Part shown: positions 1-27,912 of the stretch, in pieces
How the letters are laid out: each line of letters opens with the position of its first letter
Numbering within the stretch: position 1 is the stretch's first letter
Source: a virus
Taxonomy: Duplodnaviria; Caudoviricetes
Reading direction: 5' to 3' (one strand)
DNA: 27,912 nucleotides
IMG/VR virus record: IMGVR_UViG_3300038492_000245
Coordinates: 1 to 27,912 of that record
The notes under the pieces: model-generated
What the model saw: only the letters and a program-made list of their open reading frames with translations
The model's database searches: none
What the model was told of the DNA's origin: nothing
Program-made: the position numbers and the translations under genes

Positions 1-17
1 GTTTCCCAGTCACGATC
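1..17 (+). other. Random-amplification primer B sequence (library artefact)
   Basis: Window begins GTTTCCCAGTCACGATC, the fixed part of the Round A/B (SISPA-type) random PCR primer. Confidence 0.9.
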
Positions 18-214
18 TCTAGCGGTTCTTGTTTTTCTTTCAATTGCTCTATTTCTTTGCGTAGTCGTTCTATTCTAAAGTCATCAAATAAAGACTTACA
101 TTTTAACCATTCTACAGACTCTAGTTTATCTTTATAGGAGTTGATTTCGACCAGAGTTATATTCTTTTCATATATCTTCTGCTCTAGAGTCTCACGTGTA
201 ATTTTGACGTTCAT
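18..214 (-). CDS. Hypothetical protein, 3'-truncated at the contig end (MNVKITRETLEQKIYEKN...)
   Basis: Manually translated; ATG at 214, open to the window edge, charged helical composition; not in the ORF track. Confidence 0.6.
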
Positions 215-215
215 G

Positions 216-383
216 TTAGTAATCCCTCTGTCCCTCAAGATAGGATTCCCCCTTTTCCCGAAGGATATAGTCCTCGAAGTATTTTTCGAAGAATAATCTA
301 AATAAAAGTCTTAGTGTTCTATGTTTAATCCTCCAAGTTTCGTTTCTTATTTGGAACCTTAAACTACCTATGTTATTTCCCAT
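216..383 (-). CDS. Hypothetical 55-aa protein (MGNNIGSLRFQIRNETWRIKH...)
   Basis: Manually translated; fills the gap between neighbouring ORFs with tight packing. Confidence 0.55.
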   Translation of the reverse strand: MGNNIGSLRFQIRNETWRIKHRTLRLLFRLFFEKYFEDYILREKGESYLEGQRDY

Positions 384-561
384 TGTTTAGTGCTTGTATT
401 CCAATTTTAATTGCTATTCCAAAAGTTCCATCTTCTTGTCTAACAAAGTAAGGAGCGCTAGCAACTGTCATTTGATGCTTCTCACAAAGAGCTTCATACT
501 CCTTAATAAACAACGCCTCCTTTGTTGGACTTTGTCCTTCTTTTTTCTCTTGCTTACCCAT
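373..561 (-). CDS. Hypothetical protein, 62 aa
   Basis: ORF track; AT-rich leader; co-oriented. Confidence 0.7.
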   Translation of the reverse strand: MGKQEKKEGQSPTKEALFIKEYEALCEKHQMTVASAPYFVRQEDGTFGIAIKIGIQALNNGK

Positions 562-596
562 AATTATGAAATTTATAATTTATATAGACATAATTT

Positions 597-625
597 ATTA
601 TAGAGCATTCCATATTAAACGTTAA
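597..625 (-). promoter_or_regulatory. Candidate sigma70 promoter (TTAACG-N17-TATAAT)
   Basis: Perfect -10, 4/6 -35, 17-bp spacer, in the intergenic gap after the tail module. Confidence 0.45.
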
Positions 626-628
626 GAC

Positions 629-910
629 CTAAGCAATAAGTGCAGCCAGTTTAGTATACAAATCATTATTACTCGCAGGAGCCACTCCATCAACAGAGTC
701 TATCTGTAGAGAGTTCCCAGCACCATCGTAAGACACTACCCACCTGGGCTCTTCCAGGGTATGAGCTTCTATGTGATCCGGAAATCTAACAAAGTGAATC
801 CCTCCATTCTTACTCCATGCTCCTGCTTCTCTTCCTCCCATTATCGAGGTTGCATCGTTAAACTCTACTTTTATCGAGTTTGTTGTTGATGTTACAACTA
901 AGTTTGCCAT
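629..910 (-). CDS. Small beta-rich hypothetical protein, possibly tail-associated
   Basis: Likely start ATG at 910 (MANLVVTS), overlapping the upstream stop as TAATG. Confidence 0.7.
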   Translation of the reverse strand: MANLVVTSTTNSIKVEFNDATSIMGGREAGAWSKNGGIHFVRFPDHIEAHTLEEPRWVVSYDGAGNSLQIDSVDGVAPASNNDLYTKLAALIA

Positions 911-2115
911 TATGGTTGTTCCCTCCATGTCAAGCCACCCCTCACCGTTATATTATTAGTGATTGGCGTACAAGCTAAAATAATTTCGTCAACGGTCCCA
1001 TCTATCGTAGAACCCAATCTTAAAGTATTATCAATAGGTTGAATTGCGTTTTGAGAAGTACTAAAAAACCCTCCATCCATTTCTGTTCCTCCAGTAACTG
1101 TGTTAGAACTACTTCCTGTAGCTATTTCAACTACACTATTTGTCTCTCCCGTATAAGTAAATGTTCCAGCAACAGTAGGGTTAAATATTAATATCCATTC
1201 TGCCGAATCGTTCACTGTCGAAGCAATTACAGATACTTTTTCCTGAAACACAATGCCATCAAGAGCAGTCCCTTTTAATCTTATTCCTAAAATTGCATAG
1301 GTTGTTGCAGATGATAATGAACTTACTGCTCCACTTTGAGTATGTCGGAGTGTACCTGTACTCTGTTGTCCTCCTTCACTAATGACACTTGAGCAGATAT
1401 GTACAAAGTCGTCAGTTGCTCCAGTACCGTCATTTGATATCTCATATCTAACAGGTAGATTAGGAGTAGACATATAAACTACATCTAAGCTATTTGCATT
1501 ATTAAATTCATGACAATAAACAGGCATTCCATCTATAACAAACCCCATTCTTACTCTTCCAACCCCTAACCATTCAAAATCCGTAAATGATATCTGTGTC
1601 TTGGTTAGGTCTAGGGTTATACCACTAGGCCCTGTTCCGTCTAACTTATCTAAATTCCAGTTAGCTTGAGCAACACTATTATTCACTGGAGTACCAGTCA
1701 CATTACTTCTTCGAACAACACTTAAAGTTCCTTCCTCACTTTGGAAAAACAATCCATTATCATCATCATAATATCCTACTTTCTTTGTTATCCCAGTGGA
1801 TGTATCAAACTCCCCAAAAGTACAAAGTATTAATTGTGATTTTCCTGGCTGATAATTAAATCTCTGAAACGTTTGCCTAACCCTCGTTCCGGCGGTTGTT
1901 GCCCCTACGGAGATAGTAGTTGCAGCTTCATTGACAGAATGGGAACTAGAAGTTCCACTACCTGATGTTTCTTGATCATCCCAGAACAATGGTTGATTAT
2001 CATGTATCTGCTTGCTATCAAATAATGTAAAAGGTTCTGATGTTCTCCATCTTCCAAATGCATCAATACTACCACTATCCTGTGCAGTAACTGATACTTT
2101 TTCAAATCTACTCAT
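910..2115 (-). CDS. Putative virion/tail protein with lectin-like beta-sandwich domains
   Basis: 401 aa, S/T/G-rich and beta-rich; motifs DAFGRWRTSEPFTLFD, YQPGKSQ, DFEWLGVGRVRMGF recur in environmental phage tail regions; distal tail position. Confidence 0.6.
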   Translation of the reverse strand: MSRFEKVSVTAQDSGSIDAFGRWRTSEPFTLFDSKQIHDNQPLFWDDQETSGSGTSSSHSVNEAATTISVGATTAGTRVRQTFQRFNYQPGKSQLILCTFGEFDTSTGITKKVGYYDDDNGLFFQSEEGTLSVVRRSNVTGTPVNNSVAQANWNLDKLDGTGPSGITLDLTKTQISFTDFEWLGVGRVRMGFVIDGMPVYCHEFNNANSLDVVYMSTPNLPVRYEISNDGTGATDDFVHICSSVISEGGQQSTGTLRHTQSGAVSSLSSATTYAILGIRLKGTALDGIVFQEKVSVIASTVNDSAEWILIFNPTVAGTFTYTGETNSVVEIATGSSSNTVTGGTEMDGGFFSTSQNAIQPIDNTLRLGSTIDGTVDEIILACTPITNNITVRGGLTWREQP

Positions 2116-2134
2116 TATATTTCTTTAAAAATTA

Positions 2135-2440
2135 TTACCACCACCCTTCAGTAGTCTCGTATGTAAGAATGACTACCGTACCATCAGATATCGTTTTACT
2201 TGCATTAACACCTATTAATAACTCAGCCCCGTCTGGTGCTATTGTCAAATCGTCTCCAGAACTTCCTACGTTAATAATTCGAAACGTATCTCCTGCAACC
2301 CCTGGTGGTAGAGTTACTGTAAAAGCTCCTCCAATGTCTGTATCACAATAGATAGTCCCATCCCCTCTCTGAATGGTATATGTCGTAGTCACCCTTGTTG
2401 TTGTGTTGGATATTTTTGGTATCCTTACTGTTAATCCCAT
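2135..2440 (-). CDS. Small tail-fibre-related protein
   Basis: DTxxGxFTVTLP...GDTFRII...LTIAPDG repeat unit resembling T4 gp34-type fibre repeats. Confidence 0.6.
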   Translation of the reverse strand: MGLTVRIPKISNTTTRVTTTYTIQRGDGTIYCDTDIGGAFTVTLPPGVAGDTFRIINVGSSGDDLTIAPDGAELLIGVNASKTISDGTVVILTYETTEGWW

Positions 2441-2444
2441 ATTG

Positions 2445-4268
2445 TTATCCTACTCTAGTTATCATAATACTTGAATGATTTTGTACTGTATCTATATTTA
2501 CAGCAGCTGTTGTACGCTGCATTCTTACTCTTATTATATCTGTAGCTGTTAATTCTGCTATACAAAATGCAACACTGGTTGATGCTCCAGCTGTTTCTCT
2601 ATGATAGGAATGTCCTCTACTCCCCGTAATCTCTGTGAAAGAACCCCCTCCTAGTGGGTCTTCCTCAATCCAAGCAGCTGTAGATCCCCTAGCATCTCCA
2701 AGTGTATCTGTTATTTCATATACAACTTTTGCCTGTATCATATATGTTCCGGTTGTATTTATTGTTATTTGATCGGAAGATAGCGTATAGTCACTATTAG
2801 TAACCGACTGAGTGTCTATATTAAGAGTTGCTGCTGTTCCATTGATTGTTTGATTTCCTGTTCCATCATATGCAAAGTACGGTGATGCGTCAGGAAAATC
2901 TCGTTTACCAACAACACCTGTGCTGTCTACGACTAATATTTCAGAATCCGTGCTTGATGCTACTCCCCTTATTCGTATTGTCTCTGCTACATCTAACTGC
3001 TCAGTTGGTACATTCCCTAACCCAACATAATTATCATTAGATTCAGAAAGTAAAATAAAAGCATCAGTTTGTCTTACCCCTGAACCGTTTGTTACGTCAA
3101 AAGAAAAATAATTTCCTGCAAAGTTATAATCAACACCTCCAACAAACGTTCCATTGTCGTATATTGTAAAAGGTCTTCCTGACGAATTAGTAGCGTCAAA
3201 CTTAATAAACTCTTGTCCACTTCCTCCAATACTCATTTCAAGCGGCCCGGTCATTGTATCTCCTGCATTTAACACAAATATATCGTCTGTTAATTGCGTC
3301 CCCGACACTGAGTGAGGGTTACTTGTTGACGCTATATGTGTATCAATTTGTGCATGTGTGTTTGTTCCTATATTACTTAAAGCTGTGTGGTCGGTTGTAT
3401 CATTATCTACGTAATTAGTTGCATCTATTGTTCCTGCTCCAGATTGAGTCCAATCTATGTGTTCATTTGCTACGAATCCAAGCAAATTATCGTGGTTAAT
3501 ATTTGCTTCTGCTACATCAATATCGATTTCGTTGTTACCCGTATCATCGGTAATTGTAACCTTACTACTACCAGCGTTTATATTTTTAAACTCGAGATCA
3601 ACCCCAGTCTTTTGTTTGAACACACCAGTTCCTGCTACACCTACATTAGAAGCTGTGTTCGTTTCTCCACCACCGCTTGGTAAGTTTCCTATCTGTACTT
3701 TCTTTTTATTATTAGAATCAGCACTATCCTCTATTATGATCAGGTCTCCACTAACTGGACTCGCTTTTTCGGTAATAAGTGATATTTCTGCGGAAACGTT
3801 ATCGTGAATGGCATCAGGGTCAAAGTTAGTATCTCCGCCTCCTGTGCCAGCACCAGCACCCGCTTCATATGATCTGTAGTTAACAACATGAATGGTATCA
3901 GCGTCTTCTACAAAAATCATAGGATTACTAAAACTAGTATCGTCGGTAAGAGTAGGGTCGTTGATTTCTAACTCCCCAGCTGTTGTCGCACTGGTAAAGT
4001 AATAATTCCCAACAGTTAACCCGTGCCCTGATACCGTATGCTTTCCAATCATTGCCGCTTTGAATTTGTCTGTATTTATTACCTCTACTACGACATACAA
4101 ACCTAATGTATCCTCGTCATCAGCTTGAGCCTTTAACCAATCCGTTCCGTTATGGTAAATAACATCAAGTGCGGCAAATCCATGACCATCTTGAGGCACA
4201 GTTACCGTAGTTTCTGTTTGGGGTGTAGACTGGATATCTTCAAACCCAGCGTAAAGTCTATTAGTCAT
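2445..4268 (-). CDS. Tail fibre / receptor-binding protein
   Basis: 607 aa mosaic; Gly linkers, His-containing fibre repeats (THAQIDTHIASTSNPH), C-terminal C1q/BclA-like beta head (ITINTTGTYMIQAKV...IIRVRMQR). Confidence 0.75.
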   Translation of the reverse strand: MTNRLYAGFEDIQSTPQTETTVTVPQDGHGFAALDVIYHNGTDWLKAQADDEDTLGLYVVVEVINTDKFKAAMIGKHTVSGHGLTVGNYYFTSATTAGELEINDPTLTDDTSFSNPMIFVEDADTIHVVNYRSYEAGAGAGTGGGDTNFDPDAIHDNVSAEISLITEKASPVSGDLIIIEDSADSNNKKKVQIGNLPSGGGETNTASNVGVAGTGVFKQKTGVDLEFKNINAGSSKVTITDDTGNNEIDIDVAEANINHDNLLGFVANEHIDWTQSGAGTIDATNYVDNDTTDHTALSNIGTNTHAQIDTHIASTSNPHSVSGTQLTDDIFVLNAGDTMTGPLEMSIGGSGQEFIKFDATNSSGRPFTIYDNGTFVGGVDYNFAGNYFSFDVTNGSGVRQTDAFILLSESNDNYVGLGNVPTEQLDVAETIRIRGVASSTDSEILVVDSTGVVGKRDFPDASPYFAYDGTGNQTINGTAATLNIDTQSVTNSDYTLSSDQITINTTGTYMIQAKVVYEITDTLGDARGSTAAWIEEDPLGGGSFTEITGSRGHSYHRETAGASTSVAFCIAELTATDIIRVRMQRTTAAVNIDTVQNHSSIMITRVG

Positions 4269-4287
4269 GCTTTTCTATTTATGTAAG

Positions 4288-4464
4288 TTACTTTTTCTTC
4301 TTCTTCATCTTTTTCTTTGAAGAATAGTCTGTTCTTCCCATATACCCGTATTTATCTCTAACCTCTCCCCCCATCTTCTCGGCGTACTTTTTAGCTTTCT
4401 TCTTTCCCTCTTTTGTGTATGGGAATTCTTTAGTTTTCCCGTTTGGTAATTTTACGATAGGCAT
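4288..4464 (-). CDS. Small Lys-rich protein, 58 aa (MPIVKLPNGKTKEFPYTKEGKKKAKKY...KKKMKKKKK)
   Basis: Manually translated; fills the gap 4269-4468; below the ORF-track length cutoff. Confidence 0.75.
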   Translation of the reverse strand: MPIVKLPNGKTKEFPYTKEGKKKAKKYAEKMGGEVRDKYGYMGRTDYSSKKKMKKKKK

Positions 4465-4468
4465 TTGT

Positions 4469-5176
4469 TTAATAGTAATAATTAGAATATCCTGAGAACC
4501 CAGTTTGGGCTGGCTGTTGTTGTGGCATTCCTCCTAGTACATTTGCTCCTCCGTACTGTTCAACCGACATTCGACTTTCTGCTATTCTTCTTCTTAATCC
4601 ATCCATCTTCATTTGTGCTACTTCATCACTATCTGAGATACTAGGCATTAACCTCATAACATCTGCTTTATCTTTGTCAGATAGGGCTCCTGATTCACCC
4701 AAGCTCTTTACTAATTGTCCTCTGACTCCAACTACATAATCGTTATAGTATCTAGCTTCTGGATTTAGGTTTAGTTGTCCTCCGATTGTATCAATACCTC
4801 CCCTTATACTTGCCCCTATTCCGCTCCCTCTTGGCCCTAGAGCGAGTCTAGCCTCGTCTAGTTGGTTAACCATAGATTCTGCATCAGAAAGCTTTCCAAG
4901 AGCTTGCATTTGAGTTGCACTATAAGGTTCAGGTGCATAGTTCCCTGTCTGTGTCAAAAACTGGGCAAGTCCAATTGACTGTGAAGGACTTTCCCCAGCT
5001 TGCATAAATTGAAGCGCTAACATTCTAGGGTCCATACCAGAAAATCCTCCCATTTGCCCCCCACCAGAGTATGGTTGTTGGTACATTCCAGCCCCTGGTT
5101 GTTGCGCTTGCGTATATGATGGTAAGCCAGTCTGGGTCTGCATCCCTGTTAGTTGTGTGTTCCCATATGGTGGCAT
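4469..5176 (-). CDS. Putative internal virion/ejection protein
   Basis: Q/G/M-rich termini with helical core; follows nozzle and other ejection-like genes. Confidence 0.5.
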   Translation of the reverse strand: MPPYGNTQLTGMQTQTGLPSYTQAQQPGAGMYQQPYSGGGQMGGFSGMDPRMLALQFMQAGESPSQSIGLAQFLTQTGNYAPEPYSATQMQALGKLSDAESMVNQLDEARLALGPRGSGIGASIRGGIDTIGGQLNLNPEARYYNDYVVGVRGQLVKSLGESGALSDKDKADVMRLMPSISDSDEVAQMKMDGLRRRIAESRMSVEQYGGANVLGGMPQQQPAQTGFSGYSNYYY

Positions 5177-5193
5177 CTTTAAATATTAATAAT

Positions 5194-7320
5194 TTATATA
5201 TTAGCGAATCTTTGCATTGATGGACTCATAGGTTGTGGTGGTGGAGCCATCATCATTGGTTGTTGCATTGGTATTCCTCCTCCCATAAATCCTTGATACT
5301 GCATTGGTGGTGCTTGTATTCCTTGTGGCCCTGCTATATCTGATGCGTATAGTTCATCAAATTGTCTAGCTAATTCCATATCTTCGCTCGTTAGTTCCCC
5401 ACCTCCATCAGCTGGGGCTATGCCCGAATCTGATGGAGTCATTGGTTGTATGTTGTCATCATTTAGTCCTGCTACTATTCCTGGAATACTTGTTTGTAGT
5501 TGTGAGGATAATCCTGCTGGAACTTGCACATTAATTGGTGGTGTAGCTGGAACTCTCTGTCCTACTGCCGATAGTCCTCGTCCTACTTGTTGCATCGCGC
5601 CCCCTGCTTTCATTTGAGTCGTTGGCGATCTCAGGGCCTTAGAAGCTAACATTGCTGCTCCTGCAGTCAACGGATTACCTCCACCTGCTACTAGTCCTGC
5701 ACCTCCAAATGTCACATCCATTAATCCAATTGGTAGATTTATATTACCTCGATTTGCCTGTGATGTTAAGAAATTGTTTAACTTAGTCGCTGTTGCTACA
5801 TCTGCATTACTTTGCCTAAAATTACTAAATCCACTAGCTTTCAGGCTATCGTCCATTTGATCATTCATGAATGCGTATAGCTTCTCATATACCTGAGCTG
5901 TACTCTTCTCTTGAGTTGGGCTCAAATCATTCCATTTTCCTTTTGGCCCTACCGCTTGTTTGATTCTGTACCATTTATTAATTGGGATAGCATCATCGAT
6001 TAAATCATCTCCTGCCCCCATAAAGTCTTGAGATAACTCGTTATATACTCGCTGTATCGTTTGTTTATCTTGACCTAGTACTGCTTCATCCATTTGACTA
6101 TTAAACCAATCATCAATATTACTCTTTGGAATTGCACCCTTACCAGATCCTGCCATTTCATCTAATTGGTTTTGAAGTATGTTGCTCTTACTCTTTGAAA
6201 CAAACTCACTAGTCTTCATTGCTGATTCTGGGCTTGTCAAATCTATACCATCAATCTTGTTCGCTTTTCTAAGTAGATTTAATCCTCCTTGTCTTGGTGT
6301 TGGTTTACCAAGAACCTTTTGTAGTCCCCCCACTTTTTGAGTTTGCCCGCTTGTTTGTAGATTCTGTCCACTTCTTGTTAGGAAGTTAGTTTTTCCACCA
6401 ACATCGTCATACATTGATGCCATACTGTTTGCTGTACTTTTATACGGGTGATTATCAGGTAGTGCATTAGCTAACTGATGTGCTTTCTTTGCCATCATTG
6501 GAGCATCATCCCCATATTGCATACTTATATAATCAAACGCTCTACTTACTGGTTCTTTATTTTTTGCTATTCCTGGATAACTTTTAAAAAATTCATCAGA
6601 CTCACTCAATATTTTATTTCCTGCCCGTGATTTCAACTTAGTTCCTAATCCCCCTAATCCTTTAATAGCTCCATATGTTAATCCTGCTGTCCCCATTCCC
6701 GTTACTACATTTTTACTTAAATCCTCTATATCACTCAAATCCTCTGTTTGACCAACTCCACTCAACGCCCCAGCTGCTAACGCTCCTTTAAGTCCAAGAG
6801 AACCTGGCATAAAGTAACTACCAACGGTCGCTCCTTGCCTTACACCTTCGGCAATTGGGTTCACTTGACCTAACCTTTGAAACTCTGTTCCTGCTGCCTG
6901 CCCTTTGAATTTATCATACATTTCTGATGCGCCGGTTATAGACTTACCTTCCTTTGTCGCATCGTAGAAATCTGTTTCGTAATCAACTACCCTTTGTTCC
7001 AGGTCTGAGAGTTGCTCTCCTTTATTCTGTTTACTTAAAGCTGCAGATAAGGTCTGGTTATATTCGTTTGTATCCCAAATCGGCCTTGAAGCTAGTGCCC
7101 CATACGCTCCGATTCCCTCTGTTAGTGTCGACCCCATTTTTATGAATGGATCGACAATTGCCTTTCCTAAAGACCCCACGAAACCCCCAAGTCCACCTCC
7201 TGTTTGTGGCGGATTCATAGCTACTTGCGAAGCAGCTGCAGGAACTGGATTAATAGCCATCGGTGCCTGTTGGGGCATCCCTATACTACTGAACCTTGCT
7301 AAACTATCTTGGTAAGCCAT
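5194..7320 (-). CDS. Putative large DNA ejection protein
   Basis: 708 aa, G/A-rich hydrophobic segments, helical core, P/Q/M-rich termini; position equivalent to P22 gp20/gp16 or T7 gp15/gp16. Confidence 0.55.
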   Translation of the reverse strand: MAYQDSLARFSSIGMPQQAPMAINPVPAAASQVAMNPPQTGGGLGGFVGSLGKAIVDPFIKMGSTLTEGIGAYGALASRPIWDTNEYNQTLSAALSKQNKGEQLSDLEQRVVDYETDFYDATKEGKSITGASEMYDKFKGQAAGTEFQRLGQVNPIAEGVRQGATVGSYFMPGSLGLKGALAAGALSGVGQTEDLSDIEDLSKNVVTGMGTAGLTYGAIKGLGGLGTKLKSRAGNKILSESDEFFKSYPGIAKNKEPVSRAFDYISMQYGDDAPMMAKKAHQLANALPDNHPYKSTANSMASMYDDVGGKTNFLTRSGQNLQTSGQTQKVGGLQKVLGKPTPRQGGLNLLRKANKIDGIDLTSPESAMKTSEFVSKSKSNILQNQLDEMAGSGKGAIPKSNIDDWFNSQMDEAVLGQDKQTIQRVYNELSQDFMGAGDDLIDDAIPINKWYRIKQAVGPKGKWNDLSPTQEKSTAQVYEKLYAFMNDQMDDSLKASGFSNFRQSNADVATATKLNNFLTSQANRGNINLPIGLMDVTFGGAGLVAGGGNPLTAGAAMLASKALRSPTTQMKAGGAMQQVGRGLSAVGQRVPATPPINVQVPAGLSSQLQTSIPGIVAGLNDDNIQPMTPSDSGIAPADGGGELTSEDMELARQFDELYASDIAGPQGIQAPPMQYQGFMGGGIPMQQPMMMAPPPQPMSPSMQRFANI

Positions 7321-7328
7321 TATTAATA

Positions 7329-8117
7329 TTAGTCATAAATTATTCTGAGTGTTCCATCAGCCTCAGCCTTTTTTATATCCCTGAGGTAATTGATATCTGG
7401 ACTTTGTTTATAGTCTGCAACTATATCTGCCCATCTTTGAGTTGGAATTTGTTGCCCTTGAGTTGGCATTCCGAATGGACTACCACCAAAGATACTTCCT
7501 CCACCTCCGCCTCGACTACCCCCGCCACTGGCCTTCGATTTTTGGAAATTAAATTGATCTCTTTGTAGTGCCATTTGTTGGTCAAATTGTCTTTGTTGTT
7601 CTGCAAACTCTCTTGCTGCTTGCTCTCTTTGGTAATCAAACTGAGCTTGTTGAAATGCTTGGTTTTCTAACTCTGAGATTCTTCTGTTTGCGTTCTCATA
7701 CCTTGGAGTCAACATACTATATTGATTCATTAGAGATTGTCGTTGATCTGCTACTTGTTGCCCTACATCAGATACTAGGTCTCCTAACCTGCCTCTCTGA
7801 ACATCAATCACGTTTCCAAGTACGTCTGCTCGACCATATAGGTTTCCTACTTGATTAAGCACCCCACTCAATCTAGCCATTGCGCTTGGACCTTGACCTG
7901 GAACCGTACCAAATTGGTCATAATAACCCTGCATTACTTCTGCTGGTGCAGCATATGCTTGTTGCTCAATCCCGGCTAGCTCCTCGTACTGCGGTCTAAA
8001 CGAGTCGACTCTACCAATGAGGTCACCATACACCTGCCCCCTATCAAATGTTCCAAGAGAAGAGTATTGATCTTTAAGATCTTGCATTTGTGTTGCTAAT
8101 TCTCCTGCTGTTGCCAT
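7329..8117 (-). CDS. Putative ejection protein with coiled coil
   Basis: Q-rich coiled coil (QQRQFDQQMALQRDQF) and Gly-rich linker; synteny. Confidence 0.5.
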   Translation of the reverse strand: MATAGELATQMQDLKDQYSSLGTFDRGQVYGDLIGRVDSFRPQYEELAGIEQQAYAAPAEVMQGYYDQFGTVPGQGPSAMARLSGVLNQVGNLYGRADVLGNVIDVQRGRLGDLVSDVGQQVADQRQSLMNQYSMLTPRYENANRRISELENQAFQQAQFDYQREQAAREFAEQQRQFDQQMALQRDQFNFQKSKASGGGSRGGGGGSIFGGSPFGMPTQGQQIPTQRWADIVADYKQSPDINYLRDIKKAEADGTLRIIYD

Positions 8118-8135
8118 TTTATATAAAATTAATAT

Positions 8136-8537
8136 CTAAAAATTTCGAAATGCTGTTGGACTTGTATAGTATCTCTGCATTCTGCTTTGGTACCCTTGCT
8201 CAAGCATCTTATTGTACTCAGTCTTTGCTTGCTCTAATGGATCAAAATATGATTGTTGTTTTAATTGGTCATATTGATCAGAATACAACTGTTGACCTCT
8301 ACCCATTAGATTAGCGCTACTTGCTGCTGCCATATTCTCGTACTGTCTCTGAAATGGATTTAATGTAAACCTCTCTACTTCTGGTCTGAAAACTCCTTCC
8401 TGCCACTCATCAAACACTGCTCTTTGAGGAGCTGCGTATTTGTCAAACGACAACACCCTATCAAAACGTTTCTGTGGTGCCAAATGTTGTCCTACACTGC
8501 TTACTAAATCTTTAATATAGTCATTGTAGTTTGCCAT
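8136..8537 (-). CDS. Hypothetical virion protein, possibly ejection-related
   Basis: 133 aa, Q/Y-rich helical; position. Confidence 0.45.
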   Translation of the reverse strand: MANYNDYIKDLVSSVGQHLAPQKRFDRVLSFDKYAAPQRAVFDEWQEGVFRPEVERFTLNPFQRQYENMAAASSANLMGRGQQLYSDQYDQLKQQSYFDPLEQAKTEYNKMLEQGYQSRMQRYYTSPTAFRNF

Positions 8538-8548
8538 TGAATTTCTAT

Positions 8549-9181
8549 TTAACTAGTTAAAATACCTACAGCTTTCAAGTGTTTCACAATATCTCCTATT
8601 GTATAAGCTGTTGATCCTGAATTTCCTGTAAATGTAGAGTCGTCATTAACCCCTGTTCCAGTACCCGCTGTAAACCCTGCAGTCTCTCCTGTCGATGATT
8701 GTGTATTCATATCGAAATTAACTGTGTCTGTTGTGTTGTTCCCAGTAATAGTTAACCCTCCTCCTGTACTTGTAAACGTCAATGTATCACTTATACTATC
8801 AGCTTCAGGGTTAGTCCCTGCTGGACAATCTATTGTCTGAAACATTAACAATTGTGTTCCTGAATCATCAAAATAAGATTGTGCATATATATTCCTAAAA
8901 CTATTTCCTACTGTACCCAAGTCATAAGTTACGTCACTTGCCGGTACCAACGAATTACTAATTATCTGCCCAGTAACAGCTCCACTAGCTGGCTCAACCG
9001 CTTTAACAGGGATTTGTCTTGATGTCAATCCTACTAGAGACCTATTTGTTCCATATAACCTAGAAAATGCCGGTTTATCTTCTTTCTCTGGTTTTTCTAA
9101 AGACTTCATTGCAGTAAAGTTCCTACCTATGAAACTAGCACTGCTTTTTAGTTTTAGATTTTCGTCTTGTATTTCTGCCAT
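8549..9181 (-). CDS. Putative tail needle/short fibre protein
   Basis: Fibre motif [23 protein letters not shown]; directly after the nozzle (P22 gp26 position). Confidence 0.5.
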
Positions 9182-11031
9182 TAGATTGCCTCCGTTCTAA
9201 TATCTATTGTTTGATCAGTGAAGCTAAATCCTATTCCGCTAACTTCAAATGATTCTCCAAGTTGATCATTTCCAACCTCAACGCTAAGAGTTCTAAACCT
9301 TAGCCCTGGAGGGAATTTGATTAATGCTATTTGATCTGTGTTCGTCGCTGAATCAGCCGCATACATATTTATAACTCCAAAGTCTAACACTACTCTACCA
9401 ATCCATCCATTCCCGATTGTTTTATTTGACTCTGCTATACCACTTGCATTCGTCACCTCTAAATATCTTGTTCCTACTCCTGTCACTATAAACCTCCCGT
9501 TATTACTACTGTTAAAATTCTCAGCCTGGAAATTTACATAATCTCCTACATCAAATTTATCGTCAGCTAAGAAATCGTCTCCTGATGCCCACTCGTATCT
9601 AAAAGTGTCGTCACCTCTGTCAGTGATTGTTATTGCTGTAGAACTTCCGCCTATCTTATCTCCTGTTCCATCTGGGTCACTCCATTGTGTATAGTTAAGA
9701 TTCCCATCTGTTGCATATCTAATTCTTAAATACGTTTCTGTAGTACTCTGAGGTCTATATTTGACGTACATCTCGTCACCTATCTTTGTATGTAACGGTC
9801 TTCCGAAATCAAAAAACTTACTCTTAGCGTATGTAGATATTGCTGTACTTCCATCGTTTGTTCCTGACTGTATTTTATATACATCGTCTACACCATCTAC
9901 TCCAAAGTACAAAACCTCTGTGTTACCTTCGACTCCATTCTCATATATAACTGGTCTTACAGGGTAACTGTCAACTCCCCATAGGACATATTCAAGCCCT
10001 TGTGTGATGAGAGCACTTATCACTGCGTTATTAATTTCTTCCCCTAAGAATGTAATATCTCCAACACTAAAGAAAAATTCATTTCCAAGTGTTCCTGCAC
10101 AAACATTTTCTAGCTCTGATGGGTCTATAACGTTGATTAATGCCATCCCTTTACTATCATCTTCAATATCCCAACTAAGAGGTATAGGTAGTCCTGCACC
10201 TCCATATGCCCATATTCTTCCTTTAGGGTCCATCCAAATCATCCATCCGTTACATTCTGTTATTGCTCTTGGATTTGCAAGTCCTATTTCGAATACCTTA
10301 CGTAAAGCTTGCACCGTTTGTTCAAGTGATATATCGAATAAATAACAAGTTGTATCAGAGAAATGGTATGTAAAATCTTGATATTCAAAACTACCTTTAT
10401 ATGGTCCGTTTACTGAGAAATATCTCTTGGAATCAGAGAAATTCCCTCCACTGTCATATAGTTCATCAGTTGGTGTATTGTTAGTCGCATCAAATCTTGA
10501 ATAGTAAACTCGGTCTTCTTCACTCACTGTACTTGCGTTTCTATATGTAATACCTCCGACAAATAAAGTGTTCTGACCTACTATTACTGATTTCCCTCTA
10601 ATTCTTCCACCAGACCCATCGTCAACCTCTGTAATTGTTCCACCTGTTTCATACCCTAAATTATCTGACTCACTCACATGATAAACCCTATTAAGAAAGT
10701 TCACACTCGATACTTTTGTATCAGCCGTAAAGTGAGCGGCGTCTATTTGGGTCCATGTTCCAGATGTAAGTACATCTAGGTCAGTACTTCTAACGGCTCT
10801 TAGAACGTTTGTGGAGTCGTTTTTTCGATACGTTTTAAGTCCAAACACCCCATTACCTGCTTGTGTTACATCTTGCAACTCACTACCTTTTCTCTTTGCC
10901 CATGTCCCAGGATTAGCAAAAGACACATCCCTTAAAGATGGCCCTGCATTATCCGGAATTTTATCCATATCTTGTCTGTTGTTTTGTCCTTGTAAATCTA
11001 TTAGCCAATAGATTGGTTTTTTGCCTGCCAT
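9181..11031 (-). CDS. Tail nozzle / stabilisation protein (P22 gp10 or T7 gp12-like)
   Basis: 616 aa, beta-propeller-like pattern, N-terminal ...WAKRKG, C-terminal SKFFDFGRP...K; follows the adaptor. Confidence 0.65.
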
Positions 11032-11032
11032 A

Positions 11033-12004
11033 TTAAACTCTATATCGTTTCATTTGTGTATAAAAATTACTCAATGGTATTCGTCCTGCTCCGGAACGAT
11101 TTCTTGGTTTGTATGATCGGATCATTGCCATTGTTCCCTTCGGCCAGATTGCTCCAGTCTTAGGATCTCCTTCTTCCCACATTTGTGCTTCTTCATGTCT
11201 ACCTTCTGTTTTTAATGCCCAACTGATTGCTCCATTAATAAGTACCTGACTTAAGCCTTGTACTGTAAGTACTGGTTCGTCTGTATCTTCTGACATTGCC
11301 TTCGGCCTTTCTACGTACGTAATTCTCAACTTTCCTTGGTAATCATCAGGGGCTGGATTAAGCTCTATCGCTGGTCTTCTCTTTTCATTACTCGCTCCGT
11401 CTATTTCTACTAGTGAAAGTGGCGACCATATAGGTGCACTCTTGTGATATGTTTCACTTCCGATTCTAAAAGCATCCTCCCTGTCTATCCTTTGAGCTAC
11501 TGTCCAGTCCGAATCAGTCGATGCATACTTCACTGCTACTTCTATAATCTCTTTAAGATCTGTTGTATCCCCACCGAACGAGAATACATTTCCCAGTACA
11601 TAAATTGTATCTCCATCCCAGTCGTCATCCACTGCCGAGTCTAATGTAAATTCTGTTCCACTCACATATGTTTTTAATGTTCTTGTTGCTCCATCTGTAG
11701 GATTTTGAACAACATATCCCTCCATTGAGTTCGTAAATATACTTGAAGTAGTAACTAGCGATGTTCCTGTCGTTGTTGCATCTACCACCCCTACTGCTGT
11801 GTATGTATCATACGGATAAGTTATTCTTCTAAAGTCCAGTGGAAATTTGTCGGAAAGAACATCAAATAATATTTCTCTATAATATATATTAATGTAGTTC
11901 TGAATATCCGTCTGTGTAACACGTCCCCCTGTGATGGTTGTTCCGTCACTTGCTAGCGATCCTATTGCCTGTGCTACCTGACGTTGTTGGGTTATAAATT
12001 GCAT
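11033..12004 (-). CDS. Head-tail adaptor protein
   Basis: N-terminal helices (IQNYIN), C-terminal IELNPAPD...LRITYVERP...EPVL...VLINGA adaptor signature; precedes the nozzle. Confidence 0.6.
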   Translation of the reverse strand: MQFITQQRQVAQAIGSLASDGTTITGGRVTQTDIQNYINIYYREILFDVLSDKFPLDFRRITYPYDTYTAVGVVDATTTGTSLVTTSSIFTNSMEGYVVQNPTDGATRTLKTYVSGTEFTLDSAVDDDWDGDTIYVLGNVFSFGGDTTDLKEIIEVAVKYASTDSDWTVAQRIDREDAFRIGSETYHKSAPIWSPLSLVEIDGASNEKRRPAIELNPAPDDYQGKLRITYVERPKAMSEDTDEPVLTVQGLSQVLINGAISWALKTEGRHEEAQMWEEGDPKTGAIWPKGTMAMIRSYKPRNRSGAGRIPLSNFYTQMKRYRV

Positions 12005-12021
12005 AATCTATTTATTTTAAA

Positions 12022-12690
12022 TTAACCTCCATAGTTTAGAGCGGCTCCCATATAGTCCCACTTATCGTTATCGTCATTGTATCTAAATGATACATAGTCA
12101 GTTCTACTACCTGTCGTTGTAAGGGTAGGTTCTCCTGCTCCTCCGAAGTCAAAAATAGCATTCCATGTAATAGTTCTAGTTCCTGTTGCATCTTGGGCTA
12201 TTCTATATTGTATAAATTGCCCTTCTTTTGCGTTAGTAGGAGCTGCTATTGTTCTATTCCCAGCTATTGTGACTTTAAATATATTTCCTTGGCTTGCATC
12301 TGTGTTGATAGTCGCTCCATCTGCTAGTGAAACCACTATTGGATGATAGTAGCTCACATTCACAAACTCAGTCGTATCATATATAAGGTGTTGATCATCC
12401 GCTGCACTTGTAATCGTTGCAGGGAAAACATTATTATCTACATAAGCCTTAATACTTTGCTGACTTGCTACCTTTGTTGCACTGTCACTGGTCATATCGT
12501 CTTCATCTAGAAACGCTGTACCAGTAATCGTCCCATCTAGAATAGGATCGGTCTGCGTTACTCTAGTTTCCATCTCGTCATAAATAGCATTCTTTGTAGC
12601 TGCATTTAGGTCGCCATCCCAATCTGGGCCATATGGATCATCACTGATTATTTTTCCTGCATTCGAATTTTGGTCTAAAAAATTTACCAT
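12022..12690 (-). CDS. Virion fibre/spike-like structural protein
   Basis: DEDDMTSDSATKVASQQSIKAYVD fibre motif and C-terminal beta domain (IAQDATGTRTITW). Confidence 0.6.
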   Translation of the reverse strand: MVNFLDQNSNAGKIISDDPYGPDWDGDLNAATKNAIYDEMETRVTQTDPILDGTITGTAFLDEDDMTSDSATKVASQQSIKAYVDNNVFPATITSAADDQHLIYDTTEFVNVSYYHPIVVSLADGATINTDASQGNIFKVTIAGNRTIAAPTNAKEGQFIQYRIAQDATGTRTITWNAIFDFGGAGEPTLTTTGSRTDYVSFRYNDDNDKWDYMGAALNYGG

Positions 12691-12706
12691 AATTTATTAA
12701 TCTAAA

Positions 12707-13159
12707 TTAATGTCCTCCAACTGTTGCAACTACATAAGCGCTACCACCGTTGGCTGCGATACCGGTTTCCTTCAACTGTACCCATACTGCTCTATCATTA
12801 ATCGGAATGCTCAATCTAAATCCTTCGTGAGTTCCTGCTGCTGCTGTTGCTGCGAAACTATATTCATAATTAGTCACAGTGTTTGTCCCACTAGAGATCG
12901 ATTCCCCAGTAGATTGTGCCCAGTACTCTGCAGTCTTACTATTAGTAGGATCGTCTGAGAAAGACACTTTAACCTCAATTGAGTTTCCTGTCTCCGCTGT
13001 TCCCATTGTGTAAAAAACGTACAGATTCAACTCTTCCATTCTTCCCACAGAAAGGATCGAATCATTCGTCCCGTCTGTTGTGTAACTTCCTGTAAGCGTT
13101 ACCTGGGAGGCCTGTGTTCCAATAAGATCCTGGGTATTTTGTACAAAATAACCTTCCAT
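12707..13159 (-). CDS. Beta-sandwich virion protein (paralogue of 13181..13603)
   Basis: Shares LIG, SY, LSVGRM and PxxDR...xKE blocks with its neighbour. Confidence 0.6.
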   Translation of the reverse strand: MEGYFVQNTQDLIGTQASQVTLTGSYTTDGTNDSILSVGRMEELNLYVFYTMGTAETGNSIEVKVSFSDDPTNSKTAEYWAQSTGESISSGTNTVTNYEYSFAATAAAGTHEGFRLSIPINDRAVWVQLKETGIAANGGSAYVVATVGGH

Positions 13160-13180
13160 TATTAAATATTAAAAACTAAG

Positions 13181-13603
13181 TTAAATACCAGACATGAGAA
13201 CCTTAGCCTTAAGTGTTCCATGTGTTGTGCTGACATCCTCTTTAAAACTTATTCTCAGGAACCTGTCAGCTACTGGTTCTGATAATCTATATTTATATAC
13301 CGTACTCGCTACTGTTCCTGTTATTTGTTCTATCTTTGGCAAAATCGTTACTATTCCTGTAGACGAATCTACCGTCTGTGCTACTGACTTATACAAATCG
13401 CTCTCAGAAGGTCCCATCTCTATCTGTACGTTCAGCACTCCATTGTTTTCTCCAGGTGTGTATTCAAGATAAAACTCTGCCTGTGTCATTCTTCCAACAC
13501 TTAAGGTGTAGGTATTATCTCCGTAACTTGTTGTTAATGCCGGTGCCTGTGTTTCTGAACCAATTAAGAAGTGTCCTTGCTGCGTGTGATAACCGATCGA
13601 CAT
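13181..13603 (-). CDS. Beta-sandwich virion protein (paralogue of 12707..13159)
   Basis: Same conserved blocks; T/S-rich. Confidence 0.6.
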   Translation of the reverse strand: MSIGYHTQQGHFLIGSETQAPALTTSYGDNTYTLSVGRMTQAEFYLEYTPGENNGVLNVQIEMGPSESDLYKSVAQTVDSSTGIVTILPKIEQITGTVASTVYKYRLSEPVADRFLRISFKEDVSTTHGTLKAKVLMSGI

Positions 13604-13790
13604 ATGGTTTTAGTTTAATAGTTATTGTAGATTCACCGAACTTATCCAAATAGTCAGGATGATTTGTAATACTGTTCTCTAATATATCTAGATATTCGCA
13701 AAACTCATCTATCTCACCCCGAGCTAAGTAGTCATCGTACTCCTCTAGATGTTTGTTCTTTTGTATTAGTAAGTTATTGAGTGTTTCCAT
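13515..13790 (-). CDS. Hypothetical protein, 91 aa
   Basis: ORF track; AATATTTAA-N2-ATG leader shared with other genes; 3' end overlaps the next gene by 89 nt. Confidence 0.55.
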   Translation of the reverse strand: METLNNLLIQKNKHLEEYDDYLARGEIDEFCEYLDILENSITNHPDYLDKFGESTITIKLKPYVDRLSHAARTLLNWFRNTGTGINNKLRR

Positions 13791-13808
13791 TTTTAAATAT
13801 TCTAATTC

Positions 13809-13832
13809 ATCCCGACCTATTAAGATCGGGAC
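13809..13832 (-). other. Intergenic GC-rich stem-loop
   Basis: Minus strand GTCCCGATC-TTAATA-GGTCGGGAT, 9-bp stem with two G-U pairs; no U-tract. Confidence 0.55.
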
Positions 13833-13841
13833 TTAATTAAT

Positions 13842-13979
13842 CTACTTTTTTACTCCTTTTTTGGTAGTCTTAGAGCCTTTAGCTTTAGTAGTTTTCTTTG
13901 TAGAGGTCTTTGGCTTTTCAGCCTCCTTGCTACCAGTATCTTTTTTAGTAGTATGTTGTTTAATATCCGCTAAGATCAT
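13842..13979 (-). CDS. Lys/Thr-rich 45-aa peptide (MILADIKQHTTKKDTGSKEAEKPKTSTKKTTKAKGSKTTKKGVKK)
   Basis: Manually translated; AAGGA upstream of the ATG; fills the gap. Confidence 0.65.
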   Translation of the reverse strand: MILADIKQHTTKKDTGSKEAEKPKTSTKKTTKAKGSKTTKKGVKK

Positions 13980-13996
13980 ATTCCTTTACTTAAAAA

Positions 13997-14905
13997 TTAA
14001 GTTGAAGGATCTACTAGTGTTCCACCATTACCTTGATCAGTTGTTTGGTAATTAAGGATGATAGAGCCAGTAATCTTATCTATTGTCACTGCTGCTGTTG
14101 CACAGTATAGGAATTTATTTTCCTCAATAACCGCTGGTGCAGTTGTGTTTTCTGTACCTGCAATTGTGATAGCTACTTCATCTCCAGTAGCGTCTCCTCC
14201 TAAGAAAGTATTCCCTTTAATTCTCAATCCATATCCAGTAGCAAATGCTGTTGTGTCAGCTAGATTAATTGCATCTTTTGCTGCTGTAATTTGGAAGAAG
14301 TTATTTTCAATCAAAGAGTTTGCTGCTCCTAGAGCACCGATTTCAATAGCTGAACCATCAAAACCTTGTAAGAATGTACAGTTTGCTACTGTCATTCCTG
14401 TTACTGCAAATGAAGCATCGTCTGCTGTGATACCTGTTACAGTCGTTTGAGCATTAGGATCGAATACACACTCCTCGAAAGTAAGTCCATCTACTGCTTT
14501 TGTATCCGCAACATTCACTAGATGTTCACAAGCCGCATCAGTTGCCTGGAATTTAATCCCTTTAAAGTAAGTATGACTTGCTTCGATTTCAACTGTGTCT
14601 GCTAGTGCTGATTTAATAGTAACTGTTGGAGATGTAGCATTATGCTTTGCAGCAATGAATGATACGTCGTCTTTAGAAACTGTTAGTTTAGTAGTAAGTG
14701 TGTAGTCACCTGGTCCGATTAGAATGGTGTCACCTCTTCCATCCACAGTAGCTGCATGTGCTGCCACTATATCTCCTCCAAGGTATTCTCCTCCTAATTT
14801 TACTGCTGCTTCTCTACCAAATTCGCTTGATGGGTCTGCAACAATAAATAACTTCCCAGGTCCATATCCCTCTAGTACAGGTAGAGCTAGTTTAATATGT
14901 GCCAT
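13997..14905 (-). CDS. Right-handed beta-helix (pectate-lyase-like fold) virion protein
   Basis: GDTILIGPGDYT cap motif and repeated ...IENNFF/IKGNTF/IEENKF coils. Confidence 0.7.
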   Translation of the reverse strand: MAHIKLALPVLEGYGPGKLFIVADPSSEFGREAAVKLGGEYLGGDIVAAHAATVDGRGDTILIGPGDYTLTTKLTVSKDDVSFIAAKHNATSPTVTIKSALADTVEIEASHTYFKGIKFQATDAACEHLVNVADTKAVDGLTFEECVFDPNAQTTVTGITADDASFAVTGMTVANCTFLQGFDGSAIEIGALGAANSLIENNFFQITAAKDAINLADTTAFATGYGLRIKGNTFLGGDATGDEVAITIAGTENTTAPAVIEENKFLYCATAAVTIDKITGSIILNYQTTDQGNGGTLVDPST

Positions 14906-14958
14906 ATTAAAGAAAGTAATAATTTATATTTAGTCTGCTTGTCCTTCACAGAATTAGG

Positions 14959-14987
14959 GACGGTGTTTTTGGTCCACCGTCACGACC
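14959..14987 (-). ncRNA. Candidate H-type RNA pseudoknot just 3' of the capsid stop
   Basis: GGUC-GU-GACGGUG-GACC-AAAAA-CACCGUC: S1 4 bp, S2 7 bp, all Watson-Crick. Confidence 0.5.
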
Positions 14988-14992
14988 CTGGA

Positions 14993-16009
14993 TTAAGAAA
15001 CAGTAGTTCCGTCTCCTTTAGATCCTGCAAATCCGATCCAGTTTGTTACACCATATGCGAACTTGTCGTATGCATATTTGATATATACTTGGTTGTCTTT
15101 GTTCAAGTCATCATCGTACTGTTCGTATCCTTCTCCAACGTAAACTTTGAAGAATCTTTGGCAAAGTTCTTTGTCCATTACTCCCCACATTGTATCCCAG
15201 TAGTTACTCGCTGATGTCTTCGCTACTCCACCATGTTCGTTCTCTTGTCGAGCTGCTTCATAAGTGATCCAGTCAATCAAAAGAACATCATACTTGTCCC
15301 CTCGGATGAAGTAGTTAGCATCGTTCTCGTCTGTTCCAGGTTTTTGATCTGGTCCATCTACTCCTGCAATTTGGAACGCTACTTCTTTCTGGTATGGTGA
15401 TGTCCATAGCACTTTATTTCTTCCAGGAGCTCCTGCTGCCATTAGATTACCTGAGTTAGATACGTTTGAGATCAATACATCTTGTAGTTCTGCTACCGCA
15501 TCGTATGATAGTGGTCTTTGCACACCATCTGCGAATGTATTAGATTGGTTTCCTCCTCCGTCTTTTCTTGGGTGAGAAGGTGATACTAGTGGTACTCCGT
15601 CTCCATATGTAACTCCTGAGTCCCAAGCTTTTCTGAAGATTTCGAAAACATGTAGATCTCTTGAGTATTGAACTACTCTTGCGAAATCTTTTGCTCTGTT
15701 TTCTACTTCTTTAGTTTGAGCTGTTTCTAGGAAGTCAGATGAGAATTCTGCTTTCTTTCTGTAAGATCTTCTAGCATATGAGAATTTGTACCCGTCTAGA
15801 GTTTCATCATCTTCTGCATTACCTAGATCTCCTACTTCTTGCATTGGGCTGTACCCTGAGAATGTTTTTTCATTCCACTGTAGCCTGTTAGTTGTACCTA
15901 CATCAAAAACTTGTTCGTATAAACTTTGTGGAAGATTATCCATCTCGTCCATGACATAAGCATCAATTTCAGGTTTCCATACCTCCCAGTTAGCTGTTGT
16001 ATGAGCCAT
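14993..16009 (-). CDS. Major capsid protein (HK97 fold, Mu gpT-like family)
   Basis: 338 aa; YEQVFDV, SGYSPMQEV and GDGVPLVSPSHP motifs; follows the scaffolding and decoration genes. Confidence 0.8.
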   Translation of the reverse strand: MAHTTANWEVWKPEIDAYVMDEMDNLPQSLYEQVFDVGTTNRLQWNEKTFSGYSPMQEVGDLGNAEDDETLDGYKFSYARRSYRKKAEFSSDFLETAQTKEVENRAKDFARVVQYSRDLHVFEIFRKAWDSGVTYGDGVPLVSPSHPRKDGGGNQSNTFADGVQRPLSYDAVAELQDVLISNVSNSGNLMAAGAPGRNKVLWTSPYQKEVAFQIAGVDGPDQKPGTDENDANYFIRGDKYDVLLIDWITYEAARQENEHGGVAKTSASNYWDTMWGVMDKELCQRFFKVYVGEGYEQYDDDLNKDNQVYIKYAYDKFAYGVTNWIGFAGSKGDGTTVS

Positions 16010-16048
16010 TTTTATTAATTAATAAATAAATCTAAAATAAGAGTCGAA

Positions 16049-16717
16049 TTAGTCATTTGCTATTGTTCCAAATGCACTTCTTAGACAAATTACATAAACC
16101 CTATTTGGATTAGTTGGCTTTCTTCCGTCAACCAATATTGTCATGAAATCCTTGTTTTCTAGGTCTTTGTCTGCACTAGATTCTGTTAGTGCAAAGTGGT
16201 ATGTAGTATCTACTGATAGTCCTACACCCATGTTGTCAGATGAGTCTGTTGTCCCAGCCGCTGTAGTTGTTCCTCTTGGTACTGGTGAAGTACTTGCTCC
16301 CCATAGAGATACCTCTAGGATGTCTCCAGGAAAGATAGGTGTAATTACAGCTTGCTCAAGTTTTGCACTTGTAGTATTTGATTCATCATTTGTTGCTGAA
16401 AAAGCATACTTAAGTGGAAGATCTCCTGTTGGTTCTGTTACAGTACCAGCTTTCATATCGTCGTCTTGAAGTGGAACGTTTCCTCCTTGTCGTGTGAATC
16501 CTGATACGAATCCTAAGATTCTATTGTCATCAGCAAAAGCAGGAACTCCGAATTCAATACCATCTAATGTAGCTGCTGCTCCAGTGATTCCAGGAACAAA
16601 ACCTCCAAGGTAAATTTCTGCACTATCTAGTCCAGGTAGTTTTAGAGTTGATCTTTCCCCAGATTTTGCATTTGCAGCTCTTACCAACTTAGGCATATGG
16701 ATTGTTTCGCTTGCCAT
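16049..16717 (-). CDS. Putative capsid decoration/cement protein
   Basis: Between scaffold and capsid genes; G/T/A-rich beta protein; likely start ATG 16717 (MASETIHM) because the longer start lies inside the terminator stem. Confidence 0.5.
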   Translation of the reverse strand: MASETIHMPKLVRAANAKSGERSTLKLPGLDSAEIYLGGFVPGITGAAATLDGIEFGVPAFADDNRILGFVSGFTRQGGNVPLQDDDMKAGTVTEPTGDLPLKYAFSATNDESNTTSAKLEQAVITPIFPGDILEVSLWGASTSPVPRGTTTAAGTTDSSDNMGVGLSVDTTYHFALTESSADKDLENKDFMTILVDGRKPTNPNRVYVICLRSAFGTIAND

Positions 16718-16732
16718 TTTCGTTTCCTTAAT

Positions 16733-16760
16733 AAATAAAAAAGCCATCATTTCTGATGGC
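16733..16760 (-). terminator. Rho-independent terminator
   Basis: GCCATCA-GAAA-TGATGGC-TTTTTTATTT: perfect 7-bp stem, GNRA loop, U-tract. Confidence 0.75.
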
Positions 16761-16786
16761 AATTAGAAATAAATCATTTGGTTGTC

Positions 16787-17749
16787 CTATTGTCGTGATG
16801 CTATTGACTTTGCAAAATACTCTGCTTGTTTTGGATTCTTGGCTCGCAGTTCTTCATACTTAGCTTTCTGCTTTGATGTCATTCTCACATTCATAGTAGG
16901 TTGTTCGTTGGTTTGTCCTGTTGTTGGAGTACCACTCACTCCTACCTGATTCCCATACGCTTTATTCTTCCCTATGATTTCTCCTTGTAGTCTAGCCTTC
17001 TTAATTGAATCTTCTTGGTATTCTGGTAATGACTTATATGCTGAAACCAAAGCGTCTGCAAAACTCATATTACCTCTATAAGAGATGGTAACTTGAGCTA
17101 TTGCCATTGCCTCCTCAAGTCTTTGTTTAGCAACTTCGACCTCCTCAACACTCTGCATATTTGCTGGATTTGCCTCTGGCACTTCCTGAATCAATCTATT
17201 GATCGCTTCCTTATTCTGCAGTTTCATGTCAACTTGTTTGTCGACAAGCTCATTAATCTGAGACTGTGTCATGGAAGGACTTCCACTATTGCCACCAACC
17301 GCGTTATTTGGTTGAGTATATAGTTCAGCGTGAGATGGAAGTACATTCCCTGTCTTCTCTTGGTATTGTTTACGGAATTCGTTAAAACTCTTTTCGTCGT
17401 TTACAAACTCGTTATCTAAGGCTTGTGGGTTATATTGTAATAACGTGAACCGCCTTTGATATTCCGCATCCTTGGCTCTCACCGCTGCTTGATTCCTCTC
17501 TTTTTCCAGTGCACTCATCTTATTGATCTCGCGATCAGTAAGTTGAGCTTTTGGTTGTTCCTTCTCGTGCTCAGCCGGAGAATCTTGCTGAGGGGAGGTA
17601 CTACTAGGTACTGTAACATTCTCGCTTCCATCATCGTGCTCTATGTTACCTTGAGGGGATGAGGTTGGAACTGCAACATTTGACGTGCCGTCATCTGATC
17701 CCTGTGGCGCCTCATTGACGGGGGTCTGCTGGTCATTCGCATCTGTCAT
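16787..17749 (-). CDS. Capsid scaffolding protein
   Basis: Acidic disordered N-terminus, coiled coil, basic C-terminal helix pair; between portal and capsid genes. Confidence 0.7.
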   Translation of the reverse strand: MTDANDQQTPVNEAPQGSDDGTSNVAVPTSSPQGNIEHDDGSENVTVPSSTSPQQDSPAEHEKEQPKAQLTDREINKMSALEKERNQAAVRAKDAEYQRRFTLLQYNPQALDNEFVNDEKSFNEFRKQYQEKTGNVLPSHAELYTQPNNAVGGNSGSPSMTQSQINELVDKQVDMKLQNKEAINRLIQEVPEANPANMQSVEEVEVAKQRLEEAMAIAQVTISYRGNMSFADALVSAYKSLPEYQEDSIKKARLQGEIIGKNKAYGNQVGVSGTPTTGQTNEQPTMNVRMTSKQKAKYEELRAKNPKQAEYFAKSIASRQ

Positions 17750-17773
17750 ATTTAGTTTTTAATATTTAACAAC

Positions 17774-17864
17774 AAGTTGTTGTGAACCATTATAAGCAGA
17801 GAGAGCAAACCTACTTACTTCATAATTCACAACAACCTATCATGAAATAAGCGGGCTTGCTCTC
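17774..17864 (-). ncRNA. Candidate cis-regulatory RNA in the scaffolding-gene leader
   Basis: 23-bp stem (17801-17823 with 17842-17864); its loop (17824-17838) is complementary to 17774-17788. Confidence 0.65.
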
Positions 17865-17908
17865 CTCTTACTCACAATAGTAGCAGAACTTCAAAGTAGA
17901 AGTCAATG

Positions 17909-18259
17909 TTATTTTTTGGTCTTTTCTCGGCCTCTTCTAGCTAATTCCTTCTCGGCTTTATCTGGAGCGCTTAAAAGCTCCTTCCCTTCTCTATAGTGAC
18001 CTCTTCGCTCTGATATAACAAGGGCTGCTGTATCAAGATGTAGAGGTTGTAGTTCTAACAGTTTCTTCGCGTGGTGGTTTAGTTTTTCTTCAATGATCTT
18101 TTGGTAGACACCAAATGCCGCACTCTTTTTAAATTCCTTTAAAGCTATTAATTCGTCGTTAGTAAGCTTTGTTGGCCACCCTTTTACTTCAGCGCCAACC
18201 TTCTTTCCTTTCATCAACGAATCTGGGTCTGATATTAAGTTGTAAAGATTATTCGACAT
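17909..18259 (-). CDS. Hypothetical helical protein following the portal
   Basis: 116 aa; a small gene in this slot is common in podovirus-like head modules. Confidence 0.7.
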   Translation of the reverse strand: MSNNLYNLISDPDSLMKGKKVGAEVKGWPTKLTNDELIALKEFKKSAAFGVYQKIIEEKLNHHAKKLLELQPLHLDTAALVISERRGHYREGKELLSAPDKAEKELARRGREKTKK

Positions 18260-18281
18260 TTGGTTATCTACTTATATAAAT

Positions 18282-20762
18282 TTACATAGGACCTGGTCCT
18301 GCCATTGGTGGTGCTCCAGCTGCTGCCATTCCACCCTCTGGAGGTGGGCCTCCTGCTTCTGGTGATGGGCCTCCCCCTGGTCCACCTGGTGGTGGTCCCT
18401 CTGGTCCTGGCATTGGCTCACCTAGAGCAGCTTTACTTTCCATTACTTTGGCTTCTACTGCTTGGTCCTTTGGCATATTATCCTGTAATAAATGTTGTCT
18501 TAGTGCTACAGTTTGTTGTTCAATCTTAGCTCGTTCTTCTTGAAGTGCTGCTAGAGCTTGTCCCATCTCTTCCAACATTCCTACCTGTATTCGTGGGTCT
18601 TGAGCTTGTGTTTGTAATTCTTCTATCTGCTTATTGAATCCTAAGATCTGTGACATCAGGACATTCATTTGGTCTAGATGTCTTCGTTTATGTCTGTTAC
18701 TCTCCCCTGGTTGCCCTGCTAGTTCAGCTGCGTTCTTAGGATCAAGAGCGATTGTTGGGTTCTCTAATGAAGCTTTGATCAATTCGAACTGGAAGTCAGC
18801 ATGAACCTCTTCTTCTTCGCTGTCGTCATCTGGGAACGCTGCAAGTATTTTATCTTTATTAACTAAGCCGAGTTCTTCAATATAACTTCTAGATAGTTCA
18901 ACAAACGCTGTATTCTGTACAAGTACCGGATTCTGGAAGATAGGCATTAGCACTGTCATTGCATCCCTTAGGTTCTGAATCTTAAGTGCTCTACTCACAG
19001 GTACGAGTGTATCCATATCTATCTGGATGTCAACGTCTCCTGTCAAGTTGAAGTATTCACCCTTAACTCCAAAATAACTATCACCTTTAATAACCTTCTC
19101 CATTAATTCACCTGTTCCATCGTCCTCAAGCTCTATTCCTTCAAGTCTAATCTTCTTGTACTCACCTTCTTTTCCTTCTGTAGTAATATCACTTACGTAT
19201 TTTTCACTATAGAACTGTCTCATAAGAGCTATGATTTGTCGGACTGATTCAACATAGCCTTCTTCTGCCCAGTTTCTTATACCCTTCTTAATCATCTTCA
19301 TTGTAGACTCAAGCGACATCATATTGTTTCTCACTGGCTCTCCAGCTTTCGGAACACTGTAAGCTATCGGGTTAATACCGAAAGCCATAATCGCATCTTC
19401 TCTTAGTGTTTCACGCATCTTGTACATCTCAAAATTACCTGCTGGTCCTTCTAGCCACCGTACATTATCCGGTGTTACTGGTCCACTCATTGCAATCTTC
19501 ATATTAGGTTCGATCATATCCCATTGACTATCGATATCTTCTGCGAACTCTGTATTGTACACAAGAGGTGGTGCTATAGATACTCTGATACTTTCAAGTC
19601 TTAGATTTCTTAAAATCTCGTCTTCTAGCTGAAGTGTTTCTAGTACATATGCTGCTCCAATTCCATAGAAGTTATGAGGAATTGGTATTAGCCTATGTCT
19701 AGTAAACGGAAGTTCCTTATGATTATATGGAAGTGGTCCATCCCTTAGTAAGATATCGTTCACTACAATAATATATCTATCTGTAAGCTTATTGTAATAT
19801 CTAATCATCTGTACTTGGCTTGGTCGCCCTCTCAGATCATCTGGACTCTGGAACAATGGTCTAGATGTTTCATCTTGATTCTGAGCATCGCCAATTGATG
19901 TGATCTTTTTAATATTCTTTCTAATAATCCATGGGTCATCGCTACCCTTTAGCTCAGCCACACAGTTATCTAAACTCGGAATAGTTCTCCAAATACAATC
20001 CATCGCTTCATAACTGTCCCCCCTTAGACATCTTGCGTCTGGATCAATAAAGAACTCTTCTAGTGGAACTGCTAAAGAACGAATATCATCAACATCTATG
20101 ATCTCTTGTTTTTCTGTTTGCGGTTTCTTTAGGTTGTCGTTCATCTCCTCTAGTTCTTCAGTTGTCTTACTTTCCAACTCATCGATTGTTGGACCACCTG
20201 TTACTATATCTACCGTTCTCTTTCTTCGAAGATAACCATTATAGGTAATAGCTGTTCCTTTCATCACCACATCCCTCATCGATACCTTTTTATATGCTTT
20301 ATATCCTTGCTTGTTTTCTAAATGCCTTAGAAGTGCTTTTAGTACAAGAACCTTACTCTTATCATCCTCCTCTGTTGGACTAAGTATTACCCCTACCTCG
20401 TTCTCTTGTGCTTCTGCCATGAAAGCTTCCACATTAGAGAATACAATAGGTGACTTTAGGTTACTTCTATTAGGCAAGTATTCATGCCACATAGACCAAA
20501 GCTTGTCATCAAGCCTCCATCTATCCGCCCAATCCCCAAATCCTGAAACATCGTTTGTATCCATCTTTGCTTGCTCACCGGACGAGTCGATAGTAGGAAA
20601 TGGACAACCTGTCCTTCTCCCCGTTTGCATCTCGTTCCATCTATTTAGAATCTCATGAACAGTGTTCATTTCTTTCTTAGAATTCCAAATATGAGGGTAA
20701 GCCTTTGCGTCTAACCCAGACGGATCAACCAACGCTGTTTTCTCTCTTTTGTTTTTACTCAT
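18282..20762 (-). CDS. Portal protein (P22-like)
   Basis: 826 aa after the terminase; EEFFIDPDA, PLPYNHKELPF, FYGIG motifs; C-terminal coiled coil and Pro/Gly tail. Confidence 0.85.
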   Translation of the reverse strand: MSKNKREKTALVDPSGLDAKAYPHIWNSKKEMNTVHEILNRWNEMQTGRRTGCPFPTIDSSGEQAKMDTNDVSGFGDWADRWRLDDKLWSMWHEYLPNRSNLKSPIVFSNVEAFMAEAQENEVGVILSPTEEDDKSKVLVLKALLRHLENKQGYKAYKKVSMRDVVMKGTAITYNGYLRRKRTVDIVTGGPTIDELESKTTEELEEMNDNLKKPQTEKQEIIDVDDIRSLAVPLEEFFIDPDARCLRGDSYEAMDCIWRTIPSLDNCVAELKGSDDPWIIRKNIKKITSIGDAQNQDETSRPLFQSPDDLRGRPSQVQMIRYYNKLTDRYIIVVNDILLRDGPLPYNHKELPFTRHRLIPIPHNFYGIGAAYVLETLQLEDEILRNLRLESIRVSIAPPLVYNTEFAEDIDSQWDMIEPNMKIAMSGPVTPDNVRWLEGPAGNFEMYKMRETLREDAIMAFGINPIAYSVPKAGEPVRNNMMSLESTMKMIKKGIRNWAEEGYVESVRQIIALMRQFYSEKYVSDITTEGKEGEYKKIRLEGIELEDDGTGELMEKVIKGDSYFGVKGEYFNLTGDVDIQIDMDTLVPVSRALKIQNLRDAMTVLMPIFQNPVLVQNTAFVELSRSYIEELGLVNKDKILAAFPDDDSEEEEVHADFQFELIKASLENPTIALDPKNAAELAGQPGESNRHKRRHLDQMNVLMSQILGFNKQIEELQTQAQDPRIQVGMLEEMGQALAALQEERAKIEQQTVALRQHLLQDNMPKDQAVEAKVMESKAALGEPMPGPEGPPPGGPGGGPSPEAGGPPPEGGMAAAGAPPMAGPGPM

Positions 20763-21451
20763 TATTTATTAGTTTCTAAAATAGCGCGCACAATGTCGAG
20801 CTTCTTCATCCCAAATGTATTTATCTCTCTTGATTTAGCAATAGCCCGTAAATTGTTTACGTCCAAATTATTTAAGTCGCTACTTACTACATCCTTTTTA
20901 GGGAGTTCTGTTACTTCTGCTGGTTTCTCTGTTTCTTCTTTTAGGTCTACGCTTCCCAGCCCAGTCTCTGGCTTTGGTAATTCGACCTCTTCTTCTCCCA
21001 CTAATTCGAGAACTCTCCCCAGTGGTCCCTGAAGTAACTGTTGAATCCATCTCTTAGGAACATCTAATTGAATTTCCTCGTCTGGTTTTAGTCTGTAGAA
21101 TCCCATGTTATGACGAGCAAATAGTCTGAATGTTTCCTCACCAAGTCCGTGTCGTTTAATCATTCGAAGTAGTTCGCTTTCTTCGTTAACTTCATGGTGT
21201 CTTTCTTCCCAATAATCTACTGGTAAGTAAGCTGATACATGAACGCTCAACGAATCAATAATTCTGTCAATCGTTGCGAACCTGTCCAAACCTGCTGGGT
21301 TTCCATTCTTGATCTTTTGAGCTGGAATAACTCTGAACTCTTTTCTTTCTGTAGCGACTGTATATAAAGTGTCAGCATCAAGCTCCTCTAACTTCTCGAT
21401 ACTATAATCTTTCTTTATATTATCTAGTCCTTTATTGCGGATAGTGTACAT
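20762..21451 (-). CDS. Hypothetical protein with a C-terminal Rho-N/HeH-like motif
   Basis: LNNLDVNNLRAIAKSREINTFGMKKLDIVRAIL after an acidic linker; likely ATG at 21451. Confidence 0.65.
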   Translation of the reverse strand: MYTIRNKGLDNIKKDYSIEKLEELDADTLYTVATERKEFRVIPAQKIKNGNPAGLDRFATIDRIIDSLSVHVSAYLPVDYWEERHHEVNEESELLRMIKRHGLGEETFRLFARHNMGFYRLKPDEEIQLDVPKRWIQQLLQGPLGRVLELVGEEEVELPKPETGLGSVDLKEETEKPAEVTELPKKDVVSSDLNNLDVNNLRAIAKSREINTFGMKKLDIVRAILETNK

Positions 21452-21472
21452 ATTTTTCACTAAAATAAAAAG

Positions 21473-21724
21473 TTAATAAATTGATGACAAAGGAGTAATT
21501 AAGCGCTTTGTCTTTAGTAGTCTGTTCTTGTTCTTATTAAATAGTTTTTCTGGCATTATGTCAATAACGTCTCTCTTAGGTATTGTGTGTTTGGTCACTT
21601 CGTTATGTGATGTCGGCTTCTCGAATATAACAAATCTATCATCCTCATCTGTGAACCCTTTCTCTTCGAATTTAACATGCTTTGTTGATTTACCTTTCTT
21701 AAAGATAATTACCATCCATTCCAT
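21473..21724 (-). CDS. Hypothetical protein, about 80 aa
   Basis: ORF track; overlaps the terL 3' end. Confidence 0.65.
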   Translation of the reverse strand: MEWMVIIFKKGKSTKHVKFEEKGFTDEDDRFVIFEKPTSHNEVTKHTIPKRDVIDIMPEKLFNKNKNRLLKTKRLITPLSSIY

Positions 21725-23066
21725 ATGGCGAACTATTAATATGTACTTTTTCTTTATCGTAGCCTGACTTCAACGCCCTATGTTTTATACTCACCGCCAC
21801 GTACCTGAAAGCATCTGATGCATGTGACGACCAATCATGTAGTGGCTTCGGTTTGAATGTCTGCCTCTTCTCGTCTTTCTCTTTCCTATAGTTTCTAAGT
21901 GCTGTCAATCCCTCCTTGGTCTTCTCTAAATCGAAGTAACATCTGCCGAACAATTCTCTTACTGCGTTAATTCCATCCTCAATTGATAGTCTTGGTACTA
22001 TGTCGAAATTAATACCTAACCTCTTTGCTACCTCTAACCTACTCTTTCCTGTTCCTAGTTCTCTAACCTTTATATCGTGTGGTGCGTAATGATATCTATA
22101 AACGTACCCTTCGTTTTCTTGCTGTGCTTTATTTTGAAGTATCCTAGCATAGAAACTAAATCCTTCACCTTCTGCTTCAAAGAAATCTATAACCCTTACT
22201 TCTGTTGCTACCTGCTGAACGAACCATATACTCGTTGCATCTCCTACTCCTATATCCCAATATGTGTCTACTGGAGTAGAAGAGTCAAATAGGTGACTTC
22301 TTATTCTACCTTCCTCCTGCATTCGTCTTATCTGTTTAGCGTAGTAAGCTCCTTCAATGTTTGGATCTTCCCAACTACCTTCTCTCCACTGTCTCTTTAA
22401 AACTTCGTCTGTTATATTATTAAGGTACACTACATAACCTGGGTCAGCGTCCATCAAATGCTTGTTATCTTCCAACTTAGCCGGTATGAATATCCTACTT
22501 CTCTTTATCCCTGTCTGTTCGTCTATTAATATTTGTGGTTCTTGTGTAGGTAGTTCGCACTGGAATCTTTCCTTTACCCAATAATGACCTGGGCCGTCTG
22601 GATTCGTTGTACAAAAGACCTGTGGCTTCAATCCCTCTACTGTGCTTCTATTACTTCCAAGTAACTTTTCGTATTGTGATTCGTATGGTATTTGTGTAAG
22701 CTCCTCAATCAATATCTTATGGTATTCATGTCCCTGGTACTTACTATATGCACTCTCATCTTTCAAATGTCCGGTTCTAATTACTGCTCCTGTAGGAAAT
22801 CGTACTTCTACTGGTTGACCAACAAAACTCGCTTTCATTGGTTTGTACATTTCTCTTGCTCTATCAATCCAATCCTTCAAGTCGTCTGCATTTCTTCTAA
22901 TAACCAATCCTCTAAATTTAGGATTACCTACATCGTATAACATCCATGCCATTCCCGCATCTGTCTTACCTCCACCTCTAGCTCCGCCGTATAGGATTTC
23001 ATTCTCTCTTCTAACTAGTGCTGCTTTTTGTCTTTCTTGAGGTTCCCAATGTTTGTCTTTGCTCAT
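21699..23066 (-). CDS. terL: Terminase large subunit
   Basis: Walker A YGGARGGGKT, Walker B ILIEELT, TTNP coupling motif, nuclease motifs WDIGVGD and HDWSSHASDAFRY. Confidence 0.95.
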   Translation of the reverse strand: MSKDKHWEPQERQKAALVRRENEILYGGARGGGKTDAGMAWMLYDVGNPKFRGLVIRRNADDLKDWIDRAREMYKPMKASFVGQPVEVRFPTGAVIRTGHLKDESAYSKYQGHEYHKILIEELTQIPYESQYEKLLGSNRSTVEGLKPQVFCTTNPDGPGHYWVKERFQCELPTQEPQILIDEQTGIKRSRIFIPAKLEDNKHLMDADPGYVVYLNNITDEVLKRQWREGSWEDPNIEGAYYAKQIRRMQEEGRIRSHLFDSSTPVDTYWDIGVGDATSIWFVQQVATEVRVIDFFEAEGEGFSFYARILQNKAQQENEGYVYRYHYAPHDIKVRELGTGKSRLEVAKRLGINFDIVPRLSIEDGINAVRELFGRCYFDLEKTKEGLTALRNYRKEKDEKRQTFKPKPLHDWSSHASDAFRYVAVSIKHRALKSGYDKEKVHINSSPYGMDGNYL

Positions 23067-23476
23067 TCTTGTTCTGGGTTACGCTCCGGAAGTACAATTA
23101 CCCCCATTTGTTCTCCATCACTAGTTACATCCATACCTTCTCTCATTCCGTGGTTTGCGCTAAGTACTAGCTTAGCAATGGTAGGGTTATATCTTCCAGC
23201 AAGTCCGTTATTAATTAATCTATCTTTCTGCTCCTGTCTAATTAGGGCCAAAGCCTTCGAAAACTCAGGGTACTCTTTTGCCCATTCGTAAACAGTTGAC
23301 GTAGCAACGCCTAGAAATGAATCAAACCCACCCTCGATTTTAGGTAGGTTAACAGTTCTATCAACAACTTTGTTTTGGGATTCGTCGTAGAGAGTATCGT
23401 CCTGACATTCTGCAAGATAGTCATGCACCATGTCCACATATTCAGGTTTGTATTTTGTAGGACGTCCTCCTGCCAT
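23063..23476 (-). CDS. terS: Terminase small subunit (P22 gp3-like)
   Basis: MAGGRPTKYKPEY start, HTH (LGVATSTVYEWAKEYPEFSKA), GLAGRYNPTIAKLVL; ATGA overlap with terL. Confidence 0.85.
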   Translation of the reverse strand: MAGGRPTKYKPEYVDMVHDYLAECQDDTLYDESQNKVVDRTVNLPKIEGGFDSFLGVATSTVYEWAKEYPEFSKALALIRQEQKDRLINNGLAGRYNPTIAKLVLSANHGMREGMDVTSDGEQMGVIVLPERNPEQE

Positions 23477-23527
23477 GTAAGAAAAGCCATGATGTAATAT
23501 CAAGGCCAGTTTGATTGCTTGGTTCAA

Positions 23528-23560
23528 ACCAGCCTACAGTCAAGCATTCTGTAGGTTGGT
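23528..23560. promoter_or_regulatory. 12-bp inverted repeat upstream of terS
   Basis: ACCAGCCTACAG-N9-CTGTAGGTTGGT, 11 of 12 pairs Watson-Crick. Confidence 0.55.
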
Positions 23561-23583
23561 CGTCGTGCAATTCAGTATATACT

Positions 23584-23589
23584 ATTATA
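23584..23589 (-). promoter_or_regulatory. Candidate -10 box of a late promoter
   Basis: TATAAT in the gap upstream of terS; no convincing -35. Confidence 0.35.
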
Positions 23590-23607
23590 CAAGTAAAGTA
23601 AATATTG

Positions 23608-24039
23608 CTAGCGCCATATAGCTTTGTCCTCTGTTGGTAATCCCTCCATCTTTCCTGCGTTTGTAAATATTTCGGTAAAAAGTTTCGCTCTCGCGTGTTC
23701 CCTTGTAGCTACTACTAGTTTGTCTGCGGAAGAGGTTCCTAACTTAACGGTTGTTCCGTTACCAAAGGTAAGTTTACTGTTGTGGTGGTGAGGACCGCAG
23801 TTGCACTTAGTACTATAGGGACTGTTACCTGATCCACAAACCGGACATACCCATCCTCTTAGAGGTCCACGTTCTTTTACTTTATCAAGATCTAATGGGC
23901 TTTGTTCTTCTCTAATCTTCTCGAATTCTCTTCGTTCGGATTCAGAGGTGTTTATACCTTTATCATAATCTCTACAAAATTCGTTAATACAATAACTAAC
24001 TTTACCCATTGTTTCACATTTATCACATTCGTACTTCAT
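23608..24039 (-). CDS. Cys-rich putative Zn-binding protein
   Basis: CDKC...CINEFC and GWVCPVCG...CNC clusters. Confidence 0.65.
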   Translation of the reverse strand: MKYECDKCETMGKVSYCINEFCRDYDKGINTSESERREFEKIREEQSPLDLDKVKERGPLRGWVCPVCGSGNSPYSTKCNCGPHHHNSKLTFGNGTTVKLGTSSADKLVVATREHARAKLFTEIFTNAGKMEGLPTEDKAIWR

Positions 24040-24446
24040 TTCTTTTTAGATCTTAATTTAGATTTTTTGTTATGGGGGTTTTGTTCTGCAAACTTATCCC
24101 AAACTTGAATAAATATTTCTTGGAATGTGTAGGTGTATGCTTCTTCACTTGATTCGTCTAGAAACATCCCCACATCGTTGAGTCGTTTAAATACAAAGTG
24201 CTGTAACTCATGTATCATTATTGCTTGAGCTTCTATAGTCCAGTCGAATATCCTTATCCAAATTATGTGTGGACTTTTCTCTGTTGGATAGTAATACCTA
24301 CCAAAACATTCGCTTAGGATATTGAATTTAGTCTTGTACTTATTCTGAACTTCTTCTAGGAACTCTTGTTCATCTCCCACGTAGATCTCTAGGGTCGTTG
24401 GAAACATTGTTGTCTTAAACTTATACTTCTTAAGGTCTTTACTCAT
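24036..24446 (-). CDS. Putative Zn-metallopeptidase-like protein
   Basis: HELQH (HExxH) with downstream EEAYTY as candidate third ligand. Confidence 0.6.
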   Translation of the reverse strand: MSKDLKKYKFKTTMFPTTLEIYVGDEQEFLEEVQNKYKTKFNILSECFGRYYYPTEKSPHIIWIRIFDWTIEAQAIMIHELQHFVFKRLNDVGMFLDESSEEAYTYTFQEIFIQVWDKFAEQNPHNKKSKLRSKKK

Positions 24447-24714
24447 TCTGATAGTTAGTATGGAAATGGTTATTTTCGCAAAAGTCTTCTACCTTCTGCA
24501 CGATTTGTTTTGATTTGAGATATGTTCTTTCTTGCATTGCTTGGTCATCTATCACTTCTTCTGGTTCTTGTAAATGTTTTATCTCCCCTACAAGGTACTC
24601 ATATAAATGAGCCGTTACCACACTGATAATAAGAGCTTTGTTTGTTGTTTTGTTTTGGTGTCTTTCCTCATCCTTCTTAGCTATAACTTTGCCAGCCATA
24701 AGTAAGTCGTTCAA
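24439..24714 (-). CDS. Hypothetical protein
   Basis: ORF track; alternative ATG start at 24699. Confidence 0.6.
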   Translation of the reverse strand: MNDLLMAGKVIAKKDEERHQNKTTNKALIISVVTAHLYEYLVGEIKHLQEPEEVIDDQAMQERTYLKSKQIVQKVEDFCENNHFHTNYQNE

Positions 24715-24729
24715 AAGTTATTTGGCAAC

Positions 24730-24915
24730 CTATGGTTCTTGGGGTGGTACCTCAATAACATCTTGTTCTGGAAGATCTTTAGCTAATTCTTCTATAGGCT
24801 CCTGTTTCACGAAGTGTTGTAGAAGTCTAGAAGATATCGCCCAAAACTGTTGCCTAAGACTATTGTCTGCATCAGAGCGTCTTACGATCTCTGTTATGTT
24901 GTTAAATTCGTGCAT
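24730..24915 (-). CDS. Hypothetical protein, 61 aa
   Basis: TAATG coupling with the upstream ORF. Confidence 0.6.
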   Translation of the reverse strand: MHEFNNITEIVRRSDADNSLRQQFWAISSRLLQHFVKQEPIEELAKDLPEQDVIEVPPQEP

Positions 24916-25127
24916 TAGAGTTCTTTTAATTCGTCCTTATATCTTTTCTTGGCTGCTCTTAATACGGTTACTAGCGAGTCCTTTTCCTCTTGTGTCATAT
25001 CAGCTACTATACTCTGGAAGTCTTCTAAGTTTTTATAAATATTATCCCTTACTCCATCTAAATTAAGGTCAATGAGTTGAAGTTTTTTGATAAGAGTAAG
25101 CGCTTCGTCTGCGTTTTTATAATCCAT
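24915..25127 (-). CDS. Hypothetical helical protein, 70 aa
   Basis: ORF track; tight packing. Confidence 0.65.
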   Translation of the reverse strand: MDYKNADEALTLIKKLQLIDLNLDGVRDNIYKNLEDFQSIVADMTQEEKDSLVTVLRAAKKRYKDELKEL

Positions 25128-25133
25128 GGGTAT

Positions 25134-25307
25134 TTATACTAATTTAAGTTCGTTTTGCCTGTCTGCCCAATCGCTTGTGGCGTTGATTAGAAATAGTTGT
25201 TTGTCTGTCCATTCTTCCAACTGATGGGTATCTGCACATTCTTTTGAACAGTATTTTCTGTGTTTATAACTCTTAGAGAATTGTGTCTTGCACTGTTTGC
25301 ATTCCAT
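25134..25307 (-). CDS. Small Zn-finger protein, 57 aa (MECKQCKTQF...KYCSKEC)
   Basis: Manually translated; CxxC...YCSxxC treble-clef pattern. Confidence 0.7.
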   Translation of the reverse strand: MECKQCKTQFSKSYKHRKYCSKECADTHQLEEWTDKQLFLINATSDWADRQNELKLV

Positions 25308-25431
25308 TTCCTAATTTATGCATAATTACGAGTTCTAAGATAACGTCCTCACCGCACTCCTCGCATATATAATGCGTCCTTCCTATCTGTTTCAAGTTTT
25401 TATTATCGTGGCCACATTCTAATTCCATCAT
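25273..25431 (-). CDS. Small Zn-ribbon protein, 52 aa (MMELECGH...YICEECGE)
   Basis: Manually translated; CxH...CxxC. Confidence 0.55.
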   Translation of the reverse strand: MMELECGHDNKNLKQIGRTHYICEECGEDVILELVIMHKLGNGMQTVQDTIL

Positions 25432-25463
25432 TTTGCCGACGTCGGTAAATAGATCAATTTTTA

Positions 25464-25535
25464 TCGCAGGTCTATGAATCGAACATAGTTAGGCTGGCTT
25501 ATGAGACCAGTGGGATTCCAAACCCCCCACCCGCT
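25464..25535 (-). tRNA. tRNA-Met(CAU), initiator-like, CCA not encoded
   Basis: Cloverleaf AGCGGGT GG GGGG TTTGGAA TCCC A CTGGT CTCATAA GCCAG CCTAA CTATG TTCGATT CATAG ACCTGCG A. Confidence 0.85.
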
Positions 25536-25552
25536 ATGTCCTCCCTAAAAAT

Positions 25553-25581
25553 ATTATACTTGATTAGGTTTATCATGTAAA
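25553..25581 (-). promoter_or_regulatory. Sigma70-type promoter for the tRNA (TTTACA-N17-TATAAT)
   Basis: 11/12 consensus match, 17-bp spacer, 17 nt upstream of the tRNA 5' end. Confidence 0.75.
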
Positions 25582-25715
25582 ACCTGTATATGCTGTAGTA
25601 GCCTGAGTTTTCTTAACAATTTAATAAAACAATTTTCTTGATACTGTTTAATGATTAGTCTGTATTCACCGGTCTTTCGTCTGCAAACTTTTAGCCTTTG
25701 TTCTACTGTCGCCAT
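25554..25715 (-). CDS. Hypothetical basic protein, 53 aa (MATVEQRLKVCRRK...)
   Basis: Manually translated; fills the gap. Confidence 0.5.
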   Translation of the reverse strand: MATVEQRLKVCRRKTGEYRLIIKQYQENCFIKLLRKLRLLQHIQVLHDKPNQV

Positions 25716-25758
25716 AGTCTTTTAAGTTAAAAGTTAATGCCCCAGTATACCAGTTATG

Positions 25759-25977
25759 TTATCGATTCTTTAGAAGTTCATAGCTTATGTTTCTATACAC
25801 TTCATTAGCAATTAACGCACTTAGACGATCTAAATCTCTGTCGTCTATAATCACTTTTTTACTATATCTTCCAAGCCAATTCTTATTCAGAATAAAATAC
25901 TCCTTAGTCTTAGTTCTCACTATGTGAGCTATTAACCCTTCAACGTCTAGGTCTGTGGTAGCTGTATAGTCTATCAT
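25759..25977 (-). CDS. Hypothetical protein, 72 aa
   Basis: ORF track; AT-rich leader. Confidence 0.65.
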   Translation of the reverse strand: MIDYTATTDLDVEGLIAHIVRTKTKEYFILNKNWLGRYSKKVIIDDRDLDRLSALIANEVYRNISYELLKNR

Positions 25978-25995
25978 TTTTTATTTTAAAATATA

Positions 25996-26193
25996 TTAGT
26001 CGGGAAATTTCCACCCGTATAATGCTGCTAATAACTTATCCTTTTTGGATTGTCTAATTACCCTTACTTCTTCCTCTAGGTCCCTTATTCTTTTTTCATA
26101 CGACATTAATACTGCATGTAAATCTCCATTTGTTATAGGTAGAGCTCCACTCGTTATGCGAGGAGTTAAGTCTTCCCCATCTATATAGTCCAT
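25996..26193 (-). CDS. Hypothetical coiled-coil protein, 65 aa
   Basis: ORF track. Confidence 0.65.
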   Translation of the reverse strand: MDYIDGEDLTPRITSGALPITNGDLHAVLMSYEKRIRDLEEEVRVIRQSKKDKLLAALYGWKFPD

Positions 26194-26199
26194 AATTAT

Positions 26200-26523
26200 T
26201 TATTCTTCAAACTTAAATTCTTCCACTGTTCCGTTGGGGTTGAATCTATAGACTTTTTCCATCTCTAGTATTTTGTCTATCTTTTCCTCAGACAACCACA
26301 TCGCCTCTTTAAAGTTTCTGGGTTCTTCTGTTTTGTCATTATTTTTTTGCTCGAGACTTTCAATGCAGTTTATGAGGTATCCAATTTTTTTATCTTTAAA
26401 GTCCAAAGTGTGTCGAAGTTCCCTAATTTCATCATCCCTATAAGTAAGGATTTTTAACATTATATGCATTCCTAATAGACAAGAAAGGAAAACTAATAAG
26501 GTATTCATTATGATTTCTTCCAT
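26200..26523 (-). CDS. Membrane-anchored hypothetical protein
   Basis: N-terminal hydrophobic helix LLVFLSCLLGMHIMLKIL followed by a coiled coil; GGAGG upstream. Confidence 0.7.
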   Translation of the reverse strand: MEEIIMNTLLVFLSCLLGMHIMLKILTYRDDEIRELRHTLDFKDKKIGYLINCIESLEQKNNDKTEEPRNFKEAMWLSEEKIDKILEMEKVYRFNPNGTVEEFKFEE

Positions 26524-26525
26524 AA

Positions 26526-26690
26526 CTACTCCCTCCCATCAGATGTCCACGCATAGTATGCGGCAAAACCAAAACAAACAAACGCTATTATTAGCCAACC
26601 GTCGGCATTCGGATTACCCATCGCTCTAAGTGTATAGTATATATTTATATTTAAGAGTGCATATATAATCGCTATGTATTGTTTACCCAT
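26526..26690 (-). CDS. Small two-TM membrane protein, 54 aa (MGKQYIAIIYALLNINIYY...WLIIAFVCFGFAAYYAW)
   Basis: Manually translated; TAATG coupling to the upstream gene. Confidence 0.7.
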   Translation of the reverse strand: MGKQYIAIIYALLNINIYYTLRAMGNPNADGWLIIAFVCFGFAAYYAWTSDGRE

Positions 26691-27013
26691 TATCTTCTAC
26701 TGATTAAGTAAAATAACTCTGCAAGAATCACCATAAATAGTAAACTTGCTACATGAAACTCGTTCCCATTAAAGAAGCTTACAACCCCGTTTGTTAGTAA
26801 CCATAAGAGCAAAGCTACTAAGTAACTTGCGATAAGAAGTTTCCCTTTACCCCATGTGGTTAACCTTTTGTACTCAAGTCTTCGTTGTCCTGCTTTGACA
26901 TCTAGTTGAGTAAGTCGCAGTGTGTCTTTAATTGCGTCTAATTTTTTATCAAGAACAATTAGTTCTTCATAAAGTTCGAGATTGGTGTATCTCTTTTTTG
27001 CCTTTGTTGCCAT
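26690..27013 (-). CDS. Membrane protein: N-terminal coiled coil plus two C-terminal TM helices
   Basis: LLIASYLVALLLWLL and VASLLFMVILAELFYLI hydrophobic segments. Confidence 0.7.
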   Translation of the reverse strand: MATKAKKRYTNLELYEELIVLDKKLDAIKDTLRLTQLDVKAGQRRLEYKRLTTWGKGKLLIASYLVALLLWLLTNGVVSFFNGNEFHVASLLFMVILAELFYLISRR

Positions 27014-27034
27014 AAGAATAATGACTAAAGTAAT

Positions 27035-27643
27035 TTAAGCACCATGCCGTTTTTCGGCGTCGTAGTATTCATCTAAGTGTGCATCCAAATCGCTTAATAA
27101 GAATCCCGGCCAGTGTTTTGGTTCAAAGTGTATTTCGGCATGAGCACATTGCTTCATTGCAAAGTCGCTTAATCGTTTATCTCCACCTGTTCTTATTACT
27201 AAATCTATATCAGGGATTCTCTGTGAAAACTCTTTACTACCTGAGTAACCTACGAGATAGTTAACAGAGTCGTATGGTGACACACTATTCTGTTCCATAT
27301 AGTCTACATACCAGTCTATCCCAAACATACTTGATACAGCATTCTCATTACCAATCACTCTAGTTGTGTAACCTTCTTCTTTAGTTCTATCTATGATCTT
27401 TGTTATCAGTTCTTTATATATTTTTAGTTCGTCGTTTGTTCTGTTTATGATGTTCTCATAGGACAACAACCATACAGTTACCATCGGTATCTGATGAGCC
27501 TCTTTTAGATACTTCGTTATGTATAATACGTTTTCTGCCCCAATTTCATAGGCTTCCTTAGGGGTAAAATTTCTCTCTTTAGCATACCTTCGGTTCCCAT
27601 CTGGTATAAGTGCTATATGATTTAGTTTATTACTCTTAGTCAT
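27035..27643 (-). CDS. uppS: cis-prenyltransferase (undecaprenyl diphosphate synthase family)
   Basis: HIALIPDGNRRYA (catalytic Asp and P-loop), LSYENxxNR, GYSG, PDIDLVIRTGGDKRLSDF...QCAHAE, C-terminal RxG (KRHGA). Confidence 0.9.
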   Translation of the reverse strand: MTKSNKLNHIALIPDGNRRYAKERNFTPKEAYEIGAENVLYITKYLKEAHQIPMVTVWLLSYENIINRTNDELKIYKELITKIIDRTKEEGYTTRVIGNENAVSSMFGIDWYVDYMEQNSVSPYDSVNYLVGYSGSKEFSQRIPDIDLVIRTGGDKRLSDFAMKQCAHAEIHFEPKHWPGFLLSDLDAHLDEYYDAEKRHGA

Positions 27644-27652
27644 TTAACTCAA

Positions 27653-27910
27653 TTAAAAAATAGAAACTTCAACTCTTGGGTTTTCCTTATCTACAAAAAA
27701 CTCTTCTTGCCAACCCTGTATATATTTCATACTATCTCCCTCAATAACCCCCCCCATTTGTAGTCCGTCTAATACATACTTTTTCGCGAATGCTACATTA
27801 TCTGGGTCTTTTCGTTTATTTTTAAGGTACCATCTGAATGCTAACCGTATTGGGTACTTTTCAATTTGTTCCATTTTGGAACATTGATACGCCACAAGTT
27901 CGGTGTATCT
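27653..27910 (-). CDS. rusA: RusA-family Holliday junction resolvase, 5'-truncated
   Basis: KDPDN...K.VLDGL...VIEGDS and PRVEV motifs; frame open to the window edge. Confidence 0.85.
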   Translation of the reverse strand, partial: RYTELVAYQCSKMEQIEKYPIRLAFRWYLKNKRKDPDNVAFAKKYVLDGLQMGGVIEGDSMKYIQGWQEEFFVDKENPRVEVSIF

Positions 27911-27912
27911 TT

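Follow-up and report, generated by a model that had tools for sequence, protein, structure and literature searches.

Only in a few cases is the mechanism known by which tailed phages adjust scaffold supply to capsid assembly, and the RNA side of this control is poorly described. At T7 gene 1.1/1.2, the cut pattern decides whether the freed strand hides the ribosome site. In the leader of lambda cIII, RNase III stimulates translation, and the alternative folds of the RNA govern the ribosome-binding site and respond to temperature (PMC6524683, PMC5371410). RNase III, which spans 22 bp, accepts long duplexes of broad sequence as substrates (PMC3867540), and the rules that define its sites are loose (PMC1540722, PMC5371410, PMC6212723). 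In refolding leaders such as those of the tisB, hok and aapA3 toxin mRNAs and of the MS2 maturation gene, it depends on folding order or end-trimming whether a ribosome entry or standby region is accessible (PMC3919570, PMC6733600). Among phage head genes, the scaffolding protein gp8 of P22 is subject to translational autoregulation (Wyckoff and Casjens 1985, as cited in PMC2115188), and the structured RNAs GP20-a (RF02991) and GP20-b (RF03003), together with six further candidate RNAs, precede phage GP20 genes (PMC10690425); these RNAs are not mentioned in the main text of PMC5737381.

Here we describe a 120-nt leader upstream of a scaffold-like gene in a 27.9-kb phage contig (the window, i.e. 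the whole stretch of 27,912 nucleotides that was analysed). By analogy, this leader would work most like lambda cIII combined with the processing-dependent refolding leaders. As in cIII, a phage 5' leader has two alternative folds that would bear on initiation and RNase III, but its helices are 28-39 bp long, there is no Shine-Dalgarno sequence (SD), the energy gap between the folds hardly changes between 20 and 37 °C, and the barrier between them suggests a one-way change. With the RNase III sites of T7 and lambda it shares a long irregular hairpin in a phage leader, and the word at the base of this hairpin resembles the start of the weak RNase III consensus (PMC4357697); it differs from them in having a second, mutually exclusive long helix and in a consensus fit that is not significant. 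It resembles the toxin mRNAs and the MS2 leader in its refolding logic, but it comes without an antisense RNA or a toxin, its first fold is predicted to be permissive, and trimming would close it.

Of the two precedents named in the initial annotation, P22 is a precedent for the place, not for the mechanism, while the T4 gene 32 pseudoknot shares complementarity between a loop and a downstream segment of a phage leader; however, the pairing in the window is too long, overlaps the first helix, and precedes a gene that encodes no ssDNA-binding protein. The GP20 RNAs are likewise structured RNAs directly upstream of a phage head-region gene, but the window gives no Rfam match and its scaffold-like gene has no Pfam GP20 match. 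Rfam 15 returned no match at the gathering threshold in the window and eight related loci. In E-value mode (E <= 10), the window gave only seven sub-threshold matches, to miRNA, lncRNA and snoRNA models, and none to GP20-a or GP20-b, so that the comparison with Rfam proposed in the initial annotation gave no family for the element. A literature search returned no description of it. A search by contig identifier in part of the supplementary files of PMC10690425 gave no match, and the leader may be among the 10,006 candidates of that study.

Results

Genomic setting of the leader

The structural genes of the window lie on the - strand, in the order small and large terminase, portal, 116-aa ORF, a 159-nt gap, and the 320-aa, 222-aa and 338-aa genes (Table 1). 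The 338-aa capsid protein gave a model with a pLDDT of 87 that matches HK97-type capsids. The model of the 320-aa protein has an acidic and disordered N-terminus, long helices and a helix-turn-helix at the C-terminus. Its nearest named Atlas cluster is PF09306, flagged as often a chance match, a fold search with the model gave no match at E <= 0.001, and the gene has no significant family match. Because neither family nor fold gave a significant match, the scaffold label rests on position and model, which together make it likely.

Three other features of the contig were recorded. The 232-aa gene at 20762-21460 (-), between terminase and portal, has a weak C-terminal Rho_N match (E 1.6e-4, below the cut-off) and its product is a candidate nucleic-acid binder; genes of the same size at this place in relatives have no Pfam match. 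A cis-prenyltransferase (undecaprenyl diphosphate synthase-like) gene lies at 27035-27643 (-), and the proteins nearest to its product are 23-32% identical, several of them archaeal. A terminator-like hairpin with a U-tail lies at 16743-16760 (-), between the scaffold-like and 222-aa genes, where part of the transcripts could end before the capsid gene.

Table 1. Positions of the genes, predicted promoter elements and leader elements in the window.
Feature	Position	Strand	Remark
Major capsid protein, HK97-type fold	14993..16009	-	structure model and fold match
222-aa conserved gene	16049..16717	-	between scaffold-like and capsid genes
Scaffold-like gene, 320 aa	16787..17749	-	placed between portal and capsid genes; structure model
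Initiation region, A/U-rich, without SD	17750..17769	-	first bases are the outer end of helix B
Helix B 3' strand	17763..17790	-	bases -41 to -14 before the AUG; 17790-17770 in register with L002
Helix A 3' arm	17787..17826	-	core 17826-17801; to 17793 or 17787
Helix B 5' strand	17822..17849	-	17842-17822 in register with L002
Helix A loop, 12 nt	17827..17838	-	central part of helix B 5' strand
Helix A 5' arm	17839..17880	-	core 17864-17839; to 17870 in promoter transcript
Purine word at helix A base	17864..17870	-	UAAGAGG in window, AUAGAGG in relatives
-10 hexamer	17877..17882	-	predicted start about 17870, from spacing
-35 hexamer, sigma-70-type	17901..17906	-	2 nt after stop codon of 116-aa ORF
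Upstream 116-aa ORF	17909..18259	-	
Portal gene, source of read-through transcripts	18282..20762	-	PF23899, phrog_1216

The promoter predicted at 17906-17877 matches 9 of 12 consensus positions and has an extended -10 TG; its predicted +1 coincides with the base of helix A. In 15 of 20 capsid-family loci, the scaffold-like gene has an exact TTGACA and a -10-like hexamer in front of it; these loci are related, and for each the best-scoring site was taken. A promoter scan of the window found no more sites than in shuffled sequence (11 vs 13.0), and the prediction therefore rests on the conserved position.

Two mutually exclusive helices

The initial annotation had paired 17864-17842 with 17823-17801 on the - strand, and the loop segment 17838-17824 with 17788-17774. 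Recounting reproduced both pairings exactly (19 Watson-Crick, three G-U and one A-C in the first; 12 Watson-Crick, 11 of them consecutive, and three G-U in the second), as well as the distance of 24 nt between the downstream segment and the AUG at 17749. Both helices are in fact longer. Helix A extends over 31 bp to 17870/17793 and over 39 bp to 17880/17787, the extension to 17880 being present only in read-through RNA, while helix B covers 28 positions rather than 15, with 21 Watson-Crick pairs, six G-U pairs and one C-U. The 5' strand of helix B is made up of the upper 11 nt of the 5' arm of A, the loop, and the first 5 nt of the 3' arm of A. Because B shares strands with A in this way, the two are alternative folds and not a stable pseudoknot; of the proposed "pseudoknot or two-state switch", the alternation is supported and the stable pseudoknot is not. 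The suspicion that the linker might be too short for both helices was also borne out: it measures 4-5 nt with full-length A and 12 nt if the lower part of A melts.

The structure is exceptional within the contig. The fold of 17740-17915 has a z-score of -7.35, with none of 200 shuffles as good. When 1,390 windows of 125 nt from both strands were compared, the leader came out on top for the best fold (z -6.1 and -5.3; next -3.0) and again for the best alternative fold (z -6.1; next -3.7). When the second fold was obtained by forbidding every pair of the best one, helix A gave -43.4 kcal/mol and the non-overlapping fold, helix B, -38.8 kcal/mol, the latter better than the best fold of 200/200 shuffles. 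Shuffling the 44 nt downstream of helix A reached the observed pairing energy in 0 of 5,000 trials, and shuffling the loop alone reached it in one of 5,000. Elsewhere in the window, no trans partner for the 5' arm or the tail was better than the local ones, and nested co-folding of a loop-tail dimer gained 8-9 kcal/mol via other pairings.

The mRNA strand folds 12-13 kcal/mol better than its complement. Taking the window together with its relative L002, the ratio of G-U to A-C is 14:1 in A and 11:0 in B (p about 0.0005 each); these values are subject to the choice of helix ends, which was made by RNA pairing. The resulting 25 G-U against one A-C on the mRNA strand over two phages are in line with the earlier argument that the G-U bias favours selection at the RNA level.

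Compensatory changes in a relative

In L002, the capsid is 56% identical to that of the window and the leader is identical in 81 of 165 columns. Its helix A has 23 Watson-Crick and six G-U pairs (25-29 bp) around a 20-nt loop, and its helix B 22 Watson-Crick and five G-U pairs. The two folds are nearly equal in energy (-40.2 vs -40.1 kcal/mol), and the second lies beyond 200/200 shuffles. In a structure-blind MAFFT alignment, helix B is in register over 21 pairs, with 41 of the 42 cells paired, compared with 31-60% in slid registers. Between the two phages it shows seven two-sided and four one-sided changes; pairing is preserved at 11 of the 12 variable pairs, for which a composition null gives p = 0.0012 and a transition-biased null p = 0.013. 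In the same alignment the two copies of helix A do not fall into register, each being significant on its own. Of the covariation to which the initial annotation had looked in both helices, compensatory changes in helix B were found, with two sequences only. Among the leaders tested, mutually exclusive folds of similar energy, both kept, occur in these two sequences only. Judged from sequence comparison, the leader is a real, RNA-level, two-state structure, kept in one relative with compensatory changes.

Predicted folding order and possible triggers

Folding of growing prefixes predicts that helix A forms first in both the window and L002. In RNA from the predicted +1, A and B lie within 0-5 kcal/mol of each other, and the nested direct path from A to B costs about 42 kcal/mol; spontaneous exchange is therefore unlikely. 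The state of the 5' end matters: the B-A gap is 9-11.5 kcal/mol in read-through RNA vs 4-6 kcal/mol in the promoter transcript. In the window, B has a probability of 0.01 that rises to 0.91 once 8 nt are lost from the 5' end; in L002, a loss of 4 nt takes it from 0.63 to 0.93. Simulated staggered double cuts favoured B by 3.8-13.0 kcal/mol in the window (six positions) and by 19.1-19.7 kcal/mol in L002 (five positions), and after a double cut the freed top piece prefers pairing with the tail.

Duplex length is compatible with cleavage by RNase III: helix A reaches 31-39 bp in the window and 25-29 bp in L002, and helix B has 28 positions. Against the weak consensus half-site of RNase III (Krinke and Wulff 1990, as quoted in PMC4357697), A scored 13 of 16 in both phages (p = 0.085 and 0.116, not significant) and B 10-11 of 16. 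Scores were 9, 13 and 11 of 16 in L023, L019 and L055, and 12-15 of 16 in 10/10 elements of a more distant clade, which are mutually related and were anchored on the base word. Two relatives fall in Dojkabacteria bins and one distant relative in a bin labelled Gammaproteobacteria. RNase III is encoded in 61/61 genomes searched of the class of the Dojkabacteria bin, a class that may not include the host of this phage.

Two other kinds of control were considered. An RNA thermometer was rejected: the B-A gap is 5.7 kcal/mol at 37 °C and 4.0 at 20 °C in the window, and 0.5 and 0.9 in L002. As regards a terminator or attenuator, no terminator-like site was found at the window leader.

Predicted effect on translation initiation

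A strong SD precedes 3 of the 28 genes in the window, and the scaffold-like gene is without one. Loss of the anti-SD has been described in part of the CPR, not specifically in Dojkabacteria, in PMC9297842. An A/U motif precedes the scaffold genes. Its exact form is present in 8 of 13 loci, in each case at -21 to -24, and these loci have it at no other place. Helix B ends at -14 in the window and at -17 in L002, and covers the first bases of this motif. Opening the region -30..+15 costs 7.7 kcal/mol in the A fold vs 14.5 in the B fold in the window, and 7.7 vs 17.6 in L002. For the narrower region -20..+13, the costs are 3.4 (A) vs 10.2 (B) in L002 and 6.1 vs 5.9 in the window. Because this last cost is not raised by B, repression by B would need a ribosome footprint that reaches to -25 or further. 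By analogy with tisB (PMC3919570), it may act through an upstream entry or standby stretch.

Distribution among relatives

Leaders were available for 28 loci. In seven of them the leader is short or folds weakly; the bistability test was run on the other 21, five of which had been picked by gene position without a scaffold profile match. A strong second fold was found in two of the 21 (the window and L002; z -5.9 and -6.6) and none in 17. As seven of the 28 leaders are this short or weak, the family can do without the element; leaders of 12-21 nt suffice in L003, L021, L033 and L046. Weaker second folds were seen in long leader hairpins of two more distant phages (L053:6758-6882, z -3.4; L064:6511-6675, z -2.8).

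No third carrier of helix B was found when viral, metagenome and genome contigs were searched through the capsid, portal and 222-aa genes, nor in 221 genomes of the class and 401 of the phylum or among GenBank phages; some 50 more closely related capsid proteins lie outside the DNA searched. A pattern built from the shared 3' end matched nine loci, the two known carriers and seven unrelated ones, and a two-sequence covariance model run over 45 sources gave no further carrier. No leader variants were present in two DNA sequencing runs of one study.

In a distant clade (capsids ~34% identical), a long leader hairpin carries the same purine word at its base. Here the word lies within a small hairpin with a short stem, an asymmetric loop, three pairs and a mostly four-base loop. 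It forms in 10 of the 11 pattern matches, and it overlaps the long, U-tailed hairpin at its base. L014 has two copies of the hairpin, both with terminator-like scores, the second of them in front of a tail-fibre-like gene with collagen repeats; the leader hairpin is therefore not scaffold-specific in all members. From its sequence, the distant-clade element looks like a protein-controlled attenuator of late genes, which suggests that structures competing with helix A recur across the family.

Small hairpins of this kind lie after a sigma-70-type promoter at L005:4407, L006:4431, L011:4418, L013:3428, L014:4381, L014:9649, L016:4395, L017:535 and L047:4372, and in L086. In L117:3145-3197 (-; record G224), a variant word and hairpin follow the last gene of an operon and face genes on the opposite strand, a terminator-like position. 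In L005 (4475-4500), L011, L017 and L047, the stretch from the long hairpin to the start codon holds one more small hairpin (internal loop, GNRA-like tetraloop), directly before the A/U motif. In L004, three near-tandem copies of a short self-complementary unit stand immediately 5' of the promoter (4140-4185), and the predicted -10 hexamer is followed after just 2 nt by an ATG; L019:4208-4281 is a single 5'-terminal hairpin leader with an anti-SD-like pyrimidine word directly before the AUG.

The conserved word, which we take to resemble a T7-type polymerase promoter, occurs once per record in 4 of 5 records. It was rejected as such a promoter, PF00940 not being found in five records (two complete), though the control was silent as well.

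Discussion

We ranked the possible functions of the leader. The most likely, which we hold tentatively and at somewhat less than even confidence, is a switch triggered by RNase III processing that lowers translation of the scaffold gene, with trigger and output both inferred. Helix A would fold first during transcription, host RNase III would probably cut it, and the cut would let helix B form in a one-way change. Helix B would then remove the single-stranded U/A-rich stretch upstream of the SD-less start, with likely less scaffold translation as a result. The processed RNA, capped by B, would keep serving the downstream capsid gene, and the scaffold-to-capsid ratio would fall. RNase III is put forward as the trigger because A is a duplex of 25-39 bp, longer than the 22 bp the enzyme spans; a point against it is that B is also long enough to be a substrate. 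Behind this come a switch thrown by a protein and a pure processing or stability device.

It is unlikely, though it ranks second among the explanations, that a protein throws the switch. While the RNA is being transcribed, free scaffold, as in P22, or another phage protein would bind either the purine word at A's base or B's outer, G-U-rich part and so favour B, and scaffold synthesis would fall when procapsid assembly lags. In favour, the sequence of the 5' purine word is conserved against a varying partner strand, the window and L002 share two G-U pairs and one U-G pair of B without change, the word of the distant clade sits in a small asymmetric-loop hairpin that resembles a protein site, and the two folds of L002 are equal in energy. 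However, residues 1-70 of the scaffold-like protein hold 13 D/E vs 2 K/R and the N-terminus is acidic in 7/7 homologues counted, the related hairpin also stands before a tail-fibre-like gene, and the operator-like small hairpin of the distant clade is absent from the predicted transcripts of the window and L002. No feature of the sequence specifically suggests repression by the scaffold-like protein.

Less likely again is that the leader serves processing and stability only. Helix A would be a 5'-terminal stem and RNase III site, scaffold translation would not be switched, and B would be a replacement stem that caps the cut RNA, or would be cut in turn to leave a short leader. This would suit the start of helix A, which lies no more than 5 nt from the predicted +1 in the window, L002, L019, L023 and L055, the relatives with leaders of 12-21 nt, and a helix B that keeps -12..+15 free in both phages and, in the window, also -20..+13; T7 transcripts likewise require maturation by RNase III (PMC3867540). 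It leaves unexplained why B stops almost equally far from the AUG in both phages and overlies the beginning of a motif that is kept before scaffold genes only, and why in L002 it triples the opening cost of -20..+13.

We consider it improbable that A stays in place while its loop pairs with the downstream segment in a pseudoknot, as an operator like that of T4 gene 32. In both phages the loop is complementary to a segment 3' of A, and with the lowest pairs of A melted, the geometry is borderline for a loop-tail pairing of 7-8 bp, which could occur as an intermediate. But A and B cannot fully coexist, because the in-register, conserved part of B takes bases from both arms of A. From the textbook rise per base pair and reach per base, about 10-15 nt are needed to span 23-33 bp; the linker of the window, at 4-5 nt (12 nt if the lower part of A melts), and that of L002, at 7 nt for 25 bp of A, compare poorly with this, and a loop pairing of more than one turn would need the mRNA to be threaded.

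No better placed is the proposal that the 5' end alone decides, read-through or the first start giving A and a start a few bases downstream giving B, with no nuclease or protein involved. The lowest extension of A, present only in read-through RNA, competes with the inner end of B; the larger B-A gap in read-through RNA and the response of L002 to a 4-nt shift agree with it. Yet the window needs 8 nt less, which is beyond the usual spread of start sites, no second promoter was found at the window leader, and A folds first either way. Least probable of all, and already disfavoured, are inverted repeats without an RNA function, at the DNA level or by accident (a cruciform or a template-switch duplication): A's upper 3' arm does resemble the end of the 3' strand of B, as after a duplication, but the G-U bias on the mRNA strand and the seven two-sided changes in B argue against them.

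Should the processing-triggered switch be correct, a wider reading, which we regard as doubtful, would see the leader as a one-way, factor-free timer made of RNA, which paces capsid assembly in phages infecting small-genome (CPR) bacteria. The freed loop would be a built-in antisense strand that closes an SD-less entry region and caps the head-gene mRNA, by which the ratio of scaffold to capsid would be fixed. The same hairpin and base word would be wired to different rivals across the family, namely helix B here and the upstream operator-like hairpin with its U-tail in the distant clade. The design is small, 120 nt holding two long exclusive helices, a predicted folding order and a predicted trigger. 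If true, it would mean that translation can be tuned without a Shine-Dalgarno sequence, by closing a stretch 14-41 nt upstream of the AUG.
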